Shown here: positions 1 through 64,000 of the stretch, in pieces | Numbering within the stretch: position 1 is the stretch's first letter | Layout: each line of letters starts with the position of its first letter | From: a virus | Lineage: Duplodnaviria > Caudoviricetes | Direction: 5' to 3' (one strand) | IMG/VR virus record: IMGVR_UViG_3300015050_001523 | Location: 160,001-224,000 of that record | DNA: 64,000 nucleotides | Notes under the pieces: generated by a model | Told to the model about the DNA's origin: nothing | What the model saw: only the letters and a program-made list of their open reading frames with translations | The model's database searches: none | Translations under genes and position numbers: made by a program

Positions 1-183
1 AGCATTCATTTCTTTTAAAAGTTCATTTGCATCTTCTTTGTATTGGGTTAAATAACAATATGCTTCTTTTCCCATAATTGGATCTCCTAAAATTTTAGAA
101 AAAGTCCAATTGGAATTAAGTCCAATTTTTTTAATTTCCTCCTCAGAAGAAATTGAAATTGTTATATGCGCTTCATATTTCAT
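1..183 (-). CDS. Hypothetical protein, partial (runs off window start)
   Basis: Open frame from ATG at 183 (MKYEAHITISISSEEEIKKIG...) with no stop before position 1. Confidence 0.5.
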   Translation of the reverse strand, partial: MKYEAHITISISSEEEIKKIGLNSNWTFSKILGDPIMGKEAYCYLTQYKEDANELLKEMNA

Positions 184-341
184 AATATAATTTTTTATTG
201 ATAATACCGAATCATAGACTATTTTCTATATTTCTAGAATGAAATAAAAAATAATCAATTTAATATTTAATGATTTCTTAAGAATATATATTTCTGACAA
301 CTGGATGACTGATGGACAGACATCGATAGCTCTTGCAGCTT

Positions 342-395
342 AATTAAAGCAATAAACCTCAAACTTTAATCAATTTGAGGTTTATTGCTTTAATT
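342..395. terminator. 22-bp perfect inverted repeat with 10-nt loop (terminator or cruciform)
   Basis: aattaaagcaataaacctcaaa (342-363) / tttgaggtttattgctttaatt (374-395), just downstream of ORF 404..805. Confidence 0.6.
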
Positions 396-403
396 TTCAT
401 TAA

Positions 404-805
404 TTATCCAAATGATTTTTTGGTAAATTTATAAACATTATCCATATTGTTAGATTTTGAATCTCTAATTTTTTCTAGAGCCACACTAAATGTTTTTTCA
501 GAAACTTCATCAATTTCATTAATTCGATATAGTGGAACGCCATCTTTATGCCTATCTTTTGAAGATTTCGCCAAGGACAAAATTTGCGCTAATGAAGGAT
601 TATCTGAATAATTTAAAACAATCGCATTTTTTTCTTCAGCTCTTCCAAAGGCAATATTTTGGCCCATCTGTTTTGACCAGGGATCTCCTGGGCGGCATAA
701 AGATATTCCAATTTTTGTTAATGGCCCATCTTGAATAAGGGCCATAGTTCCAAATGGACGCTTTTTATTGTCTCTTAGATAAAAGAAAGTTTTGTTGGAT
801 TGCAT
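404..805 (-). CDS. Hypothetical phage protein
   Basis: 133-aa ORF directly behind a sigma70-like promoter. Confidence 0.7.
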   Translation of the reverse strand: MQSNKTFFYLRDNKKRPFGTMALIQDGPLTKIGISLCRPGDPWSKQMGQNIAFGRAEEKNAIVLNYSDNPSLAQILSLAKSSKDRHKDGVPLYRINEIDEVSEKTFSVALEKIRDSKSNNMDNVYKFTKKSFG

Positions 806-811
806 GGAAGG

Positions 812-840
812 AAGGTAGCAGGAAATAGAACTGATGTCAA
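812..840 (-). promoter_or_regulatory. Sigma70-type promoter TTGACA-17-TACCTT with extended -10; ATG 6 nt downstream
   Basis: tgtcaa 835-840, aaggta 812-817, ATG at 805. Confidence 0.6.
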
Positions 841-881
841 CTAGCTTTATTATTTGCTCTTAAATCTGCTTTTGAAAGCTA

Positions 882-1389
882 TTAGACCTTATTTTTCTTT
901 GGAAAATCATCGTCAAAATCATTATCGTCATCAAAATAATCATCGTCATCGTCTTCAAATTTGTCATCGTCTTCAAATTTGGCAACTCTTTCCTGTTCCG
1001 CAGGGTCCATAGCCATAAATTGGTCTTGTTCTTCTGGAGTCATTGAACTAAGCAACTCCTTCCAGCCATTGAGATAAAATACCCTTGGCCCAGCCATTGA
1101 GATAAAATACCCTTGGCAAAGCATGCCATCCTTCTGGAAAGTCTGGATGAACCTCTCTATGTGCTGCCATAAAGTCTGGCGTCCAATTCGAACTCTTATG
1201 AGGGGGCTTGTCCTGGTAGCTCTTCGGACCCAGTCCTTGTGCCTCCCGAGCCCAGCGATCTGACTTCTTACCAAACATTTTACTTAAAAAGCTGGCTTCA
1301 TTTATTTGCTTTGCTTTTTTATCAGAAAGGGCTTCTATATATACTTCTCTTATAAGTTGCTTAAGTTTAGACTTAGGGACCTTAATCAT
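882..1389 (-). pseudogene. Acidic-tailed protein frameshifted by a 28-bp tandem duplication (159 aa if one copy is removed)
   Basis: ORFs 1048..1440 and 882..1274 both contain PRVFYLNGW; removing one 28-bp copy gives a single frame from ATG 1389 to stop 882. Confidence 0.7.
1062..1117. repeat. Perfect 28-bp tandem duplication
   Basis: ccagccattgagataaaatacccttggc at 1062-1089 and 1090-1117. Confidence 0.95.
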
Positions 1390-1442
1390 GACAATAAATA
1401 TAGTAAATAAATGAAAATATTGACTTTTCCAATAAATCATCC

Positions 1443-1649
1443 TTATTTTAAGGAATTTTGAAAAATTATTAGATCTTCTTCTGAAAGATTTAGTAGCCGA
1501 GTTACGCTATCTCCATAATAAACAGGAGGAATTTTATTTGATTCCAAAACTGGTGGGAAATATGCTTCTATCGTTCGATTGTCAAAATCGATTTTGATGT
1601 TTGTAGCTATTCCTTTTTTTATCAATCTTAACAATTCAGTTTTTAACAT
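1443..1649 (-). CDS. Hypothetical protein
   Basis: 68-aa ORF in a tightly packed minus-strand run. Confidence 0.55.
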   Translation of the reverse strand: MLKTELLRLIKKGIATNIKIDFDNRTIEAYFPPVLESNKIPPVYYGDSVTRLLNLSEEDLIIFQNSLK

Positions 1650-1653
1650 TTTA

Positions 1654-1932
1654 TTATTTCGGTCTAATTTTTATTTCTGAAACTTTTATTTTTTTAGATT
1701 TTCTTCCGCCAAAAAATTTAATTAATGTTGTAAAATTACTATCTTGATAGTATCCACATTGTCCTTTTGGATTCATTGAATTCTGATTTACTTCTCCGCC
1801 CGATGGAAGTCCTATGCAAACTTTACTATACGCAAGTTTTTTTTCCCATTTACACCAACAACACCTGCTAACAATTTCAATTTCTTCAGGAGCTATCGAG
1901 CTTTTATAAATATCAATATTTTTTTCTTCCAT
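1654..1932 (-). CDS. Hypothetical Cys-rich protein
   Basis: 92-aa ORF, CCWC...C...C. Confidence 0.6.
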   Translation of the reverse strand: MEEKNIDIYKSSIAPEEIEIVSRCCWCKWEKKLAYSKVCIGLPSGGEVNQNSMNPKGQCGYYQDSNFTTLIKFFGGRKSKKIKVSEIKIRPK

Positions 1933-1937
1933 TTTCT

Positions 1938-2399
1938 TTATATGGCAACAGCAGTCTCAACTGCATCTAGTAATTCATAAAATTCCATTACTGATTCTTC
2001 TCTATCATTGGCAACTTTGCGCAATTCGACTGCAAGAATGCGAAGTTCATCAAGCTTAGAATTTAGTAAATCAATTTTAGCATAAGCTTCACTTGAATTT
2101 TGATTTTGTGCCGTAAGAACTTCAACGTATGCAACAGTCCTGGCGTATACTCTTCCCAATGCATCAAGTTGGTATTGTAAAGCATCACGTTCTGCGCCTC
2201 GACGTTTGCTTGTAACAAGTCCTTGATCTACAAGCATTTGTGCCCTTGGTAGAGTGTTAGAAAGTATTTCTAGAATAAAGATAGCATCTTCTTTATTTAT
2301 AGAAATCTCATTAAAGTCTTGGTTGGCTGTGGCGCTCCCAACATAATTTCTCAAATCATGTGCAATTCTTGCTCTTTCCATCTGTGATGAATTGTTCAT
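1938..2399 (-). CDS. Hypothetical coiled-coil protein (start revised to ATG 2399)
   Basis: ORF track 1938..2441; promoter overlaps the upstream part, so MNNSSQ is the likely start. Confidence 0.65.
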   Translation of the reverse strand: MNNSSQMERARIAHDLRNYVGSATANQDFNEISINKEDAIFILEILSNTLPRAQMLVDQGLVTSKRRGAERDALQYQLDALGRVYARTVAYVEVLTAQNQNSSEAYAKIDLLNSKLDELRILAVELRKVANDREESVMEFYELLDAVETAVAI

Positions 2400-2405
2400 C
2401 GTGGG

Positions 2406-2434
2406 ATAATAGCATCTGACAAATTTAAAGTCAA
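2406..2434 (-). promoter_or_regulatory. Sigma70-type promoter TTGACT-17-TATTAT (TGC extended -10), leaderless
   Basis: agtcaa 2429-2434, ataata 2406-2411, ATG 6 nt downstream. Confidence 0.6.
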
Positions 2435-2444
2435 GTAACAAGAT

Positions 2445-2864
2445 TTATTTTATATTTTTAGCTAAACAACACGACTTTATTAATTTTAAAGCTTCTCTGA
2501 TTGAGCAATCTTGAGCATCTGAAATGCTTTGAGCAACAATAAATTGCGCTTTTGATCGAGTCTCTGCATAGATTTCATTGCTTTTCTCTCCATTTGAAAA
2601 TTTAATGATATAAGCACGACCCTTTCTTTGGCTTCGAGGATCTGCTTCAACTGCATTAATTCCATTATCATTTAAATGAAAAGTTCCTTCATTTCGAGAT
2701 GAGGGATATGCAAGTCCTCGCGCAACAAGCGAGAGCCACATTGGCTCATCACAAAATGCTGCTGCATAATAATTTCTTCCTCCATGAATGCTGCAACTTT
2801 TTGAACTATGATGACCTATACAATGAGCCATTGCATCGCGTTCTTTTTCTGATAATTTAATCAT
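2445..2864 (-). CDS. Hypothetical protein
   Basis: 139-aa ORF coupled to upstream gene. Confidence 0.65.
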   Translation of the reverse strand: MIKLSEKERDAMAHCIGHHSSKSCSIHGGRNYYAAAFCDEPMWLSLVARGLAYPSSRNEGTFHLNDNGINAVEADPRSQRKGRAYIIKFSNGEKSNEIYAETRSKAQFIVAQSISDAQDCSIREALKLIKSCCLAKNIK

Positions 2865-3144
2865 TCTTCTTTTCGCAATATTCTTTCAGAATGTAATTGA
2901 GAGATTTTCTTCTTTTAATTTCTTTCCAATAATCTTCTTCAGAAAAAGATATATCATTTAAACAATAAAACTTATATCCTTTTGGGCCTTCAATGGCAGG
3001 TCCGTCTTCTCTATGAAGCTTCCCATGAATATAATATCGTTTAGCTCCACTTAAATATTCAATTGCAGGAAGCCCTTCTCGATGAAGAATTCCATTATTG
3101 TTTAGATAATACTTTCTTATTCCCATACAAATCAATGCTTCCAA
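2857..3144 (-). CDS. HREDGPA-repeat (MORN-variant-like) protein, paralog 1
   Basis: LHREGLPAIE / LHREDGPAIE repeats; C-terminal EEDYWKEIKRRKSLNYIL. Confidence 0.8.
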   Translation of the reverse strand: MEALICMGIRKYYLNNNGILHREGLPAIEYLSGAKRYYIHGKLHREDGPAIEGPKGYKFYCLNDISFSEEDYWKEIKRRKSLNYILKEYCEKKND

Positions 3145-3485
3145 TTAGTTTCAAGAAATTCTATAAATTCAGTAATATCATTTTCTGATGTACAATAAAA
3201 AGGATCAATATTCGTTGCACGAATTTTTTCACTAAGATCTGGGCGTATTTCATATAATTTATTGAATAAAACTTGGCCAAGTCTTAAATGTTTATTTTCT
3301 TCAACTTCTTTAAGTGAATCCATATAAAATTTATATAAAGTTACTTTAGGCACTCGACTGGTCGAATCATTTTCGTGATCGTTCGACCGTCGCAGGAGCC
3401 CAGCTAGTCCTAGCTTTAAGGTATTATTTTTTATTTCTTCAGTAATTTCTTTTAGTTCCATAAATTCCTTTATACTGGAAGGCAA
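3132..3485 (-). CDS. Hypothetical protein
   Basis: 117-aa ORF with LRLGQVLFN...DPFY segment. Confidence 0.6.
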   Translation of the reverse strand: MPSSIKEFMELKEITEEIKNNTLKLGLAGLLRRSNDHENDSTSRVPKVTLYKFYMDSLKEVEENKHLRLGQVLFNKLYEIRPDLSEKIRATNIDPFYCTSENDITEFIEFLETNWKH

Positions 3486-3712
3486 AAAGAATCACATTCA
3501 TTATATTCTTCTTCTGTGCAAACGACATGTTGATTTGTTTCGCAATCACAGATGCATTCTTGCAAAAAATCTCCTAATTCATCAGCTGACTCACTCATTT
3601 CTGATGATGTTTCTTCTGTTCCGTCATCAGTTTCGACAATGATATCTTCTTTTGGCTGTTGGCACCCAAGAACGCCAAGTAATGATAAAATGATTATTGT
3701 TTGTTTTTTCAT
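3470..3712 (-). CDS. Putative small acidic Cys-rich lipoprotein
   Basis: MKKQTIIILSLLGVLG-C signal with lipobox-like LGC. Confidence 0.6.
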   Translation of the reverse strand: MKKQTIIILSLLGVLGCQQPKEDIIVETDDGTEETSSEMSESADELGDFLQECICDCETNQHVVCTEEEYNECDSFCLPV

Positions 3713-3733
3713 ATTTTCCTATTTTATTTATTT

Positions 3734-4045
3734 CTATTCTTCAATAACAATATAAGAAGGATTTAGATAATTTTGATGCCCTAGATATAGGGCCAAAAAT
3801 GGCCCGTGTATTCTAGAAATATTAGAATAATATTCTTCTTTTGAAGGATTTAAATTATTATTAGTTTTTATTTCTTTTTTTGGATTCTCAATTTTGAGAT
3901 TAGGCATTTTTCCTATATTAATTTTTGTACCTTGTTCAGTTGCTTCGAACCAATAACCTCCGCGTTCATTTATAAGAGAATTAGCCAATTCTCTTATAGT
4001 TTGATCATTGCTGTTTAATAATTTAATCAAATCTAAATCATTCAT
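3734..4045 (-). CDS. Hypothetical protein
   Basis: 103-aa ORF. Confidence 0.55.
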   Translation of the reverse strand: MNDLDLIKLLNSNDQTIRELANSLINERGGYWFEATEQGTKINIGKMPNLKIENPKKEIKTNNNLNPSKEEYYSNISRIHGPFLALYLGHQNYLNPSYIVIEE

Positions 4046-4048
4046 AAT

Positions 4049-4294
4049 TTATTTTCTAAATCTAGTTCTAGAAAGGCCGCCAGAACAAAGTTGAAAAAGT
4101 TTACCTTCTGCAAATTCTTTTATTATTTGATTATAAATCTCTTTATAAAATGAAACTGAAAAGTTAAATTCATGTAAATAATCTAATAAATCTCTATAGC
4201 TATGTTGATCCCGATTCCGAATAAAATAACTATAGAGCAGTTGTTCTGGTGATAAGTTTTCAATTATATTTCTACATGCTTGATTAAGGTTCAT
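4049..4294 (-). CDS. Hypothetical protein
   Basis: 81-aa ORF with 4-nt overlap to upstream gene. Confidence 0.55.
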   Translation of the reverse strand: MNLNQACRNIIENLSPEQLLYSYFIRNRDQHSYRDLLDYLHEFNFSVSFYKEIYNQIIKEFAEGKLFQLCSGGLSRTRFRK

Positions 4295-4839
4295 TCTTCA
4301 ATTTCCTCAAGAATAAAATTGAACAAATCTGTTAATTCAAAAAATTGTTCTTTGAGTTCTTTTGTTGGAAGAAGATGCTCAAAAAAATTTGGCAATTCTT
4401 TTTTATACATCTTTGCCATTCTGTTTTTTGTATTTGTTGATTCCGCCATGTTGGCCATTCTGTCACACAATTTAACTAATATTGCAACAGGGCCAGCATC
4501 CACAATCCCAGCATAATATGCATCACTTGCCCTTTCGGCTCTCGTTTTTCCTTTTAGATTTGTTAGGGCATATGCAACTTCTGCAACTTCGACACCAACA
4601 TTTGCAACAACATCATTATATGTTTGTCTGGCGTCTTCAATGGCATCATGAACCCAGGCCGCAGCCATAGCAATTTCAACTTCTTTTTCGGTTTTTAGCA
4701 AATGAGCAAAATAACAAACATTCTCATAAACTTTTTCAAGATGATATTCATACGGATGAATTCCATACATATGATTCGTTTCTTTATGGACTTTAGTTCC
4801 ATAAATTTTTGCAGTAGATACTAAATCGAAATTATTCAT
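4291..4839 (-). CDS. HD-domain phosphohydrolase, RelA/SpoT small alarmone hydrolase-like
   Basis: PYEYHLEKV, AAWVHDAIED, LVKLCDRMANM motifs. Confidence 0.8.
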   Translation of the reverse strand: MNNFDLVSTAKIYGTKVHKETNHMYGIHPYEYHLEKVYENVCYFAHLLKTEKEVEIAMAAAWVHDAIEDARQTYNDVVANVGVEVAEVAYALTNLKGKTRAERASDAYYAGIVDAGPVAILVKLCDRMANMAESTNTKNRMAKMYKKELPNFFEHLLPTKELKEQFFELTDLFNFILEEIEE

Positions 4840-4914
4840 CTGATTTGACCTTTATGATCTGAAACAATTAGCAATGTTTTAATTATTGAAATTATGTTTT
4901 CTAATATATTCATT

Positions 4915-5169
4915 TTAATCATTTCCTGAATTCATAGTTGGGGAAGATAGAAATTTAAATCTTGATGGAAAGAAGCTTCCATAATTTACATAATTTCCAC
5001 TACCACAAACTTCTCTTACTCTAATTGTTTCTTCATCGTATACACATTTATCTATAACTTCATAAATAATCCCCTTTTTAAGGGAGCTTTTTGGATCTAT
5101 GCATTCAACCAAAGATTTGATTGGAATAATCTTTGCTGAAAACATATTGCATATAGAATCAAGATTCAT
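4915..5169 (-). CDS. Hypothetical protein (SH3-like, similar to 53617..53865)
   Basis: 84-aa ORF; LKKGIIYEVI...FPSRFK resembles LILGNEYEIL...YANRFE. Confidence 0.5.
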   Translation of the reverse strand: MNLDSICNMFSAKIIPIKSLVECIDPKSSLKKGIIYEVIDKCVYDEETIRVREVCGSGNYVNYGSFFPSRFKFLSSPTMNSGND

Positions 5170-5453
5170 TTTGATAATTCCTTTTTAATATTTAAAAAGA
5201 TGTAATTAAGAGATTTTCTCCTTTTAATTTCATTCCAATAATCTTCTTCAGAATATCCTATTCCATTTAAATAATAAGCTTTAGAACCAATACGCCATAT
5301 AACCGCAGGACCATCTTCTCTGTGAAGCTTTCCATGAATTCTCCATTCTTTGCCAAGATCCGAATCAAATGCAGGACCGTCTTCTCGATGAAACTTATCA
5401 TTTAAATAATAGCATTTATCACCATATTTGTCAATAATTAATCCATTTTTCAT
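5166..5453 (-). CDS. HREDGPA-repeat protein, paralog 2
   Basis: FHREDGPAF, LHREDGPAV, EEDYWNEIKRRKSLNYI. Confidence 0.8.
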   Translation of the reverse strand: MKNGLIIDKYGDKCYYLNDKFHREDGPAFDSDLGKEWRIHGKLHREDGPAVIWRIGSKAYYLNGIGYSEEDYWNEIKRRKSLNYIFLNIKKELSK

Positions 5454-5485
5454 ATGTTTTTATCCTTTTTTATTTGGGCTATTTG

Positions 5486-6514
5486 TCATTTTAAATCTTG
5501 AACCATTTGATGAAAATATTTTCTTGCATTTTCATTTACGGCTTTGGAAACTTGGCTCCATTCTAATTTGTTGTCTTCTAACTCAAGACAACACTCTCTT
5601 GCAACATCATTGCCAATCCACTTCAAATAATGTCCAGTGCTACTAAGCTCAAGAGGATGGCCAGCTTCTTTGATTGCCTCAATTCCTTGGTTTAGCCTGT
5701 TTGGAGTTAGTGCGAACCTAACAAAATCTTCAATATTCTGAATAATTTCAGGATTTAATTGTTCTTTATGTTCTTTCGGAGATGTATTTTTATGCTTCTC
5801 TCCTTTTGTTTTAAAGAACAAGTCTGTATTTCCCCAAAATTTTCCAATTGGCTGCCAAACAATTCCTTCTCCCAAGCCAGAAATATTCCATTGTTTTGCC
5901 CAAGGACATTCCTTTTCTACTTCATCTGTCCATTTAGTAAATTGAGCTACAGCATTTTCTTTGCTTTCTGTATTATCAAAATCGACTGTGATATTCCATT
6001 GAGGAATATCAAACACAGAAAAGATATTATCTTTTTTAAACTTTTCTTCAAAAGAAGGTTTTATATCAATATAGTATTCTTTTCCACCATCTTCAATAAC
6101 CTTGAAAGCAAAAAGAACCCATTGTTTTTCTACAAGCTGGCTAATTGCCATTCCTTTTTGAATCCCGGGGCCGATCCACTCTCCATAAATAATCAAATCA
6201 TTGTTTGGATCTATTCCATAAGAGTCTCGAACTATTTTAGCTATTTCTAAAATAGAATCCTTCTTTTTTTCAACAAAAAAAGCAAATCCTGCATTGTCTG
6301 AAACTGGAGTTATTACTCTTGTTCGGCTTTGAGCAATTAGTTCTCCATCTTTTGTATGGTGGACGCTTGAATTTGTTCCATGTAATTTGATCGTCCCTCT
6401 AAAAGAAACAGGTTCTTTTATTTTGTGAATTTCAGGAACAGCTTCAGATTTATTTGTTTTGCTTATAAATCTAGAAACTTGATAAAATGCATCTATATGT
6501 GTAAATGAGTACAT
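5486..6514 (-). CDS. RNA ligase, Rnl2 family
   Basis: Motif I KLHGTN, YGEWIGPGIQKG, FAFKV, GEGIVW, FKTKGEKH. Confidence 0.85.
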   Translation of the reverse strand: MYSFTHIDAFYQVSRFISKTNKSEAVPEIHKIKEPVSFRGTIKLHGTNSSVHHTKDGELIAQSRTRVITPVSDNAGFAFFVEKKKDSILEIAKIVRDSYGIDPNNDLIIYGEWIGPGIQKGMAISQLVEKQWVLFAFKVIEDGGKEYYIDIKPSFEEKFKKDNIFSVFDIPQWNITVDFDNTESKENAVAQFTKWTDEVEKECPWAKQWNISGLGEGIVWQPIGKFWGNTDLFFKTKGEKHKNTSPKEHKEQLNPEIIQNIEDFVRFALTPNRLNQGIEAIKEAGHPLELSSTGHYLKWIGNDVARECCLELEDNKLEWSQVSKAVNENARKYFHQMVQDLK

Positions 6515-6589
6515 AATTTCTTTCTTCTTTGTTGCTTGAGTTTTAGCATGTTCTCATGAAAGAGGCAAGCAAAAATTGCTTAACATAAA

Positions 6590-7282
6590 TTATAAATTAT
6601 AATAATTTAATATTTCATTTGAAGAATTATGATTTAATTTTCTATAGTCATAATTTTGAGCCTCAATAAAGTTGTTGCAAGAAATTAAATTTGCTATTTT
6701 TGTTGGCAAAGAAAGATCATTGGTCATAACTCCGACAACAAGATCATATTCTATTTCTTTTAATGAAGTTTCTGAAGAGTGCTCGTCTCCTTCTGTATCA
6801 ATATCAATTCTTACTATTTTTATAATAGTTCCATTATTTTTTAATATAAAACTTGCTTCATTTGGAAATCTTAAATCAGAAATTAAGATTTTCTTTTTAT
6901 CTTTAATTTTTGAAAATAAATCTTCTGCCCAAAAATTTGGATTTTTCTTTCTTACATATTCTGTTCCAAAAAATTGCATAACTTCACGAACACATGTTGC
7001 AATACAATTTGCTGGTTCTAAATCTAATCCTGTCATTTTTTTCATGGATGGCAAATAATCATCCATTACAATAAAATTTTCAAATTTTTCTTCTTTTTTT
7101 ATTGCATCAAACATTTGAATTTTTGATAAACCAAATATTTTTTGACACATGTCTTTCAACATATCTGCAAAATGAAACAATTCAAAATCATTATTTTGAG
7201 AAATTATAAGATTTGAAAATGTGTCTTTTCCATGGCCTTTAAGTCCGCAAATTCCATATAATTCTTTTTCATTTTGATTCAT
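6590..7282 (-). CDS. Deoxynucleoside monophosphate kinase (T4 gp1-like)
   Basis: GICGLKGHGKDT P-loop, REVMQFFGTE, ISDLRFPNE, HSSE. Confidence 0.85.
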   Translation of the reverse strand: MNQNEKELYGICGLKGHGKDTFSNLIISQNNDFELFHFADMLKDMCQKIFGLSKIQMFDAIKKEEKFENFIVMDDYLPSMKKMTGLDLEPANCIATCVREVMQFFGTEYVRKKNPNFWAEDLFSKIKDKKKILISDLRFPNEASFILKNNGTIIKIVRIDIDTEGDEHSSETSLKEIEYDLVVGVMTNDLSLPTKIANLISCNNFIEAQNYDYRKLNHNSSNEILNYYNL

Positions 7283-7634
7283 TAAGATCCTTTTTGATAT
7301 TTGAAAGAATATAATTCAGAGATTTTCTTCTTTTAGCTTCATTCAAAAAATTTCGTTCTGATAATTCTTTTCCATTTAAAAAATAATACTTATCTCCATC
7401 TGAATATTCAACTGCTGGGCCGTCTTCTCTATGCAATTTTCCATGAACATAATACCATTTACTTCCATTTGAATTAATAACGGCAGGAAGATTTCCTTCT
7501 CGATGAAATTCTCCATAGAGATACCATGCTTTATATCCTTGTTTACATTCAATAGCAGGACCATCTTCTCGGTGAAGAAGATTATTTAATAAATATTGTT
7601 TATTTCCATATCGATCAACAGTTATTTTTTTCAT
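7269..7634 (-). CDS. HREDGPA-repeat protein, paralog 3 (start revised)
   Basis: Three HRExxPA repeats, EAKRRKSLNYIL; start MKKITVD. Confidence 0.8.
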   Translation of the reverse strand: MKKITVDRYGNKQYLLNNLLHREDGPAIECKQGYKAWYLYGEFHREGNLPAVINSNGSKWYYVHGKLHREDGPAVEYSDGDKYYFLNGKELSERNFLNEAKRRKSLNYILSNIKKDLNESK

Positions 7635-7638
7635 AAAT

Positions 7639-8754
7639 TTATTTCTTTTGGGCAAGCATTTGAACAAGTTCATGGCGCTTTTTATGTTCTTCAATACGCT
7701 CAAATGCTCGCTCTTTTCCAAGCATTTCAACATCATCACAGTATGCATCTATATACGCAATTGGCATAGAACGCAGAATTTTTGCCGCCTCTTCGTCAAC
7801 TCCTTTAATTTTTGCAGAGATGATTTCTTCATCAAGTTTATCAATATGGATATATTCATCAAAACGACCAGCACGCAAGATTGCGTAATCAAGAAGCTTT
7901 GGATCATTAACGCTGACCAAGAAAAGGACTTTTTTCTCTCGTAATAATTCAATTTCAGTTAAAATTTGCGAAGAATTACTTGCTCGATCCAGATCGTCAA
8001 CAAGTATGACCGAAGGCTGTAGAAGATTAAAAATCTTTACTAAACCCAAATTCGCCAAGTCACGAGCATCAACTCGAAAAGAAGTTCCGCCTGCAAGACT
8101 TGCAACATATTTCATCATTTGACTTTTGCCGGTGCCTGGTTCTCCATGCAACAATACTGTTCTCCCACGTCCACGCTCTAGATACTTTTGAAGATCTTTA
8201 AAAAGATCCTGACCTTTTTTAGAAGGTAGTACAGACGAAAGATCGTCAGGGACAATTTCACGCTGAAAAGAATTATTTGTTCTTGATTGGAGTTTGGCTT
8301 TAGTTCCAACAGACTCCCAGATTAGTCGACCTAATGCATTAGATATGTCTGCATTATCTTCATGCCATGGATTTTTGAGTGGATATTCACTTTGTTTTTG
8401 CCAAATAACTCTAACTCCGTGAATATCTCCTTCAAAAAGATTATCTCCATGCCATGAAGGAGTTACTCCTTTTAATGGACCAAGAAGCCCTTGAGCCAAT
8501 GCAAGTTCAAAACAATATTCATTAATAGGTCCTGCATCAAATTTTTTCCAACTCTTAATAAAATCATAAAAATTAATTTTTCGTGCATGCTCTACTACTG
8601 TTAAAAGCTTTGCACCAACAGCAACTAAGGCTGCTGGGGATGGTTTTTCAAGATGGACAAACAATGGACTCATTTCTGCACCTACTAATAATGCTTTCTT
8701 CCCATAAAAAAGTAGGTTTTTTATAAATTTTGGCTTGTCTCGATTTTTTGTCAT
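7639..8754 (-). CDS. AAA+ ATPase
   Basis: Walker A GEPGTGKS, Walker B ILVDDLD, arginine finger RAGRFD. Confidence 0.85.
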   Translation of the reverse strand: MTKNRDKPKFIKNLLFYGKKALLVGAEMSPLFVHLEKPSPAALVAVGAKLLTVVEHARKINFYDFIKSWKKFDAGPINEYCFELALAQGLLGPLKGVTPSWHGDNLFEGDIHGVRVIWQKQSEYPLKNPWHEDNADISNALGRLIWESVGTKAKLQSRTNNSFQREIVPDDLSSVLPSKKGQDLFKDLQKYLERGRGRTVLLHGEPGTGKSQMMKYVASLAGGTSFRVDARDLANLGLVKIFNLLQPSVILVDDLDRASNSSQILTEIELLREKKVLFLVSVNDPKLLDYAILRAGRFDEYIHIDKLDEEIISAKIKGVDEEAAKILRSMPIAYIDAYCDDVEMLGKERAFERIEEHKKRHELVQMLAQKK

Positions 8755-8783
8755 GAGATTTTTATTTTCAAACTTTCTTAATA

Positions 8784-9356
8784 TTATTTGTGATGATCTA
8801 CTGGTGTATAAGTTCTTTTGTCCATTATTTTTTTTAATTCTAAAAAAGAATAAGGAGCATACAATGTGTTTGGTGAGTATTTTACTGTAGTGTCAACCCC
8901 AACATCAAATCTTTTTGTTTTCATATCTAAAGAATCAATAGAATGATGGCAATGACCATGAAGATTCCAAGAACCATGATGGCTTGAATTCCATGTCAAA
9001 AATGGGTAATGGCACATTACAATTTTTGTACCATCTTCTGTCTTGCTTTCATAATAGGGTTTAATCCATTCAAACAAATGACGTGTTTCTTTACTGTCAA
9101 TATCTTTATCATGATTCCCAACAACAAGCCTTATTGTTCCATTTAATTTATGACGAATGCTTGATAATTCTTTTGGATTTAAAAATCCAAAATCTCCAAG
9201 ATGATAGACTATTGAACCTTTTGGAACTTTGTTATTCCAAGCCTCAATAAAATAAGAATTCATTTCATCTTTATTTTTAAATGGACGCTTTGCATATTTT
9301 ATTATATTTTCATGACCGAAATGATGGTCACTTGTTACAAATTCATTATTTTTCAT
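8784..9356 (-). CDS. Calcineurin-like metallophosphoesterase (start revised)
   Basis: SDHHFGH, HLGDF, GNHD, CHYP, HGHCH, DVGVD. Confidence 0.85.
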   Translation of the reverse strand: MKNNEFVTSDHHFGHENIIKYAKRPFKNKDEMNSYFIEAWNNKVPKGSIVYHLGDFGFLNPKELSSIRHKLNGTIRLVVGNHDKDIDSKETRHLFEWIKPYYESKTEDGTKIVMCHYPFLTWNSSHHGSWNLHGHCHHSIDSLDMKTKRFDVGVDTTVKYSPNTLYAPYSFLELKKIMDKRTYTPVDHHK

Positions 9357-9657
9357 AATCGTATAAATAATATGCAAGAATAAAATCAAGAGATTTTCTC
9401 CTGATTTGAATTTTTTTCCTGATTTCAATTTTTTTCCAATAATTTTCTTCAGAATAATCAATTCCATTTAAAAAATAATATTTATCTCCATTACAATATT
9501 CGATAGCAGGTCCATCAATTCGATGAAGCTTATCGTTTATATAATACCATTTACTTCCATCATAGCCCTCAACAGCAGGGCCGTCAGCCCGGTGAAGAAG
9601 ATCATTAAAATAATAGCGCTTGGTTCCATATTCGTTAGTAATTAATCCATTTTTCAT
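9346..9657 (-). CDS. HREDGPA-repeat protein, paralog 4
   Basis: LHRADGPAV, LHRIDGPAI, EENYWKKI...RRKSLDFIL. Confidence 0.8.
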   Translation of the reverse strand: MKNGLITNEYGTKRYYFNDLLHRADGPAVEGYDGSKWYYINDKLHRIDGPAIEYCNGDKYYFLNGIDYSEENYWKKIEIRKKIQIRRKSLDFILAYYLYDYEK

Positions 9658-10055
9658 TTTTGATTTTCTTCTGTTTTAGAATCTTTTTTGGGCCAAATTT
9701 TTTGTTTTATATTCGCCGCTGCTGCCGCCACAGCATTTCCTGTAGCACTTCCTGTAGCCATCGCAGCATTTCCAACAGCAACAGCTGCATTACCAACGGC
9801 GCTTCCTGTAATCAATGCAGCGTTTCCAACAGCAACAGCTGCATTACTAGCCTTGTCTTTTGTCTTTTGAATATTATAACTTCTAATTTTTGATCTATAT
9901 TCTGCATTTTCATGCTTTAGCTTATTTATGGCGACTTGCTGTTCTTGAAGTCTTACAAGGCGCATATTGAATGTTAGTTTCCATCCAATAAAACCACCAA
10001 CAATAACTCCAATAGCAAATGCGATTAAAATTGCTTGAATTGCTGTAATTATCAT
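9654..10055 (-). CDS. Membrane-anchored protein with Ala-rich AAxAxGN repeats
   Basis: N-terminal hydrophobic helix, repeated AAVAVGNAA. Confidence 0.65.
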   Translation of the reverse strand: MIITAIQAILIAFAIGVIVGGFIGWKLTFNMRLVRLQEQQVAINKLKHENAEYRSKIRSYNIQKTKDKASNAAVAVGNAALITGSAVGNAAVAVGNAAMATGSATGNAVAAAAANIKQKIWPKKDSKTEENQK

Positions 10056-10086
10056 TCTTTGATGATATCACTAAAATTTTTTTGTG

Positions 10087-10380
10087 TCAAGCTAATCCAC
10101 GAGCGAATTGGCTAAGAATTTTAATGAATTCTTGTTGCTTTAATTGATTTTTATATAATGGAGGATAGATATTTAATTTTTTTAAATAAAAATTATATGA
10201 CTCTAAAATCCAAGACGAATAATCGTTTGGTTCGTCTATAAATCCAATCAATTCAAGAAGAATGAGAACTTGCATTTCTACAGCTTCTTGGGAACCAAAT
10301 GCATAAGGCATATCAAAAATCTGATCTAAATAATTTGTCGCCCATTCTCTAACAAGTGTTAGTGAATTATTTAAGACCAT
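10087..10380 (-). CDS. Hypothetical protein
   Basis: 97-aa ORF. Confidence 0.55.
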   Translation of the reverse strand: MVLNNSLTLVREWATNYLDQIFDMPYAFGSQEAVEMQVLILLELIGFIDEPNDYSSWILESYNFYLKKLNIYPPLYKNQLKQQEFIKILSQFARGLA

Positions 10381-10409
10381 GCCTTAAATATCTTTGTATT
10401 TAAATTAAA

Positions 10410-10480
10410 CGGCTCTAGGGAGAATCGAACTCCCATCTTTTGCGCGACAAGCAAACGTCCTACCATTGAACGATAGAGCC
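10410..10480 (-). tRNA. tRNA-Asp(GTC)
   Basis: Acceptor GGCTCTA/TAGAGCC, anticodon loop TT-GTC-GC, T-loop TTCGATT. Confidence 0.85.
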
Positions 10481-10484
10481 ATTA

Positions 10485-10880
10485 TTATAATTTTAAACTA
10501 GCATTATAAGCTAAATCATATGAACTTTTTATTTTTGAATAAAAAACATCTGGGGTGTATTTTATTAGATCATGACTTGATAAAAAATCAAGTGGCGTGC
10601 TTTTTGATAAGTACAAAAGCACAAGCTCTGCATTCCAATGACATCCATGTTCTTTACTCATAGATAATTTTGGACTTTTACTTGGGTCACATAAGCTTAT
10701 TCCATTTTCTTTTACATACCCACCATTTGGTAAAATCTCTCTTGGAGTAATATGATGAGCATCTAATTCTTTTTCACAGTTTTCTAATGAAGATTGAAAT
10801 CCACAAACAATACATTTATATCCATCTCTTTTAAAGACAGAATCTCTAAATTTTTTGCGAATTTCTTTTTTTGAAAGCAT
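10485..10880 (-). CDS. HNH endonuclease inserted between tRNA genes
   Basis: RDGYKCIVCG, LDAHHI, NGISLC, CHWNAE. Confidence 0.75.
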   Translation of the reverse strand: MLSKKEIRKKFRDSVFKRDGYKCIVCGFQSSLENCEKELDAHHITPREILPNGGYVKENGISLCDPSKSPKLSMSKEHGCHWNAELVLLYLSKSTPLDFLSSHDLIKYTPDVFYSKIKSSYDLAYNASLKL

Positions 10881-10903
10881 AAGAATTATTTTCTATTTTG
10901 TTT

Positions 10904-10976
10904 TGACTTCGGGGGGACTTGAACCCGCCATTATCTGATTGAAAGCCAGATATCCTAACCTTTGAACGACGAAGCC
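10904..10976 (-). tRNA. tRNA-Glu(TTC)
   Basis: GGCTTCG/CGAAGTC acceptor, CT-TTC-AA loop. Confidence 0.85.
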
Positions 10977-10987
10977 TTATTTTATTA

Positions 10988-11058
10988 TGGAGAATTGGGG
11001 AATCGAACCCCAGTTTTCGCCGTGCAAAGGCGATGTAATCCCGTTATACTAATTCCCC
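10988..11058 (-). tRNA. tRNA-Ala(TGC)
   Basis: GGGGAAT/ATTCTCC with G3:U70, TT-TGC-AC loop. Confidence 0.9.
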
Positions 11059-11069
11059 TTTATTGACAA

Positions 11070-11141
11070 TACGAGATAAAAGATTCGAACTTTTGACCTT
11101 CACCTTGTAAGAGTGACACTCTACCACTGAGTTAATCTCGC
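11070..11141 (-). tRNA. tRNA-Val(TAC)
   Basis: GCGAGAT/ATCTCGT, CT-TAC-AA loop. Confidence 0.85.
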
Positions 11142-11145
11142 AAAA

Positions 11146-11173
11146 AAAAACCGAAATGTGACTTTCGGTTTTT
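11146..11173 (-). terminator. Intrinsic terminator
   Basis: AAAAACCGAAA-tgtgac-TTTCGGTTTTT flanked by A/T tracts. Confidence 0.65.
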
Positions 11174-11318
11174 GAATGATACGTCACATCATCATTCAGA
11201 ATAACATATGCTCTCGCTCAATGGCCTTGACCATTACCTTAGCTAATACATCATTTTTGTTCATTTTCATAATAATATAACTATATCGGAAAAATATAAA
11301 AATGTAAATTATTTACAA

Positions 11319-12116
11319 TTATTTTTTAGAAGGAGAAGTAACCGAAACAGCATTTTGGTTCAAGTTTGGACTTCCCATAAAGATATCATACTCTACCTTG
11401 GTTGCATCTGTCAAGGAACTTCCATCATGAATTTTTATTTCAATTTTTGGTTTTGTAGCACTATCTTCTGCCACAACATCAGAATAAAAAGAATCAGACA
11501 TTACAATTCCTTTTTCTCTACCTATAAAATAATTAGATAAGCCTCTTGTAAGATTTACAGAAGAAGCCATAACAGAGTCGCCTGTCGCATTAAAGGCCAT
11601 AGTATTTCCAACAGGAAGATTATAAGTTTTTGCAACTTTATTTAGATCTTGATTTGCTCCAAGATAAGTAAATGTCCATCCTTCTGACTGAAGGGTTTTG
11701 ATCATATTTGAAACACTTACTTGCGAATATTCTTTGCTAGCATTTTCAGCGCCATCTGTAATAATAACAAATAAATGCGACAAGTCTTTTTTGCTTGGAT
11801 CAGAAGTTTGTTTAAACTTATCTATAATAAGGCCAGTTGCATCATTAAGCGCTGTCATTCCATTTGGCCTATATTCCTCATGTTTTAAATGATGAAATTC
11901 TTCTATTGGCTTATCAAAAATTCTAATATCAGTTAGGCTGTCAAAAAAAGCCAATGTAACTGTAATTTTTTGATTTTTGATTTTCTTTAAATGATCTATT
12001 TGTTCATTAAATGAATCAACAACAAATTTAGATAAAGGGCTCATTGAGGAGCTATTATCAATAATAATAGCGACTTTTGTTTCGGGTTGTTGCAAAATTT
12101 CATTTAGTTTCGGCAT
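11319..12116 (-). CDS. von Willebrand factor A domain protein (start revised)
   Basis: MIDAS IIDNSSSM, GMTALNDA, VIITDGAEN, YLGANQD. Confidence 0.85.
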   Translation of the reverse strand: MPKLNEILQQPETKVAIIIDNSSSMSPLSKFVVDSFNEQIDHLKKIKNQKITVTLAFFDSLTDIRIFDKPIEEFHHLKHEEYRPNGMTALNDATGLIIDKFKQTSDPSKKDLSHLFVIITDGAENASKEYSQVSVSNMIKTLQSEGWTFTYLGANQDLNKVAKTYNLPVGNTMAFNATGDSVMASSVNLTRGLSNYFIGREKGIVMSDSFYSDVVAEDSATKPKIEIKIHDGSSLTDATKVEYDIFMGSPNLNQNAVSVTSPSKK

Positions 12117-12122
12117 AGTTTC

Positions 12123-12151
12123 ATTATAGCATAGCCACCTATGGATTTGAA
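12123..12151 (-). promoter_or_regulatory. Sigma70-type promoter TTCAAA-17-TATAAT (TGC extended -10), leaderless
   Basis: attata 12123-12128; ATG 6 nt downstream at 12116. Confidence 0.6.
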
Positions 12152-12840
12152 CATCTTTTTTTTGCAGATGCAAAAATTTTTAAATCTTTTAATGTTCCTG
12201 ACCAACGATTAATATCTGCAATCCCAACTCCAGGAACTTCTGGATGATATTGAAAAGAGCCTCCTCCAGAGTATTGCCATAATGCCCAATTAGGCCATGG
12301 AGTTTTTGCAGGGATTTCTGCATCTTTAGAATAAAAAACTTGCCATAATGGATAATTGATAAATTTATCAGAGTTTCCAACTTCATACTTCCAAATATTA
12401 GCGCCAGTATAAATCATTGGAGTTCTGCCTAATCGACGCTCAACAACTTCAATCCAACCTTCAATCCAAGGAATATTTTCTTTTATATCAGATTCTGAAT
12501 ATTTTTCAAAATCTAATGCAGGAGGCATAAAATCATGAAGAATATCCCCACAGACTCTTTCAACAATATTGCAAAAATTTTCTCCTTCTTTTTGTCCGTC
12601 CTCATAATTTCCTCCATCTGTATCAGGTCTTGCAAAATGATAAGCTCCTGGATAGTAGACTTTTCCTGAATTTAAAACTTTTCTAATTTCTTGTATATTT
12701 CTTTCAAATGTAGGGTCTTCATATGTTCGGCCTTCTGATGCTTTACATATGCAAAAACTCATCCCAGACTTATAGACAAGAGTATGTTTAATTTTTTTTC
12801 CTTGATGATGGCTAATATCAATTCCTTTTATGTTATTCAT
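12139..12840 (-). CDS. GH25 lysozyme / endolysin
   Basis: GIDISHHQG, KASEG, GAYHFARP, LDFE, LWQYS, DINRW. Confidence 0.9.
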   Translation of the reverse strand: MNNIKGIDISHHQGKKIKHTLVYKSGMSFCICKASEGRTYEDPTFERNIQEIRKVLNSGKVYYPGAYHFARPDTDGGNYEDGQKEGENFCNIVERVCGDILHDFMPPALDFEKYSESDIKENIPWIEGWIEVVERRLGRTPMIYTGANIWKYEVGNSDKFINYPLWQVFYSKDAEIPAKTPWPNWALWQYSGGGSFQYHPEVPGVGIADINRWSGTLKDLKIFASAKKRCSNP

Positions 12841-12914
12841 TACTCAATAAATAATCAATAAAATACATTATGTTTCTCTATATAATATTTTTTTAAAATA
12901 TATTTATATTTGTA

Positions 12915-13526
12915 ATGAAATCTTTGGCCAGCTTTCTTATGATAGTAATGGCAATGTTTTTACTAACATGCTGCATACGGCCAACTTCACTAAATTTTCA
13001 TGAAAATAAAAATATTGAAGAATTAGAAATTCCAATTGTATTTCATGTAAGAAATAATGATGATATTAAATATAGAATACCTGAGTATTGGGATAGTTTT
13101 TCTGCTCCAATGTTTATACAGGCAGGAATATCTCCAAAAATAAATATTTCATTTTCAGATTATGATTTAAATCCAGACTTAAGTAACAAATCTACAAAAG
13201 ATGAATTTTATAACTTATCAAATGATGGAAAAATTCATATATTTTTTGTTGATACAATTTATAAAAATAAAATTAAATCAAATTATAATGGGGTTCATGA
13301 ATCAAAAAGTTTATGCAAATCTTTTATTTTAATTCAAGACAAAACAGACTTAAAAACAATAGCACATGAAATCGGTCATTATCTTGGACTTGGGCATGTT
13401 AGCAATAATATGGGAAATGTAATGAATCGAACTTCCAGAAATAAGAATGCAAGTTTTTCATCTGCTCAAATTAGAATAATGAGAAGCAATATAAAAAAAC
13501 AAAAATTATTCTGTAATATGATTTAA
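12915..13526 (+). CDS. Secreted/lipoprotein zinc metalloprotease (metzincin-like)
   Basis: HEIGHYLGLGH plus Met-turn NVMN; N-terminal hydrophobic signal ending LLTCC. Confidence 0.8.
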   Translation: MKSLASFLMIVMAMFLLTCCIRPTSLNFHENKNIEELEIPIVFHVRNNDDIKYRIPEYWDSFSAPMFIQAGISPKINISFSDYDLNPDLSNKSTKDEFYNLSNDGKIHIFFVDTIYKNKIKSNYNGVHESKSLCKSFILIQDKTDLKTIAHEIGHYLGLGHVSNNMGNVMNRTSRNKNASFSSAQIRIMRSNIKKQKLFCNMI

Positions 13527-14272
13527 GACGGAAGGTTTTCATCAATAAAATTATTTATTTGTTCTAACGTTGGTCCAAATGCTATATCGTATGATGGAGT
13601 TATGACGCTAGTAATAATTCCAACAAGGTTTCCAGTTTCTGGGTCATATACTGGTGAGCCGCTTGATCCCTTTTGTGCAACTATTGAATAAAGAGCTACT
13701 TCTTCTTTATATTCGTTATGTGGTCCTTTGTAATTTCCTTGAAACTCTCCATAAAAATGAAGTGCAGTTTCTTTTGACCAAAGACCAGCCGGAGCTGCTA
13801 TATTTATTATCTTTATATGTGATTTGATTTTTTTATTTTCAATAATTGCAGGCATCATAGAAACTTTTTTTGATTCAAGTAAACAAAGATCATGTTTCTC
13901 GTCAATAGCAACAACTGTTGCAATGTTGTTTTGTCCACTAGAATCCATCAAATGAAATTCTGATTTTACTATTGTGCTAAAGTCTTTATGTTGATTTGGA
14001 TTTTCTAAAGATGGAGTGATGCAGACATGTCCAGCAGTCAAATAATAACTTTTATTTGTTTTTTTGCTATGAGATACCAAAACACCAGATGCCATTGTTT
14101 TTCCAGCATTAGAAACAATACAAGAATCTGAGCTTTTATGGCATAGTGAAATTTCTATATGATTTTCAATATAAATAAATTGTTTTTCAGGATTTTTAAA
14201 ATCATTTTTTATATTACATCCAGATAAAATAATTGTCAAAGATAAAAAAAGTCTGCCGAAAAATTTTTTCAT
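13523..14272 (-). CDS. Trypsin-like serine protease with lipoprotein-type signal
   Basis: LTAGHV (His), HDLCLL (Asp), GSSGSPV (Ser); LSGC lipobox; GGAGG SD before ATG 14272. Confidence 0.8.
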   Translation of the reverse strand: MKKFFGRLFLSLTIILSGCNIKNDFKNPEKQFIYIENHIEISLCHKSSDSCIVSNAGKTMASGVLVSHSKKTNKSYYLTAGHVCITPSLENPNQHKDFSTIVKSEFHLMDSSGQNNIATVVAIDEKHDLCLLESKKVSMMPAIIENKKIKSHIKIINIAAPAGLWSKETALHFYGEFQGNYKGPHNEYKEEVALYSIVAQKGSSGSPVYDPETGNLVGIITSVITPSYDIAFGPTLEQINNFIDENLPS

Positions 14273-14356
14273 ATCCCTCCATAAGAAACCCAATCCTTAA
14301 ATACATATGGATAGAAAACTCACAAAAAATATGAAAAAAATTTAATTTTAATAAAA

Positions 14357-14429
14357 AGACCGAGATCGGATTTGAACCGATTTCATTTTGATTTGCAGTC
14401 AAAAGCCTAAACCATTTAGGAACTCAGTC
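14357..14429 (-). tRNA. tRNA-Cys(GCA)
   Basis: GACTGAG/CTCGGTC, U73, CT-GCA-AA loop. Confidence 0.85.
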
Positions 14430-14469
14430 AAAGCAACTTATGTTATATATTTATACTAAAGCCAAATCT

Positions 14470-15192
14470 ATGAACATCATTAAAGAATATATTAGAGCAT
14501 TATTAAAAGAAGCAGCAATTCAAGATATTTCCAATCTTGGACTTTTGATTCATTCAACAGGTTCTGTTTTAGATATTGTACTATATGATGCCCCAAGATT
14601 TATTGAAGAAACAAAAAAAAATAAATCTTTTACATTTTCTAATGACATGATTCTTGGAATGATTAAGGCTAAAAAGAGTGGATTTGGAAAATGTCATGGA
14701 GCGTGGGAAGTTGCAATGGTCGCTGCGAATAAAGGATTCGGCCCAACAATGTATGATATTGCAATGATGTCGGTTCCAACAAAAACAATAATGCCAGATA
14801 GAGGAGAGGTTAGTGGTCAAGCAAGATCAATTTGGCAATATTATAAAAATAAAAGATCTGATGTAAAAATTCTTCCGTTTGGAAAAGAAGAAGAAGACGA
14901 TACAAGTTCAAAATCATTATATAATTTTGATGACGATAGCGCCAATATCAAAGAAGACAAAGGAGGAGAAGGAGAATGTTTTTCTGCTCACTTTGGCCCT
15001 GGAAAGGAATATTTAGATGCAGCATATCGATTAGTTGGACCTCCGCCAATCGATATAAGCCAAGCTGTAAATAAGCACAACCTATTGGTCAAGTCTTTAA
15101 ATAATAAAAAGCCAGGTCTAGGAGATTCTTTTTCTGCATCTCTTAGAAATGGCTCTACAAGTTTTTTTACAGCTAAAAATACTAGAAATTAG
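14470..15192 (+). CDS. Hypothetical protein with KEYIRxLLxE N-terminus; possible GNAT-like core
   Basis: Start MNIIKEYIRALLKEAA; VAANKGFGPTMYD resembles an acetyl-CoA loop. Confidence 0.6.
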   Translation: MNIIKEYIRALLKEAAIQDISNLGLLIHSTGSVLDIVLYDAPRFIEETKKNKSFTFSNDMILGMIKAKKSGFGKCHGAWEVAMVAANKGFGPTMYDIAMMSVPTKTIMPDRGEVSGQARSIWQYYKNKRSDVKILPFGKEEEDDTSSKSLYNFDDDSANIKEDKGGEGECFSAHFGPGKEYLDAAYRLVGPPPIDISQAVNKHNLLVKSLNNKKPGLGDSFSASLRNGSTSFFTAKNTRN

Positions 15193-16058
15193 CTCATGTA
15201 CTTCTTGATTTCTAGTAAAGCCTTTTCAGCTCCACTTGAAATTTCAATCCCATTATCATTTAATCCTAAAATTTGAAAGTCTCTTGGATTAATCCTAATT
15301 AATTTTCCATTATACTTTGAAGCTAATTTGGTACTTAATGAACGAATTGTTGGAATATCAATGCCAGCACCAGTTTCAATAATCACCAATCTTGAAAGAT
15401 CAGATTTTTCAGCCCATTTTTCAAAATTTAATTGTTGCTCATGCTCTCTTGATTGCAAAAAAGCATAATCCATAAACATTAAAATATTTGGACGAAGAAG
15501 TTTTCCTTCAGACATTGGAAGATCTCCAACTACCCGGAATGTCTCTTCATCAATTTCAATATTAAAAGAATCTGCCGAAATAACTTCAGAATTATGCCAT
15601 TTGTCATTCATAAAATACTCTGAATGATGACATTTTTGCAAGTGATGAATTGAGCCATGTACTTCCCAAATATTTGAATCAGAAAATCCTGATTTTTTAT
15701 AAAATCCATCAACGTTTGAAGTTATTGCAAAATGATTATATTTTTTTGAAAGTTCATGCAAAAAACTATATCCAAGATGCGGAACATGCTCCCTATACAT
15801 TTTTAAACGATGTCCATAAAAAGCCCAAATCATTCTTGGATCCTTAATGAACCAAGAAGGCTGAGCAATATCATGAAAAGAAATTCCAATACGAGAAAAT
15901 ACTGGGTATGCTTTCCAAAATCCATTTTCTCCACGAAAATCAGGAAGCCCAGAATCAACTCCCATTCCAGCCCCAGAAGAAAAAATAAGAGCTGATGCAT
16001 TAGTAATCACATCGGCGGCCCTTTTCAAGTTGTCTTCAAGATGGATTTGTTGGCTCAT
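15189..16058 (-). CDS. Sir2-family NAD-dependent deacylase (start revised)
   Basis: SGAGMGVDSGLPDFRG, TSNVD, EVHGS, RPNILMF, ETGAG, IRINP. Confidence 0.9.
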   Translation of the reverse strand: MSQQIHLEDNLKRAADVITNASALIFSSGAGMGVDSGLPDFRGENGFWKAYPVFSRIGISFHDIAQPSWFIKDPRMIWAFYGHRLKMYREHVPHLGYSFLHELSKKYNHFAITSNVDGFYKKSGFSDSNIWEVHGSIHHLQKCHHSEYFMNDKWHNSEVISADSFNIEIDEETFRVVGDLPMSEGKLLRPNILMFMDYAFLQSREHEQQLNFEKWAEKSDLSRLVIIETGAGIDIPTIRSLSTKLASKYNGKLIRINPRDFQILGLNDNGIEISSGAEKALLEIKKYMS

Positions 16059-16064
16059 GCATAA

Positions 16065-16092
16065 ACTATAGCATCCAAATGGCATCTGTCAA
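16065..16092 (-). promoter_or_regulatory. Sigma70-type promoter TTGACA-16-TATAGT (TGC extended -10), leaderless
   Basis: tgtcaa 16087-16092, actata 16065-16070, ATG 6 nt downstream. Confidence 0.6.
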
Positions 16093-16187
16093 CCAGAAAT
16101 GACTTTGAAATTTAATTGCGCCATAAATCTATTACTTCACTTCCATTTATTTATAAAATAAACGAATCCATATTTTGACTTTAACAA

Positions 16188-16292
16188 CGTGGCGCCGCTG
16201 GAATCTTCCGATTCGAGGGGTTTTATTTGCGATAGTGATCGCTTCAATCACAGAGTACCACTCTGCTAGCTGGTTCACTACTTCAGCACGGC
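16188..16292 (-). ncRNA. Unassigned GC-rich structured element ending ...GCGGC-G-CCA
   Basis: Ends pair (GCCG..CTG / CAG.CGGC); internal hairpins CAGAGT/ACTCTG and TGAT/ATCA; strand uncertain. Confidence 0.35.
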
Positions 16293-16299
16293 TTTCTTA

Positions 16300-16370
16300 T
16301 AGCAGGAGCGGGATTTGAACCCACAACTCTGGGTTATGAGCCCAGTAAGTTACCATTACTCTATCCTGCG
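16300..16370 (-). tRNA. Initiator tRNA-fMet(CAT)
   Basis: C1:U72 mismatch, GGG/CCC anticodon stem, CT-CAT-AA. Confidence 0.85.
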
Positions 16371-16996
16371 TTAATTATTTTTGAGAAACAAGGATTCGAA
16401 CCTTGATTGACGGAATCAGAACCCGCGATCTTGCCATTAGATGATTTCCCATTAATTAATTTCTTTTCTCTTTTTGCAACTGCTGCCGAAGATACTCCCA
16501 ACCTATCAGCAATTTTTGCTCTTGTTGAATGTTTTAATTCCTCAAGAAGATCAATTGAGTCCCAATCTGCTTTATAGGCCAACTTGGCAGAACAAACATA
16601 TGAACAGGTTTTATTATAAGAAGGTTTTAAACTATTACATACTTTACATGGTGTCATTTTTGATATTTTTTGAACTTCTTTATAATCTGCAAATTCTTCA
16701 TTGAATGAATTATAATTTTCTGGAAGAGCTATTACATTTGCATGAAGTTCTCTATGGCATCGACAACACAATAAAACACATTTTCTAAGTTCATTTACAA
16801 TTTTTTCCCAAGATTTTGCAGAGCTTCTTGTCGCACCAAGAGCAAAGTCTTTTTCTTTTGGATCTATATGATGAAGATCAAATGCATCATGGCATAAACT
16901 ATATTCACATATAGCACATTTTCCTCCAAACGATTCCACTATTCGAGCTTTTGTAGCCTTTCTCCACACCTTAACTCGTTCTGATTCTTTTGACAT
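16361..16996 (-). CDS. HNH homing endonuclease with C-terminal Zn-finger and HTH; frame continues through tRNA-Gln
   Basis: GGKCAIC, FDLHHID, CVLLCCRCHRELH; CKVC..CSYVC; AKIADRLGVSSAAV. Confidence 0.8.
   Translation of the reverse strand: MSKESERVKVWRKATKARIVESFGGKCAICEYSLCHDAFDLHHIDPKEKDFALGATRSSAKSWEKIVNELRKCVLLCCRCHRELHANVIALPENYNSFNEEFADYKEVQKISKMTPCKVCNSLKPSYNKTCSYVCSAKLAYKADWDSIDLLEELKHSTRAKIADRLGVSSAAVAKREKKLINGKSSNGKIAGSDSVNQGSNPCFSKIINAG
16381..16451 (-). tRNA. tRNA-Gln(CTG)
   Basis: TGGGAAA/TTTCTCA, TT-CTG-AT loop. Confidence 0.85.
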
Positions 16997-17036
16997 GTAT
17001 AAGCATACCATGTCAAATTACGAAACTACAAAAAAA

Positions 17037-17114
17037 CGACCCCGGTAGGATTTGAACCTACGCTGACAGAGTTTAACAGACTCTCGCTCTAAAACCAAAC
17101 TGAGCTACGGAGTC
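17037..17114 (-). tRNA. tRNA-Asn(GTT)
   Basis: GACTCCG/CGGGGTC, G73, CT-GTT-AA. Confidence 0.85.
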
Positions 17115-17221
17115 AAGAACTTGGACCTCTCATCCAATTATTCTTTTTATACAGAGTACAAAAGAAGGAACTACGTTCCAAAGTTTTGATTATGGCTCAA
17201 ACTTATAAAAGCCAAAATACA

Positions 17222-17294
17222 AGCGGGAGACGAGACTTGAACTCGCAACATTCAGTTTGGAAAACTGACACTCTACCAATTGAGTTACTCCCGC
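17222..17294 (-). tRNA. tRNA-Gly(TCC)
   Basis: GCGGGAG/CTCCCGC, U73, TT-TCC-AA. Confidence 0.9.
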
Positions 17295-17302
17295 AATTAA
17301 CA

Positions 17303-17376
17303 AGCCCCAGGTCGGAGTCGAACCAACTACCTGATGATTACAAATCAACCGCTCTAGCCAAATGAGCTACAAGGGC
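17303..17376 (-). tRNA. tRNA-Thr(TGT)
   Basis: GCCCTTG/TGGGGC acceptor, TT-TGT-AA. Confidence 0.85.
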
Positions 17377-17451
17377 AAAATTGCTCGTCTTTCCGAGCTG
17401 TCATTTTCTTAGTATTCTGGAACATCTAAGAACAACAGAACAATTAAGAAA

Positions 17452-17522
17452 CAGGCGGCGAAGGAATCGAACCCTCGACCATTGGTTTGGAATCAATTAT
17501 TTTACCACTAAACTAGCCGCCT
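17452..17522 (-). tRNA. tRNA-Trp(CCA)
   Basis: AGGCGGC/GCCGCCT, G73, TT-CCA-AA. Confidence 0.85.
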
Positions 17523-17560
17523 TCATTACAAAGTATTTTCTTCTATTTAATTTTCAAAGA

Positions 17561-17635
17561 TCCAACCAGAAAGATTTGAACTTTCGACCTTTTGCTTATC
17601 AGACAAATGCTCTAACCAGGCTGAGCTATGGTTGG
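17561..17635 (-). tRNA. tRNA-Ile(GAT)
   Basis: CCAACCA/TGGTTGG, CT-GAT-AA. Confidence 0.85.
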
Positions 17636-17640
17636 TTAAG

Positions 17641-17711
17641 TTCGGGATAATGGAATCGAACCACTGTTGAGGCGTTCAAAGCGCCTTTTCTTACCACTAG
17701 AAGAATCCCGA
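17641..17711 (-). tRNA. tRNA-Gln(TTG)
   Basis: TCGGGAT/ATCCCGA, CT-TTG-AA. Confidence 0.85.
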
Positions 17712-17890
17712 ATAAACAATTTTTTTTAGGTTAAGGCCAAGAACATTTAATGGACTTTGTTCTTGGCTAAATAATGCCTGTCCATCCTTGAATAATCAAG
17801 TTTGCATTGTTGCAAGTTTGATTTGTCTGAGTCAGCATCGTAGATATAAGTATAGGGCATCTCGGGAAACTTGTCAAGTTTTTTTTGGAG

Positions 17891-17977
17891 CGGAAAGTAA
17901 GAGATTCGAACTCTTATCGCTTTTTAGACGAACACGCTTTCCAGGCGTGCGCAACCAACCGTATTTGCCTACTTTCC
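17891..17977 (-). tRNA. tRNA-Ser(GGA)
   Basis: GGAAAGT/ACTTTCC, G73, CT-GGA-AA, long variable arm. Confidence 0.85.
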
Positions 17978-18030
17978 ATAAATTATCCTAATCATTATGT
18001 TTATTTGTTTCCATTTTTTATTTTCTTTCA

Positions 18031-18117
18031 CGGAACGTGTAGGGTTCGAACCTACTCAAGATTTTACACTTCACTCAGATTAGCAATCTGGGGCCTTACC
18101 AATTCAGCCAACGTTCC
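18031..18117 (-). tRNA. tRNA-Ser(GCT)
   Basis: GGAACGT/ACGTTCC, TT-GCT-AA, long variable arm. Confidence 0.85.
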
Positions 18118-18124
18118 AAATAAA

Positions 18125-18196
18125 TTCTGAAAGCGGGAATTGAACCCACGTAGCGGGCTTATGAGACCCGTGCCTAAACCTCTCGGCCATTTCAGA
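18125..18196 (-). tRNA. tRNA with CAT anticodon (elongator Met or Ile2)
   Basis: TCTGAAA/TTTCAGA, CT-CAT-AA; Met vs lysidine-Ile not resolvable by eye. Confidence 0.8.
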
Positions 18197-18203
18197 TTGT
18201 TTA

Positions 18204-18560
18204 TTATTTGATAAGATTTGAAAGAATATAATTAAGAGATTTTATCCTTTTAATTTCTTTCCAATAGTCTTCTTCATGGAGAAAATATGTTCCATGTATA
18301 TAATATTCTTCATATTGGATACGTCCTTCCCATATTCTTGCAGGTCCATCTTCTCTATGGCGCATTCCGCTAATGCACCATTCTTTATATCCATTTTTCC
18401 ATTCAATTGCAGGACCATCTTCTCGATGAAGTCTTCCATTTATATAATAAGCCTTGCCTCCATTTGAATCTTCAAAAGCATGGCCGTCTTCTCTATGAAG
18501 AAGACCATTTAAATAATAACTTTTATTACCAAATTCATCAATAATCAATCCATTTTTCAT
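18204..18560 (-). CDS. HREDGPA-repeat protein, paralog 5
   Basis: Three HREDGxA repeats, EEDYWKEIKRIKSLNYIL. Confidence 0.8.
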   Translation of the reverse strand: MKNGLIIDEFGNKSYYLNGLLHREDGHAFEDSNGGKAYYINGRLHREDGPAIEWKNGYKEWCISGMRHREDGPARIWEGRIQYEEYYIHGTYFLHEEDYWKEIKRIKSLNYILSNLIK

Positions 18561-18572
18561 ATATAAAATCCT

Positions 18573-19079
18573 TTAATTTTTTTCAAATAGCCAATTAGAC
18601 CATTGCTCAGGGATATTTCCATCAACATAATCTGAATACATTGTTTTTACACTTGGTACAGTGGGCCTTTGAGCAATCCTCATATTCGCCTGTTGCGGTG
18701 TTCTGTTCGCTTTTTCAGTGTTGCATGTTTTGCAACATGCAACAATATTTGTCCAAGTTGTCTTGCCGCCAACAGATTTTGGAATAACATGATCAAGAGT
18801 TAGGTCTTGGCTTCGAAATTTCCCTTCACAATATTGACAAGTATTATTATCACGGCTTAAAATATTTGCACGAGAATAACGAATTCTCATTGGTTCAGCC
18901 TTTGTTGATTTTCTCAATCTAACAACAGCCGGAACATTAAATTCAACAGATGGAGAACTTATTGTTTTTTCGTAACCTTCAAGAATGTCAACTTTTCCAA
19001 GAAAATGCATGCAAATAGCACGCTGCCATGAAATTGCTTTTATCGGTTGATAACCTTGATTAAGAAGAAGAGTTTTCAT
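18573..19079 (-). CDS. HNH endonuclease (McrA-like)
   Basis: RDNNTCQYC, LTLDHVIPKSVGGKTTWTNIVACCKTCN. Confidence 0.85.
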   Translation of the reverse strand: MKTLLLNQGYQPIKAISWQRAICMHFLGKVDILEGYEKTISSPSVEFNVPAVVRLRKSTKAEPMRIRYSRANILSRDNNTCQYCEGKFRSQDLTLDHVIPKSVGGKTTWTNIVACCKTCNTEKANRTPQQANMRIAQRPTVPSVKTMYSDYVDGNIPEQWSNWLFEKN

Positions 19080-19578
19080 ATATTTCTTTCATTCCATATT
19101 TCTCTGCCTCTAAAGGCAGAGTGTAAATTGTTGTGTCTACATTAATTGATTCTTTTATAATTTCTTCAATTTTGTCCCAGGATCCACCAGCCAAGCCGGC
19201 GCCCATTCTGGGCATATGCAGGGTTGGATTCTTCCCTTCGTAAGTTTGCATTAATTCTTGGATGTTGTCAAGTCCTTTTTTTATTGCTTCATAACGAATC
19301 GGAGGAACACCATCAACTGTCCATATTCCTTCTTGACCAATTAAATTTATAACTATAATATCTTTTTCAACAGGGACAACTTGAATAGTACCTAATTCAT
19401 ATTCATTTCCATTACCCCATTTTCTATAAATTAGCTCAGGCATTCCCCATCGTTTTGATAATGCAATTACAAATCCACTTCCCCAAGCTCCTACGTTGTT
19501 GCAGCAATGAGTAATGAATTTAATTCCTTTAGCACCAACAGGATTGGTGGCATCGCCGATTACATGTTTTATAGCCAT
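19060..19578 (-). CDS. Macrodomain ADP-ribose-binding/hydrolase protein
   Basis: IGDAT, HCCNNVGAWGSGFV, MPRMGAGLAGG. Confidence 0.85.
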   Translation of the reverse strand: MAIKHVIGDATNPVGAKGIKFITHCCNNVGAWGSGFVIALSKRWGMPELIYRKWGNGNEYELGTIQVVPVEKDIIVINLIGQEGIWTVDGVPPIRYEAIKKGLDNIQELMQTYEGKNPTLHMPRMGAGLAGGSWDKIEEIIKESINVDTTIYTLPLEAEKYGMKEIYENSSS

Positions 19579-19587
19579 ATGGCTATA

Positions 19588-19986
19588 CTATACCACTAAA
19601 TCTTGCTCTTGCAAACCAGGAAGGACAAGATTTTTTATTTCCTGATATCCTTCTCCACCCAATCCTAAATAACTTTTGATAAAGTATTCTGCTTGACTAT
19701 CCATTTCAAGAACTTTTTTCAAAATTGATCTTTCTCTAATTTTATCAATTTCCATGTAATTTTTCATATATTTTACAATATCTTGAAAGAGTTTTGCCTT
19801 TTCAGGACTAATCTTGTTTGAAGGTTGTTGTGGCCTTTTGGCCATTTTTTGTCTTTCTTCTTCTTTTTGTTTTTTATATAATGCAGAATTTTCTCTGTTT
19901 TGAGTATAGTCTATAAATTCTTTTTCATCAAATTCATATTCAAATAAAATTCTTCTTATTGTTTCTCTTAATAAAGATGGCCGCAT
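19588..19986 (-). CDS. Hypothetical protein with LRETIRRILFE N-terminus
   Basis: 132-aa ORF preceded by TATTTA-N5-ATG. Confidence 0.65.
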   Translation of the reverse strand: MRPSLLRETIRRILFEYEFDEKEFIDYTQNRENSALYKKQKEEERQKMAKRPQQPSNKISPEKAKLFQDIVKYMKNYMEIDKIRERSILKKVLEMDSQAEYFIKSYLGLGGEGYQEIKNLVLPGLQEQDLVV

Positions 19987-20019
19987 ATTAGTAAATATGC
20001 GGCCATCAACAAAGAATCA

Positions 20020-20142
20020 TAGGCAAAATATATAGAGATTATTTTTAACGTGCAGCCCTTACACTTCAGACACAAAGTGTCCGTTAGGAATCGAACCTAA
20101 TCTTTTCTATTAACAGTAGATGTAATCCCTAAAAGCATCCTA
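20020..20142 (-). ncRNA. Y RNA-like (YrlA-like) RNA, copy A, with permuted tRNA-mimic module
   Basis: TAGGATG...TTGCCTA scaffold enclosing T-arm TTAGG-TTCGATT-CCTAA, loop-closed acceptor CGGACAC/GTGTCTG and D-arm; begins 3 nt after the Ro60 stop. Confidence 0.75.
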
Positions 20143-20145
20143 TAT

Positions 20146-21747
20146 TTATATTTTATTATAAATGTCTATATTGTTTATAACGTCAAGCCAATAAAATCCA
20201 TTTTTTCCATGTTTTGCAAATTGTGCAATTGTGTCCCAAACAGTATCAGAGAATCCTCCAATATTTAGAATATCATCACGATTTGGAGCCTGTGATGAAG
20301 TATAAGGTTGAATATCGATGCAAACCATTTTTGCATTTGGATTATTCTTTTTGACCATATCCCAATATTTAAGTGTTTCTGTTTGATAATGGCCTCTTGC
20401 TCGATCTCCAATCCAAGACTCATTATCTGAAACATAAATAACCAAATCAACATTTTGTTTTGTTTCTGCAAGATGTTTGACTCCAAGATAAGAGTATGTT
20501 CCTCCTCCTGGATATGCAGACAATTTTTTAGCATTTGTCATCACAGAATCTCTTGGATTCAATTGTAAATTCATTTTTAATGCTGTATCAAATGGAATAA
20601 CATTTGATTGTCTATTTTTTCTTAGAATTGCTGAAGCTACAAGAGCTGCAACATCAATGCATCTAATTGAAGATGGTTTTTTATTTCGTCCAGTAATTGA
20701 CGAACCCATTGAACCTGATACATCAGGAAACACCCAGATATTTCCTGGGATGTTTGGAATATTTTCAAGCGAAATATCAAGAGCATCTTGAAGAGCTTCT
20801 GTAATTTCAAAAGGCATACCTTTTGTTGATACAGTGTTCATATATGCAGCCATTAGCTGATATGGGAACACTTTTGCATTTTTGATATCCTCTGGATCTC
20901 TTAGTCTTTGAGCAATAAGATTTACCATTTCTTTTTTCTCAAAGACATTATGACGCATAAATGTATTTAGATTCATGCGAGTCATTGTCCATTTTGCATT
21001 TCTTGCAATTTCTTTCCAATGACTATCATTTAGTCCCAAGCTATCTAACATTTGAAATGGAAGATCTGGAATTGTTACTTCGTCCGAATTTGATGCAATT
21101 GCACTTTTGCAATTTTCATAATTTTTAATTATTTCAGGAAGATCCTTTTCTGAGGAATTAAACAGTTTTCCACTCACTTCTTTGTTCCCAATTAAATAGG
21201 AATAAAGAGCTTCCTGTTGCGCATCTTGTGGTTTTGGATGCACCATTTTAATAATGTCTGCAACTGATGGAGTATTTCCAACACTATCTTTAAAAAGACG
21301 ACTATTATTCATTCGCACAAACCACATTTTTAATTGTCGGCGCATTGCTCTTGGAAAGCTTTTTTTCCCATCAACAAGTCCAGAACGAACAAACTGAACA
21401 TGGTTTCGAACCATTTTTGTGTTGTCCATTACAGTTGGAAAAACTTCCTCATATAATGTTGGATTTCTGAATGCCAAATAAGAAAGTAAAAGAGCTGGCA
21501 TGTCTTTCATAAACGCATTTTTGCGTGAATAAATCGCAAGTTTTGCTATAAAAACTGTTCCGTCAGGTGTTTCTGAAATCTTATTTACAAGATTTTTAAC
21601 AGTTTCTAGCTGAGCATCTTCTGATGCATAATAAGTGTCTGAAATACACCCAGTTGCCGCAATTTGCGCCAACGAAGCACGATCTCCAAGATCGTATGCA
21701 AGACCACCAGCTTCATTTACAGTTAGTTTATTTGATTTATTTTTCAT
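20146..21747 (-). CDS. rsr: Ro60 / TROVE-domain RNA-binding protein (Rsr-like) with C-terminal vWA
   Basis: VNEAGGLAY, AKLAIYSRKNAFMKDMPALL, MLDSL, WTMTRMNLNTFMRH, FPYQLMAAY, MIDAS DVSGSM, GGTYS, SDNESW, GGFSD. Confidence 0.9.
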   Translation of the reverse strand: MKNKSNKLTVNEAGGLAYDLGDRASLAQIAATGCISDTYYASEDAQLETVKNLVNKISETPDGTVFIAKLAIYSRKNAFMKDMPALLLSYLAFRNPTLYEEVFPTVMDNTKMVRNHVQFVRSGLVDGKKSFPRAMRRQLKMWFVRMNNSRLFKDSVGNTPSVADIIKMVHPKPQDAQQEALYSYLIGNKEVSGKLFNSSEKDLPEIIKNYENCKSAIASNSDEVTIPDLPFQMLDSLGLNDSHWKEIARNAKWTMTRMNLNTFMRHNVFEKKEMVNLIAQRLRDPEDIKNAKVFPYQLMAAYMNTVSTKGMPFEITEALQDALDISLENIPNIPGNIWVFPDVSGSMGSSITGRNKKPSSIRCIDVAALVASAILRKNRQSNVIPFDTALKMNLQLNPRDSVMTNAKKLSAYPGGGTYSYLGVKHLAETKQNVDLVIYVSDNESWIGDRARGHYQTETLKYWDMVKKNNPNAKMVCIDIQPYTSSQAPNRDDILNIGGFSDTVWDTIAQFAKHGKNGFYWLDVINNIDIYNKI

Positions 21748-21775
21748 ATTTTTATCCTTTTAATCTTAAGGCAAC

Positions 21776-22042
21776 TCAGTAATATTTTGTTTCTGGTTGA
21801 AACTTAAATGTTTTAAATATTTCTTCTAAACATTCATCACAAATAGAAAATGAGTAACAAACACTATCACAGAGACCTTTCTGGTCTCCATTGATCTCAA
21901 TTTCTGCTAACCCATAATGGGAATTATTTTTATTTTCACAATTGACCTCATAGTGGTCGCAGCCGAATCTGATTCCGCATTTATTACAAATAATATCTGT
22001 TTCTTTTTTTGTTTCTTTAATTGGCATTTTAAGCCCTTTCAA
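21776..22042 (-). CDS. Hypothetical Zn-finger protein
   Basis: ICNKCG ... ICDEC. Confidence 0.6.
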   Translation of the reverse strand: MKGLKMPIKETKKETDIICNKCGIRFGCDHYEVNCENKNNSHYGLAEIEINGDQKGLCDSVCYSFSICDECLEEIFKTFKFQPETKYY

Positions 22043-22074
22043 AATGAATTTGGGAGATTATAAAAAATTTAAAT

Positions 22075-22200
22075 TAGGCAAAAGTGATAAAGATATTTTT
22101 TCGCGCTTTAACCAATTAAGCTATCCCTTTATATAAAGGGAACAGGACTCGAACCTGTAACTCGTCTTCCGTATAGATGTAATCCCTATCTGACATCCTA
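22075..22200 (-). ncRNA. Y RNA-like (YrlA-like) RNA, copy B, with permuted tRNA-mimic module
   Basis: Scaffold plus T-arm ACAGG-TTCGAGT-CCTGT, acceptor TCCCTTT-ATAT-AAAGGGA, TA, D-arm GCTT-AATTGGTTA-AAGC. Confidence 0.75.
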
Positions 22201-22205
22201 ACTTA

Positions 22206-22278
22206 TGCTGTGAGCGAGGGTCGAACTCGCGCTGGATAGGTTCTTAGCCTATTGTCTCTGCCATTGGACTACCACAGC
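22206..22278 (-). tRNA. tRNA with AAG anticodon (Leu), short variable loop
   Basis: GCTGTGG/TCACAGC, ATAGG-CT-AAG-AA-CCTAT, 5-nt variable loop, A73. Confidence 0.75.
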
Positions 22279-22352
22279 AAATGAAACGGGTCAAGAGAAA
22301 TATAGCCATTTCTTGTTGGGATTTGAACCCAATATATTTCTTACTTACCCTA

Positions 22353-22435
22353 TACCTGAGATGGGATTCGAACCCACATGGGCTTTCGCCAAAAGATTTT
22401 GAGTCTTCCTCCTGCTACCGTTCGGATACTCAGGC
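22353..22435 (-). tRNA. tRNA-Leu(CAA)
   Basis: GCCTGAG/CTCAGGT, CT-CAA-AA, variable arm GGC-GAAA-GCC. Confidence 0.85.
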
Positions 22436-22613
22436 AAAAATAAAAGAGAGGGCTCAAAAATTATATATAATTTTTTTGAGTTTCAAGTCATTGTGTATAT
22501 ACAACTCCCTCGCACAAAATAACTGAAAAAGGGACCTCGTAAAATCCCCTTTTCGCCTCTGACTTACCTTTTACGAGACTTATAAGTTAAATAAAGATGT
22601 TATTTTGTCTTGA

Positions 22614-22695
22614 TGCGCAAAGTGGGAATCGAACCCACACGAATAAATCACCCGGTTCTAAGCCGAGCCTGTCTACCAAATTTCAGCATATGCGC
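22614..22695 (-). tRNA. tRNA-Leu(TAG)
   Basis: CT-TAG-AA loop, long variable arm, one acceptor mismatch. Confidence 0.8.
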
Positions 22696-22704
22696 AAAAT
22701 AAAT

Positions 22705-22862
22705 TGGAGAACGAATAAGTTCGTTTTTTCAAGGTATGCCTGATCGATCAAGGCACTCTCCACCCAGCAGTATTTTCCATGTCTGCTCAATCCTTCAAGG
22801 GATTTTTCCCACTTCCCAATTAATTAGATCGGGCTTTATGTAAGGGACTTATAGGTCTTGAA
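22705..22862 (-). ncRNA. Unassigned multi-hairpin intergenic element
   Basis: Consecutive hairpins (TGCCT/AGGCA, AGCAG/CTGCT, ATCC/GGGAT, GAACGAA/TTCGTT) with no ORF, between tRNA genes. Confidence 0.3.
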
Positions 22863-22864
22863 AG

Positions 22865-22937
22865 TCCTCAAAATGGGATTCGAACCCATACTTTACAGAT
22901 TTTAAGTCTGGTGTCTCTGCCGTTGGACTACTTGAGG
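22865..22937 (-). tRNA. tRNA-Leu(TAA), short variable loop
   Basis: CCTCAAG/TTTGAGG, CT-TAA-AA, D-arm nearly identical to the AAG tRNA. Confidence 0.75.
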
Positions 22938-22943
22938 TTAAAA

Positions 22944-23105
22944 ATGGGGCGGCTATCCAGTCAAACTCCATGTGCCGCCCCCGACACCGAGTTTCATAAA
23001 CCAAGCCAATAGGGCCTTGAGCCGAAGAGCTTGGAGGATTTGGTAAACGACCGACTACGCCGATCCTCTACCAAAAATCGGATTTGCATTGCATCTCCGA
23101 GGGAT
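22944..23105 (-). ncRNA. Unassigned GC-rich structured RNA
   Basis: TCGGA/TCCGA, GAGGAT/ATCCTC, CCAAGC/GCTTGG, GGGGCGGC/GCCGCCCC helices. Confidence 0.4.
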
Positions 23106-23112
23106 TAAAATA

Positions 23113-23198
23113 TAGGCAAAAATTTGAAAAGATTGGGTATCGGCGCTTTATAGGATATCTCCTACCGATTTTTGCATGTAATCCTTTTTAGCATCCTA
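23113..23198 (-). ncRNA. Y RNA-like scaffold, copy C (hairpin cargo)
   Basis: TAGGATGC...GGATTACA...ATCTTTT...TTGCCTA with internal ATCGG-TAGGA/TCCTA-CCGAT. Confidence 0.7.
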
Positions 23199-23205
23199 CA
23201 TAAAG

Positions 23206-23280
23206 GTTGATTGACGGGACTTGCACCCGCTAAATTCTGATTCACAGTCAGAAGCCAATCTTCTTTGGTCGTCAATCAAC
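23206..23280 (-). tRNA. tRNA-His(GTG)
   Basis: G-1:C73 extended acceptor, CT-GTG-AA. Confidence 0.8.
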
Positions 23281-23289
23281 ATAAATTAT

Positions 23290-23396
23290 TAGGCAATATA
23301 ATACAAAATGTTATTGATGAATTGGCGTCCCAATTAGCGAGTCCCCCCGTTAATCGAACCCCAAACCGATTGCGATGTAATTCTGTATCCATCCTA
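23290..23396 (-). ncRNA. Y RNA-like scaffold, copy D
   Basis: TAGGATG...ATACAGAAT/ATTTTGTAT stem, TTACATC, GGTTCGATT remnant, AATTGG/CCAATT hairpin, TTGCCTA. Confidence 0.65.
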
Positions 23397-23399
23397 ATA

Positions 23400-23472
23400 T
23401 GGGAAGTCCTGGTTTCGAACCAGGCCATCAGAGGCTTCAACTCTGCGTAACTACCATGCTCACTCACTTCCC
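23400..23472 (-). tRNA. tRNA-Phe(GAA)
   Basis: GGGAAGT/ACTTCCC, TT-GAA-GC. Confidence 0.8.
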
Positions 23473-23487
23473 GAAATCATAAAAAAT

Positions 23488-23560
23488 TAGGCAAAACAAT
23501 ATAAAACTTTTGTGTAATCGCCGGTTAACAGCGAGCAGGTGTATTTCTATATTCATCCTA
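23488..23560 (-). ncRNA. Y RNA-like scaffold, copy E
   Basis: TAGGATG, AATATAGAA/TTTTATATT stem, TCGCTG/CGGCGA hairpin, TTGCCTA. Confidence 0.65.
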
Positions 23561-23569
23561 ATAAAATTT

Positions 23570-23724
23570 AAAAGCCGGTCTTTTCCCGGCTGTCAAGCAG
23601 GCTTCACTAAAAGATTCGTATCTATCTTTCACAACTCCCGGAGGTAATGGGGTTGGGCCTATTTGTGACGTTATTTGTTTTGTTTCCGCAACGCACCAAC
23701 GGAATCCTCTTTTGCGCAGGAACT
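23570..23724 (-). ncRNA. Unassigned structured RNA ending in AGCCGG-GAAAAGA-CCGGCT hairpin
   Basis: Hairpins TCCT/AGGA, TTCCG/CGGAA, TCACAA/TTGTGA, AAAGAT/ATCTTT, then terminal hairpin plus U-tract. Confidence 0.4.
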
Positions 23725-23732
23725 AAAAATTT

Positions 23733-23793
23733 TAGGCAAAAACTATAAGATGTTTTTATCAATAAATGCGATGTAATCCTATAAAGCATCCTA
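23733..23793 (-). ncRNA. Y RNA-like scaffold, copy F (minimal)
   Basis: TAGGATGC, TATAGGAT/ATCTTATA, TACATC, TTGCCTA; 61 nt. Confidence 0.7.
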
Positions 23794-23813
23794 AAATAAA
23801 ATTATAAATAAAA

Positions 23814-23875
23814 TAGGCAAAAATTTGAAAAGATTTTTTGTATTTGGTAAAAATGTAATCCTTTCTAGCATCCTA
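23814..23875 (-). ncRNA. Y RNA-like scaffold, copy G (minimal)
   Basis: TAGGATGC, GAAAGGAT/ATCTTTTC, TACAT, TTGCCTA; 62 nt. Confidence 0.7.
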
Positions 23876-23883
23876 TTAAATTA

Positions 23884-23972
23884 TGGGCAGGGAGGGATTC
23901 GAACCCCCATCGCTTACTTTATTCGGGCTAGATTTACAGTCTAGTGCAGCCATCCGTATCTGCGTCCTACCC
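23884..23972 (-). tRNA. tRNA-Tyr(GTA)
   Basis: GGGTAGG/CCTGCCC, CT-GTA-AA, long variable arm. Confidence 0.85.
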
Positions 23973-23984
23973 TAAAATTACTAA

Positions 23985-24059
23985 TCGAGGTAGCAGGATT
24001 CGAACCTGCGGTCTCTTGTTTCCAAAACAAGCGCGATAACCAGACTTCGCTATACCTCG
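23985..24059 (-). tRNA. tRNA-Pro(TGG)
   Basis: CGAGGTA/TACCTCG, TT-TGG-AA. Confidence 0.85.
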
Positions 24060-24108
24060 ATAATAATCTCCCATGTTCATTTCTATTTAATTTTCAAAAA
24101 AACAAAAG

Positions 24109-24184
24109 TACCTGATGGGGGAATTGAACCCAAAACCATCTTATCGTTCGAAGCGATAAATTCTATCCGTTAAAATAATCAGGC
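24109..24184 (-). tRNA. tRNA-Arg(TCG)
   Basis: GCCTGAT/ATCAGGT, CT-TCG-AA. Confidence 0.8.
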
Positions 24185-24197
24185 ATATTAGAAGAAG

Positions 24198-24269
24198 CGC
24201 CCGATCAAGGACTTGAACCTTGAATTTAACCTTCGCAAGATTATGTGATATCCGTTTCACTAACCGGGC
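24198..24269 (-). tRNA. tRNA-Arg(GCG)
   Basis: GCCCGGT/ATCGGGC, TT-GCG-AA. Confidence 0.8.
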
Positions 24270-24401
24270 AGAAATTTAGAAGCTTTGTAACAAGCTATAA
24301 AACCGATGCTTATAGGTTTGACGGAGACATGGATATAAGGGCTTCGGCTTTGTTCCGAAATCTTCAACCTTTGCTTTGTTTTGAGCGTCCATGATGTTTA
24401 C

Positions 24402-24430
24402 ACTATATCAGATCTAAGTAGGGGTGTCAA
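24402..24430 (-). promoter_or_regulatory. Near-consensus sigma70 promoter TTGACA-17-TATAGT heading the tRNA/Y-RNA cluster
   Basis: tgtcaa 24425-24430, actata 24402-24407. Confidence 0.7.
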
Positions 24431-24485
24431 CAGGTTTTTTCTTTGACCATGCAAGAAAATTTTTAAGTCCATTTAATTAAATAAT

Positions 24486-24508
24486 TAAGCCGAGCATTGC
24501 TCGGCTTA
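24486..24508 (-). terminator. Hairpin downstream of ORF 24529..25410
   Basis: TAAGCCGAGC-ATT-GCTCGGCTTA. Confidence 0.55.
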
Positions 24509-24528
24509 GGATTCGATAAATTATTACT

Positions 24529-25410
24529 TTATAAGTTCCAAAGAGAAGGTTTATTATTTGCAATATCTTGCATTTCTGAATCGTCTTCAAATCCAAGATG
24601 CTTTAAGTAATCAGATGGAGACATTCCATTTTTTTGTGCAAGAGAAATAATTTGATTTCTTGTATCTTTTGGATACATCTTTAGCATTTGAATATCTTCT
24701 CGACGGTCTCGATTTCCCGTCGACACAATATCTCCAAGAGTTTTTGGACTTAGATGTTCCTCCCAGTCTGAGGCCATTTCGTCCTCCCATGTAAGGTCGT
24801 TCGGAGCATCCTTCCATTCATAATCATCATCATAAGGAGATGATTTGTCATCAAAATTTCTTCCTGTCCATGGGCCAGCTTCTGCCAAAGATAAAACAAC
24901 TCCATCAATATCCTCATCCTCATCGCCCATGTCATCCATATCCATGTCGTCATCCATATCCATATCATGTTGTTGATATTGAGGAGTTGCTGCGCCAAGT
25001 CGGCTTGGAGGAGTCATTGCAGGATTTTGTGACATAATTGGCATTCTTTCAGATTGGGCTTGTTTTTCTCCGCAACCACCGCCAGAATACACAGGAGCAG
25101 AAGAAGCTGCTGCAAAATTTGTTCCTCCTCCCATTTGAACATTTGCAGCATAAGCGCTATTACTATATTCAATATAATGTTTTACATCGCTTATGCTTTG
25201 TGATGCTTTAGAAATTTTATCTTCAACCCAATCAGGTGCTTCTGAATCTTTTGAAAGCATTGACATCAACTCTCCAGAATATTCATGAATTTTTGCCAAA
25301 TTTGCCATAAGCATATTTTCGCCACTTTCTGCACTACAAGCTGAGCACATTTCAAGTAGCGCGGTAAACTCATCATTTCCCATAAATTTGTTATTGTACG
25401 GTAATTCCAT
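24529..25410 (-). CDS. Acidic low-complexity protein (possible virion component)
   Basis: 293 aa, WVEDKISKA motif, MDMDDD run; preceded by TATTTA-N5-ATG. Confidence 0.7.
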   Translation of the reverse strand: MELPYNNKFMGNDEFTALLEMCSACSAESGENMLMANLAKIHEYSGELMSMLSKDSEAPDWVEDKISKASQSISDVKHYIEYSNSAYAANVQMGGGTNFAAASSAPVYSGGGCGEKQAQSERMPIMSQNPAMTPPSRLGAATPQYQQHDMDMDDDMDMDDMGDEDEDIDGVVLSLAEAGPWTGRNFDDKSSPYDDDYEWKDAPNDLTWEDEMASDWEEHLSPKTLGDIVSTGNRDRREDIQMLKMYPKDTRNQIISLAQKNGMSPSDYLKHLGFEDDSEMQDIANNKPSLWNL

Positions 25411-25438
25411 AACTATAAATAGTTATATATCAAACAAA

Positions 25439-25464
25439 AAAACCTCTTGATATCAAGAGGTTTT
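25439..25464. terminator. Intrinsic terminator
   Basis: AAAACCTCTTGA-TA-TCAAGAGGTTTT. Confidence 0.55.
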
Positions 25465-25749
25465 AAAGATTACTTTCCAAGAAGTATGTTTTGAATAAGC
25501 TTTAATTCATAAACTATAATATGGTCTCCACGTTCATGGAGCTTTTCAAGAGATTTAATCTTTTTGTCAATGTGAATAATTGTTTTAGCAATTTTATCTT
25601 TATCAGCCATTACCATATTTTTTTCGCTTTCCATTAAATCTAATCATAAGTATGGTTATTCGTTCCATTTATAATAAATATAAACTTTATTTAGTCCATA
25701 CATTGTAATCATTCCAATAATAAAAAATATTATTTTACTTAACATAAAT

Positions 25750-26238
25750 TTATACTTTAACAATTATATTATCTTTTTTAGCAAAAGGAGAATCTCCTTT
25801 TATAGAAAATCTTTGTTCTAGACTTGAATAGATATCAAGATATTCAAACAATCTATAGTTGTAGAACCCAAAATTTGCAAAAACGCCAGAATGTTTTTTG
25901 CACATAATGTGAGGAGAGACCCATGCAACAATACCTTCTCCTTCAATTTGTTTTGGTCCATTTAAACATTTATTCCAAATAAATGTTGTTGTCAAATATC
26001 CTTTATTGTCATGGCCATAACAAACAGAAGTAAATATTGGAATTCCTCCTTCTGCCACAACTCCTGTCTCTTCTTCTAGTTCTCTTTTTGCTGCTGATTC
26101 AAGAGTTTTGTCGGCAGCATCTACTTTTCCACCAGGAAGTCCAAAAATAGAATGATCATTTTTTCTTGAGGTTGCAAGAATTAATCCATCTGAGTTTATA
26201 ATAAGAGAACATACTGCTTTTGAATACTGTTGAATCAT
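25750..26238 (-). CDS. NUDIX hydrolase
   Basis: Nudix box GLPGGKVD....LESAAKRELEEETGV. Confidence 0.9.
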   Translation of the reverse strand: MIQQYSKAVCSLIINSDGLILATSRKNDHSIFGLPGGKVDAADKTLESAAKRELEEETGVVAEGGIPIFTSVCYGHDNKGYLTTTFIWNKCLNGPKQIEGEGIVAWVSPHIMCKKHSGVFANFGFYNYRLFEYLDIYSSLEQRFSIKGDSPFAKKDNIIVKV

Positions 26239-26259
26239 ATATTATTTCCGATAATAAAA

Positions 26260-26281
26260 ATGGGACGATTTCTCGTCCCAT
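26260..26281 (-). terminator. Intrinsic terminator after PARP operon
   Basis: ATGGGACGA-TTTC-TCGTCCCAT followed by U-tract on minus strand. Confidence 0.6.
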
Positions 26282-26304
26282 CATCCCACAATCAAGATGG
26301 AATG

Positions 26305-27066
26305 TCAAGCCACACAAGATAGATCAATTTCAAGTCCATCATTTGTTATACTAACTTGAAATTTATCTCCAGAAACCCAATCTATACTATTCTCTGGTTT
26401 ATATTTAACACGTCCTCGGTCTCGGGTTAAATCATAAGCTTTTGTATTTTGACTTTCATTTAGAGTTACAGATACTTTATTTTTAGTTTCGTCAAATGCA
26501 ATATAAATTTTGTCTCCAAAAGCTATTGATTTTCCTGTTTTTTGCATAAAAGAATCAAAGGCTGCTCTTGGAATTGCAAGTCTATTATCTCCCTGAACAG
26601 TTGCCACAAGTTTTTCATTTCCATTATTTACAAATGAACGTTTTGGACCTTCGTTTTGCTGGCTTCCATATTCATCATATGGAAGAGATAAATCTCCTTG
26701 CGCTCTTGGAATTTCTACTTCAAATCTATGAGAGTTTGCAACATTGTAATTTTCTCCATAAACAAATACTTCCATATTCGCTGGGGTTCTTGTATTTCCC
26801 GATGTTCTTCGTGGAACATGGACAGCGACTGTGCAATCGTCATAACGACCATAGGTCATTGAACCATTATAATAGAGATCTCTCATAAACTGTCCTACAT
26901 CCCAGTGGCTAAATCTAAGATCTGGTCTGGCAATTCGAATTTCTCTAGTTATTTCCCCGGATGAAAAACATTCATAATTTTTTAATTTTTCATCTATAAC
27001 AATACAAACAGCATCTCTCCAAGTTTTTGTTTCTTCTAATGTTTCATTATAATTTAATTTACTCAT
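26305..27066 (-). CDS. Hypothetical protein coupled to PARP gene
   Basis: 253 aa, ATGA-type overlap with the PARP stop. Confidence 0.7.
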   Translation of the reverse strand: MSKLNYNETLEETKTWRDAVCIVIDEKLKNYECFSSGEITREIRIARPDLRFSHWDVGQFMRDLYYNGSMTYGRYDDCTVAVHVPRRTSGNTRTPANMEVFVYGENYNVANSHRFEVEIPRAQGDLSLPYDEYGSQQNEGPKRSFVNNGNEKLVATVQGDNRLAIPRAAFDSFMQKTGKSIAFGDKIYIAFDETKNKVSVTLNESQNTKAYDLTRDRGRVKYKPENSIDWVSGDKFQVSITNDGLEIDLSCVA

Positions 27067-28733
27067 TTTAGTTCTCCTTCTACGATATATCTTATTCTTT
27101 GATAATTTTGATTGAAAATAATATGTTCATCATTTTCAAGATGTCCGCCAAATTTTCTAGTCTTTCCACCAACAGCAACAATGCTGTCTTTATTGTCAGG
27201 TGGTTCATTCCAACAATAGCTTTCTTTTGCCAAATGAGCATCTCCCATGATTACATCATTTAAGAACATGAAAAATCCACGATTTGCAACAGAACCTCCG
27301 CCACCATAAATTGCGGAGCCATGACCAGTATATCCATATGCTTTCCTCCAATCAGTTGCAAAATAAATTCCTGGTCCAAAAGCAGCTCCAGTAATAACAA
27401 CTCCTTTTCCTGCTAACTGTTTTGGCAATCTAAGATTTGTTGATAAAATCGGCTGCACATTTACAGCTCTTGTTCCATGAATTCCAAAAAAAACATTTGC
27501 ATTTTTTGCATAATCTGAAATATCTAAAATATCATTTCTATTATTTGGTTGCAAAATTGCTAAATTGGAATATCTTTTTTTATCATTCTTTTTTGCAACT
27601 TCTTTCACCTCTTTTATAAAAAGGTTATCAAATTTAGGTCTACTTACTTCAAATATATTTTTGATTTGAAGCTTTTGGCTTGACATATAGCCATGTCGAT
27701 TATTTGACATTGATTCAAAAGTCGATTTTAGCCATTTTCCTTTTACTGTTGACGGATCAATCCAAAGGATGTCAGCGCCAAGAACTTCATTCGGGTTTAT
27801 TCCAAATGCATCTTGTTCAACTTCTTCAAATAAATCTTCATTTTTTAGAGAAGATTCAAATGTATCTAAATCTTGTTGAATTTGGAGGATATTCTCAGAA
27901 GATAAAATAACAGCATTTTCTCGAACTTCTTTTGAGGCATATCTTGGGATTGGCCTTGGAACCAAAGCTGCAACAAGATTTGAAATATCAATTAAGTCTT
28001 TGTCTTTAACTTGTTTTTTAGGATCGTCTCCAATTTTAGAAAGTCTAGACATCGCAGCGCCAAGAAGATCGTCACGAACCTTTATGATACTTTCGATAGT
28101 TGGAACAACTCCAGTTGCAGCAGATGCATCTCTTGCATATTTCATTGTTCCTCCAGCCAATGACTTGGCCAGCTCAACAACTTGTAATTGGAAATTTTTT
28201 GTTGAGCTTTTTGATATCTTTTTCTTTGGCTTAGAGACAACTTCTTCAAGACCTGAAGAGTCCTTTATCAAATAAGCATCAGGAAGACCTCGTTCACGTG
28301 TCGCAAGAGACTGGACGATGTATCCATCTTTTCCATTCTTCCCAACCCAAATTTCCTTGCCGGCAATTGTTTTTTTCTCAAGGCGTTTTATATTTTTTTC
28401 ACGACATTTTTTTTGAAATTCATGTCGAGCCATTTCTTCAGAATCACATGGAATAAATTGAAAATCTTGGCCAGCAAACGCTGGACTCCATGACTTCCCA
28501 GAAAATACACGGCCCCATTCAAGATAAACAAACCATTTTGTTTTTGCCTGGACAACTCCTACATGATAATACTTAGCTTTGTTGGAGTCGCCAAACTGAT
28601 CAACGCAAGCCATATCAGAAATGCCGACATCTGAACCAAAATCATCTTGGTTTTTAGCCGGCCTTCCTTGATACTGAAAGTCGTTTACATTAAATCCAAT
28701 TGGAAATTCTTTTCGTCCTAATTTGTTTGCCAT
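27063..28733 (-). CDS. WGR-domain poly(ADP-ribose) polymerase-like ADP-ribosyltransferase
   Basis: KYY...YLEWGRV (WGR); catalytic HGT, FGPGIYFA, AYGY, MFLNDVIMG, NDEHII...RIRYIVE (H-Y-E triad). Confidence 0.85.
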   Translation of the reverse strand: MANKLGRKEFPIGFNVNDFQYQGRPAKNQDDFGSDVGISDMACVDQFGDSNKAKYYHVGVVQAKTKWFVYLEWGRVFSGKSWSPAFAGQDFQFIPCDSEEMARHEFQKKCREKNIKRLEKKTIAGKEIWVGKNGKDGYIVQSLATRERGLPDAYLIKDSSGLEEVVSKPKKKISKSSTKNFQLQVVELAKSLAGGTMKYARDASAATGVVPTIESIIKVRDDLLGAAMSRLSKIGDDPKKQVKDKDLIDISNLVAALVPRPIPRYASKEVRENAVILSSENILQIQQDLDTFESSLKNEDLFEEVEQDAFGINPNEVLGADILWIDPSTVKGKWLKSTFESMSNNRHGYMSSQKLQIKNIFEVSRPKFDNLFIKEVKEVAKKNDKKRYSNLAILQPNNRNDILDISDYAKNANVFFGIHGTRAVNVQPILSTNLRLPKQLAGKGVVITGAAFGPGIYFATDWRKAYGYTGHGSAIYGGGGSVANRGFFMFLNDVIMGDAHLAKESYCWNEPPDNKDSIVAVGGKTRKFGGHLENDEHIIFNQNYQRIRYIVEGELK

Positions 28734-28841
28734 ATTTAATATTATACCATATCGATGTTTTATTTTTGATTGTAACTAGTTGTAATTATTGATGAATTTG
28801 ACTAAATTTTACACACTTTTAACGCAGTAAATCATTATAAT

Positions 28842-29096
28842 TTATGTTGAAATTAAGATATGAGGAACTTTAGATTCATTGGTTGGAGAGGTTGGAGAAC
28901 CAAAAAGTTCATCAGGTTTATCAGATTTGACAGCCGGTACTACATTTACAAACTTGACTGGAAGGTGTTGTGGACCTTCCCAGCCTGTGTACAATAAAAC
29001 AGAAAAATTTAATTGTTCTTCTGAAAGCTGTAAAAGTCGCTCTAAAAGATCTTTTCCTGTTTTTATTCCCTTAATTTTTGTAGATTTTTTAGGCAT
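28842..29096 (-). CDS. Hypothetical protein
   Basis: 84-aa ORF behind TTGAAC-17-TATGAC promoter. Confidence 0.6.
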   Translation of the reverse strand: MPKKSTKIKGIKTGKDLLERLLQLSEEQLNFSVLLYTGWEGPQHLPVKFVNVVPAVKSDKPDELFGSPTSPTNESKVPHILIST

Positions 29097-29143
29097 GACA
29101 AGTCATACCATACAAAGTCTGCATGTTCAAGAGCTTAAAATAA

Positions 29144-29554
29144 TCAAACTTTATTCAGTTTTTTTGCATCAATTTTAATAGATTTATTATTTTTTTGAGT
29201 TGAAGATTTTAAAATAACCTTTACTTCAATTTCTTTTTTATTAATATTGACTTCAATATCTTCAATCTTAATATTAATAGCAGAAGAATTTTCTATTCTT
29301 TTTTTAATTTCATTTGATATCGGAATAGATAATTGTTGATCATTAGAAGAAATAAGAGATGCGAATATTGTATATTCTTCATACTTCTCTTCATCTTTTA
29401 TGTAATCTTTTCTTTTTGAACTTGATTTACCAACAACTTTTCTTCTTGTAACACTTTCAATCGCTTCAATAATAATTTCTTCGATATTGATTCCATATCC
29501 TTGAGTTATTATTGCCTCATTTATAACTCCAAATCCGCGAGTAATTAAGGACAT
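29144..29554 (-). CDS. Hypothetical protein (structural module)
   Basis: 136-aa ORF following 29564..30949. Confidence 0.6.
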   Translation of the reverse strand: MSLITRGFGVINEAIITQGYGINIEEIIIEAIESVTRRKVVGKSSSKRKDYIKDEEKYEEYTIFASLISSNDQQLSIPISNEIKKRIENSSAINIKIEDIEVNINKKEIEVKVILKSSTQKNNKSIKIDAKKLNKV

Positions 29555-29563
29555 AATTAATAA

Positions 29564-30949
29564 CTATGGAACAACTACTCTCTCTGCCGGGGCGTTTGGT
29601 TCGCTGAAGAATGGATCTCCTTCGGTATCAAATAAATTATATCTGATTACTTCTGTTGTATTATCTTCATCATAAAAAATCATTTGAGAACCATCAATAA
29701 TCCAGCGACCACATGTGACTCCTCTAATTTTATCAATTGATTGAGAGGTTATTAGCATTTTATTTTGAAGCCATCCCATTGTTCCTGATGTATTATTTGA
29801 GGAGGCTACGCGATCCCATACAGCTGTGGCTATAGCTTCATTATCCGCTTCAAATGAGCCACTAACTGTTCCATTGAATGAACCATCAACATTCAATGGA
29901 ACAACATTACAGTTTGCTCCGCTATTATCAACTAATTGACAAAGTCCTGCAACAGTTATAGTTCCAGATACACATGTAGGATCAATTGTGACAAGTCCAG
30001 AATTGCATTCAATATTGGCAATTCCAATATTGTTTGAAAAGTTTTTAAACAATAAATTTCCTGCAAAATTCTTAATATTGATTCGTGGATTTGTACAATT
30101 GTTGGCGTCAATTATTGGAAATAATGAACCAGATGTTGCATTTGAATGGCAATCAATAAAACTATAAGACTCTTCTTGGGTATTTAAAAGTGTAATTGTT
30201 CCACTAATTTCAGAGCCAATAACTGTTCCAACAAAATTAGACAAATTATATAATTTGGCCAATTCTATTTGAACAGTTCCACTTAAAATTCCTGTAGCAC
30301 TAATCGCCTTCGCAAACATTCCTTGTGTTGGACTTCCATCAAAATCAATTAATGAAAATTTTCTTCCTGCTCCCAAAATGTCATAATAAGAAAGAGAATT
30401 CCCAGAAATATCTATATTTCCTCTAAGACTAATTCTGTTTGGCATCGATCGATTTAATATAATTGATTGAGCATTTGTTAGATTATTTACAGGAGCACCA
30501 GGAGTACCTAAAGGAAATAATGTTCCTGCCTCTCCTGTGTCCGTATCAATCCAAACACGAGAATTAAGAAATGCTTGATTTTCTATTAATTTTGAATAAG
30601 TTAAGCCAGCAGTATTTGCTGATCGGATTGATACACTATTTACATTTGTTACGTCTGCTATATTTGAATTCGCGCCAACAAGATTTACAGCATAAGTACC
30701 GTTTTCAAACGTTATAGTATATCCATTAATAATTTCAACAACGCGGGCCAAGGTAACACCTGCAACTGTTACAGGCGCTGTATGATTGTGAGTTGTTAAT
30801 TCTGTGATTCCTTCTTCGCCTGCTTGTAATGAATTAAGTGCCAATCGAAACACATCAATATCTAATTCATAAATTCCTCCACCAAGATCTGTTAGATCTG
30901 CTTGGGGAATATTTATAACTTTGGTTGCCCATGTAATTGAAATAGCCAT
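29564..30949 (-). CDS. Putative virion structural / tail-associated protein
   Basis: 461 aa, beta-rich, Ser/Thr/Gly/Asn-rich composition. Confidence 0.6.
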   Translation of the reverse strand: MAISITWATKVINIPQADLTDLGGGIYELDIDVFRLALNSLQAGEEGITELTTHNHTAPVTVAGVTLARVVEIINGYTITFENGTYAVNLVGANSNIADVTNVNSVSIRSANTAGLTYSKLIENQAFLNSRVWIDTDTGEAGTLFPLGTPGAPVNNLTNAQSIILNRSMPNRISLRGNIDISGNSLSYYDILGAGRKFSLIDFDGSPTQGMFAKAISATGILSGTVQIELAKLYNLSNFVGTVIGSEISGTITLLNTQEESYSFIDCHSNATSGSLFPIIDANNCTNPRINIKNFAGNLLFKNFSNNIGIANIECNSGLVTIDPTCVSGTITVAGLCQLVDNSGANCNVVPLNVDGSFNGTVSGSFEADNEAIATAVWDRVASSNNTSGTMGWLQNKMLITSQSIDKIRGVTCGRWIIDGSQMIFYDEDNTTEVIRYNLFDTEGDPFFSEPNAPAERVVVP

Positions 30950-30954
30950 TTATT

Positions 30955-31281
30955 TTAATTCGCTTTCATTTTTTCAATAATTTGATTTGCGGCTTTTAGT
31001 TGAGTTTGCAAATTTAAAATTTGATTACTTAAATCTTGAATTTGTAAATTCCCTGAATTAAGTTGATTCGATACAATTGTTTTTTGAATCATTAATGCTT
31101 TTTCTGCATTTTCAAGAAGAGCTGTTTTCTTTTTTATTTCCACAGCCAAAGCATTTCTTTCTTTTTGCATAATATCTGCTGCATTGTTCATGGAACTAGC
31201 CAAATCTTTGAGATATGAAATCTTTTCTGAATCCTTTCTACTTTCAAATTCTTCACCAAATTTTATTCTTGGAATTTTCAT
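30955..31281 (-). CDS. Coiled-coil protein
   Basis: Heptad-like 108-aa ORF. Confidence 0.6.
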   Translation of the reverse strand: MKIPRIKFGEEFESRKDSEKISYLKDLASSMNNAADIMQKERNALAVEIKKKTALLENAEKALMIQKTIVSNQLNSGNLQIQDLSNQILNLQTQLKAANQIIEKMKAN

Positions 31282-31484
31282 AATATAATTCTCTTTCTAA
31301 AGATATTTATCTGCATCATATGTTTTTATGTTCTTTTGGCAATAATATCACATATCTATAGGTAAGATGCAAATTTATTCAAAGGATTTAGTTCAAAAAT
31401 GCTTTGGAATGATCTCAATTTTTAATATACAAAAATACAATATTGAGATAAACTAGTTTTAAGTTTTTAATAAAGGATTAATAA

Positions 31485-33461
31485 ATGGCGATAGCAGACG
31501 ACTTCTCGGTGGCAATTAATGGTGATATTCGGCACACATCTGGCACTACAAATTATACAGTATTGCAATTACACAGATTCTTACAAGGATTGGCGGATGA
31601 TACATCCGCCTCCGGTGATGATTTAGTCGATATTACAAGTGATACGCCATCAGAACGTTCAACTGACGCTATTATTACCCTACTCGGCGATTATAATATT
31701 GATGATGATGCTGCCGAGTATCTTTATGGTGGTTCGATTACACAAGACGGCGGCGCAACAGTATATTCTGGATTGCAGGTACTTGGTGCCGTTAATAATG
31801 CATCAACTCAATTGATGGTAATTCAGGACAACAAATTATATCAATTTACAACAACTCCAGCAACTCCATTTTGGGGAACTCAATCAGGCGGAGGATATAA
31901 TGGAGATGAAGCTGCCGGTATTTTAATGAGATGTTTAATTAAATCTCGTGTAAATGGAGTTGATATTAATAGAAAACGAATTAGAGTACAGGCTCGTCAT
32001 TGGGGCGATACTTACGACTTCTTCAATGTTACGTTAGGTCTTGCAGAATCTGTAGCTGCTATCGGTACAACCCCAGATGCTCAAAATGATACATCTCAAG
32101 GAACAGTTACAGCGTATACTCACATTGTTAATAGCGGAGGAACTGCAAATGCTCCTACCGGTGGATTTCAATCAATTGATTTATCAAATGGTAACGGAGC
32201 CCAAGACTACTATTCAGAATGGACATATGGTGCAGATACTTCTGGTGATGGTTTAAAAGGTATGTGGGAATACCTTAAAGACCTTACAGGAAAAGGAACA
32301 ACAAAAACCATAGATTCAATAAATGGAGAATTATTTTTAGGAATTACTCACAGCTTTCCTTATGATGGTGAATCTGGTGGGCCTTTTACTGAAAGAGAAA
32401 CAATTGTTTGGGGAACTGAAATTCGTTATGACACTCTTGCTAACGGACCATTTACTCCAGGAAATTATGTAACAATTGGTTCAGCTGGCGCTGCTGGCCG
32501 AGTGCTTGACGATGATGGAACAGATAAATTAATTGTTGCACTTGATGATATCTCAATTACCCTTCTTGACGAAGACGTGATTACGGAATATTCAGGTCCA
32601 GGGGCTGGGGCGACTACTACCACAGCACGAATTGAAACCTCAATCGGTGCAATTTTAGACAATACTAAAAATGGTGGTACAGGATTATTACTTGCCCTTG
32701 ATGACAATGGTTCAACCGGTACAATGTATATTCAGCTTCTTACTGGAACAGCACCAGTTGATAACTTACCTATTCTTGGAGGAACTTCAAATGCTGAATG
32801 TTTAGTAAATGGTTCTTCAACTGCAAAAACTGTTCCAAAAATATTCTTAGGAAGCTATACAGGTACTCTTATTGGAGCATATGGAATTGGAGTAGCTGTA
32901 AGTGACATTACAGAATCTGATTCATTAGAAGATCTTGCAGGAGCAACCCAGATTCCTCCAAATAACGTAACATTTACTGTTACAGGATTGGTTTCTGGGG
33001 AGGATTATGTATTAGTTGGTCCTCAAGCAGCCAGCATTTTAGAAAAAGATTTTGATACACTAAATGGAACACTAACAGATAACGTTACAACATCAGTTGT
33101 TGTTACAACTGCAATACCATCAGACACTCCGGCAGCTGGGACGATCAGAGTACAAGATAACAATGGAGTATATACAAAACAACCATACACTTCTTATACA
33201 GGTTCAACGTATACATTGACTGCTGCCTATCAAGGAAGTGGAAACTCCAATGCTACAACTGGCAATAATTATTTTATTAGCTATATTGATAAGCTTGCAA
33301 CTGCAACTTCAGAGTCATTTACTTCAATCTATTTGGCAAGTAGAGATTTATTTGTTCGTGTTCGTGATGGTGGAGGAACTCCTATTAAAACATTTGAGGC
33401 TCCTGCAACATTAACTTCTAGCGGTGGTTCAATTGCAGTAATTAGAACAACAGATGCATAA
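31485..33461 (+). CDS. Putative virion structural / tail-associated protein
   Basis: 658 aa, Thr/Gly-rich, AAGGA SD. Confidence 0.65.
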   Translation: MAIADDFSVAINGDIRHTSGTTNYTVLQLHRFLQGLADDTSASGDDLVDITSDTPSERSTDAIITLLGDYNIDDDAAEYLYGGSITQDGGATVYSGLQVLGAVNNASTQLMVIQDNKLYQFTTTPATPFWGTQSGGGYNGDEAAGILMRCLIKSRVNGVDINRKRIRVQARHWGDTYDFFNVTLGLAESVAAIGTTPDAQNDTSQGTVTAYTHIVNSGGTANAPTGGFQSIDLSNGNGAQDYYSEWTYGADTSGDGLKGMWEYLKDLTGKGTTKTIDSINGELFLGITHSFPYDGESGGPFTERETIVWGTEIRYDTLANGPFTPGNYVTIGSAGAAGRVLDDDGTDKLIVALDDISITLLDEDVITEYSGPGAGATTTTARIETSIGAILDNTKNGGTGLLLALDDNGSTGTMYIQLLTGTAPVDNLPILGGTSNAECLVNGSSTAKTVPKIFLGSYTGTLIGAYGIGVAVSDITESDSLEDLAGATQIPPNNVTFTVTGLVSGEDYVLVGPQAASILEKDFDTLNGTLTDNVTTSVVVTTAIPSDTPAAGTIRVQDNNGVYTKQPYTSYTGSTYTLTAAYQGSGNSNATTGNNYFISYIDKLATATSESFTSIYLASRDLFVRVRDGGGTPIKTFEAPATLTSSGGSIAVIRTTDA

Positions 33462-33464
33462 TAA

Positions 33465-36400
33465 ATGGCAACGTTCAATATAACAACAGCAGTTAATATA
33501 GACACACTTGCATCAAAAGTTGGGTCTGATACATACAATATTAACGGCGGATATTTAACAGTTGATCAAGATACAAGGTACGGAACAAATCAGAACACTT
33601 CTGCGGCGATGGGAAATATTACACTTAGTGCAACATTAGGTGGAACAATTGAATTTAATGCAGAAGATGTAAGAATTATTCCTTATGATGGCGGAGGCGG
33701 AAACGTTCCAGCGTATAATACAACAATTGCTGGAACAACTACAGGTAGTGGACTATTAATTGGAGTTGTTTCTGCACTTAATGCAACACCAACAGCTGTT
33801 GGTGCCGCGATGCCAGCATCTGGCTTTATTAAGATAAAGCAATGGAATGGAGTTGCTTATACTGACAATGATGCGTTGACTGGGATTACAGCAACAGTTA
33901 ATGGAACAGATAGAGTTGGCTGGCTTGAGATTGTGGCCGTTGATGCCTTATTATCGACTGCCAATAGATTGGGAACTTATAAAGTTCGTGGTGAATGGTT
34001 TGATCTCGGGACAACAAATGGAACAAGGGCAACTACATATCAAATTCCGTCAAATGGATCGATTGTATACCTTCCAGGAGTATGGGTTGAAACTGCTGCT
34101 TCTTCTGGAGTTTATGAGTTTTATCCGTGCGCCGGATCTTTGACTGCAACTGCTGCAAACATCGCAACAGATGAAGTTCGCGGAAGATGGTGCTGGATAT
34201 CAACTGCTGGATTATTACGGTTTGGACATGATGGAGCCAACTCTACAGGAGGATTCATTCCAGAAACAGGAAGAAAGATTCGTATTCCAAATATATTTTT
34301 CTTCTGTTGTACAGCCGCAGCCCTAACAGCAAATGTTTTACCAAATGCCACTTTAGCAACAAGATATGAATTTGCAACAACTGGAGGAGGAGTTTTAGAT
34401 ATCCAAAAAGCTTGCTTTAATTGGTATATGAATTTAAATCAGCCATATTCTGTAGCACTAACAGATGTTGCAATTTTAACAACATTAGTTGTTACAGAAT
34501 GTGCATCTCCAATTACTTGGTCAAATGTCGGGGTTGGACAAGAAGCTGCCGTTTCTACATTTGGTCTATCTATGACAGCTTGTTTCGCGGGTGGTACAAT
34601 GACAGACTGTGTTTGGACTCGTGCAACTTTGGCATCAAGCGGTCATTATGTTGTAACTTTTACAGATATGTTAGATTTCGTTTTTACGAATGAAAGAGTT
34701 CATGCTCTTGGAGGAGCCAGAGGAAATGCATCTACTGGTGTTGCAACATTAACAAGATCTAATAGTTGTTCATGGGTTGGAAGACTAAGAGGAGGAGGAA
34801 AAACACAGATCGTTACATGTTCTGATATTTCATTTACAAATGACACATATTATGACCATCCAGCAACAACAACTCCAGTAACAAACCCTGCTTATGCATA
34901 TGAACTTCTTACTAGCTGTACACGGCTAACAATTGATGGACTTGATTTTGGCGGACTTACTTTATGTCAGCCATATAGCGGCATTTTGTCTGTTGGAGCT
35001 GCTGGTCACTCTGAAATAAATCTTAGAAATCTAGGTTCATATGCCTCTCCATTAGATCTTGGAGGAGCAACACAATCTGATGTTGCCTGGACAAGAGTAA
35101 CGACAACTGCAACTGTCACAAAAGCTGCACACGGGCTAAAAGTTAATGATATTATTTATGTATTTATATCTTCTTCTGTAGCGGCAATTACTGTAGCTGC
35201 AAAAACAGTTGCATCTGTTCCAACTGCTGATACATTTACATTTACTTCTCTAAATGCTGGTTCTGCTTCTGGTACTTTAAGCTATTATCCAACAATGTCT
35301 GCTTTATTATTTACAACGGCATCAGGAAATGCTAATGGAGTCTATATAAAGAGATGTTATACAAAAAAACTTAGAACAAATTTATTTACAACAGATAACG
35401 GAAACAAAAATATAGTAATTGAAAATTGTTATTCAAATAATGAATCAAACCCTGTAACTCCAATGTTGAATGGAGAAATAAAAGGAATTTATGGAACTCC
35501 AACATTTGCAGCTCAAACTTCGTGCTATGGAACTCATTGGATAGATTCTTTTATTTCCGCTATTCCAGCGAATACAGCAGCAGTTGCCTGGACAAGAGCC
35601 ACAACTACAGCAACAATAACATCGGCCGATCATGGCCTTCGTACAGGTGCCCTTATAAATGTTACAGTTTCAAGTTCAGAAGCTGCAATAATCTTAGGGC
35701 AAAAAACTGTAACGGCAGCAACTAAAGACACATTTACGTTTACTTGTTTAAATGCTGGTTCTGCATCTGGAACACTTACTTTTGTTCCATTGGTAAGTAG
35801 AATTGGATTAGTAATGAATGAGGCAACATCAGATACAACTGATGCTTATACAATCGATGCAGGTTCTACCGCATTTACTAGTGCTGGTGGTTTATACATG
35901 CCTGCTGTAGATGATCAAATTACATTTGAACTTCCTTATTATTTGATTGGACATACTGGATTCCCAATTGCAGAAGCTGTAATGGCAGGTGGTACAATCT
36001 CCAACTATAATATCTATTATTCAATAGATAAAAATGATGGAAGTGGATTTAGTTCTTATAAAAACCTGTACTATCAAAGAACAGGCGCTGGCGGCTCTGC
36101 TTCTTCTACAAACGTAACAATGACAAGTACAACAGGTGTTGCTGTTGGAGATTATGTTTGGGGAACAAATATTGCTCCAAATGCAAAAGTAAGCTCGATT
36201 ACAGATGGAACAACAGTTGTTGTAGATATAGCAAATACAGGCGTCGTAAGCGGAACATTAAGATTTAATCAAATGCCAAGCGAATCTTCAATTGATGCAC
36301 AGGTAGGCTTTAAATTAAGAATTCGAGTAATTACGGGAACAGTAAACGCAACAGCGATTACATCATTATATGTAATTTCAACAAGTACAGAAACAAGTCG

Positions 36401-36932
36401 TGCTTATCAATATATTTTGGATCCTGTGACTATTAGAGCGGAAGTTCTTGATGCTAGTACAGGAGATGCTATTTCTGGGGCTCGTGTATATATTGAGGCC
36501 GATACAGGAGGCCCATTACCATATCAGGAAGCCGTAACAATAACTCGTTCTGGTTCAGTTGCAACAGTTACTCACGCATCTCATGGACTTTCTTCCGGCT
36601 CTAAAATAAAAGTTAAAGGAGCAACACAAACTGAATATAATGGAATTTATACAATTTCCGTTATTGATTCTGGTTCTTATAGCTATACAGTAAGTGGTTC
36701 TCCTGCATCGCCAGCAACAGGTTCTCCTATTGTTACAGCAGTAATAATTAATGAAACAACAGATGTAAGTGGAATTGTTTCAGATACTTCTTTTCCTTAT
36801 ATTGGAGACCAGCCAATTGTTGGCCGCGCGCGCAAAGCTGATGCAACCCCACTATATCAAAGCAATATTATTGCAGGAACAATTACAAGTTCTGGTCTTG
36901 ATTCTTTAGTGTTTTTGATTCGAGACGATTGA
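33465..36932 (+). CDS. Large putative tail fibre/spike protein with three internal beta-domain repeats
   Basis: 1155 aa; repeats WTRVTTTATVTKAAHGL, WTRATTTATITSADHGL, ITRSGSVATVTHASHGL. Confidence 0.65.
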   Translation: MATFNITTAVNIDTLASKVGSDTYNINGGYLTVDQDTRYGTNQNTSAAMGNITLSATLGGTIEFNAEDVRIIPYDGGGGNVPAYNTTIAGTTTGSGLLIGVVSALNATPTAVGAAMPASGFIKIKQWNGVAYTDNDALTGITATVNGTDRVGWLEIVAVDALLSTANRLGTYKVRGEWFDLGTTNGTRATTYQIPSNGSIVYLPGVWVETAASSGVYEFYPCAGSLTATAANIATDEVRGRWCWISTAGLLRFGHDGANSTGGFIPETGRKIRIPNIFFFCCTAAALTANVLPNATLATRYEFATTGGGVLDIQKACFNWYMNLNQPYSVALTDVAILTTLVVTECASPITWSNVGVGQEAAVSTFGLSMTACFAGGTMTDCVWTRATLASSGHYVVTFTDMLDFVFTNERVHALGGARGNASTGVATLTRSNSCSWVGRLRGGGKTQIVTCSDISFTNDTYYDHPATTTPVTNPAYAYELLTSCTRLTIDGLDFGGLTLCQPYSGILSVGAAGHSEINLRNLGSYASPLDLGGATQSDVAWTRVTTTATVTKAAHGLKVNDIIYVFISSSVAAITVAAKTVASVPTADTFTFTSLNAGSASGTLSYYPTMSALLFTTASGNANGVYIKRCYTKKLRTNLFTTDNGNKNIVIENCYSNNESNPVTPMLNGEIKGIYGTPTFAAQTSCYGTHWIDSFISAIPANTAAVAWTRATTTATITSADHGLRTGALINVTVSSSEAAIILGQKTVTAATKDTFTFTCLNAGSASGTLTFVPLVSRIGLVMNEATSDTTDAYTIDAGSTAFTSAGGLYMPAVDDQITFELPYYLIGHTGFPIAEAVMAGGTISNYNIYYSIDKNDGSGFSSYKNLYYQRTGAGGSASSTNVTMTSTTGVAVGDYVWGTNIAPNAKVSSITDGTTVVVDIANTGVVSGTLRFNQMPSESSIDAQVGFKLRIRVITGTVNATAITSLYVISTSTETSRAYQYILDPVTIRAEVLDASTGDAISGARVYIEADTGGPLPYQEAVTITRSGSVATVTHASHGLSSGSKIKVKGATQTEYNGIYTISVIDSGSYSYTVSGSPASPATGSPIVTAVIINETTDVSGIVSDTSFPYIGDQPIVGRARKADATPLYQSNIIAGTITSSGLDSLVFLIRDD

Positions 36933-36955
36933 TTTTCATAAGGATACTTACTATT

Positions 36956-37477
36956 ATGGATGATATATTTTGGAAGTTAGATGAGACAAATGATATTACA
37001 TTTAAAGTAAGTATAAGCAGTTCAGAACCATTGAATCAAAGTCCAAAAATAAGACTTGTCTGCGAAGGTCCTGAAATGAGTTTTTCATTTCCAGGAAAAT
37101 TTAATGGACTTAATGAAGTTGAAGTAACAATTCCTCCAATGCAAGGAAGAATAATGGAAGGTAAATATCATACAAAATTAGAAACAATTTTAGATGATAA
37201 ATATTTTGTTCCATTGCAATTTGATGCAGTATTTGAAATGTCAACAAAGGTTATGGCAGAAATCGTAACTAAAAAAGATGTCAAAAATAGTCACAATTTA
37301 AATAAAATTGAAGCATCTATAATTGAAACAAAGGAAAATTCTAAAAGAAAAATAATCATAGAGCCAGAAGAAAAACAAAAAATAATTGTTCCAACAAAAA
37401 ATATTGAAAAAACTAGAGAAATCTATGATAGTAAATCTAAAATTAAATCATTAAAAGAAAGATTTAAATCTTTATAG
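36956..37477 (+). CDS. Hypothetical protein (start revised)
   Basis: MDDIFWKLDE; TACTTA-N5-ATG upstream. Confidence 0.65.
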   Translation: MDDIFWKLDETNDITFKVSISSSEPLNQSPKIRLVCEGPEMSFSFPGKFNGLNEVEVTIPPMQGRIMEGKYHTKLETILDDKYFVPLQFDAVFEMSTKVMAEIVTKKDVKNSHNLNKIEASIIETKENSKRKIIIEPEEKQKIIVPTKNIEKTREIYDSKSKIKSLKERFKSL

Positions 37478-38309
37478 TAATGATAGATGTATTTATTTCT
37501 ATTTTTTCTTCAATAGAAGAACATTTGGAGTTAGAATTATTAGTCATAATATCATCAATTTGGTGATTTGATATTTCCATTTTTTCATTTATTATAGCTG
37601 CTGTTGTTCTAATTTTATAGAGTATATTTTTTATAGAATATTTAAGAGGAAATACTTTTTCTCCAGCAATCCACCATTCTTTAAATCCATTTGGTTTTTC
37701 AATTGCCGGACCGTCTTCTCTGTGAAGTTTTCCTTCAATCCACCATTCTTTATGTCCATTTCCATTTAGCCCTTCAAATGCAGGGCCGTCTTCTCGATGA
37801 AGTTTTCCATGTATTCTCCATTCTTTGGTTCCATTTGAATATTCAACAGCAGGAAGGTCTCCTTCTCGATGAAGATTTCCATTAAAATAATGGAATTTAC
37901 TTCCTTCAGTATGTTCAATTGCCGGACCGTCTTCTCGATGAAGATTTCCATTTGAAAGACGATATTCAATTCGATTTAAACATTTTCTTTTAATTGGAAT
38001 CATTTTAACTTTTTCATTAAATTCTTCTTTAGATAAAGGTTTGCCATGAATAAAATAAGATTTAAATCCATCTATGTGTTCAATGGCAGGACCATCTTCT
38101 CGGTGATATACTCCATTGACTAAATAAGATTTATCTCCATTTGACCATTCAATGGCAGGAAGATTCAATTCTCGGTGAAGTATTCCATTTATATACCATG
38201 CCTTATATCCATTTTTCCATTCAACAGCAGGGCCGTCTTCTCTGTGAAGATTTCCATTCTGAAGACGATATTTAATCCCAGTCGAATATTCTTTTTTAAT
38301 TGGAATCAT
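37464..38309 (-). CDS. HREDGPA-repeat protein, paralog 6 (internally duplicated, seven repeats)
   Basis: Two units each beginning MIPIK; HRExxPA seven times. Confidence 0.8.
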   Translation of the reverse strand: MIPIKKEYSTGIKYRLQNGNLHREDGPAVEWKNGYKAWYINGILHRELNLPAIEWSNGDKSYLVNGVYHREDGPAIEHIDGFKSYFIHGKPLSKEEFNEKVKMIPIKRKCLNRIEYRLSNGNLHREDGPAIEHTEGSKFHYFNGNLHREGDLPAVEYSNGTKEWRIHGKLHREDGPAFEGLNGNGHKEWWIEGKLHREDGPAIEKPNGFKEWWIAGEKVFPLKYSIKNILYKIRTTAAIINEKMEISNHQIDDIMTNNSNSKCSSIEEKIEINTSIITIKI

Positions 38310-38365
38310 TTTGACCTTAAAATCTTATAGATAATATTTTCCATTTACAAAATAGAATTTATATT

Positions 38366-38446
38366 CGGAAGGTGGAGGACTCGAACCCCACACTTTTGAT
38401 GTCCCTGGTGTTCAAAACCAGTTTGGCTCCATAGCCGGCACCCTCC
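38366..38446 (-). tRNA. tRNA-Ser(TGA)
   Basis: GGAGGGT/ACCTTCC, G73, TT-TGA-AC, variable arm. Confidence 0.8.
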
Positions 38447-38617
38447 TTAATTTATTTTAAATTTAGAACATTTTTTATTTTTTGAATATCTTCTCCAAAA
38501 TCTTGTTTCTCAAGTTTTGATATTCTTTTATCTAGATTTTCTAATTTTTCTTCCAAATTTTTTAATTTTCTTTCTAATTGTTCTATATCTTGATCATATT
38601 GTAATATAAACATACTT

Positions 38618-38691
38618 TGAGCCAACAAGGATTTGAACCTTGAACCTAGAAATTAAGAGTTTCTTGCTCTACCATGTTGAGCTATTGGCCC
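38618..38691 (-). tRNA. tRNA-Lys(CTT)
   Basis: GGGCCAA/TTGGCTC, CT-CTT-AA. Confidence 0.85.
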
Positions 38692-38703
38692 TTTTTACTT
38701 GAA

Positions 38704-38776
38704 TGAACCCAGTAAGACTTGAACTTACAACCTTGAGATTAAAAGCCTCTTGCTCTACCAATTGAGCTATGGGTCC
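38704..38776 (-). tRNA. tRNA-Lys(TTT)
   Basis: GGACCCA/TGGGTTC, CT-TTT-AA. Confidence 0.85.
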
Positions 38777-38886
38777 TAAGTCATCTGATATTTATTTTAT
38801 CAAAGGAACAAAAATAAATATCAAAAATCCTTATAAGGATTTCTTTGATAAGATTTTTTGTTTCGACTTTAACATTGAAATAATAA

Positions 38887-39174
38887 CTATTTCCTTATCA
38901 TCCATTTTACTATATCCAATGGCCTTCTGTCAACATGTTTTTTCACATAAATTTTATCAAGAAAATCAATTTCAAATTTTCCATCTTTTATATGGACATT
39001 TATATTGATTTTATAAGTCTTAAATAAGTCTTCACATAAAGCCTTAAATAAAGCACAAACTTCAGGTGTCCATGTCCTTTCTCTAAATGCCAAAAGCAAC
39101 TTTTCAAAATTTAATTTAAAAGAAGAATTACTTTCTAGCAAAGTTTTTAGTTGTTCATTTTCACATACAATCAA
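38887..39174 (-). CDS. Hypothetical protein
   Basis: 95-aa ORF. Confidence 0.5.
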   Translation of the reverse strand: MIVCENEQLKTLLESNSSFKLNFEKLLLAFRERTWTPEVCALFKALCEDLFKTYKININVHIKDGKFEIDFLDKIYVKKHVDRRPLDIVKWMIRK

Positions 39175-39371
39175 TAGAATTCATCCTTTGTTGTTTTTCT
39201 TTTTCTTTTTAGATTTTCATAATCTTTTAAATGAGGAAGGCATATAAATTCTAATTCTTCCTGATCGTTATTATGAAGTTTTCCACCATTTTCAATAGTT
39301 ATATTGATTTTTTCAAATGTTTTTTTTTGACAAATAAAACATTTCCCTTCAATTAAGTTTTCTTCAGTCAT
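39171..39371 (-). CDS. Hypothetical Zn-finger protein
   Basis: CFIC ... CLPH. Confidence 0.5.
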   Translation of the reverse strand: MTEENLIEGKCFICQKKTFEKINITIENGGKLHNNDQEELEFICLPHLKDYENLKRKRKTTKDEFY

Positions 39372-39809
39372 TTATTTGGCATCCAAAATTTCACCAGAAA
39401 TTGTATTTAGGTTAGGAACTATTTTAAGATGAACAACATTATTTTTTGGTTTAATGAATGAGAATTCCATATCTCCAGGATATGGATATTCAGAGCCGCC
39501 ACAATCATTTTTTCCTAATTCCCAATCAGATGTTATATTAAATGTCCTTACAGATTCTCCATTATTTAATAAATTTGAAGAAAAAGAAAATCCAATATTG
39601 TCTGGTACATCATCAAAAAAATGTTCTGGGATGTCTACATCTTTATTTATTGACTTTGAATGCCGAACAAGTCCAACAATAAGTCTTTTCAAGTGCTTAC
39701 AATAACTTTCTTCACATAGTCTGTTTTCTTCAATATAGATTTTGTCTTTAGGCATAAAATTTAGGCGTTTGCTGTTGCTGTTCCTAGTTGCGCATTCGTA
39801 GTTAACCAA
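39372..39809 (-). CDS. Hypothetical protein
   Basis: 145-aa ORF. Confidence 0.55.
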   Translation of the reverse strand: MVNYECATRNSNSKRLNFMPKDKIYIEENRLCEESYCKHLKRLIVGLVRHSKSINKDVDIPEHFFDDVPDNIGFSFSSNLLNNGESVRTFNITSDWELGKNDCGGSEYPYPGDMEFSFIKPKNNVVHLKIVPNLNTISGEILDAK

Positions 39810-40639
39810 CTGCGTTCTGTAGCTTCCTGATAGTCTGGTGGTTCTGGCAGTTCATCATTCTCAGGACGGTATAAGTAACGTACCCAGCCCCCAATCTCAT
39901 AGCGGTGTTGCATATGTATAATCGTTTTTTTCTTCTTCTGGATTTCAGTGATTATTGCTTCGTGTGCGACAATTCTTAAATAACCCCAACGTTCAACAAG
40001 TCTTTCAACGATCTCGGAGATTAAATATACATTTCGTTCAATTTTGCCAAGAAATTCACGTCGTGGAAGTTCAGCGAGAACTATATGAGCCGCCTCAATA
40101 ATATCGATTTTTCGATGGGTTGCAGGTTCTAGATAATGAAGTTCTGATTGAGGAATTCTCTCAGTGATTGGGATTCGCATTTTTTGCGAATCCCAATTTT
40201 GGGTTTCCGTATCAGGTTTTCCACCATAAACTTCTGCTAATTCTCCATTAGGTGTTAAAATGCCTGCATCAATAAATGTTTGTTTTGCCTCTATTGGGGT
40301 AAGGCCCTCTATCCTTTTAATTGTTTCAGCTCGTCCTGGTAATAGATCATTAGCTAAAAAATCAATCTTGCATGCTCGACAGTTATCATCATTGACTTTG
40401 TGTGTTTTTGTTCTACAATTTGGCTTTTCACAATTGCTATTATTATCATTTTTTAATGGGCCATATTGAAATCCTCTTCCTTTTTTTCTTAATAAAATTC
40501 TTTTTTCTTCAACAAGCTTTCTAAGAGAAGACTCAATTTCTTCAAGAGCCCAATCTGTATGTTCTGCAATTCTTTTAGAAGAACTCCATCCAAGATATTC
40601 AATTCCTTTTATAAGGCTTTCTAAAAATGCTTCAACCAT
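39761..40639 (-). CDS. Hypothetical protein with N-terminal winged-helix-like segment
   Basis: SSKRIAE...IESSLRKLVEEKRI; TTGACA-18-TATATT promoter and AAGGA SD upstream. Confidence 0.65.
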   Translation of the reverse strand: MVEAFLESLIKGIEYLGWSSSKRIAEHTDWALEEIESSLRKLVEEKRILLRKKGRGFQYGPLKNDNNSNCEKPNCRTKTHKVNDDNCRACKIDFLANDLLPGRAETIKRIEGLTPIEAKQTFIDAGILTPNGELAEVYGGKPDTETQNWDSQKMRIPITERIPQSELHYLEPATHRKIDIIEAAHIVLAELPRREFLGKIERNVYLISEIVERLVERWGYLRIVAHEAIITEIQKKKKTIIHMQHRYEIGGWVRYLYRPENDELPEPPDYQEATERSWLTTNAQLGTATANA

Positions 40640-40693
40640 TTTTCCTTCTTTCTAATAAGAATATAGCACTTATTTTTAGTCTTTGTCAATAAC

Positions 40694-41194
40694 TTAATTG
40701 ACTTGTAAGTTTGGCTCTGACTCTTTTAGTTCTTTGATTACAGGATCGAATATTTTATCTATTTTTTCATGACTAAACCCATTTGGAATCCAAATAGAAG
40801 ATTTTCCATCTTTCAATAATGCAACTGAAGTCATTGTTATTGCTTCTCCATTTCTAAATCTAGCAATAAGATCATGAAGAAATCCAATACATTTTACAAC
40901 ATTATTGGCATTTTTTGGAACATCGGATAAAGAATAAGATTCTAAAGTTATGTCAGAAACTGTAAAAGGTTTCTTTTTTGATGATTCTTCTTCAATAATT
41001 TCAAAATCTTTAACTTCTTCAAACATTACCATTTTAAATAATTCATTTTTAGGAGACTCAGATTTGTTTAAAATTTCTAGAAGGTTTGATGCATTTTTCT
41101 CTGTAAACATTCCAAGGCTAAAATTTTCTAAGTCACCATCATCTACAAGTTCTAATACTTTTTGAAAAAGTTTATTTCTTGAATTTTTTTCCAT
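40694..41194 (-). CDS. Hypothetical protein
   Basis: 166-aa ORF. Confidence 0.6.
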   Translation of the reverse strand: MEKNSRNKLFQKVLELVDDGDLENFSLGMFTEKNASNLLEILNKSESPKNELFKMVMFEEVKDFEIIEEESSKKKPFTVSDITLESYSLSDVPKNANNVVKCIGFLHDLIARFRNGEAITMTSVALLKDGKSSIWIPNGFSHEKIDKIFDPVIKELKESEPNLQVN

Positions 41195-41245
41195 ATAATT
41201 TAACTATACCAAATTAATTGGCAATATTTGGACAACAAATATAAA

Positions 41246-41479
41246 TTATTTTTTAATTTTTAAATGACTTATATTTGGTACTTTTTTATTATTTTTTGAT
41301 GCAATGATAGAAATCATCATATCTCTTGATGATTGAGTTAGTTCTTTTGTAGTCATTAAATCTGATTTTTCAGAAAATGAAAAATCATGATTTTCTAATA
41401 AATCTTCTAAATTAAATATTGTTTCTTCTAGGGACAAAATAATAGCTGCAAATTTATCATCAATGTCTTGAGGTTGCAT
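41246..41479 (-). CDS. Hypothetical protein
   Basis: 77-aa ORF. Confidence 0.5.
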   Translation of the reverse strand: MQPQDIDDKFAAIILSLEETIFNLEDLLENHDFSFSEKSDLMTTKELTQSSRDMMISIIASKNNKKVPNISHLKIKK

Positions 41480-41789
41480 TTTCTAACTGCCTAATTCTAT
41501 CTATTAAAAGATCATTTTCTTTATCGGCTTTTAATACATGAGTAATGAGTGATTCAATATCTTTTTTATAGTTTGCAAAAGACTCAACAGCGCCAGGATA
41601 GATAACTTTAACAATTGGTAATGTTTTTACCAATTTTCCTTTTTCATTATAAATATTATAAGAAACCATGTTATTTTCAATAACTGGGGCTCCTGTAGGA
41701 ATGCGCTGTGCTCGAATTTGTATTTTTTCTAATTGATCTCTTGAAAGAAATCTGTTTTCCAATTCGGATATTTCAGATATGGTTGCCAT
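41460..41789 (-). CDS. Hypothetical protein
   Basis: 109-aa ORF. Confidence 0.55.
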   Translation of the reverse strand: MATISEISELENRFLSRDQLEKIQIRAQRIPTGAPVIENNMVSYNIYNEKGKLVKTLPIVKVIYPGAVESFANYKKDIESLITHVLKADKENDLLIDRIRQLENATSRH

Positions 41790-41804
41790 GCTTTCAATTA
41801 TATA

Positions 41805-42251
41805 TTAGATAATATCTTTGCTAAGTTTTGTTTCATATCTTTTTTCAGAGATTTCTACTTTTTCTCTAAATTTTAAAGCTGAAATAATCGCTTCTATTTC
41901 TGTAGATCTGTAGACCGGAGGTCTATTACTATCTTTCATAAAGAAAATGCACCATTCACGTCCACTCCCAAATCCATGAGGGCAAGAGGCAGTACACATA
42001 TTTGGATCATTCCATGCTTCTCGCACTAAAAATAATAAATAACCTAGCATCGCAGGGCTTTTAATATCTGGAACTATATCCTCTAGATCTATAGACTTTA
42101 GTATAGAATCATCAAAAATGATGATTTTTTTATCATCAATTTCATAAATTAGTGCTTTTTTATTTTTAGAAACAATTCTAATTGGCATCCCTTCAAGGAA
42201 TGAAAAAAATTTACATGATTTTAATTCATTTTCTAATTTAAAATTATTCAT
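41805..42251 (-). CDS. Hypothetical protein
   Basis: 148-aa ORF; PAMLGYLLFLVREAW. Confidence 0.6.
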   Translation of the reverse strand: MNNFKLENELKSCKFFSFLEGMPIRIVSKNKKALIYEIDDKKIIIFDDSILKSIDLEDIVPDIKSPAMLGYLLFLVREAWNDPNMCTASCPHGFGSGREWCIFFMKDSNRPPVYRSTEIEAIISALKFREKVEISEKRYETKLSKDII

Positions 42252-42489
42252 AAAGTTTTTCTATTTCTAAAGGAGCTTGATTTAATTGCAATTTATTCTT
42301 TGGGGCAGCTATTTCTAGCTTGTTTGGTTTAGAAATAACTAATGAAATTAGAAATCCCATTAAAAATGAAATTGGAATTGTCCACCATAAAAGTCCAAAA
42401 GATAACAAACAAACAACACCAATCCCCATTCCAGGAATTATGGTGTTGTTTGTTAGCTGCTTAAGCTTCTTTGTATTTATTTGGCCCAC
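42244..42489 (-). CDS. Small membrane protein
   Basis: Two hydrophobic segments. Confidence 0.55.
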   Translation of the reverse strand: MGQINTKKLKQLTNNTIIPGMGIGVVCLLSFGLLWWTIPISFLMGFLISLVISKPNKLEIAAPKNKLQLNQAPLEIEKLYE

Positions 42490-42501
42490 AAAGCCATACT
42501 A

Positions 42502-42828
42502 TCACTTGTCTTCTAAGATGTCAAGCTTCTTTTTTCTTCCATTTTTTTTCGGGATATCTTCTTCTATTGGTTCTGCTGGTAAAGTTTCTAATTCTAAAGG
42601 AAAAAATTCTTCAATTTTTATTTTTTCTTTTTCAGGAAGTTTTTCTATAATTTTTTCTTTTTTAAAGAATTTTTCAACTTCTTCTTTTGTTGGAGGACTC
42701 ATATCGCGCGATATCAGCCATGTTTTCATTTCTAAATATGACTTAAATGCTTTTGATTTAATCCATGCACCAACATCTAAATGACGTCGAGAAGTAAAGG
42801 TTTTCCAATCTAATTTTGGTTTCTCCAT
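42502..42828 (-). CDS. Hypothetical protein
   Basis: 108-aa ORF. Confidence 0.6.
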   Translation of the reverse strand: MEKPKLDWKTFTSRRHLDVGAWIKSKAFKSYLEMKTWLISRDMSPPTKEEVEKFFKKEKIIEKLPEKEKIKIEEFFPLELETLPAEPIEEDIPKKNGRKKKLDILEDK

Positions 42829-42837
42829 AACATATAA

Positions 42838-43116
42838 CTATGCTTCATAAGCGCTTTGGATTAGTGGTGCAATAATATTTTGAAAATCAACTTCTTTTGC
42901 AATTAGTTGTGCATTTTCTCTACTTACTGGGTGCCCGTAAGTTGCCCCGATTTTTCTTATAATCTTTTCTAAAGATTTTAGAACAATTAATCTAATTCTA
43001 GCTGGTGTATAAAATTCTCCTTCTTTTGCCATTTCATTTGCAATTGCAGTGAAAGTTAACCCATCAGGAATTTCTAATGTTGCATATTTTCCAATACGAT
43101 CAGTAGAGTTATTCAT
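42838..43116 (-). CDS. HTH protein resembling sigma-70 region 4.2 (start revised, ATGA overlap with sigma stop)
   Basis: GLTFTAIANEM...TPARIRLIVLKSLEK vs TLEEVG...TRERIRQIEAKALRK consensus. Confidence 0.5.
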   Translation of the reverse strand: MNNSTDRIGKYATLEIPDGLTFTAIANEMAKEGEFYTPARIRLIVLKSLEKIIRKIGATYGHPVSRENAQLIAKEVDFQNIIAPLIQSAYEA

Positions 43117-43976
43117 TTTTTTCTTTTCTCCAAATTTTGGACTTCTTCTTCGGTTATTGGCCAAGCCTTATGGTCTGTTGGATCTTCCGTTATTCCAAAT
43201 CTTAACCTCAATATTTTTTCATCTCTTTCAGGCAAATCTTTTATTATTTGCCTTATTGACTTAATTAATTCTTGTTGAGAAATTTCATCAAGTGGAGATA
43301 TTGCATCTTCATCTTTAATTATAGAATGTAAAGCTTCATCATCATCTTCTAAACTTGTTGCACTATGATCAATTGTAATTATTGAATTTTTTGTTAGAAC
43401 TTGTAATGCCTGTTTGGCCATATCTTCAGTACATTCTAATTCTGAAGAAATTTCTTTAATAGATGGCTTGCATCCATTCTTTTTTATATATGACTGAAAC
43501 ATTGCACTTAATTTATGAGATAAAGTTAGCACATGAACAGGTACTCTTACTGTTCGTCCATGATTTGAAATTAATCGATCGATTCTTTGACGGATCCACC
43601 AACAACAATATGTACTAATTTTTAGTTCTTTTTTATAATCAAATCTATCAATCCCATCAATTAATCCAATATTTCCTTCTTGAATAAGATCTTCTAATTC
43701 GCATCCTTTTGATTGGTAGTGTTTCGCAACGGATGCCACCAATCTTAGATTGGATCTAACTAACTTCTCACGTGCAAGCTTTGCCTTTCTTAATGTCTCT
43801 TTATCTTTTGAAAGATCCCACAATTTATTAGGATTAGTGCTCAATAGACCGTTTTCATCTCTCCATCTTCCTGCATCCATCATTTTTGCAAGATATTGCT
43901 CTTCTTCTCTGTTTAGTAATTTTTTTCCATCTACCTCTGAAAAATATTGATTTAGAGATGTTTTATCATTCATCAT
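43113..43976 (-). CDS. RNA polymerase sigma-70 factor (RpoD-like regions 1.2-4.1, region 4.2 missing)
   Basis: LNQYFSEV, LVRSNLRLVASVAKHY, DLIQEGNIGL, STYCCWWIRQ, ERDEKILRLRFGI. Confidence 0.9.
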   Translation of the reverse strand: MMNDKTSLNQYFSEVDGKKLLNREEEQYLAKMMDAGRWRDENGLLSTNPNKLWDLSKDKETLRKAKLAREKLVRSNLRLVASVAKHYQSKGCELEDLIQEGNIGLIDGIDRFDYKKELKISTYCCWWIRQRIDRLISNHGRTVRVPVHVLTLSHKLSAMFQSYIKKNGCKPSIKEISSELECTEDMAKQALQVLTKNSIITIDHSATSLEDDDEALHSIIKDEDAISPLDEISQQELIKSIRQIIKDLPERDEKILRLRFGITEDPTDHKAWPITEEEVQNLEKRKK

Positions 43977-44377
43977 ATATAATCCTTTAGACATTTTGTC
44001 TTTATTTTTGCAAAATTATTTATATCTATTTGAATATTTAGACTTTTAATAATTTTCAATCCTTCATCCCATGCTAAAACTTCTTGTTCTAGAGCAGATA
44101 TTTTGTTATTTATACCTTTTTGAAGGAACCCAGGGAATAGGTCCGTATATGTTTCTTTCCTGTCTAAATATAGCTTTGCATGGCCACATTCATGTGACAA
44201 ATAGCAAACTCTATTTTTAGGGGTTCGTCTAGAATTATTTGATATTGTTTTAGACGAATAATCCCAAGAATCACAATCAGAATTTATAACAATGTATCCT
44301 AAATTTTTTGCAAATTCTTTTAATTTTAGAATTCCTGCAATACTATTCACTCTGTCCTTAGTAGAATAATAAGTCAT
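43973..44377 (-). CDS. HExxH (IrrE/ImmA-like) metallopeptidase-domain protein
   Basis: LSHECGHA ... EQEVLAWDEG. Confidence 0.55.
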   Translation of the reverse strand: MTYYSTKDRVNSIAGILKLKEFAKNLGYIVINSDCDSWDYSSKTISNNSRRTPKNRVCYLSHECGHAKLYLDRKETYTDLFPGFLQKGINNKISALEQEVLAWDEGLKIIKSLNIQIDINNFAKIKTKCLKDYI

Positions 44378-44657
44378 TATTTATTCTACTTTCTAAAAAT
44401 TCATTTGTGGCTTCTTCTTCTTCTTTTGTTCGAAGATAAATCTCATCTTGAATTTTCTTCATGTTTTTTATATAAATTTCATGAATTTTTTTAGCATTTT
44501 CTCGATGCTCTTGTTCTCTTTCCAAATAGCAAAGTTCAGTTTCTGCATCATGAGAATTGCTTTCATTCTTTTTCGCCCTTCGGATATGGGCACGAACGGC
44601 ATTCATTTGTTCTAATAGTTGATAGTCATTGATTTTTTCAATTTTACGATTGCTCAT
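44358..44657 (-). CDS. Hypothetical protein
   Basis: 99-aa ORF. Confidence 0.55.
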   Translation of the reverse strand: MSNRKIEKINDYQLLEQMNAVRAHIRRAKKNESNSHDAETELCYLEREQEHRENAKKIHEIYIKNMKKIQDEIYLRTKEEEEATNEFLESRINNDLLFY

Positions 44658-44677
44658 ATTTTGTTCCTTTATCTGAT

Positions 44678-44992
44678 TTAGTGAATATAAAGATTGGTTC
44701 CAAATCTATTGGACTCTTCTAATTGCTCTTCAATTTCTGCAAAAAGTTCGGATAACTGATATCCAAATTCATGTTTTAGGTCTTCGTCTTTTGCACGATC
44801 GTACTCCATCATTAGTTCAGCTGCACAATCGATTGCTGCCCTAATTTCTGTAATCTCATTGATTGTACCTTTTATTTTAAGTTCTTTGGTACCAACAAGA
44901 GAATCTATACAATATGCCAAACAACTAAGATTTAAAATATTAAAGTCTTCTATTTCTTCATCTTCTAATAATAATGATTCTTGTGATTGCAT
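44678..44992 (-). CDS. Hypothetical acidic protein
   Basis: 104-aa ORF with GAGGA SD. Confidence 0.6.
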   Translation of the reverse strand: MQSQESLLLEDEEIEDFNILNLSCLAYCIDSLVGTKELKIKGTINEITEIRAAIDCAAELMMEYDRAKDEDLKHEFGYQLSELFAEIEEQLEESNRFGTNLYIH

Positions 44993-45032
44993 TTATATCC
45001 TCTTTATCTTAAATTACTTATACCATAAAAAA

Positions 45033-45842
45033 CTATGGAATGTCAAGTTCTAAAATTCTTTTCTTTATTACTTCTATTGCAGATGAACTAATATCTATTC
45101 CTAAATATTTACGACCCAACATGGCAGCAGATACAATTGTAGACCCACTTCCAGCAAAAAAGTCCAAAATTACATCATCAGGATTTGAATGAACTTTAAT
45201 AATTCGATTCAATAAATTTAGAGGTTTTTGAGTTGGATATTTTTGACTTTCTTTTGACATTGTATGGACTATTCCAAGCTCCCATACAGTCGTTGGCGTC
45301 TTTCCTCTTTTTATTTTTTCTTCAGCATCTTTTGCTGTATTCCTTATTAGACCTGGGGCTTTGTAAGGAATTCTATCAATTTCTTCAAAATTAAAGATGT
45401 AATCTTTTGGATTAATTGCATACCATAAAATGGTATTATGCTTACATGACCACTTCTTTTTGTTTCTTGCTCCATAATCCCAGGAATAAATAATTTCATT
45501 CATAAAATGATCTCTTCCTAATAACTTATCAAGTGCAACTTTTATATAATGAACTTCATTATAGTCCAAATGAACAAATAGAGAACCATTGTCTTTTAAT
45601 GATGGAATTGCCAATTTAATTCTATCCATTAAAAAATTTTCATAATCTATAAATGTATCTTGATATGATATTTCTGAAGATTCTTCTAATATTTTTCCTT
45701 TATCAGTTCTTTTTCTTTTTTGAGTTCTTCCTGTATTAAATGGCGGATCAATATAAATTAATGATATACTTTTTGGAGGAATTTCTGGCAATATTTTTAT
45801 ATTGTCTCCCAGAATAATATTGTTATTTGATAGATCTAGCAT
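45033..45842 (-). CDS. DNA amino-methyltransferase (N6A/N4C, beta class), orphan
   Basis: YIDPPF, PTQKP, LDFFAGSGS. Confidence 0.9.
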   Translation of the reverse strand: MLDLSNNNIILGDNIKILPEIPPKSISLIYIDPPFNTGRTQKRKRTDKGKILEESSEISYQDTFIDYENFLMDRIKLAIPSLKDNGSLFVHLDYNEVHYIKVALDKLLGRDHFMNEIIYSWDYGARNKKKWSCKHNTILWYAINPKDYIFNFEEIDRIPYKAPGLIRNTAKDAEEKIKRGKTPTTVWELGIVHTMSKESQKYPTQKPLNLLNRIIKVHSNPDDVILDFFAGSGSTIVSAAMLGRKYLGIDISSSAIEVIKKRILELDIP

Positions 45843-46107
45843 AATTTAAAAGAATTGTTTTTAGAGATTTCATTTTTTTATTCTCTTTCCAGAAATCTTC
45901 TTCAGAAAATCTTTTTCCATTTAAAAAATAAGCTTTAAATTCATCTTCATCAATGGCAGGCCCATCTTCTCTATGAAGCTTTCCATGAATATAATATCGT
46001 TTACATCCATCTGGCCATTCGCAAGCAGGACCATCTTCTCGATGGAAAAGGCCATTTAAATAATATTGTTTGGTTCCAAATTGATTAATATTTAATCCGT
46101 TTTTCAT
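45823..46107 (-). CDS. HREDGPA-repeat protein, paralog 7
   Basis: FHREDGPAC, LHREDGPAI, EEDFWKENKKMKSL. Confidence 0.8.
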   Translation of the reverse strand: MKNGLNINQFGTKQYYLNGLFHREDGPACEWPDGCKRYYIHGKLHREDGPAIDEDEFKAYFLNGKRFSEEDFWKENKKMKSLKTILLNYARSIK

Positions 46108-46331
46108 TATTTATCCTTTCGTCTTGAGATTCTTCCTTTCGATGGATCATATGGAGAGACTTCAACAGTTACAAGATCTCCTAAAACAATGCGTATATGA
46201 TTCTCACGCATTTTTCCAGAGAGATGAGCAATAATTACTTGCTCATTATCAAGAGATTCTGTTCGAAATTTGCCATTCGATAAAACCTCAGTAACTTTAC
46301 ATGAGAGTGGAATTAAATCTTCTTTAGACAT
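46107..46331 (-). CDS. infA: Translation initiation factor IF-1
   Basis: MSKED...VTEVLSNGKF...IIAHLSGKMRENHIRIVLGDLVTVEVSPYD.SKGRI. Confidence 0.9.
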   Translation of the reverse strand: MSKEDLIPLSCKVTEVLSNGKFRTESLDNEQVIIAHLSGKMRENHIRIVLGDLVTVEVSPYDPSKGRISRRKDK

Positions 46332-46371
46332 TGTAGTCCATGCTACCACAGCTACACAAACTAAGCAACAT

Positions 46372-46638
46372 CTAGTTTTTACTTTCAATATAAATATTCT
46401 TTATTATGGTTGCATCAATCTTGTCTAGTAGAATTTCATTATATAGTGAAATTTTTTTACCTATTAAGACCTCATATATTTCTTGCTTTTCTTTATTTTC
46501 AAAAGAATGAATAAATCCAATAAAACGAATTACCATTCCAATTCTATGAGATTTGAAAATTCGTCTAACATAGGCAAATTCACCAGGTTTAAATTTTTTG
46601 CCAGATTTTGCTTCAATAAATTCCAAATAAAACTCCAA
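46372..46638 (-). CDS. Hypothetical protein
   Basis: 88-aa ORF. Confidence 0.4.
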   Translation of the reverse strand: MEFYLEFIEAKSGKKFKPGEFAYVRRIFKSHRIGMVIRFIGFIHSFENKEKQEIYEVLIGKKISLYNEILLDKIDATIIKNIYIESKN

Positions 46639-46640
46639 AA

Positions 46641-46664
46641 AAAAGGATGCAAAAGCATCCTTTT
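46641..46664. terminator. Bidirectional-type terminator hairpin
   Basis: AAAAGGATGC-AAAA-GCATCCTTTT. Confidence 0.65.
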
Positions 46665-46686
46665 AAGTCTATCACACTTATTTGAT

Positions 46687-46938
46687 TTAGCCAGCATCAA
46701 CTACGTCAAAGTGTCGAACCAAAACCTCATATAAGGTTCGAGCATTTCGACCGTCGAAACTTACAGTCCGACGGCGGCCATTTTGTTCATAATTGATTGA
46801 TAGCTCGGTTGGGCGATGACGACCACTATCAGGTGATGTAATGTTTACATCAAAGTTTGGAAGGCTTCCACGAGGGGTGCCAGTTGTAAATGTATTTACG
46901 CTACCACTTTCAGTATTTTGATTAATTCTTTTACTCAT
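46687..46938 (-). CDS. Hypothetical protein
   Basis: 83-aa ORF with GGAG SD. Confidence 0.65.
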   Translation of the reverse strand: MSKRINQNTESGSVNTFTTGTPRGSLPNFDVNITSPDSGRHRPTELSINYEQNGRRRTVSFDGRNARTLYEVLVRHFDVVDAG

Positions 46939-47015
46939 AATTTTCTCCGCCTACATTTCTAGGCTTTGAAATTATTATACATTTCTTAAACTAGTTTTTA
47001 TTTAGTAAATTCAAA

Positions 47016-47885
47016 TTATTTAAAACAATTTTTAATTGAAGAATAAAGCTCTTGTAAGTCTATCGTACTATTCCCAGACATTTGTCCATCATTTACCTCA
47101 ATAACAATCCACCCACCATCTTCACGTTGTGCAATATCTAAAACAAAAAAATTACAGAATTTTGAACATTTCTCAGCTGCTTCATGAACAAAATTTTCAG
47201 CTTCTTGTGTCCATTCAGCATATTCCCATGTTTCTGGGGCACATGCCCAATAATATCCTTTGGCCAAAAGCTTGGATCCTAAAAAGAAACATCTCCATTC
47301 GTTTGTAATGGGAAGTCCATTTATTCCATGGTCAAATGTTCTCAAAGGAATATATTCCCTTACAACCAATCCTTGCTCTCCAATAAATGCATCGTCTAAA
47401 AGTCTTCTTGCAACAATAGAAACATCTTGTTTTGTTTTTGCAAACATATGAGTATTCCATTTCCATTTTCTAGAGTTTGTACGACCCTTTACAATAAAAG
47501 ACATATTATCTGGTAACCGAGACCAAGTTGACCAACTTTTGGGAGTTAGCCCATCAAGAACACCAGGAATGCCTAAGTCTTGATCTCCGCTCCAGGCCAT
47601 AACGTCTGCAATCCATTGATGTTGAATGTGATTATTAATCAAACAGCTATCATTTAAGGCTAACTCTTCTTCAAGTTCTTTATACCAAGGAAGAACACTG
47701 TATCTCCCAATAACTAAAGAATTGTTTGGAATTTCTGTTCGATATTTTTTAACGGAAGGACCAAATACTGAATTACAAATAATAAATTCTTCTTCTGTAT
47801 CTCGATCTTCTCGAAACAAGATTACTGGTTGTTTTGTAATTTCGTTATCTTCCGGCATTTCAAAAGGATTTATTTTTTTTGACAT
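47016..47885 (-). CDS. ATP-grasp fold protein (R2K/DUF4343-like)
   Basis: FIVKG, VVREYI, EWRCFF, VLDIA...WIVIEVNDGQMSG. Confidence 0.75.
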   Translation of the reverse strand: MSKKINPFEMPEDNEITKQPVILFREDRDTEEEFIICNSVFGPSVKKYRTEIPNNSLVIGRYSVLPWYKELEEELALNDSCLINNHIQHQWIADVMAWSGDQDLGIPGVLDGLTPKSWSTWSRLPDNMSFIVKGRTNSRKWKWNTHMFAKTKQDVSIVARRLLDDAFIGEQGLVVREYIPLRTFDHGINGLPITNEWRCFFLGSKLLAKGYYWACAPETWEYAEWTQEAENFVHEAAEKCSKFCNFFVLDIAQREDGGWIVIEVNDGQMSGNSTIDLQELYSSIKNCFK

Positions 47886-47924
47886 TTAAATTAACGATCT
47901 CTATATTTTATTATATCATTTATT

Positions 47925-48305
47925 GTGGGCATCCGCAAGGGACAAAAAACATTTCGAAAAAAGATTGTTGTCGGCGCGAAAAGATGTGAGGCAACATTAT
48001 CTTCTCTAGTTTTTGCAACAGATGCTTGTCATATTAAACCATATTCTGTTTGTGATGAATTTGAAAAAGAAGATCCTAATAATGCAATATTATTGCTTTC
48101 TTCTATCCATAGGGTTTTTGATAATGGCTATATAACTTTTGATGATAATGGAAAGATTATTATTAGTGAAGATTTAGACAAATGGGAATGGAGATGCCTT
48201 GGAATCTCTGGTTCTGAACAAATAAGAATGCCAGGAAAAAGAAAAGACTATATGAAATATCATAGAGAAATGATATTTCGAGATAAAAACAATTTAGTAG
48301 TATAG
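47925..48305 (+). CDS. HNH endonuclease (HNH_2-like)
   Basis: DACHIKPY, NAILL..SIHRVFDNGYITF. Confidence 0.75.
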   Translation: MGIRKGQKTFRKKIVVGAKRCEATLSSLVFATDACHIKPYSVCDEFEKEDPNNAILLLSSIHRVFDNGYITFDDNGKIIISEDLDKWEWRCLGISGSEQIRMPGKRKDYMKYHREMIFRDKNNLVV

Positions 48306-48312
48306 GTATTAA

Positions 48313-48969
48313 ATGGATCAAATGACAAAAACTCAATCATTTAGAGAAGAATATAAGAAAAAAAAGTCATATATCTTATCTGGGAGTTTTTATTTTTTGT
48401 TAGTAATAATTGGAAGTTTGTTTCTTTCTATTTTTTCATTATTTTTTATTAGTAATTTACATCTATTAGAATTAATGATTGTTCCAATAGCCTTATTTGC
48501 TTCTAATTTTGTTGAATATTCATTTCATCGTTGGCCGATGCACCATAAGAGATTTTTTATATTTGAAAAAATGTACAAGACACATAGCGGACAACATCAC
48601 AGATATTTTACAAATGAATATATGGATATAGAGTGTGACAAAGATAGACGAGAAGTATTCGCAAAGTGGTTTACTGTTTTTTTATTGATTTTTTTAATTG
48701 TTTTACCAATCTCTATTTTTTGTTTTTTATTATTTGGTCAAAATATTGGAATATTATTTTTTGCTACATGCATAACATATTATGGAATATATGAATCAAT
48801 TCATTGTATAGTCCACCACCCAGATAATCATTTTTTATTGAAAATTCCATTTATGAAATTGGCAAAAAAACATCATAAAGCCCATCATGATACAAAAATT
48901 ATGAGAAATTATAATTTCAATATTGGACTTCCAATGATGGATATTATTTTTAATACATTAAAAAAATAA
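48313..48969 (+). CDS. Fatty acid hydroxylase / sterol desaturase family membrane enzyme
   Basis: His boxes EYSFHRWPMH, HSGQHH, YESIHCIVHH, HHKAHH; transmembrane segments. Confidence 0.85.
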   Translation: MDQMTKTQSFREEYKKKKSYILSGSFYFLLVIIGSLFLSIFSLFFISNLHLLELMIVPIALFASNFVEYSFHRWPMHHKRFFIFEKMYKTHSGQHHRYFTNEYMDIECDKDRREVFAKWFTVFLLIFLIVLPISIFCFLLFGQNIGILFFATCITYYGIYESIHCIVHHPDNHFLLKIPFMKLAKKHHKAHHDTKIMRNYNFNIGLPMMDIIFNTLKK

Positions 48970-48990
48970 AGCACCAATTATGGTGCTTTA
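48967..48990. terminator. Terminator between convergent genes
   Basis: TAAAGCACCA-ATTA-TGGTGCTTTA. Confidence 0.55.
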
Positions 48991-49012
48991 TTTGAAAAAA
49001 GGAAAAAAATAT

Positions 49013-49216
49013 TTATTTTAAAGAGTCGTCTTCTTCTTTGATTTCGATATTGTTGAGGGCGTCCTCTTCATTACCGTCTTCTTTTTTCTCTTTCTTCTCT
49101 TTCTGTTCTTTGATTTTTTCGCGTAACATGTCAATACCGTCATCTGCAAGCTTTTTTCCTGCGGTCCATCCGGCTCCTGACAAGACTCCTTTAATTAATT
49201 GAGAAAATAATGACAT
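49013..49216 (-). CDS. Hypothetical protein
   Basis: 67 aa, AGGAG SD, TTGCAT-17-TAGATT promoter. Confidence 0.6.
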   Translation of the reverse strand: MSLFSQLIKGVLSGAGWTAGKKLADDGIDMLREKIKEQKEKKEKKEDGNEEDALNNIEIKEEDDSLK

Positions 49217-49275
49217 ATGATTTTAAATCTCCTTCTATAATCTAGCATGTTTTCAGTTGACATGCAACAAGATTT

Positions 49276-49470
49276 TCACTGCACATTCTCGCAAAGAAAA
49301 TAGGCAATTTCATTTCCTTTATCTGTTGCTTCGAATGTAGCAAATGGGGCTTTTCTTAATAAAAATTCATTATATGGTTGATTATACAATAATAAAATTA
49401 AATTATTTTTAATTTTTGTTTTTATTATTGTATTTCCATTTACTTCATCAACAGCTAATATCTCTATCAT
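49276..49470 (-). CDS. Hypothetical protein
   Basis: 64-aa ORF. Confidence 0.45.
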   Translation of the reverse strand: MIEILAVDEVNGNTIIKTKIKNNLILLLYNQPYNEFLLRKAPFATFEATDKGNEIAYFLCENVQ

Positions 49471-50288
49471 TTACCTATATATGCTTCTTTATCAATAATT
49501 ATATCAATTTTATGATTTGGAAAATAATTTATTATTTTTTCATATCGCTTACAGGTTTTATTTTTTATTAACTCTAAAATTAGATTCTTCTGTGAAATAC
49601 TTTCTGCTCTTATTGTTAATTTTTTTTCGTTATAATCTCTAAGAAAGTCTACTGATTCAAAAGTATAAAAACCAGGATTTTTCATTTGATCTTCATATAA
49701 TTCATCATAATTGCTGCCCCAATTTTTAAGTTGGCATCCTATTTTACATATTCCAAAATCAAAAGAATTAAAAACATACCTTACAAAATCTGGCATGTTT
49801 TTATTATATTTATTAGGAGTTCGTATTTTAGAGTCTTTTTTCATTTGTATAAATTGAATATCCATTCCTAAAATATTTAAAGAAATAACATTCTCAATAT
49901 TTTGACTTTGTAAATATTCATTTGCATTTGCCTCATCTATTGAATCGAATATATCTTCTAATGATTTTGTTGGGTTGTTTTCAACTAGAAGAGTTCGTAT
50001 ATCAAGGCCATCACTTGAAACTCCATATGATAAAGATTTAGTTACTTCTTTAGTATCAACATCTGTAAAAGTATTTTTTAATTTTTCAAGATTAATTGGT
50101 TCATAGACATAAATGTCTAAATCTCTTGCTGGAATTTTGTAGTGCCAATTTCGTGGGGCACCACCAGCCAACAGTCCATTATTGTCATTGTCTTCCAAAA
50201 ATTTTAGAATTTCTCTAGCAATAGATTGCTGTTCTTTTATTATTTTAGTATTATTTTTATAATTTGTAGCTATATTTTCTAGTTTCAT
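49467..50288 (-). CDS. Nucleotidyltransferase, CCA-adding/poly(A) polymerase head-like, paralog 1
   Basis: LAGGAPRNW, ARDLDIYV, DIQFI, FDFGICK. Confidence 0.75.
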   Translation of the reverse strand: MKLENIATNYKNNTKIIKEQQSIAREILKFLEDNDNNGLLAGGAPRNWHYKIPARDLDIYVYEPINLEKLKNTFTDVDTKEVTKSLSYGVSSDGLDIRTLLVENNPTKSLEDIFDSIDEANANEYLQSQNIENVISLNILGMDIQFIQMKKDSKIRTPNKYNKNMPDFVRYVFNSFDFGICKIGCQLKNWGSNYDELYEDQMKNPGFYTFESVDFLRDYNEKKLTIRAESISQKNLILELIKNKTCKRYEKIINYFPNHKIDIIIDKEAYIGK

Positions 50289-50290
50289 TT

Positions 50291-50524
50291 TTATTCCTTT
50301 ATTTTATAAAATGATTCTGTTTTTTGCAATTCGGCAGTTCGGCAGGAGCAGTCACCAGGCGTAATTCTTGTTGGTTTATGTGGTATTTTTAAGGCAGAAA
50401 AAAATCTATGTTTTAAATATTCAATGTCTTCATCTTCGTCGGTAGCATCACGCTCCATATGTTCTTCGCCATCACAAGGAGTCAGCGGGGTGTGTAGGTA
50501 TTTTTCTTGGTTGTAAGGATTCAT
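50291..50524 (-). CDS. Hypothetical protein
   Basis: 77-aa ORF. Confidence 0.4.
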   Translation of the reverse strand: MNPYNQEKYLHTPLTPCDGEEHMERDATDEDEDIEYLKHRFFSALKIPHKPTRITPGDCSCRTAELQKTESFYKIKE

Positions 50525-51830
50525 TATTAGTTTGGGATTTTACCTTTGTTATCTCTAAAAAATTACTTCTAAAGTTTTTATTTTTTAGTTTTTTCTTTTT
50601 TCTATTTGATTTTATTGGTTCTGTTTGAGGATTTGGATTGACAAAATTTGATTCAGTCAATGACTTTCTTTCAATTTCATAAATCCTATTTTCCATATCG
50701 TCAAGCTCAAGCCTTGCCTGTTCTCTTCCCATTACTTTTTTTACTGTTTTATAATTCTGAATATATGCAATAGGCCAACTTGACATTTTTTCGGCTAAAT
50801 CAAAATCTTCTTCATCTAGCATTCCGGCAACCACTTCTGGGTCCAACCTATTTATTTCTATATGGTCGTCAAATCTTCCAACTCTCAACATGGCACCAAT
50901 CATTGAATTTTTATTGTTGCAAGTTGCCATAATGATCTTACAATATTTTCTAGCAGTTTCAAACAACTTTAGTATTGTCTGTTCTCCAATATACCCTCTA
51001 TCAATATCATCAATAATGATAATATCTGGTTGCAAGGCATTTAGTAACATTTCTAAATTTGCCGAAACGCTTATATATGAACCATCAGGCATTGGTTCGT
51101 TCAGAGATGCTAATGAGGCGCGTAAGCTCTTTAGTCCTAATTTCTTTATTATATGCATTGCTGCACTACTTTTGCCCGTTCCTGGTGGACCCTCAAGTAA
51201 ATAAGAACGAGTGATTCCATTCTCTCCATATTTTTGGAAAGATACTAATCTCTTTTCAAGTTCTTTCATTGCTCTTGTTTCTATTACTTCAAATCCAAGA
51301 TTCTCATCTGAAGGTACAAGTTCTCCAATTTTATCTAAAGTAATATTATTTGTTCCACTTGTAATCCATAATAATTTTCCAATTTCTGCTATTAAATTTT
51401 CTCTATCTTCAATTTTACAAAAAGATCTTTCTTTTGCTGTGTCTTTTTTTATCCAATAGACTTCAACCCCAGACAAAGCTCCTCTATTTAATGAAATTTT
51501 ATCATTAACAAGAAGAGTTTCTTCTTCTTGAATAAATTGAAATAATGTTTTTTCTAATGAATACGGAACTATATAATGAATTTTTGGATCAAAAAATGAT
51601 TGAGGATCTGTTGTATTTAATTTTAATATTTCATCATAAATTCTCAAACTAACATTTGTTAAGGTAGCACCTATACTAAAATAATCTAGTTTTTTAGGCT
51701 TATCTTTTACTAATAAAAGAGTTGAAGCTATTGATGATGTTATATCAATTACTTTTCTAATTCCTGAAATAATATTTTTATTGCGACTTCTTTTTTTATG
51801 ATTTGAAACTAAATTATCAATATTTTTCAT
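50472..51830 (-). CDS. AAA+ ATPase, paralog of 7639..8754
   Basis: GPPGTGKS, IIIDDID, RVGRFD, shared PIAYI motif. Confidence 0.85.
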   Translation of the reverse strand: MKNIDNLVSNHKKRSRNKNIISGIRKVIDITSSIASTLLLVKDKPKKLDYFSIGATLTNVSLRIYDEILKLNTTDPQSFFDPKIHYIVPYSLEKTLFQFIQEEETLLVNDKISLNRGALSGVEVYWIKKDTAKERSFCKIEDRENLIAEIGKLLWITSGTNNITLDKIGELVPSDENLGFEVIETRAMKELEKRLVSFQKYGENGITRSYLLEGPPGTGKSSAAMHIIKKLGLKSLRASLASLNEPMPDGSYISVSANLEMLLNALQPDIIIIDDIDRGYIGEQTILKLFETARKYCKIIMATCNNKNSMIGAMLRVGRFDDHIEINRLDPEVVAGMLDEEDFDLAEKMSSWPIAYIQNYKTVKKVMGREQARLELDDMENRIYEIERKSLTESNFVNPNPQTEPIKSNRKKKKLKNKNFRSNFLEITKVKSQTNNESLQPRKIPTHPADSL

Positions 51831-51833
51831 TTG

Positions 51834-52412
51834 TTATGGCATACTTTCTATTTTTTTAGAGAGATAAATATTTTCATCACTATCTACCATTTTAATTCGA
51901 TCAAATATTAATTTAAAATCTAAACTTTCTTTTGGAATAGATAAAGATTCTAAATCATCAGCATCTCCATAAAATAAAGCAAGATGTGAAATAAATTTTG
52001 GATATGTAGAAGCAGGTCCATTGTTGGTCTTGACTAATTTATCAATAATATCAAATAAGTCATCAATTTCCTTAGACTTTAATAATAAAGAAAGGCTATC
52101 TCCAAGAATATCTATTTTAGAAATATTTGCATCAAATTGATTCTCAAATTTTGTTTTGCTTAGGTCAGAAAGTATTTTTTTCTGATTTCCAATTTTTGAT
52201 TCCCACCATCTAATTGTTAGATGCAACTCTTCTTCAGGTAATTCAAAAATATTTGATATATTATTTTCTTTTTTTATTTTATTTCTATAAGAAACAATAT
52301 CAGATATTGTTTCTTTCGTTGGATATAACGCTATCATCATAGATTCTTCTTTTTTTGAATCTTTTGATTCCGTTACCAAGTAATTAATAAATTTTCTTAA
52401 TAGATTGCTCAT
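51834..52412 (-). CDS. 2H phosphoesterase (2'-5' RNA ligase-like)
   Basis: ELHLTI and SHLALFY paired His motifs. Confidence 0.65.
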   Translation of the reverse strand: MSNLLRKFINYLVTESKDSKKEESMMIALYPTKETISDIVSYRNKIKKENNISNIFELPEEELHLTIRWWESKIGNQKKILSDLSKTKFENQFDANISKIDILGDSLSLLLKSKEIDDLFDIIDKLVKTNNGPASTYPKFISHLALFYGDADDLESLSIPKESLDFKLIFDRIKMVDSDENIYLSKKIESMP

Positions 52413-52413
52413 A

Positions 52414-53094
52414 TTATATAGAAATTCTCATGCGATGATCTGGGAATAACTCCTCCATTTTTTCAAATCTTGAAACAAGTTTTTCCATGCCTTTTGAATT
52501 ATTTCTTTTTAATTGACTAATATTGACTGTAAGTGTTTTATTCTTTTTGTCTAATTCAAACATTTTTGAATTATAAAAATTTCCATTTTTATCCATTGCA
52601 GTCATGCATATTCCAAAATCATATGTTTTAAAAATTAAACGTGAGAAAGATTCTATATCTTTAATTTCACTACTATCTCCATCTATAATAATTAATTGAC
52701 AATCTTGACTATTAGAATTATTTAATTCATAAATTTTAGGAACTGAAAAATTATATAAATGACTTAAAACAAGTCCACTGTAAACATTTGAACTTGCTTG
52801 AACTTTCGCCTCATTAGGACCCAATTCTCCATATGTTGCTACAACACCTTCTAAAGACTTTAGTGTTTGTTTTTCAATTTCGTCTTTTCTAAACTCATCT
52901 CCATCATTATCAATTAACTTGCAAACATATATATCTAAATCTTTTGCAAGTTTTCCAAATTGCCAATTTCGTGGAGCGCCTCCTGCCAAAAGAACAAAAT
53001 CAAAATTATTTGAGACATCTTTAAGAATATTTAATGCTTGCTGTTTTTGAAAGTTTATTGCTTCAATGTTTTCAAATGCTTGAAATATTTTCAT
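52414..53094 (-). CDS. Nucleotidyltransferase, CCA-adding/poly(A) polymerase head-like, paralog 2
   Basis: LAGGAPRNW, AKDLDIYV, DCQLI, YDFGICM. Confidence 0.75.
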   Translation of the reverse strand: MKIFQAFENIEAINFQKQQALNILKDVSNNFDFVLLAGGAPRNWQFGKLAKDLDIYVCKLIDNDGDEFRKDEIEKQTLKSLEGVVATYGELGPNEAKVQASSNVYSGLVLSHLYNFSVPKIYELNNSNSQDCQLIIIDGDSSEIKDIESFSRLIFKTYDFGICMTAMDKNGNFYNSKMFELDKKNKTLTVNISQLKRNNSKGMEKLVSRFEKMEELFPDHRMRISI

Positions 53095-53124
53095 ATTTCA
53101 AGCATATAATTTTTAATCTAGTTT

Positions 53125-53400
53125 TTATGTAGTTTCTTCTTCTGGTCCTTTGATGGTTTTTACATAAAAAACAGGCTCAACTTCCATAATTACTTTAATC
53201 TCATGAATTTTTGTATCAGGATCGCCAATTTTTCTTACTTTTAGATTCCATTCGGTCTTGCCTTCACAAATAGAATCTATATCTCTTTCTGCAAAATATC
53301 GCGCAGCATCTTCGTGATAATACGCGCTTTCTATTGGCTTATAATCTTTCTCATCTCCATTTTTAGGTTCCCATACATTATAGATACTTGCAATCTGCAT
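53125..53400 (-). CDS. Hypothetical protein
   Basis: 91-aa ORF. Confidence 0.6.
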   Translation of the reverse strand: MQIASIYNVWEPKNGDEKDYKPIESAYYHEDAARYFAERDIDSICEGKTEWNLKVRKIGDPDTKIHEIKVIMEVEPVFYVKTIKGPEEETT

Positions 53401-53402
53401 TA

Positions 53403-53615
53403 TTAATCCTTATCTGATAAAGTTAGAGATTTTGTTTCTCTAACTTTATACATTTTTTCAGCTGTCCATTCATGAAATCTTTCTCCAAGCGGCCTATAAA
53501 TAGCCATTAATGGATGTGCAAAAAAATTATGAATAAATCTCCAAAATGGAGAATAAATTTTTCTTTCAATTCTTTTCCATTTGATTTCTTTATCTTCGTT
53601 ATAATCAAAAAACAT
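53403..53615 (-). CDS. Hypothetical protein
   Basis: WRFIHNFFAHPLM...FHEWT. Confidence 0.6.
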   Translation of the reverse strand: MFFDYNEDKEIKWKRIERKIYSPFWRFIHNFFAHPLMAIYRPLGERFHEWTAEKMYKVRETKSLTLSDKD

Positions 53616-53616
53616 G

Positions 53617-53865
53617 TTATTTTTTCTCCTTTGTTACTTTCTCAAATCTGTTAGCATAATAGCTCCATTCCATATATAAGTTATTGCTTATTCTTACTTG
53701 TATAGAGTCTATTATTTCTAGAATTTCATATTCGTTCCCAAGAATTAATTCTTGGGAGAATAAACCGCTAATATCAACAACTTTTACAATATCGCCAACT
53801 TTTAGATGTTTGATAGCGATGTTAGAAGCTATATCCCTCAATGAATGTAAATGATTATTGTGCAT
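53617..53865 (-). CDS. Hypothetical protein (SH3-like)
   Basis: LKVGDIVKVV...YANRFE. Confidence 0.5.
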   Translation of the reverse strand: MHNNHLHSLRDIASNIAIKHLKVGDIVKVVDISGLFSQELILGNEYEILEIIDSIQVRISNNLYMEWSYYANRFEKVTKEKK

Positions 53866-53902
53866 TTAATCTTTGTAGTATAAAACTTTTTTAAAGTCAA
53901 GG

Positions 53903-54412
53903 TCAATCAGTTAAATTTTTCATTTCTATATTTTTTAATATATTAAATAAATCTATATTGATTGGAGAAAACGGTTCTATTTCTATGCATTTATTTTCAG
54001 AATTATGAATCCATCCTTTCTCTTTTACAAAAGAAACTTCTTCATTGCATTTCCTACATAACGAAGGCATGTTTTCCAAAAGGATAATTTTATCATCGAC
54101 TTTTATATTTTCTACAATAAATTCGGGCTTAACTGTTCCATATGGAGCACCTATGTCATAGTGATATTCTGTAAATAAATACTCATGATTAAATTTATTT
54201 CTTATTCCAATAAATCCTTTATTTTTTTCATTCCACACTCCATATCGAAGATTTCTGGAAAGGATCTTATAAATGCACCTATCTATAAGGTCCTCTATTT
54301 TAATATAATCCATGTCAAAAACATAACATATAAGCGTTCTTCTTGTCAAGAATTTTGATAAAAACTTGAAAAGATTATATATAATTGCTTGAATAAAATA
54401 ATGAATAATCAA
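53903..54412 (-). CDS. Hypothetical protein
   Basis: 169-aa ORF; true start likely internal. Confidence 0.5.
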   Translation of the reverse strand: MIIHYFIQAIIYNLFKFLSKFLTRRTLICYVFDMDYIKIEDLIDRCIYKILSRNLRYGVWNEKNKGFIGIRNKFNHEYLFTEYHYDIGAPYGTVKPEFIVENIKVDDKIILLENMPSLCRKCNEEVSFVKEKGWIHNSENKCIEIEPFSPINIDLFNILKNIEMKNLTD

Positions 54413-54661
54413 AAATATCTACTATTTTCACTATTCCCAGAGACTCTGGCATTAGATTTTGGCTCTATCACAGTATTTCCAAACAAAGGAGAGGCACTAA
54501 GGGCAAAAGCATTTTTAAAGGGATTGAAAATGTTTGCTGTAATCCTTCCAGTTACAATGCTAGAAACCAAAGATGAATTTAAAGATTTATGGATAGAAAG
54601 ATCTAAAAATGACATTTTGGAGGCCATTAAGGCAAAATCAGATATAAATCATTCAATTTGA
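54389..54661 (+). CDS. Hypothetical protein
   Basis: 90-aa ORF. Confidence 0.4.
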   Translation: MNKIMNNQKYLLFSLFPETLALDFGSITVFPNKGEALRAKAFLKGLKMFAVILPVTMLETKDEFKDLWIERSKNDILEAIKAKSDINHSI

Positions 54662-54684
54662 TTTTATAAGATATATTTAGTTTC

Positions 54685-55218
54685 ATGGCTGACGGATTAA
54701 ATGTTTTAGCTTTTAAATTGGATCAAGTTGTTCAGACACAAGAACGAACTGATAAAAAAGTCAGCGTTTTAGCTGATAAAATATTGAATCCAGAGTTTGG
54801 ACTCTCTTCTAAGGTTCAAACAAACAGTATTACAAACTCAAGAAATCGTGAAGATATTGATAAACTATATGAAAGAGTTGAAAAATTACTGTCTGTATGT
54901 GAATCCCATGAAAAAAGTGTCTCTTCTATAGAGGGATGGATGAAAAATCATGAAGAAAGGGACTCAGATTTAAGAAAATCTGTTACAATATTAGCAGACT
55001 CAATAACAAAAAAATTTGAAGAACAAGATAAGGTATTTAAACCAATTCAATTAGAACATATCGTAAGAACTTCAAATAAGGTTTGGAAAGATAAAGTTAT
55101 TTGGCTTATAATTTCAGCATTAATAACAGCATTGGCGCTCCCTCCAGCAATTAGGGCAATTAAAAGCTCATATGGAAATGGAGATTCTATAGAAAAAATA
55201 GAAAAAGTATCAGAATAA
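54685..55218 (+). CDS. Coiled-coil protein with C-terminal transmembrane helix
   Basis: VIWLIISALITALALPP; TATTTA-N5-ATG upstream. Confidence 0.65.
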   Translation: MADGLNVLAFKLDQVVQTQERTDKKVSVLADKILNPEFGLSSKVQTNSITNSRNREDIDKLYERVEKLLSVCESHEKSVSSIEGWMKNHEERDSDLRKSVTILADSITKKFEEQDKVFKPIQLEHIVRTSNKVWKDKVIWLIISALITALALPPAIRAIKSSYGNGDSIEKIEKVSE

Positions 55219-55226
55219 TTAAAAAA

Positions 55227-55307
55227 GTCCACGTAGTCGGCCATGTCTTCTAAGCATTGTAACCGTAACGGAATCTGAAATTGAAGGTTCGAATCCTTCC
55301 GTGGACG
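55227..55307 (+). tRNA. Atypical tRNA-Arg(TCT)-like gene lacking a D-arm, with enlarged variable region
   Basis: Acceptor GTCCACG/CGTGGAC, G73, T-arm GAAGG-TTCGAAT-CCTTC, anticodon arm ATGT-CTTCTAA-GCAT. Confidence 0.55.
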
Positions 55308-55340
55308 CTTTAAGTTGACAACAGAGAATAGTTAAGGCAT

Positions 55341-55378
55341 AAAAAAGCCCTCTTAAAATATTTTAAGAGGGCTTTTTT
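55341..55378 (+). terminator. Intrinsic terminator
   Basis: AAAAAAGCCCTCTTAAAA-TA-TTTTAAGAGGGCTTTTTT. Confidence 0.7.
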
Positions 55379-55408
55379 ATTTCTAATTTTATGTTATAAC
55401 AAAATAGC

Positions 55409-56206
55409 ATGAATTTTAAAATTCAAATAGCAAATAGATTTGAAAAGAAAAAAATAGAAAATCAAAAATTGGTAGCAATAGAACCAATTATAAGTGGAAT
55501 TAGGTGCATTTCCATTATAAAAGATAATGATATTGATTTTTATTCCGCCAAAAATACAAAAATCAAAGAAGATTTTACTAAATTAATCAAAGAAGATTTC
55601 AAAACTCTTTTAAAAGAGGAGAAAATTGAAAATTTTTCTATATTTGATGGAGTCTTGTCAAAAACAGAAAATTATTACAATTATTTTATATTTGATTGGC
55701 TCCCATATTTTGAATGGGAAACACAGACACCCAAACTTACATGTCAAGAAACAAGAGAAAAACTAGAAGACATGCTATTTGCAACAAGCAAATTTATAAA
55801 ACTTGTTGTTAGAGATATTATTCCTCCTTCCAGCGTTATACCAATCCATAATGTTTATATTTCAAAAAAGTATAAAGGAACAATGGTAAAAATTTTAAGT
55901 TCAAAATATAGTTTTGGGAAAACATATAATGTTATGGAAGTAAAAGATTCTTATGATATCGATCTTGAAGTTACATCATTTGAAGAAGGACATGGAAAGT
56001 ATAATAAAATGCTAGGTGCAATTATTTCAAAATATGGTTCTTCATTTGTTAAAATAGACTCAGGATTTAGTATAGAACAACGAAAAGAAATTTGGGAAAA
56101 TAGAACAAAATTTAGAAATAAATTTGCTAATATTAAATACAAAAAAATAAATGACGGAAATTTGATCGAGCCATCATTCAATTTTTGGAAGGAAAATAAA
56201 AAATAA
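55409..56206 (+). CDS. ATP-dependent DNA ligase homolog lacking the catalytic lysine
   Basis: EPIISGIRC in place of EPKxDGxRC; FDG, GTMVK, OB-fold EEGHGKY..MLGAI...SGFS. Confidence 0.7.
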   Translation: MNFKIQIANRFEKKKIENQKLVAIEPIISGIRCISIIKDNDIDFYSAKNTKIKEDFTKLIKEDFKTLLKEEKIENFSIFDGVLSKTENYYNYFIFDWLPYFEWETQTPKLTCQETREKLEDMLFATSKFIKLVVRDIIPPSSVIPIHNVYISKKYKGTMVKILSSKYSFGKTYNVMEVKDSYDIDLEVTSFEEGHGKYNKMLGAIISKYGSSFVKIDSGFSIEQRKEIWENRTKFRNKFANIKYKKINDGNLIEPSFNFWKENKK

Positions 56207-56208
56207 TC

Positions 56209-57531
56209 ATGGAAGAACAGCAATTTACAAAAACAATCAATAATGAAGAATATATTCAAACTTTGAAATCTGTTCTAGACGATATAGAGAAAATTTCAAA
56301 AGCTGATATAGCTGCCTATTTGACAAAAAATAAGACATTCATTTCTGAGCGCCTTTCTACTTTATTAAGACATACTGTTGACAATGGAAGTCCATTGGCT
56401 CGGCTTATAAAAAAACAAATACTTGAAGCCGCATATAACGCAGAAAAGGCTGGGGCTGATTCCACTAGATTTTTTATTGCTTTTGTTTTGAATTTAATTC
56501 AAACTCTTTTAAAGAATTTAGAAAATGAAAATATTCCTAATATAGTCAAAAAATTAGATTTTGACTATCGAGAAATATCAAATAGAATTATCGAAGAAAC
56601 AAAACCTGCAACTTGGGAAGATATTGTCGAATGTGTGACTAAATCAAGCGACAATGAAATGTTATCTAAAATGGTTTTAGAAGCTGTTGAATTGGCAGGG
56701 CTAGAAGGAAACATAATTCCAGGAGGCTCTTCAAATGGAAAGTATTCAGTTGAATTGGTTTTGGGATATAACTTTCCAGTGTCAACCTATCCATTATTTA
56801 CAAGCGAAGATGGTGGAAGATGGGGCCGAGGAGATGTTAGGGTTCTTGTCGTTGATGGAATAATCGAGAGAGCGTCAGAACTTCATAATTTCTTCACAGA
56901 AGCGTATAGCAACGAAAAGCCTCATCTTATTGTTGCTCGTGGTTATGGAGAAGAAGTTATTGCAACAATATCTGCCAACAAGAAATTAGATATTTGTCCA
57001 ATTAGAATTCCTTGGGAAATTGAAAGTATAAATTTTATTGCTGATATTTCTATAGTGTGCGGTTCTAAAATTGTATCTACAATGAAAGGAGACTCTGTTG
57101 CAACCATTGTTTATGATGAACTTCCAATCGTAGATAAAGTTATATGCACAAAAGAAAATTTAAATATAATAAACAATAAAACACAGCAGACTGTCAGTTC
57201 TCATATTTCAGATCTTTCAGAAAGGAGAGAAAATACTCATATAGAAGAAATGTCTGAACTTATAAATAAAAGAATAAAGGCATTAAATTCTCATACTGTT
57301 CATATTCGTTTAGGTTCTCTGACAGAGCAACAAAAAATGAAAGAATTAGAATCTATTGATTATTCTTTAAGAATTGTTAAAAGAATTTTAAATAAAGGAA
57401 CGATTTATATGAGAGAGCTTGGATTTAATGAAAAAATGCCAACAACCTCTGTATTGTCGGCACTTTATTATGGAATTTCTCTTGCTAAATCTCTTATTTC
57501 TATAGATTTGGCAATAATGAATGATGATTGA
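56209..57531 (+). CDS. Divergent GroEL-like chaperonin
   Basis: VLVVDGII, PHLIVARGY, ISIVCGSKIV, IRLGSLTE; GDGTTT degenerate (GADSTR). Confidence 0.7.
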   Translation: MEEQQFTKTINNEEYIQTLKSVLDDIEKISKADIAAYLTKNKTFISERLSTLLRHTVDNGSPLARLIKKQILEAAYNAEKAGADSTRFFIAFVLNLIQTLLKNLENENIPNIVKKLDFDYREISNRIIEETKPATWEDIVECVTKSSDNEMLSKMVLEAVELAGLEGNIIPGGSSNGKYSVELVLGYNFPVSTYPLFTSEDGGRWGRGDVRVLVVDGIIERASELHNFFTEAYSNEKPHLIVARGYGEEVIATISANKKLDICPIRIPWEIESINFIADISIVCGSKIVSTMKGDSVATIVYDELPIVDKVICTKENLNIINNKTQQTVSSHISDLSERRENTHIEEMSELINKRIKALNSHTVHIRLGSLTEQQKMKELESIDYSLRIVKRILNKGTIYMRELGFNEKMPTTSVLSALYYGISLAKSLISIDLAIMNDD

Positions 57532-57534
57532 TTC

Positions 57535-58428
57535 TTAGATTGTTTTTTCTTTTGAAGGATTTGGTTTAGTAACTGCTGATATTTTTTCAAAAGCTTTTTT
57601 GATAGCTGGATCTATCTTTTGCCCGATTTTTTCCATAAAAGAAATTGCCTCTAAGTATGATTTCTTTTGTTCTGGTGTTAATTTTTGAAGAACATTTGCA
57701 AGATTTTTTGGACCTTGTGAGGCATTAGGATCAGTTTCTGGAGATAGTTCTGATACATCTTCTTGTGAAATAGGTACTTGAAGCTTTGTTCCAGATGCGC
57801 GTGCAACAAGACCTTTTAATTCTTGCAAGTCAAGATCTAAAATTTGTTCAACAGCTGCTTTTGCATTTATTTTAAATTGGTTGAAAAGTCCAGCAATACT
57901 AGATGGTACTTTAAAAGCATTTAATAGCATTTTTTCAATTCTTGGAATAGATTTTGTATCGTTTGCCTTCTCAGCAACTCCTCTTAGGGAATTTGGATTT
58001 TTTGCAGGACTTCCGGTAACTAACGGATTGGAATCTCCCATTTCTGTTGGTCCACTACCTGAAATTGCTTCACTTACGGCAGACTTCATTAGAGGCCCAG
58101 CAATTGAAATAATTGATGGAAATGATCTAAATATTGAAACAAGTTGAGTTTGTAATGCTATTATGCTTGATATTTGTTTTTTTTCTATTGATTCTCCACC
58201 TAATGCTGATGCAAGCTTTCTAACAAATCCAGGACTTGAAACTTTTGCAACAGCATCTCTAGCCACATCTAAAACTTCTGTTATTGCTGGTATTTCGGCC
58301 GATCCAACAATTTGATCCAATTTATCAAACATTTGTGCGATTTTGCGCAATTCATTTTCATCAATGGCTTCTAACAAAATATCAAATTGGGCTTTATTAT
58401 ATTTTTCTTGTAATGAGACAGTTTTCAT
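57535..58428 (-). CDS. Hypothetical protein
   Basis: 297-aa helical ORF. Confidence 0.7.
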   Translation of the reverse strand: MKTVSLQEKYNKAQFDILLEAIDENELRKIAQMFDKLDQIVGSAEIPAITEVLDVARDAVAKVSSPGFVRKLASALGGESIEKKQISSIIALQTQLVSIFRSFPSIISIAGPLMKSAVSEAISGSGPTEMGDSNPLVTGSPAKNPNSLRGVAEKANDTKSIPRIEKMLLNAFKVPSSIAGLFNQFKINAKAAVEQILDLDLQELKGLVARASGTKLQVPISQEDVSELSPETDPNASQGPKNLANVLQKLTPEQKKSYLEAISFMEKIGQKIDPAIKKAFEKISAVTKPNPSKEKTI

Positions 58429-58460
58429 GATATAATAGTCCTATAGCATTAATTATCAAC

Positions 58461-58991
58461 ATGACAAACAAAAGGACAGAATTAGAAGAATTAAAAGAAA
58501 ACGATCTTCTTCCAAAGGAGATAAATGGAATAAAACATTTGGTTGAGTGCAATTGTATTCTTCCTCAATTTAAAAATAAGAAACCAATTGTTTGGCATAA
58601 GTTTCAAGTATTTTCTATAATTGATGAGGATAATAATGTTATTCCAAAATTTTCCCAATGTAACAATTGTGGAATAATTCATAAAGTAACAGAAATTGGA
58701 AAATCAGAAATTACAACAAAAGAAAATATTAAATCAATTAGAACAATAGAAGAAATAAAAATGGGAATTCAATCTGATATTGCGGGTCTTCTTGAGCAAT
58801 ATAGTAAAGAGCTTCCAATTTGGGAAGAAGCAGAATTTATTTTGCAAAATAAAAAATGGGGTTCATTTATTGTTCTAGACTCTGAATCAGAAAACGGGGC
58901 AACAATTGGAAAAGTGCTAATTTTTCAGGGAGTTCCTGTTCTGGCAAGAATTGAATCTTTTTCTAGGCAAGAAATTATAAACAAATCTTAA
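58461..58991 (+). CDS. Hypothetical Zn-binding protein
   Basis: HLVECNC, QCNNCGIIH; TAATTA-N5-ATG upstream. Confidence 0.7.
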   Translation: MTNKRTELEELKENDLLPKEINGIKHLVECNCILPQFKNKKPIVWHKFQVFSIIDEDNNVIPKFSQCNNCGIIHKVTEIGKSEITTKENIKSIRTIEEIKMGIQSDIAGLLEQYSKELPIWEEAEFILQNKKWGSFIVLDSESENGATIGKVLIFQGVPVLARIESFSRQEIINKS

Positions 58992-59002
58992 AGGAGAAAA
59001 AT

Positions 59003-59242
59003 ATGGGAATTAGACAATATGGAACATCAATAGATGATAAAATTATAAAAGAGAGCAATGAAGCTAGATTAATTGTTTCAAAAATTATGGATTATGGAAT
59101 TTCTCAAAATCAAATTCTTTTTATTATAAATGATTTGGCTATGAATCTAGAAAATCAAGATCATTTAAGAAGGATAATTAATGTTGTGCGAGACATAAAG
59201 GACGATACCTTAATTGTTACTAAAAGTCCGCTTGAGGTCTAA
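59003..59242 (+). CDS. Hypothetical protein
   Basis: 79 aa, AGGAG SD. Confidence 0.65.
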   Translation: MGIRQYGTSIDDKIIKESNEARLIVSKIMDYGISQNQILFIINDLAMNLENQDHLRRIINVVRDIKDDTLIVTKSPLEV

Positions 59243-59247
59243 AATTT

Positions 59248-59853
59248 ATGGATATAAAAAAAGATTTTGAGGAAGAAGATGAAAATAGAATAATTGTATT
59301 AAATGAAATTGATGAATCTCCTATATCAAATGCCATATCTACACTTCTTGGATTTGCAAAGAAAAATAAAAAAAGCCCAATTAATATAATAATAAATACT
59401 TTTGGTGGAAACATCTATGATATGTTCGCGCTTTATGATACGATCAAGTATGTTCAAAGCCAAGGAATTCCGGTTCATACAATAGGGCTAGGAAAAATTA
59501 TGAGCGCTGGGGTTATTTTGCTTGCTGTTGGAAATAACAGAAAAATAGGAAGAAATGCTACAATTATGTGGCATGTTGGTAGAGATGAAGTTTCTGGGGA
59601 TATTTTTGAAATCAAAAATGATCTGAATGAATTCAATAGACTCGAATCTCTTTGTAATAAAGTTCTCTCATCGGATACTATTATTTCTGATGAAAAAATG
59701 AAAGAGATGCTTAGTCCTAGAATTGATGTCTATATAACGCCAGCAGAAGCTATTAAATATGGAATTGTAGATGGGTATTTGGAAGCTTCTGAATCAAAAT
59801 ACAATAGTTTAACTAAAAAAACAACAGATAAAAAAACGAAAGCTAAAAAATGA
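59248..59853 (+). CDS. clpP: ClpP-like protease subunit
   Basis: INTFGGN, GKIMSAG (Ser), IMWH (His), DVYITPAEAIKYGIVD. Confidence 0.8.
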   Translation: MDIKKDFEEEDENRIIVLNEIDESPISNAISTLLGFAKKNKKSPINIIINTFGGNIYDMFALYDTIKYVQSQGIPVHTIGLGKIMSAGVILLAVGNNRKIGRNATIMWHVGRDEVSGDIFEIKNDLNEFNRLESLCNKVLSSDTIISDEKMKEMLSPRIDVYITPAEAIKYGIVDGYLEASESKYNSLTKKTTDKKTKAKK

Positions 59854-61484
59854 ATTTTAAATTTAATGAATATTTTCCTTTTAAAGAAATAAGAGAACAA
59901 CAAGATAAAGCAATAAATTTTGCCCTTGATTCATTTTTGAATAAGGGCAAAAAATTTGCAATTCTTGAGCTTGGGACCGGTGTCGGCAAGAGCGCCTGCG
60001 CAATCACAATTGCTAAATATCTCTCTAAGCACATGGAAGTTGCAGATACTTTTGAAAAAGGTTGTTGGATGCTTACAACACAAAAAATTCTTCAAGATCA
60101 ATATGTAAAAGATTTTGGTCCACCTAAAGGAGTATGCCGTTCAATAAAGTCTGCATCAAATTATAAATGCGATTTCTTTCCAAAAAATAAATGTAGTGAT
60201 AGTTTACACCTTCTAAAAGAAGCAGATCCCGATAGTAAGTTTTATAAAAAATGTTATTATTCATGTAAATATAAGGTTCAAAAACGAGCCTTTGTCGGTT
60301 CTGAACAAAGTATTACAAATTTTCCTTATTTTCTTACAGAAACATCTTATGTTGGAAAAATAACGCCAAGACAATTATTGGTAATAGATGAATGCCATAC
60401 AATAGAAGATGAATTATCAAAATTTGTTGAAGTAGTAATTAGTGAAAAATTTGCTTCATCAATTTTAAGACTAGATTTTCCAAAAGACATCACGAATCAA
60501 GATTCTGCTGTAAAATGGACAAAAGAAGAATATATCCCATCTCTTGATGGGAAAATTGACTTAGTTGATCAAGAATTAAAAAAACTACAAATAAGTGGAC
60601 AAGAAGAAAGTGACGAATCTAGAAGAATCGCTTCTAATAAAGAAAAATTAGTAAAACATAAAACAAAAATATCTAAATTTTTGTCGATTTATACAAAAGA
60701 GAATTGGATTTTCAATCTTATTCCATCTTGGAATAATAGTGGAAGAAAATTAGAATTCAAAAGTATTGATATCGGAGAATATGCACATGAACATCTTTTT
60801 AGATATGGACAAAAAGTTCTTTTATTGTCTGCTACTATTTTAAACAAAGAAGCATTTTGTGAAAGTATAGGAATAGATCCAAAAGATGCAGATTTTATAT
60901 CTATTGATTCTCCATTTCCAAAAGAGAACACCCCAGTATTCTACATTCCAGTAGGAGATATGGGAAAGGCAAAAATTGACCAAACTCTTCCAAATTTAGT
61001 TGAAATTGTTAAGGCATTACTAGAACAACACAAGGGCGAAAAAGGAATAATTCATACTAGAACATTCAAAATAGCAAATTATATTAAAAATAATATAAAA
61101 AGCTCTAGATTACTTATTCATGATAGTTTAGATAGAGAAGAAGTATTAAAAAAACATATGACCTCTAAAAAGGACACTGTTATTTTATCTCCGTCAAGTA
61201 CAGAAGGATTAGATCTAAAAGGAGATCTTAGCCGTTTTCAAATTATATGCAAACTGCATTGGCCATATCTTGGCGATGAATTAGTTAAGCGTAGAATGGA
61301 AAAATACAATCATTGGTATTCTTATCAGGCAGTTAAGAGTTTAATTCAGGCAAAAGGAAGAAGTATTAGAACATCTGAAGATTTTGCAGTAACATATATT
61401 TTAGATGATTCTTTTGATCGTTTATACTCAAACAACATTAGTTTGTTTCCAGAGCACTTTAAAGAATCTTTATTTATCGATTAA
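59850..61484 (+). CDS. DinG/XPD-like superfamily 2 helicase
   Basis: GTGVGKS, Cys cluster, IDECH, LLLSAT, EGLDL, QAKGRSIR. Confidence 0.85.
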   Translation: MNFKFNEYFPFKEIREQQDKAINFALDSFLNKGKKFAILELGTGVGKSACAITIAKYLSKHMEVADTFEKGCWMLTTQKILQDQYVKDFGPPKGVCRSIKSASNYKCDFFPKNKCSDSLHLLKEADPDSKFYKKCYYSCKYKVQKRAFVGSEQSITNFPYFLTETSYVGKITPRQLLVIDECHTIEDELSKFVEVVISEKFASSILRLDFPKDITNQDSAVKWTKEEYIPSLDGKIDLVDQELKKLQISGQEESDESRRIASNKEKLVKHKTKISKFLSIYTKENWIFNLIPSWNNSGRKLEFKSIDIGEYAHEHLFRYGQKVLLLSATILNKEAFCESIGIDPKDADFISIDSPFPKENTPVFYIPVGDMGKAKIDQTLPNLVEIVKALLEQHKGEKGIIHTRTFKIANYIKNNIKSSRLLIHDSLDREEVLKKHMTSKKDTVILSPSSTEGLDLKGDLSRFQIICKLHWPYLGDELVKRRMEKYNHWYSYQAVKSLIQAKGRSIRTSEDFAVTYILDDSFDRLYSNNISLFPEHFKESLFID

Positions 61485-61505
61485 AAAGAATATAGAAAGG
61501 AAAAT

Positions 61506-61796
61506 ATGTCAAAATCAAAAAAGATACCAAAAGACTTTACAGTTATTGATGGATGGGAAGAGCTTAGAATTCTTTTAGAGTCCCTTAATAAAGATTTAAA
61601 AAAATCTATTACAAAAGGAACCAAGCGTTCAGGAGTTAATGCTAGAAAAGGGCTAATGTATGCAAAGGAGCTTATTACAGACATTTATCATGCAAGTTTA
61701 ATCGAACAAAAACTTGCAAGAGAGAAAAGACCGATTCATAAAAATTCAGACGGAGCAGGAATTAAAGCTATGCATGAATCAAGAAAGATAAAATAA
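61506..61796 (+). CDS. Hypothetical basic protein
   Basis: 96 aa; KGTKRSGVNARKGL. Confidence 0.6.
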   Translation: MSKSKKIPKDFTVIDGWEELRILLESLNKDLKKSITKGTKRSGVNARKGLMYAKELITDIYHASLIEQKLAREKRPIHKNSDGAGIKAMHESRKIK

Positions 61797-61816
61797 CAAA
61801 TTTACAACTTTTACTT

Positions 61817-61840
61817 AAGGCACCTTTATGGTGCCTTTTT
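61817..61840 (+). terminator. Intrinsic terminator
   Basis: AAGGCACC-TTTAT-GGTGCCTT-TTT. Confidence 0.6.
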
Positions 61841-61890
61841 TAATTGTTTTTGTAGACTATGTATTTTTATAGACAGGAAATAAAACAATT

Positions 61891-62274
61891 ATGGCAAGAG
61901 GATCAATTAGACGAGAAATACACAATGATAAAATTGTTTTGAAGAAATATCTTTCTTTATGTGAACTAGAGGCAAAAAAAGGATTAGAACATCTTTCTTC
62001 TTCCTCTGAATCAAATTTAGAAGAGGAAGAAGTCCAAAACGATCCAGTCAAAGTTCAAGAAGAAAAATCATTAGAAATAATGCCAGAGAGCGTTCAAGAG
62101 TCTTTCGAAGAGCCATCTGAAGAGCCAGAGCCGGTATCAGCTTCGGACTCCAACGATGTTAAAATTATTACTGAAGAGATTATTGAAAAACAAGAGATAA
62201 AGTCCGAAGAAGAAGTTGAAGTTGTTGTTATAGATAAGAAAAATAAGAAAAAATCAAAGAAAGAAAAAAAATAA
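61891..62274 (+). CDS. Acidic low-complexity protein
   Basis: E/S/P-rich, basic tail. Confidence 0.55.
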   Translation: MARGSIRREIHNDKIVLKKYLSLCELEAKKGLEHLSSSSESNLEEEEVQNDPVKVQEEKSLEIMPESVQESFEEPSEEPEPVSASDSNDVKIITEEIIEKQEIKSEEEVEVVVIDKKNKKKSKKEKK

Positions 62275-62278
62275 AATA

Positions 62279-62545
62279 TTAATAATATTCTCCAAGTTTA
62301 TTATTTTTTCTAATTTTAAACAAAATGGCCTTTTCAATTTGACAAACTCTCATGCGAGTCAACCCAAAATACTCTCCAATCTGTTCTTGCTTTTGTGGGC
62401 CTTTTGATGTTAAGATGTTGATACAGTTTAGATTTTTTAAATTGTTGAACCAGCATCTGCATTCTTTTTTTAAACAAGGAAGGTTGTATTCTTCATGTAA
62501 ATTAAAACATGTATTATTTTCTATTATTTTGTCGTTAGTTAGCAT
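62279..62545 (-). CDS. Stand-alone sigma-70 region 4 HTH protein with Cys-rich N-terminus (start revised)
   Basis: GPQKQEQIGEYFGLTRMRVCQIEKAILFKI. Confidence 0.7.
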   Translation of the reverse strand: MLTNDKIIENNTCFNLHEEYNLPCLKKECRCWFNNLKNLNCINILTSKGPQKQEQIGEYFGLTRMRVCQIEKAILFKIRKNNKLGEYY

Positions 62546-62580
62546 ATAGATAAGAATTGTTGAGTTTAAGAGGATATATT

Positions 62581-63858
62581 TTGAACACTTACTGTATTGA
62601 CACAAGTGCCTTTATTGACAACCCTAAGATTATTGAATACTTAGGAGAATGTGAAATCATTGTTCCTTTTTGTGTTTTGGGAGAATTGGACCGAAATAGA
62701 AAAAGGGAAGGAACGGTTGGAAGAAATGCCAGAGAAGCCGTTAGAAATATTGATAAAATTACAAAAGATGAAGCCTGGAGGAAGGGGGCAGATACTGGGT
62801 ATGGTGGAACACTTCGTCTTATAAGTGCAGACTTTGAAAAACCTACAAATGATCTTAAAATTATTGCTTGTGCAGAATGGATTCAAAGTAAAGAAAAATC
62901 TGATATTATTCTTCTTAGTAATGATCTCGGTCTTAGAATCCAAGCTGAAGCTCATGGAATAAAAACAAAAGAATTTAAAGGCCCTAATCAGGATTTTCTA
63001 TATTCTGGTGTTGCTCATTTAGAATTAGATCAAGAAGAAATTAACAAAATTCATGAATTTGGAATGGTAGAAGTTCATAATAGTAATATTATCATGGAAG
63101 AGGGTGAAATTTATCCTAATCAAATGATTATTATTACAAATTTTGAAGAAAAGGGGAGTACTTTAGTAAGAGCAGAAATCCGTGGAGATACTACTATTTT
63201 TCATCGTGTTGAAAAACGAATTCCTTATGGAGTTGTACCTGGTTCTGTAGAGCAAACATTTGCTATTGATTTATTAACAAATAATAAAATTGAGTTAGTT
63301 TCTCTTATTGGAAAAGCAGGAAGTGGTAAGACATTTATCGCAATTGCTGCTGGACTTGAGCAAGTTCTTGAAAGAAAAATATATGAAAGAATCATCATTC
63401 TTAGACCAATAGTTCCAATGGGTAGAGATATTGGGTTCCTACCTGGGACTATGGAAGAGAAGATGTCTCCTTGGACCCAGCCTATCAAAGACAACTTAAT
63501 AACTCTTATGAAAGGTAATAAAAAGAATGTAGATTTTCTTTTTGAAACTGATAAAATTGTAGTTGAAGTAATGAGCTATATTCGAGGTAGATCTATTCCT
63601 AATTCTTATATTATTGTAGATGAATGTCAAAATCTTTCTTTAGAACATTTAAAAACAGTAATAACAAGAGCTGGGGAAGGTTCAAAAATTGTCTTGACAG
63701 GAGATGTTGAACAGATAGATAATATTTCTCTTGATGCTATGTCAAATGGGCTTTCTTGTGTAATTGAAGCTTTCAAAAAAGAAGATATTTCAGCACACAT
63801 TACATTAGTTAAAGGACAACGTTCAAAATTGGCAACTTTGGCATCACAAATACTTTAA
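62581..63858 (+). CDS. phoH: PhoH-family ATPase with N-terminal PIN domain
   Basis: IDTSAFI, VLGELD, SNDLGLR; GKAGSGKT, RGRS, VDECQN, LTGDVEQID; TTG start after GAGGA. Confidence 0.9.
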   Translation: MNTYCIDTSAFIDNPKIIEYLGECEIIVPFCVLGELDRNRKREGTVGRNAREAVRNIDKITKDEAWRKGADTGYGGTLRLISADFEKPTNDLKIIACAEWIQSKEKSDIILLSNDLGLRIQAEAHGIKTKEFKGPNQDFLYSGVAHLELDQEEINKIHEFGMVEVHNSNIIMEEGEIYPNQMIIITNFEEKGSTLVRAEIRGDTTIFHRVEKRIPYGVVPGSVEQTFAIDLLTNNKIELVSLIGKAGSGKTFIAIAAGLEQVLERKIYERIIILRPIVPMGRDIGFLPGTMEEKMSPWTQPIKDNLITLMKGNKKNVDFLFETDKIVVEVMSYIRGRSIPNSYIIVDECQNLSLEHLKTVITRAGEGSKIVLTGDVEQIDNISLDAMSNGLSCVIEAFKKEDISAHITLVKGQRSKLATLASQIL

Positions 63859-63940
63859 TCAAAAAAATTGAAAATAGATATTTACATAGCTGATTCATTA
63901 TGTTATTCTTAAATTAATTAATAGTTTTAAATTAAATTTT

Positions 63941-63981
63941 AAATATAGATCTTTAAATTAATATTAAAAAGATCTATATTT
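63941..63981. repeat. 14-bp inverted repeat in a very AT-rich intergenic tract
   Basis: AAATATAGATCTTT / AAAGATCTATATTT. Confidence 0.6.
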
Positions 63982-64000
63982 TTTTAATTTAACTAAATAG

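What the first reader, a model, noticed from the sequence alone, without database searches (positions are those of the whole stretch)
20020..23875. Phage Ro60 with an array of seven Y-RNA-like scaffolds carrying variable cargo
Seen: seven minus-strand copies (20020-20142, 22075-22200, 23113-23198, 23290-23396, 23488-23560, 23733-23793, 23814-23875) share 5'-TAGGATG and TTGCCTA-3' termini. Each has an inner 7-9 bp stem whose sequence differs between copies but keeps pairing (TAGGGAT/ATCTCTA, GATAGGGAT/ATCTTTATC, AAAGGAT/ATCTTTT, ATACAGAAT/ATTTTGTAT, AATATAGAA/TTTTATATT, TATAGGAT/ATCTTATA, GAAAGGAT/ATCTTTTC), followed by a conserved single-stranded TACAY. What lies inside varies from a small loop to a full tRNA mimic (61-126 nt total). 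They flank a Ro60/TROVE gene, and copy A begins 3 nt after its stop. Established: bacterial Rsr binds Y RNAs through a terminal helix, and Y RNAs tether Ro to effector proteins such as PNPase. Inference: this is a phage RNP platform in which one Ro60 loads interchangeable RNA adaptors. The terminal helix (GGAUG/UUGCC) differs from the canonical bulged GUCCGA/UUGAC Ro site, suggesting a co-evolved Ro/RNA class. I am not aware of a described phage locus with this many diversified copies, but could not check the literature.
Basis: partly seen in the sequence, partly recalled or inferred. Interest (0 to 1): 0.92.

Follow-up and report, generated by a model that had tools for sequence, protein, structure and literature searches.

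The report
Seven phage Y RNAs beside Ro60
A 322-kb jumbo phage carries a Ro60 gene with seven small Y-RNA-like genes threaded through a tRNA array; this is a real but fairly ordinary example of the known Ro60/Y-RNA partnership, and neither the copy number nor the altered end helix is exceptional.

Summary
Exactly seven minus-strand units in the 322.5-kb genome share the scaffold, all within 3.9 kb around a full-length Ro60 (TROVE + vWA) gene.

The scaffold is a 6-bp terminal stem, an AUGC//UUG internal loop, a covarying second stem, UACAY, then variable cargo. A covariance model finds 46 full-length units and two contig-end fragments in 15 related phage or metagenome loci. All lie on the Ro60 strand, with strong compensatory changes.

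The units are YrlA/YrlB-type Y RNAs:
- Rfam YrlA matches copy B, but below its threshold.
- A and B are tRNA mimics conserved across the phage clade.

The novelty claims do not hold:
- AUGC, UACAU and UUG are shared with canonical bacterial Y RNAs beside Ro60s 44-51% identical.
- Only the last three pairs of the terminal stem differ (CGA/UCG to AGG/CCU), and CGG/CCG intermediates occur in bacteria.
- Bacterial Ro60 loci also carry tandem arrays of about 4-7 YrlA-like genes.

Ro60 binding and expression could not be tested.

Verdict: new member of a known kind, of moderate interest. Its main use is for annotation, because Rfam's threshold misses the whole clade.

The parts
20018..20144 (-). Y RNA A (127 nt). 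YrlA-type tRNA mimic: T arm, covarying hairpin, divergent D-like arm. Lies in the 3' UTR of Ro60.
   Evidence: Fold. R1 49.7 bits. Orthologues after Ro60 in L004, L006, L007, L008, L010, L011 and L003, with covarying T arm and hairpin.
22073..22202 (-). Y RNA B (130 nt). YrlA-type tRNA mimic with T arm, hairpin and classical D arm. Starts 2 nt after tRNA-Leu(aag).
   Evidence: Rfam YrlA 35.7 bits, E 3e-5, below the gathering score of 69. R1 33.8 bits. Orthologues in L004, L005 and L009.
23111..23200 (-). Y RNA C (90 nt), branched hairpin cargo.
   Evidence: Folds. R1 48.6 bits.
23288..23398 (-). Y RNA D (111 nt), long hairpin cargo with a T-loop-like GGUUCGAUU. Starts 1 nt after tRNA-Phe.
   Evidence: Fold z = -3.3. 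R1 31.2 bits.
23486..23562 (-). Y RNA E (77 nt), small hairpin cargo. Variant stem-2 top GAAA-UACAC.
   Evidence: Fold. R1 54.1 bits.
23731..23795 (-). Y RNA F (65 nt), YrlB-like, loop only.
   Evidence: Fold. R1 66.7 bits.
23812..23877 (-). Y RNA G (66 nt), YrlB-like, loop only. Starts 6 nt after tRNA-Tyr.
   Evidence: Fold. R1 76.9 bits. Rfam YrlB 23.4 bits, E 0.26.
20146..21747 (-). Ro60/Rsr orthologue, 533 aa, TROVE ring plus vWA domain. A DVSGS (DxSxS) motif is read from the translation as the likely MIDAS site.
   Evidence: Pfam. phrog_850. Full-length matches to 2NVO, 9KOP/9L5Y, 9NEN and 1YVP. Translation. 44-51% identical to bacterial Ro60.
21776..22042 (-). Small Cys-rich ORF (88 aa) directly upstream of Ro60. 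Function unknown.
   Evidence: ORF list. No Pfam, PHROG or NCBIfam match. A small ORF of 71-92 aa occupies the same position in L004, L007, L008, L009 and L013. Sequence similarity was found only in L007.
22205..24269 (-). tRNA array in which units B-G are interleaved: Arg, Arg, Pro, Tyr, Phe and four Leu, plus an uncalled tRNA-His-like gene.
   Evidence: ARAGORN and Rfam. The same tRNA order flanks Ro60 in relatives.
24402..24430 (-). Promoter-like site (TTGACA-17-TATAGT with TG) upstream of the array.
   Evidence: Consensus scan, 11 of 12 matches. Not evidence of function.
19976..20007 (-). Strong terminator-like hairpin (14-bp stem, then a T-rich tail) about 10 nt after unit A.

Best explanation
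The seven units are genes for YrlA/YrlB-type Y RNAs, the non-coding partners of bacterial and phage Ro60.

Shown here:
- Each RNA closes its 5' and 3' ends in a 6-bp stem.
- An asymmetric internal loop follows, with invariant AUG(C) on the 5' strand and UUG on the 3' strand.
- Then come a 7-9-bp second stem, single-stranded UACAY and a variable module.

Inferred by homology with YrlA, Yrn1 and phiLo Yrl1/2:
- The stem-1/AUGC//UUG module docks on the outer surface of the phage Ro60 ring.
- The variable module (tRNA mimic in A and B; hairpins or loops in C-G) engages other RNA-handling proteins or gates the Ro60 cavity.
- The phage encodes no PNPase, RtcB or CCA-adding enzyme, so such partners would be host enzymes or phage RNA ligases.

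Inferred from the layout: the RNAs sit 1-15 nt from tRNA genes or in the Ro60 3' UTR, so they are probably cut out of tRNA-Y RNA-Ro60 precursor transcripts by tRNA-processing nucleases.

The likely role is RNA surveillance or repair, or capture of a host exoribonuclease, during infection by a phage that relies on its own large tRNA set.
For: Scaffold and chance:
- Exactly 7 scaffold matches in the 322-kb genome, all in this locus and on one strand.

Homology to Y RNAs:
- Rfam YrlA matches copy B across the T arm, hairpin and D arm.
- The Rfam consensus has the same order of parts: stem 1, AUGCu, stem 2, CUAc ... cUuG, stem 1'.

Family and covariation:
- Model R1 finds 48 matches, 46 full-length and 2 cut by contig ends, all on the Ro60 strand. 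They comprise 27 in nine Ro60-selected relatives, 6 strong ones in L013 and 8 in four new loci from a DNA-pattern scan.
- On the 34-row alignment of window plus the nine relatives, 92.9% of cells pair and 11 of 13 pairs show double changes. No shuffle of 500 reaches this, and slid controls give 33-53%.
- The near-fixed G-U pair in stem 2 works only in RNA of this strand.

Conserved modules and context:
- A-type and B-type tRNA-mimic modules are conserved with compensatory changes.
- The relative L003 has the same architecture with the canonical GCGAAUGC.
- 15 of 20 bacterial loci with related Ro60 carry YrlA above Rfam's threshold, with AUGC, UACAU and UUG in the same places.
- Ro60 is full-length.
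- RtcB sits upstream of Ro60 in L004, L008 and L009.

Published precedent: PMC4201824; PMC12135203 (Ro60-Yrl-PNPase complexes in phage phiLo).
Against: - No expression data. No RNA run holds the locus, so discrete transcripts and their ends are unproven.
- Ro60 binding is not testable with these tools.
- The published Ro-binding motif GNCGAAN0-1G is not literally present (UAGGAUG). In phiLo each CGAA nucleotide contributed 3-4-fold to affinity.
- No unit reaches an Rfam gathering score.
- The covariation alignment was fitted to the model, which inflates pair counts somewhat.
- Terminator-like hairpins inside the array (for example 23573-23591) fit poorly with one long precursor.
Confidence: 0.8

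Rival explanations
1. Orthogonal Ro/RNA class. The AGG/CCU terminal helix is a specificity switch co-evolved with this phage clade's Ro60, so that phage Ro60 and phage Y RNAs pair only with each other and not with host Rsr and YrlA.
For: - AGG/CCU or a close variant is kept in every unit of loci whose Ro60 is 52-90% identical to the window's.
- The 44% relative L003 and the bacterial loci use CGA/UCG.
- In phiLo, single changes in CGAA lowered affinity 3-4-fold (PMC12135203).
Against: - The unpaired invariant bases (AUGC, UUG, UACAU) are the same in both groups.
- The differing positions are base-paired and change in a compensatory way.
- CGG/CCG intermediates occur in Neisseria and Phycisphaerales.
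- More diverged units in L011 vary the stem further: GUAG, CAG, AAG.
- No Ro60 residue change was linked to the RNA change. This was not tested.
Confidence: 0.12
2. Ro60-independent stable RNAs or processing punctuation of the tRNA array. The closed-end hairpins would only guide RNase cleavage or stabilise precursors, and they sit near Ro60 by synteny alone.
For: - Units lie 1-15 nt from tRNA ends.
- Other structured, unclassified RNAs also fill gaps in the array.
- Contig L110 has three units and ten tRNAs with no TROVE gene in 5.2 kb.
Against: - The scaffold is homologous to Y RNAs that Rsr binds in three bacteria and one phage.
- Unit A sits in the Ro60 3' UTR, away from any tRNA, and is conserved there in seven relatives.
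- L110 ends right after its B-type unit, where Ro60 follows in the relatives.
- Every contig of 7.9 kb or more that carries units also has Ro60.
Confidence: 0.05
3. A DNA-level repeat (mobile-element ends, recombination or homing sites), or cis-acting terminators or attenuators, rather than RNA genes.
For: - Short conserved inverted termini.
- An HNH endonuclease gene is conserved nearby.
- T-rich runs often follow the 3' strand.
Against: - Compensatory changes keep RNA pairing while the sequence drifts.
- G-U pairs make the structure strand-specific.
- All 48 R1 matches are on one strand relative to Ro60.
- The interiors hold T and D arms, which are RNA modules.
- No target-site duplications or dispersed copies exist elsewhere in the genome.
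Confidence: 0.03

Closest known systems
Bacterial and phage YrlA (Rfam RF02553; Chen et al. 2014, PMC4201824)
   Same: - Encoded on the Ro60 strand within 4 kb.
- Stem 1, AUGC internal loop, stem 2, (C/U)UACAU junction, UUG before the 3' strand of stem 1.
- Permuted tRNA-like domain with T arm, hairpin and D arm in units A and B.
- Several paralogues per locus.
   Different: - The last three pairs of stem 1 are AGG/CCU instead of CGA/UCG, so the published GNCGAAN0-1G motif is absent.
- Scores are below Rfam's gathering threshold (35.7 against 69).
- A's D arm is divergent.
Short Y RNAs: Salmonella and M. smegmatis YrlB, D. radiodurans Yrn2
   Same: Units C, E, F and G keep the Ro-type scaffold but carry only a hairpin or a loop, like the long-hairpin second Y RNA found in each studied bacterium.
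   Different: - There are four of them here.
- There is no real sequence match to RF02565 (23.4 bits against 97), a model whose known members come from Salmonella serovars.
Thermus phage phiLo Ro60 with Yrl1 and Yrl2 (PMC12135203; PDB 9KOP, 9L5Y)
   Same: A phage-encoded Ro60 with Y-RNA-like genes beside it. It is the only phage case with binding, structure and a host PNPase complex shown.
   Different: - phiLo has two Yrls, both with CGAA, upstream of Ro60 and not inside a tRNA array.
- Its Ro60 is only distantly similar (phmmer E 2e-13).
Tandem YrlA-like arrays beside bacterial Ro60 (seen here in Neisseria sp., Blastocatellia and Haloferula loci L152, L164, L176, L182)
   Same: - Four to seven scaffold units in a row with differing interiors.
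- Ro60 is 46-48% identical to the window's.
- Some MAG loci also have tRNA arrays in front of YrlA and Ro60 (L113, L114, L120).
   Different: - Canonical CGA/UCG or CGG/CCG stem 1.
- Units are mostly head-to-tail on one side of Ro60 rather than scattered among tRNA genes.
Vertebrate Y RNAs (RF00019)
   Same: - Ends pair in a stem that carries the Ro site, with a variable interior loop that binds other proteins.
- UUG lies on the 3' strand next to a one-base bulge.
   Different: - No Rfam match at E up to 10.
- The GGUCCGA/UUGACU site is absent.
- There is no Pol III or La context.

Membership tests
YrlA-type Y RNA (Rfam RF02553; Chen et al. 2014) | Encoded near (within 4 kb) a Ro60/Rsr orthologue, on the same strand | tested here: met
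   All seven lie on the Ro60 strand, from 3 nt downstream to 2.1 kb upstream.
YrlA-type Y RNA (Rfam RF02553; Chen et al. 2014) | Terminal stem from the 5' and 3' ends, an internal loop, then a second stem | tested here: met
   Folds. Covariation in both stems across 34 units. Same order of parts as the Rfam consensus.
YrlA-type Y RNA (Rfam RF02553; Chen et al. 2014) | GNCGAAN0-1G (CGAA) motif near the 5' end | tested here: not met
   The window units read (A/U/G)UAGGAUG. CGA is replaced by AGG with compensating CCU. AUG is kept.
YrlA-type Y RNA (Rfam RF02553; Chen et al. 2014) | tRNA-like domain (T arm, hairpin, D arm) in at least one RNA per genome | tested here: met
   B aligns to the model's T arm, hairpin and D arm at high posterior probability. 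A has a T arm, a covarying hairpin and a D-like arm, conserved in relatives.
YrlA-type Y RNA (Rfam RF02553; Chen et al. 2014) | Score at or above Rfam's gathering threshold (69 bits) | tested here: not met
   Best is 35.7 bits for B. Control bacterial loci score 69-99 bits.
YrlA-type Y RNA (Rfam RF02553; Chen et al. 2014) | Bound by Ro60, and accumulates as a discrete small RNA | not testable with these tools
   No RNA runs hold the locus. No RNA-protein tool is available.
YrlB (Rfam RF02565) | Match to the family model at or above 97 bits | tested here: not met
   G scores 23.4 bits, E 0.26. The similarity is limited to the shared scaffold.
Ro60 / TROVE protein | TROVE (HEAT-repeat ring) plus a C-terminal vWA domain, full length | tested here: met
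   PF05731 34.9 bits (cut-off 23) and PF25045 55.2 bits (cut-off 27.7). End-to-end alignment to 2NVO, 9KOP and 1YVP. A DVSGS (DxSxS) motif is read from the translation.
Vertebrate-type Y RNA (RF00019) | Bulged GGUCCGA/UUGACU helix, or a match to the family model | tested here: not met
   No RF00019 match at E up to 10 in 19500-24400.

The most novel reading that the evidence does not exclude
The AGG/CCU stem-1 variant is a specificity switch that makes this jumbo-phage clade's Ro60 and Y RNAs orthogonal to any host Rsr/YrlA system. The seven different interiors would each recruit a different host or phage RNA enzyme, giving the phage a private, multi-headed RNP adaptor set matured by the tRNA-processing machinery.
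Probability: 0.1. Interest if true: 0.65.

Novelty: new member of a known kind. Interest (0 to 1): 0.35.

Why it matters
- Annotation. A clade of freshwater and other environmental jumbo phages carries 3-7 Y RNA genes per Ro60 locus, and Rfam's thresholds miss all of them. A clade-aware covariance model would recover them, along with the many sub-threshold paralogues beside bacterial Ro60 genes.
- The Ro-binding module. Natural variation across these loci shows which positions are fixed (AUGC, UUG, UACAU) and which merely pair. That guides mutagenesis.
- Biology. Y RNAs interleaved with tRNA genes, beside RtcB in relatives and RNA ligases in this genome, fit the view that phage Ro60 RNPs serve tRNA/RNA repair or capture of a host nuclease. 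A seven-member paralogue set would be a convenient panel for asking what Y RNA interior modules bind.
- It is not a new kind of system.

Tried and rejected
- Megablast of the locus against GenBank phages: no match.
- MAFFT alone put the 3' strand of stem 2 out of register. I built R1 from six short units with a hand-set structure and let cmalign realign the rest.
- IMG/VR scan for the 16-base 5' pattern: 91 stretches, about the number I estimated for chance. None of the 91 matched R1.
- R1 found nothing in the whole 392-kb record of L003, whose units are the canonical type. The whole records of L004 and L011 were not held.
- Genome-collection scan with the single protein found nothing. The alignment query worked.
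- blastn of the four unclassified gap RNAs against all relatives: no conservation. The tRNA-His-like gap matched L005, apart from one short weak self-match in the genome.
- Bacterial locus L012 showed no recognisable Y RNA.
- My loose regex for generalised scaffolds over-calls in AT-rich phage DNA: 5 false hits in 13.6 kb of the window. I therefore lean on Rfam E-values for the bacterial array counts.
- No RNA-seq run holds the locus.
- I did not map Ro60 RNA-contact residues onto the clade, because no YrlA-Rsr complex structure is available to number them reliably.

Full report
**Setting.** The window is bases 160001-224000 of a 322,518-bp IMG/VR virus record (33.6% G+C, about 93% complete by CheckV), that is, a jumbo phage. 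The window holds 28 tRNA genes, all on the minus strand. The finding lies in one of these tRNA arrays.

**Observation.**
- TAGGATG and TTGCCTA are each at chance frequency as bare words. However, 7 of 8 and 7 of 11 occurrences are the paired ones in this 3.9-kb stretch.
- The composite pattern occurs exactly seven times in the whole genome.
- Each unit folds as terminal stem, internal loop, second stem, then variable interior.
- Across 46 family members, pairing of the ends holds for six positions at about 80-95% and falls to the chance level (37%) at the seventh.

**The protein.** ORF 20146-21747 (minus, 533 aa) is a full-length Ro60.
- Pfam TROVE and vWA_Ro60 both score above their cut-offs.
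- It aligns end to end with D. radiodurans Rsr (2NVO), phiLo Ro60 (9KOP), and human and Xenopus Ro60.
- The translation contains DVSGS, which I read as the DxSxS MIDAS motif.
- It is 50-52% identical to many bacterial Ro60s.

**What the units are.**
- Rfam gives sub-threshold matches: copy B to YrlA (35.7 bits, E 3e-5, gathering score 69) and copy G to YrlB (23.4 bits).
- The YrlA alignment covers B's T arm, hairpin and D arm with high confidence. It mis-registers the stems, laying B's inner stem on the model's stem 1.
- Read properly, the Rfam consensus (cggCga, AUGCu, uggGgaa, CUAc ... cUuG, ucGccg) has the same order of parts as the window units (UAGG, AUGCuuu, stem 2, UACAU ... UUG, CCUA).
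- The 44%-identical relative L003, a 392-kb phage, has at least three units, and a probable fourth, upstream of its Ro60. They have the same architecture and the canonical GCGAAUGC. Its first unit shares A's interior almost base for base in the D-like arm.

**Family and covariation.**
- I fetched contigs for Ro60 homologues of 52-90% identity.
- I built covariance model R1 from six short units.
- R1 finds the seven window units and nothing else in the window or genome above noise.
- It also finds 27 matches in nine relatives, one of them cut off by a contig end, and six strong ones in L013.
- In contigs found independently by a DNA pattern it finds twelve matches. Three are in L105, the same contig as L008, and one is cut by a contig end, leaving eight full-length units in four new loci.
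- That makes 46 full-length units and two contig-end fragments across 15 related loci.
- All are on the Ro60 strand.
- On the 34-row alignment, 92.9% of cells pair and 11 of 13 pairs show changes on both sides. No shuffle of 500 reaches the observed values, and sliding the partner drops pairing to 33-53%.
- The alignment was fitted to the model, which favours pairing. The size of the effect and the plain listing of rows leave little doubt.
- A near-fixed G-U pair in stem 2 would be an A-C mismatch on the other strand, so the structure is an RNA of this strand.

**Interiors.** Two types are conserved across the clade.
- The A-type lies after Ro60. It has a T arm, a covarying hairpin and a GUGUAAUGG-type D-like arm.
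- The B-type lies upstream, after the Leu tRNAs. It has a T arm, a hairpin and a classical D arm.
- Both are YrlA-style permuted tRNA mimics.
- D has only a T-loop-like stretch. C, E, F and G are short, like YrlB and Yrn2.
- In relative L110, ARAGORN even calls one unit's interior a tRNA-Ile.

**Context.**
- The gene order is conserved across relatives: tRNA Arg-Arg-Pro-Tyr-Phe-His-Leu(3-4), B-type unit, RtcB in L004, L008 and L009, a small ORF, Ro60, units, a 121-132-aa ORF, a 172-aa protein, HNH, then tRNA Met-Ser-Ser-Gln and onward.
- In the window, six units moved into the upstream tRNA array and only A remains downstream.
- Units begin 1-6 nt after tRNA-Phe, tRNA-Leu and tRNA-Tyr.
- A promoter-like site lies upstream of the array at 24402-24430. 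The strongest terminator-like hairpin follows A.
- The layout suggests precursor transcripts cut by tRNA-processing nucleases. This is inference. M. smegmatis YrlA and YrlB are processed from one precursor, and its YrlA is an RNase P substrate (PMC4201824).
- The phage genome has no RtcB, RNase PH/PNPase or CCA-adding enzyme, but it has three RNA-ligase-family matches.

**The controls that set the novelty.** I fetched 80 bacterial loci whose Ro60 is 44-51% identical.
- Of 20 sampled, 15 carry YrlA above Rfam's threshold at 69-99 bits.
- Their ends read ...GCGA-AUGC-stem 2-(C/U)UACAU ... (C)UUG-UCGC....
- AUGC, UACAU and UUG are thus common to canonical Y RNAs and the window units. Only three base pairs of stem 1 differ, and they differ in a compensatory way.
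- Intermediates exist: CGG-AUGC//UUG-CCG in a Phycisphaerales MAG (L136), and CGG-AUGC with UAG-CCG in Neisseria (L152, L164).
- More diverged phage units in L011 vary the stem again.
- On copy number, Rfam at E below 0.01 reports five YrlA-like units in a row in L176, six in L152 and four in L182. Further short units appear with my scaffold scan. That scan gives a mean of about 3.8 units on the Ro60 strand against about 0.4 on the other strand over the 80 loci.
- Chen et al. already reported 355 putative YrlAs in 254 bacteria and 22 phages, listing all where several lay within 4 kb of rsr.
- Related phage loci here have 3-6 units within 6 kb.
- Seven is the top of the range I saw for phages, but it is not out of family.

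**Mechanism.**
- Shown: a conserved, covarying, strand-specific RNA scaffold homologous to YrlA/YrlB; linkage to Ro60; tRNA-mimic modules.
- Inferred: Ro60 binds the stem-1/AUGC//UUG module. This rests on the motif's position in YrlA, protection data for Yrn1, and the phiLo cryo-EM and mutagenesis (PMC4201824, PMC12135203).
- Also inferred: the interiors bind other factors, and maturation uses tRNA nucleases.
- Not known: which partners, and whether the RNP promotes repair, degradation or nuclease inhibition. In phiLo, the complex attenuated host PNPase.

**Literature.** I found no paper describing this clade, the AGG variant, or Y RNAs interleaved in a jumbo-phage tRNA array. The jumbo-phage survey notes only that a few such phages have a TROVE protein with a tRNA-like partner.

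**Verdict.** This is a correct and careful observation of genuine, unannotated Y RNA genes. The class is known, the altered helix is ordinary covariation, and the copy number is within what related bacterial loci show. Interest is moderate to low.

Noticed in passing
window 23205-23281 (-): An uncalled, non-canonical tRNA-His(GUG)-like gene sits between units D and C. It forms a cloverleaf with a long acceptor stem, an odd D arm and a UGCAAGU T loop. ARAGORN and Rfam both miss it. It aligns to the called tRNA-His of relative L005 and occupies the His slot of the conserved tRNA order.
   Followed up: partly
window 22437-22611, 22697-22863, 22938-23112, 23561-23732 (-): Four 167-175-nt intergenic stretches in the tRNA/Y RNA array have no Rfam match. 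Two fold well below shuffled controls (z about -3.5 and -3.8). Several end in terminator-like hairpins with U runs. blastn finds none of them in the relatives. Function unknown.
   Followed up: partly
window 22282-22345 (-): A 64-nt hairpin encloses a perfect T-arm-like stem-loop (GGGUUCAAAUCCC) between tRNA-Leu(caa) and tRNA-Leu(aag). It may be a tRNA remnant or a mini tRNA-like RNA.
   Followed up: no
window 18573-19986 (-); L004-L010, L013, L109: Three genes stay in synteny downstream of Ro60 and its Y RNAs in most relatives. They are a 132-aa ORF, a 172-aa protein (phrog_335 'phosphatase', with a weak match to the DarG macrodomain) and a 168-aa HNH endonuclease. An HNH homologue (36% identity) also lies beside the bacterial Ro60 of L012. 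They may belong to the same functional module.
   Followed up: partly
L004:4371-5609, L008:613-1866, L009:3540-5375: RtcB RNA ligase lies just upstream of Ro60 in three relatives, echoing the Salmonella rsr-yrlBA-rtcBA operon. The L009 copy is interrupted by an intein. The window's genome has no RtcB but has three RNA_ligase (PF09414) matches, one of them at window 5831-6394.
   Followed up: partly
L152, L164 (Neisseria), L176 (Blastocatellia), L182 (Haloferula): Bacterial Ro60 genes are flanked by tandem arrays of about 4-7 YrlA-like units, of which Rfam's gathering threshold accepts none to three per locus. Standard annotation therefore appears to undercount Y RNA paralogues.
   Followed up: partly
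L113, L114, L120 (MAG contigs labelled Pyrinomonadaceae or Blastocatellia): Ten or more tRNA genes within 2.5 kb lie directly upstream of YrlA and Ro60, the same layout as in the phages. These contigs may be phage or prophage DNA binned into MAGs.
   Followed up: no
L110:2305-2428 (-): In this Y-RNA scaffold unit, ARAGORN calls the interior a tRNA-Ile(gat). It shows how close the cargo can come to a whole tRNA.
   Followed up: partly

What the first reader, a model, noticed from the sequence alone, without database searches (positions are those of the whole stretch)
20020..22200. Two circularly permuted tRNA mimics (T-arm, loop-closed acceptor stem, D-arm) embedded in Y scaffolds
Seen, copy A: T-arm TTAGG-TTCGATT-CCTAA (20084-20100), 7-bp acceptor hairpin CGGACAC-TTT-GTGTCTG (20067-20083), D-like arm GTGT-AAGGGCT-GCAC. 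Copy B: T-arm ACAGG-TTCGAGT-CCTGT (22142-22158), TCCCTTT-ATAT-AAAGGGA (22124-22141), TA, then GCTT-AATTGGTTA-AAGC. The scaffold replaces the anticodon arm. Established: this order is the YrlA architecture. Inference: these present a tRNA elbow with no anticodon loop or 3' end, so they could be decoys or baits for host anti-tRNA nucleases or tRNA-modifying enzymes. The two mimics have unrelated sequences, implying independent capture of tRNA modules.
Basis: partly seen in the sequence, partly recalled or inferred. Interest (0 to 1): 0.75.

Follow-up and report, generated by a model that had tools for sequence, protein, structure and literature searches.

The report
Phage Ro60 flanked by tRNA-like Y RNAs
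A giant phage carries a Ro60 gene flanked by two small RNAs of the known YrlA type, each a Ro60-binding stem holding a rearranged tRNA look-alike; this is a divergent new example of a known class, though here the look-alike also keeps an anticodon-like arm.

Summary
On the minus strand, copy A (20019-20143) and copy B (22074-22201) each have a T arm, a loop-closed 7-bp acceptor hairpin and a D arm at the stated coordinates, inside a two-stem scaffold. They flank a 533-aa Ro60/Rsr gene (20146-21747) in a 322-kb phage with 37 called tRNA genes.

A covariance model built only from relatives scores both at about 98 bits (E about 1e-23). In 38 phage-linked homologues all five helices covary (97% paired). 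The same model hits bacterial RNAs that pass Rfam's YrlA cut-off, so these are divergent, AT-rich YrlA Y RNAs. YrlA was reported in 22 phages in 2014.

- **Anticodon arm.** The scaffold does not replace it. Both copies keep a 7-nt loop on a 5-bp stem whose 5' strand is interrupted by the scaffold. After in-silico re-permutation ARAGORN calls them tRNA-Asn(GUU) and tRNA-Arg(ACG). This is the "V" stem-loop of Chen 2014, re-read.
- **Independent capture.** It is not supported. Both module types recur across related phages, and mixed forms exist.

The decoy idea is untested and already published. Five more Y scaffolds lie at 23112-23876. Verdict: new member of a known kind.

The parts
20019..20143 (-). 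Y RNA copy A (125 nt), YrlA class. Outer stem 20139-20143 with 20019-20023; AUGC 20135-20138; inner stem 20123-20131 with 20033-20041. It starts 2 nt after the Ro60 stop codon.
   Evidence: 98.3 bits with the window-free model R2
20106..20120 (-). Copy A anticodon-like hairpin UCUA-CUGUUAA-UAGA. UU at 20047-20048, just after G26 at 20049, can pair with AA at 20104-20105 to complete a 5-bp stem.
   Evidence: ARAGORN calls the re-permuted module tRNA-Asn(GTT)
20084..20100 (-). Copy A T arm, UUAGG-UUCGAUU-CCUAA
20067..20083 (-). Copy A loop-closed 7-bp acceptor hairpin, CGGACAC-UUU-GUGUCUG
   Evidence: The L010 orthologue has a different sequence but keeps the pairing
20050..20064 (-). Copy A D arm, GUGU-AAGGGCU-GCAC, with G18 G19. 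It is preceded by AA where tRNA has U8 N9.
19976..20007 (-). Intrinsic-terminator-like hairpin (14-bp stem followed by a T run) just after copy A
20146..21747 (-). Ro60/Rsr orthologue, 533 aa (TROVE plus Ro60-type vWA domain)
   Evidence: Pfam. Full-length matches to solved Rsr 2NVO, Thermus phage Ro60 9KOP and Xenopus Ro60 1YVP. Homologues named Ro by their sources
22074..22201 (-). Y RNA copy B (128 nt), YrlA class. Outer stem 22197-22201 with 22074-22078; AUGU 22193-22196; inner stem 22182-22190 with 22086-22094. It starts 4-5 nt after tRNA-Leu(AAG).
   Evidence: 98.8 bits with R2
22163..22177 (-). Copy B anticodon-like arm: hairpin UCU-AUACGGA-AGA, then CG (22163-22164) pairing with CG at 22102-22103 just after G26 (22104).
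   Evidence: (ARAGORN: tRNA-Arg(ACG) after re-permutation), 78, 86
22142..22158 (-). Copy B T arm, ACAGG-UUCGAGU-CCUGU
22124..22141 (-). Copy B loop-closed 7-bp acceptor hairpin, UCCCUUU-AUAU-AAAGGGA
22105..22121 (-). Copy B D arm, GCUU-AAUUGGUUA-AAGC, preceded by U8 A9
23112..23876 (-). Five further Y scaffolds without a full tRNA module: E 23112-23199, F 23289-23397, G about 23488-23562, C 23732-23794, D 23813-23876. They are interleaved with tRNA genes.
   Evidence: G is supported by sequence reading and folding only.

Best explanation
Copies A and B are YrlA-class Y RNAs, the RNA partners of the phage's own Ro60 protein.

Shown:
- Each is a two-stem scaffold whose apical domain is a circularly permuted tRNA cloverleaf. 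The order is anticodon-like hairpin, 4-nt variable loop, T arm, 7-bp acceptor stem closed by a 3-4-nt loop, positions 8-9, D arm, purine 26, then 1-2 (copy A) or 2 (copy B) bases that pair back next to the hairpin.
- The old tRNA ends are therefore joined, and the scaffold enters through a break in the 5' strand of the anticodon stem.

Inferred, from established Ro60/Y RNA biology:
- The invariant AUGC, the G.U-bearing inner helix and UUACAU bind Ro60.
- The tRNA-shaped domain is handled by tRNA-recognising enzymes. RNase P cutting in the acceptor loop is likely, because the stem is 7 bp; T- and D-loop modifiers may also act on it.
- That domain serves as the gate or tether that couples Ro60 to a partner for surveillance or decay of damaged structured RNAs, most plausibly tRNAs, during infection.
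- The RNAs are released from tRNA and Ro60 co-transcripts by tRNA-end processing.
- The two copies are old paralogues, not fresh captures.
For: Identity:
- The Ro60 gene lies between the two RNAs on the same strand.
- R2, built from relatives only, gives 98-99 bits for both copies.
- All five helices covary in 38 sequences.
- tRNA tertiary positions are conserved in the family: U8 33/38, A14 36/38, G18 and G19 31/38 each, the T loop UUCRA nearly invariant, purine 26 in 36/38.
- Bacterial RNAs hit by R2 pass Rfam YrlA's cut-off at 69.6-83.9 bits.

Anticodon-like arm:
- 28 of 38 phage-linked rows have a 5-bp stem with a 7-nt loop placed 4-5 nt before the T stem; shuffles give a mean of 1.6 and a maximum of 5. 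For bacterial rows it is 60 of 112, against a shuffle mean of 2.65.
- The loop signature is U33 in 24/33, purine 37 in 32/33, A38 in 28/33.
- The pairs formed after position 26 occur in 29/35 phage-linked and 93/112 bacterial rows. When the partner regions are swapped between rows the means are 11.4 and 36.7.
- ARAGORN accepts both re-permuted modules as tRNAs.

Context:
- B, D, E and F start 2-7 nt after tRNA 3' ends. A follows the Ro60 stop codon and precedes a terminator.
- The phage has Rnl1- and Rnl2-type RNA ligases. RtcB lies just upstream of Ro60 in three relatives.

Literature: YrlA is modified by TruB and DusA. The 7-bp-acceptor YrlA of M. smegmatis is cut by RNase P, gains CCA and stays bound to Rsr (PMC4201824). 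A Thermus phage Ro60 binds phage Y-like RNAs and host PNPase (PMC12135203).
Against: - No expression, binding or processing data exist for this phage, and no RNA runs hold it.
- Neither copy reaches Rfam's YrlA cut-off: B scores 35.7 against 69, and A is not reported.
- The 5' motif is AGGAUGC rather than the published GNCGAAN0-1G.
- Copy A has A where tRNA has U8.
- The cis part of the anticodon-like stem is only 3-4 bp, and Chen 2014 read the same hairpin as a variable arm.
- The covariation counts come from alignments fitted to the model.
- This phage lacks RtcB and a CCA-adding enzyme.
- The closest cultured Ro60 phage, Myxococcus phage Mx1, shows no such RNA within 5 kb of its Ro60 gene.
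- The effector partner is unknown.
Confidence: 0.7

Rival explanations
1. Decoy or competitive inhibitor. The tRNA-shaped domains soak up host tRNA-targeting defence nucleases or tRNA-modifying enzymes and so protect the phage's and host's real tRNAs.
For: - Both copies present a full cloverleaf with an anticodon-like 7-nt loop.
- They sit in a 37-tRNA phage genome that also carries RNA ligases.
- B-type loops keep G36 G37 A38 in 8 phage-linked rows, and the loop region is identical between B and L012 although their acceptor stems differ.
- Hughes 2020 suggested YrlA as a competitive inhibitor of an anticodon nuclease (PMC7790460).
- Phage tRNAs are known to counter such defences (PMC10264068, PMC11464382).
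Against: - The 'anticodon' triplets differ among orthologues (GUU, GAU, GCA, UAU, CAA and others), so no single nuclease target is mimicked.
- The stem is nicked by the scaffold.
- A decoy gives no reason for a conserved Ro60-binding scaffold or for linkage to Ro60.
- No test was run here.
Confidence: 0.18
2. The two modules were captured independently from two different tRNA genes. A plausible route is the 3' half of one tRNA gene plus the 5' half of the next gene in a tandem array.
For: - A and B are 53% identical, no more alike than unrelated tRNAs.
- Adjacent tRNA-Lys genes (window 38656-38744) weakly match the permuted model at 28 bits, which shows that tandem genes mimic this layout.
- L117:925-1057 carries a tRNA-like module in a different order, so rearrangements do occur in the family.
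Against: - Both copies share the same break point, the same closed acceptor and the same scaffold.
- Both module types recur in phages with 44-68% identical Ro60.
- L143:2577 combines A's D arm (14 of 15 bases) with B's loop type.
- Neither module is closer than 59-64% to any of the phage's 37 tRNAs, where the best-partner median among real tRNAs is 66%.
- Bacterial YrlAs already have this design.
Confidence: 0.2
3. [quoted passage not shown] That molecule is charged and used in translation, or serves as a repair or splint substrate.
For: - The acceptor stems are 7 bp, and M. smegmatis YrlA is cut by RNase P and gains CCA in vivo.
- ARAGORN accepts the re-permuted modules as tRNA-Asn(GUU) and tRNA-Arg(ACG).
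- No tRNA-Arg(ACG) gene is called in the genome.
Against: - The triplet is not conserved among orthologues.
- The genome already has tRNA-Asn(GUU).
- The anticodon stem is interrupted and carries a bulky scaffold.
- No CCA is encoded and the phage has no CCA-adding enzyme.
- No such use of a Y RNA is on record.
Confidence: 0.04
4. Chance resemblance or decayed tRNA gene debris within a tRNA array, with no function.
For: - The region is packed with tRNA genes.
- Single-sequence folding energies are not significant (z about -1).
Against: - E about 1e-23 with a model that never saw the window.
- Compensatory changes in all helices across phages and bacteria.
- Constant linkage to Ro60.
Confidence: 0.01

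Closest known systems
YrlA (Rfam RF02553), the tRNA-like bacterial and phage Y RNAs of Chen et al. 2014 (PMC4201824); crystal structure of the S. Typhimurium domain by Wang et al. 2018 (10.1101/312249)
   Same: - Encoded next to Ro60 on the same strand.
- A terminal stem with a conserved 5' motif ending in AUG.
- The order T arm, loop-closed acceptor, D arm.
- Conserved tRNA tertiary positions.
- A fourth hairpin upstream of the T arm that begins after a conserved YUAY (here UUAC).
- Several Y RNAs per locus.
- Bacterial relatives found with my model pass the Rfam cut-off.
   Different: - Both window copies score below the Rfam cut-off (B 35.7 bits; A not reported).
- The 5' motif is AGGAUGC rather than GNCGAAN0-1G.
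- The sequences are AT-rich (34-37% GC).
- S. Typhimurium YrlA has a 6-bp acceptor and no anticodon loop. These copies have 7-bp acceptors and a 7-nt loop on a split 5-bp stem.
- They are two of seven Y scaffolds set in a phage tRNA array.
M. smegmatis YrlA (Chen et al. 2014)
   Same: [quoted passage not shown]
   Different: Processing is not shown here. The host is unknown, and this phage encodes no CCA-adding enzyme.
Thermus phage phiLo Ro60 with Yrl1 and Yrl2 (PMC12135203)
   Same: A phage-encoded Ro60 with phage-encoded Y-like RNAs next to the gene. The study reports a complex with host PNPase.
   Different: The passages I read describe the phiLo RNAs as stem-bulge-stem Y RNAs with a CGAA motif and mention no tRNA-like domain. 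The proteins are distant (phmmer E 2e-13).
Circularly permuted tRNA genes (as in the red alga Cyanidioschyzon merolae; from my own knowledge)
   Same: The 3' half of the cloverleaf precedes the 5' half, with the acceptor strands joined by a short linker.
   Different: Those genes are processed into ordinary tRNAs. Here the break in the anticodon stem is bridged permanently by a Ro60-binding scaffold, and the 'anticodon' is not conserved.

Membership tests
YrlA Y RNA (Chen 2014; Rfam RF02553) | Encoded within about 4 kb of a Ro60 orthologue and on the same strand | tested here: met
   Ro60 ORF is at 20146-21747 (-). A ends 2 nt downstream of it and B lies about 330 nt upstream.
YrlA Y RNA (Chen 2014; Rfam RF02553) | The 5' and 3' ends pair, with the conserved 5' motif GNCGAAN0-1G thought to contact Ro60 | tested here: inconclusive
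   The terminal stem is present and covaries. The motif is AGGAUGC in A and AGGAUGU in B. AUG is invariant in 38 rows, and relatives L143 and L164 read GGCGAAUGC, which fits the published motif.
YrlA Y RNA (Chen 2014; Rfam RF02553) | T arm and D arm with tRNA-like conserved nucleotides, separated by a closed 'acceptor' stem-loop | tested here: met
YrlA Y RNA (Chen 2014; Rfam RF02553) | Score at or above Rfam's gathering cut-off (69 bits) | tested here: not met
   B scores 35.7 bits (E 1.7e-5) and A is not reported. RNAs in bacterial Ro60 loci that my model R2 hits at 83-103 bits score 69.6-83.9 bits with Rfam, so the family is continuous and the window copies are divergent members.
YrlA Y RNA (Chen 2014; Rfam RF02553) | Bound by Ro60/Rsr; carries pseudouridine 55 and dihydrouridine | not testable with these tools
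   Needs immunoprecipitation and modification mapping.
tRNA (RF00005 / ARAGORN) | Cloverleaf in native 5'-to-3' order with free acceptor ends | tested here: not met
   No tRNA is called at either site. Only after in-silico re-permutation and adding ACCA does ARAGORN call Asn(GTT) and Arg(ACG).
Permuted tRNA gene that matures into a normal tRNA | Conserved anticodon identity and processing to a contiguous tRNA | tested here: not met
   The triplets vary among orthologues. The break in the anticodon stem is occupied by a conserved scaffold of about 55 nt. Processing itself is not testable here.

The most novel reading that the evidence does not exclude
The apical domains are complete permuted tRNAs, anticodon arm included. 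Once RNase P opens the acceptor loop, each becomes a Ro60-tethered two-piece tRNA that engages anticodon-directed host factors such as defence nucleases or TrmD-type modifiers. The phage's Ro60 particle would then act as a sensor, bait or shield against tRNA-targeting immunity, with the seven different Y RNA cargoes addressing different partners.
Probability: 0.15. Interest if true: 0.8.

Novelty: new member of a known kind. Interest (0 to 1): 0.4.

Why it matters
The role of the tRNA-like domain of bacterial Y RNAs is still open, and phage Ro60 systems are barely studied. This locus gives a compact test set. One phage Ro60 gene has seven co-oriented Y RNAs that share one scaffold and carry different apical domains, and two of those domains are near-complete tRNA cloverleaves with 7-bp acceptors.

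The comparative data also suggest that the published 'V' stem-loop of YrlA is better read as an anticodon arm with a split stem. If probing confirms that, more tRNA-binding factors become candidate partners, including those that act on the anticodon loop. It would also tie Ro60 particles more closely to the contest between phages and tRNA-targeting defences. As it stands, the finding extends a known family and does not reveal a new one.

Tried and rejected
- blastn of 19900-22300 against 50,697 phage records found no match.
- A pattern scan of IMG/VR for the 5' scaffold motif returned 119 stretches, nearly all chance. Only L117 and L136 carried real scaffolds.
- The closest cultured Ro60 phage is Myxococcus phage Mx1 (45% identity). 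It has no model hit within 5 kb of its Ro60 gene.
- RtcB and a CCA-adding enzyme were sought in the phage genome and not found.
- A search for RNA sequencing runs found only DNA metagenomes with small shares, so I did not lay reads.
- The 88-aa ORF between B and Ro60 is conserved only in the 90% relative, so it is not treated as part of the system.
- I looked for a donor tRNA for either module among the phage's 37 tRNAs and found none; the best identities are 59-64%, which is background.
- Single-sequence folding z-scores are about -1 and carry no weight.
- A first regular expression for scaffolds was too strict and missed most copies, so I replaced it.
- Two reviews (PMC6047535, PMC10870794) are not held.
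- I first took the anticodon-like hairpin for a new element. Chen 2014 had already noted it as 'V', so I downgraded the claim to a re-reading.
Full report
**Setting.** The window is bases 160001-224000 of a 322,518-base IMG/VR virus record. The record is 33.6% GC and estimated 93% complete. ARAGORN tRNA genes in the genome, 28 of them in the window, all on the minus strand. ORF 20146-21747 (-) encodes a 533-aa Ro60/Rsr orthologue. Pfam finds a TROVE domain and a Ro60-type vWA domain. The protein matches solved Rsr 2NVO, Thermus phage Ro60 9KOP/9L5Y, and human and Xenopus Ro60 over its full length. There are thousands of homologues, many named 60-kDa SS-A/Ro by their sources.

**Checking the observation.**
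- Copy A is 20143 to 20019 and copy B is 22201 to 22074.
- They share a scaffold: a 5-bp outer stem, AUGC (AUGU in B), a 9-bp inner stem, UUACAUC, then the module.
- After the module come an A-rich linker, AUCUYU, and UUGCC followed by the outer-stem partner.
- Minimum-energy folds reproduce both stems, the T arm, the closed acceptor and the D arm. The energies are not better than shuffles (z about -1), so stability alone proves nothing.
- Rfam YrlA (RF02553) hits B at 35.7 bits, E 1.7e-5, below its cut-off of 69. It does not report A.

**Comparative evidence.** I fetched contigs encoding Ro60 proteins 52-90% identical, 58 Ro60 loci from IMG/VR and 80 from bacterial genomes.
- The same scaffold recurs next to Ro60, often several times per locus.
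- RNAalifold on 14 tRNA-like copies found the outer stem, inner stem, T arm and acceptor hairpin. Compensatory changes occur at 20 of 24 pairs.
- A covariance model (R1) realigned 38 full-length copies.
  - On that alignment 97.4% of cells are paired, against 65.2% in shuffles and 42-49% with slid partners.
  - The covariation score is 0.884 against 0.248.
  - All five helices, the D arm included, show double changes.
  - This alignment is fitted to the structure, which inflates pairing somewhat.
- As a cleaner test I built R2 from 36 relatives only, with no window or L010 rows.
  - Over the whole genome it scores B at 98.8 bits (E 8e-24) and A at 98.3 bits (E 1e-23).
- tRNA tertiary positions are conserved in the family.
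  - U8 33/38, A14 36/38, purine 15 35/38, G18 and G19 31/38 each, A21 33/38.
  - The T loop is U-U-C-R-A, and position 26 is a purine in 36/38.
  - Copy A departs at position 8, where it has A.

**Family assignment.** R2 finds 151 matches in the 80 bacterial Ro60 loci. In nine of those loci, Rfam's YrlA model scores several of the same RNAs above its cut-off: 83.9, 82.9, 82.5, 72.5, 71.5 and 69.6 bits. The window copies are therefore divergent, AT-rich members of the YrlA family. Chen et al. reported that family near Ro60 in 254 bacteria and 22 phages (PMC4201824). The published 5' motif GNCGAAN0-1G appears here as AGGAUGC. Relatives such as L143 and L164 read GGCGAAUGC, which links the two forms.

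**The anticodon arm.** It does not.
- Between UUACA and the variable loop, A has UCUA-CUGUUAA-UAGA and B has UCU-AUACGGA-AGA.
- In B, the two bases after purine 26 (CG) pair with the two bases that follow the hairpin (CG). In A, UU pairs with AA in the same position, or one of these pairs forms within the hairpin instead.
- Together these give a 5-bp stem with a 7-nt loop, 4 nt before the T stem. That is tRNA geometry, with the scaffold entering through a break in the 5' strand of the stem.
- Across the 38 rows, 28 show such a stem. Shuffles give a mean of 1.6 and a maximum of 5 in 200.
- The preference is specific to a 7-nt loop and a spacer of about 5 nt.
- Loop positions look like anticodon loops: U33 24/33, purine 37 32/33, A38 28/33.
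- The pairs after position 26 occur in 29/35 phage-linked and 93/112 bacterial rows. When partner regions are swapped between rows the means are 11.4 and 36.7.
- The same arm is present in 60/112 bacterial rows (shuffle mean 2.65), including RNAs that pass Rfam's cut-off.
- When I reorder the window's own bases into tRNA order and add ACCA, ARAGORN calls tRNA-Asn(GTT) for A and tRNA-Arg(ACG) for B.

This hairpin is not new. [quoted passage not shown] Wang 2018 states that the S. Typhimurium YrlA 'lacks the anticodon loop'. My contribution is a re-reading backed by geometry and loop composition. It is not a new element.

**Origin of the two modules.** A and B are 53% identical. That equals the median between unrelated tRNAs of this genome (55%). 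Neither is closer than 59-64% to any of the 37 tRNAs, so sequence alone cannot separate capture from divergence. Three things argue against independent capture:
- both copies share the same break point, the same closure and the same scaffold;
- A-type D arms (GUGUAA...) and B-type D arms (AGCUCA...) recur in phages whose Ro60 is 44-68% identical, and the A type usually lies 3' of Ro60;
- L143:2577 joins A's D arm to B's loop type.

Two observations keep rearrangement possible. Adjacent tRNA-Lys genes weakly match the permuted model (28 bits). One Y RNA, L117:925-1057, carries its tRNA-like arms in a different order.

**Surroundings.** Five more Y scaffolds lie at 23112-23876. They have the same stems but short or unrelated apical domains.
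- B, D, E and F begin 2-7 nt after tRNA 3' ends.
- A begins 2 nt after the Ro60 stop codon and is followed by a 14-bp terminator hairpin.
- This layout suggests release by tRNA-end processing.
- The phage lacks RtcB and a CCA-adding enzyme.
- It has Rnl2-type and Rnl1-type RNA ligases.
- In three relatives RtcB sits directly upstream of Ro60, echoing the bacterial rsr-yrlBA-rtcBA operon (PMC7790460).

**Mechanism.** What is shown is the architecture, its conservation and its linkage to Ro60. The rest is inferred.
- Ro60 is inferred to bind through the AUGC, inner-helix and UUACAU region.
- tRNA enzymes are inferred to recognise the module. RNase P cutting is plausible because the acceptor is 7 bp, the feature Chen 2014 linked to cleavage and CCA addition in M. 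smegmatis.
- The module is inferred to act as gate or tether in RNA surveillance, as in the Ro60-Y RNA-PNPase machine and the Thermus phage complex.
- The decoy idea remains open. However, the triplets vary among orthologues, and a decoy would not need Ro60.
- B-type loops conserve G36 G37 A38, the dinucleotide context used by TrmD (my own knowledge). That is a lead, not a result.
- No RNA data exist for this phage.

**Verdict.** It is a divergent new member of the YrlA family in a jumbo phage. After my own analysis, the scan's index showed that the seven-scaffold array had also been noted on this same stretch.

Noticed in passing
window 23112-23876 (-): Five more Y scaffolds (E 23112-23199, F 23289-23397, G about 23488-23562, C 23732-23794, D 23813-23876). 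They have the same two stems but short or unrelated apical domains. F has a degenerate T-loop-like GGGGUUCGAUU.
   Followed up: partly
window 22280-22352 (-): A 73-nt element between tRNA-Leu(CAA) and tRNA-Leu(AAG). It has a perfect T arm (UUGGG-UUCAAAU-CCCAA) inside a long stem and no Y scaffold. Folding z is -2.56. No tRNA tool calls it, and no close relative covers it, so covariation could not be tested.
   Followed up: partly
window about 23210-23286 (-): A tRNA-His-like gene (loop CUGUGAA, an extra 5' G, an atypical T loop UGCAAGU) that both ARAGORN and Rfam miss. Otherwise no tRNA-His is called in the genome.
   Followed up: no
window 38656-38744 (-): The junction of two adjacent tRNA-Lys genes (3' half, spacer, 5' half) matches the permuted Y-module model at 28 bits. 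This is a natural template for how permuted modules could arise.
   Followed up: no
L117:925-1057: A Y scaffold whose cargo has tRNA-like arms in a different order: a hairpin, then a D arm, then an anticodon arm with CAU, then a T arm.
   Followed up: no
L203, L206, L226, L233 (Pyrinomonadaceae and Acidobacteria MAG contigs): Bacterial Ro60 loci where about 7 to 20 tRNA genes in tight arrays lie just upstream of two or three YrlA RNAs and Ro60. This looks like the phage arrangement and may be a mobile or prophage island.
   Followed up: no
L013:1371-2609, L014:613-1866, L016:540-2375: RtcB RNA ligase lies directly upstream of Ro60 in three related phage contigs, with an intein in L016. This phage has no RtcB but carries Rnl2-like genes (one at window 5831-6394) and an Rnl1-like gene.
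   Followed up: partly
L015:4998-5088, L017:4776-4872: Y scaffolds in relatives whose cargo is only a T arm plus a closed hairpin, with no D arm. They are intermediate forms between the short Y RNAs and the full tRNA-like ones.
   Followed up: no
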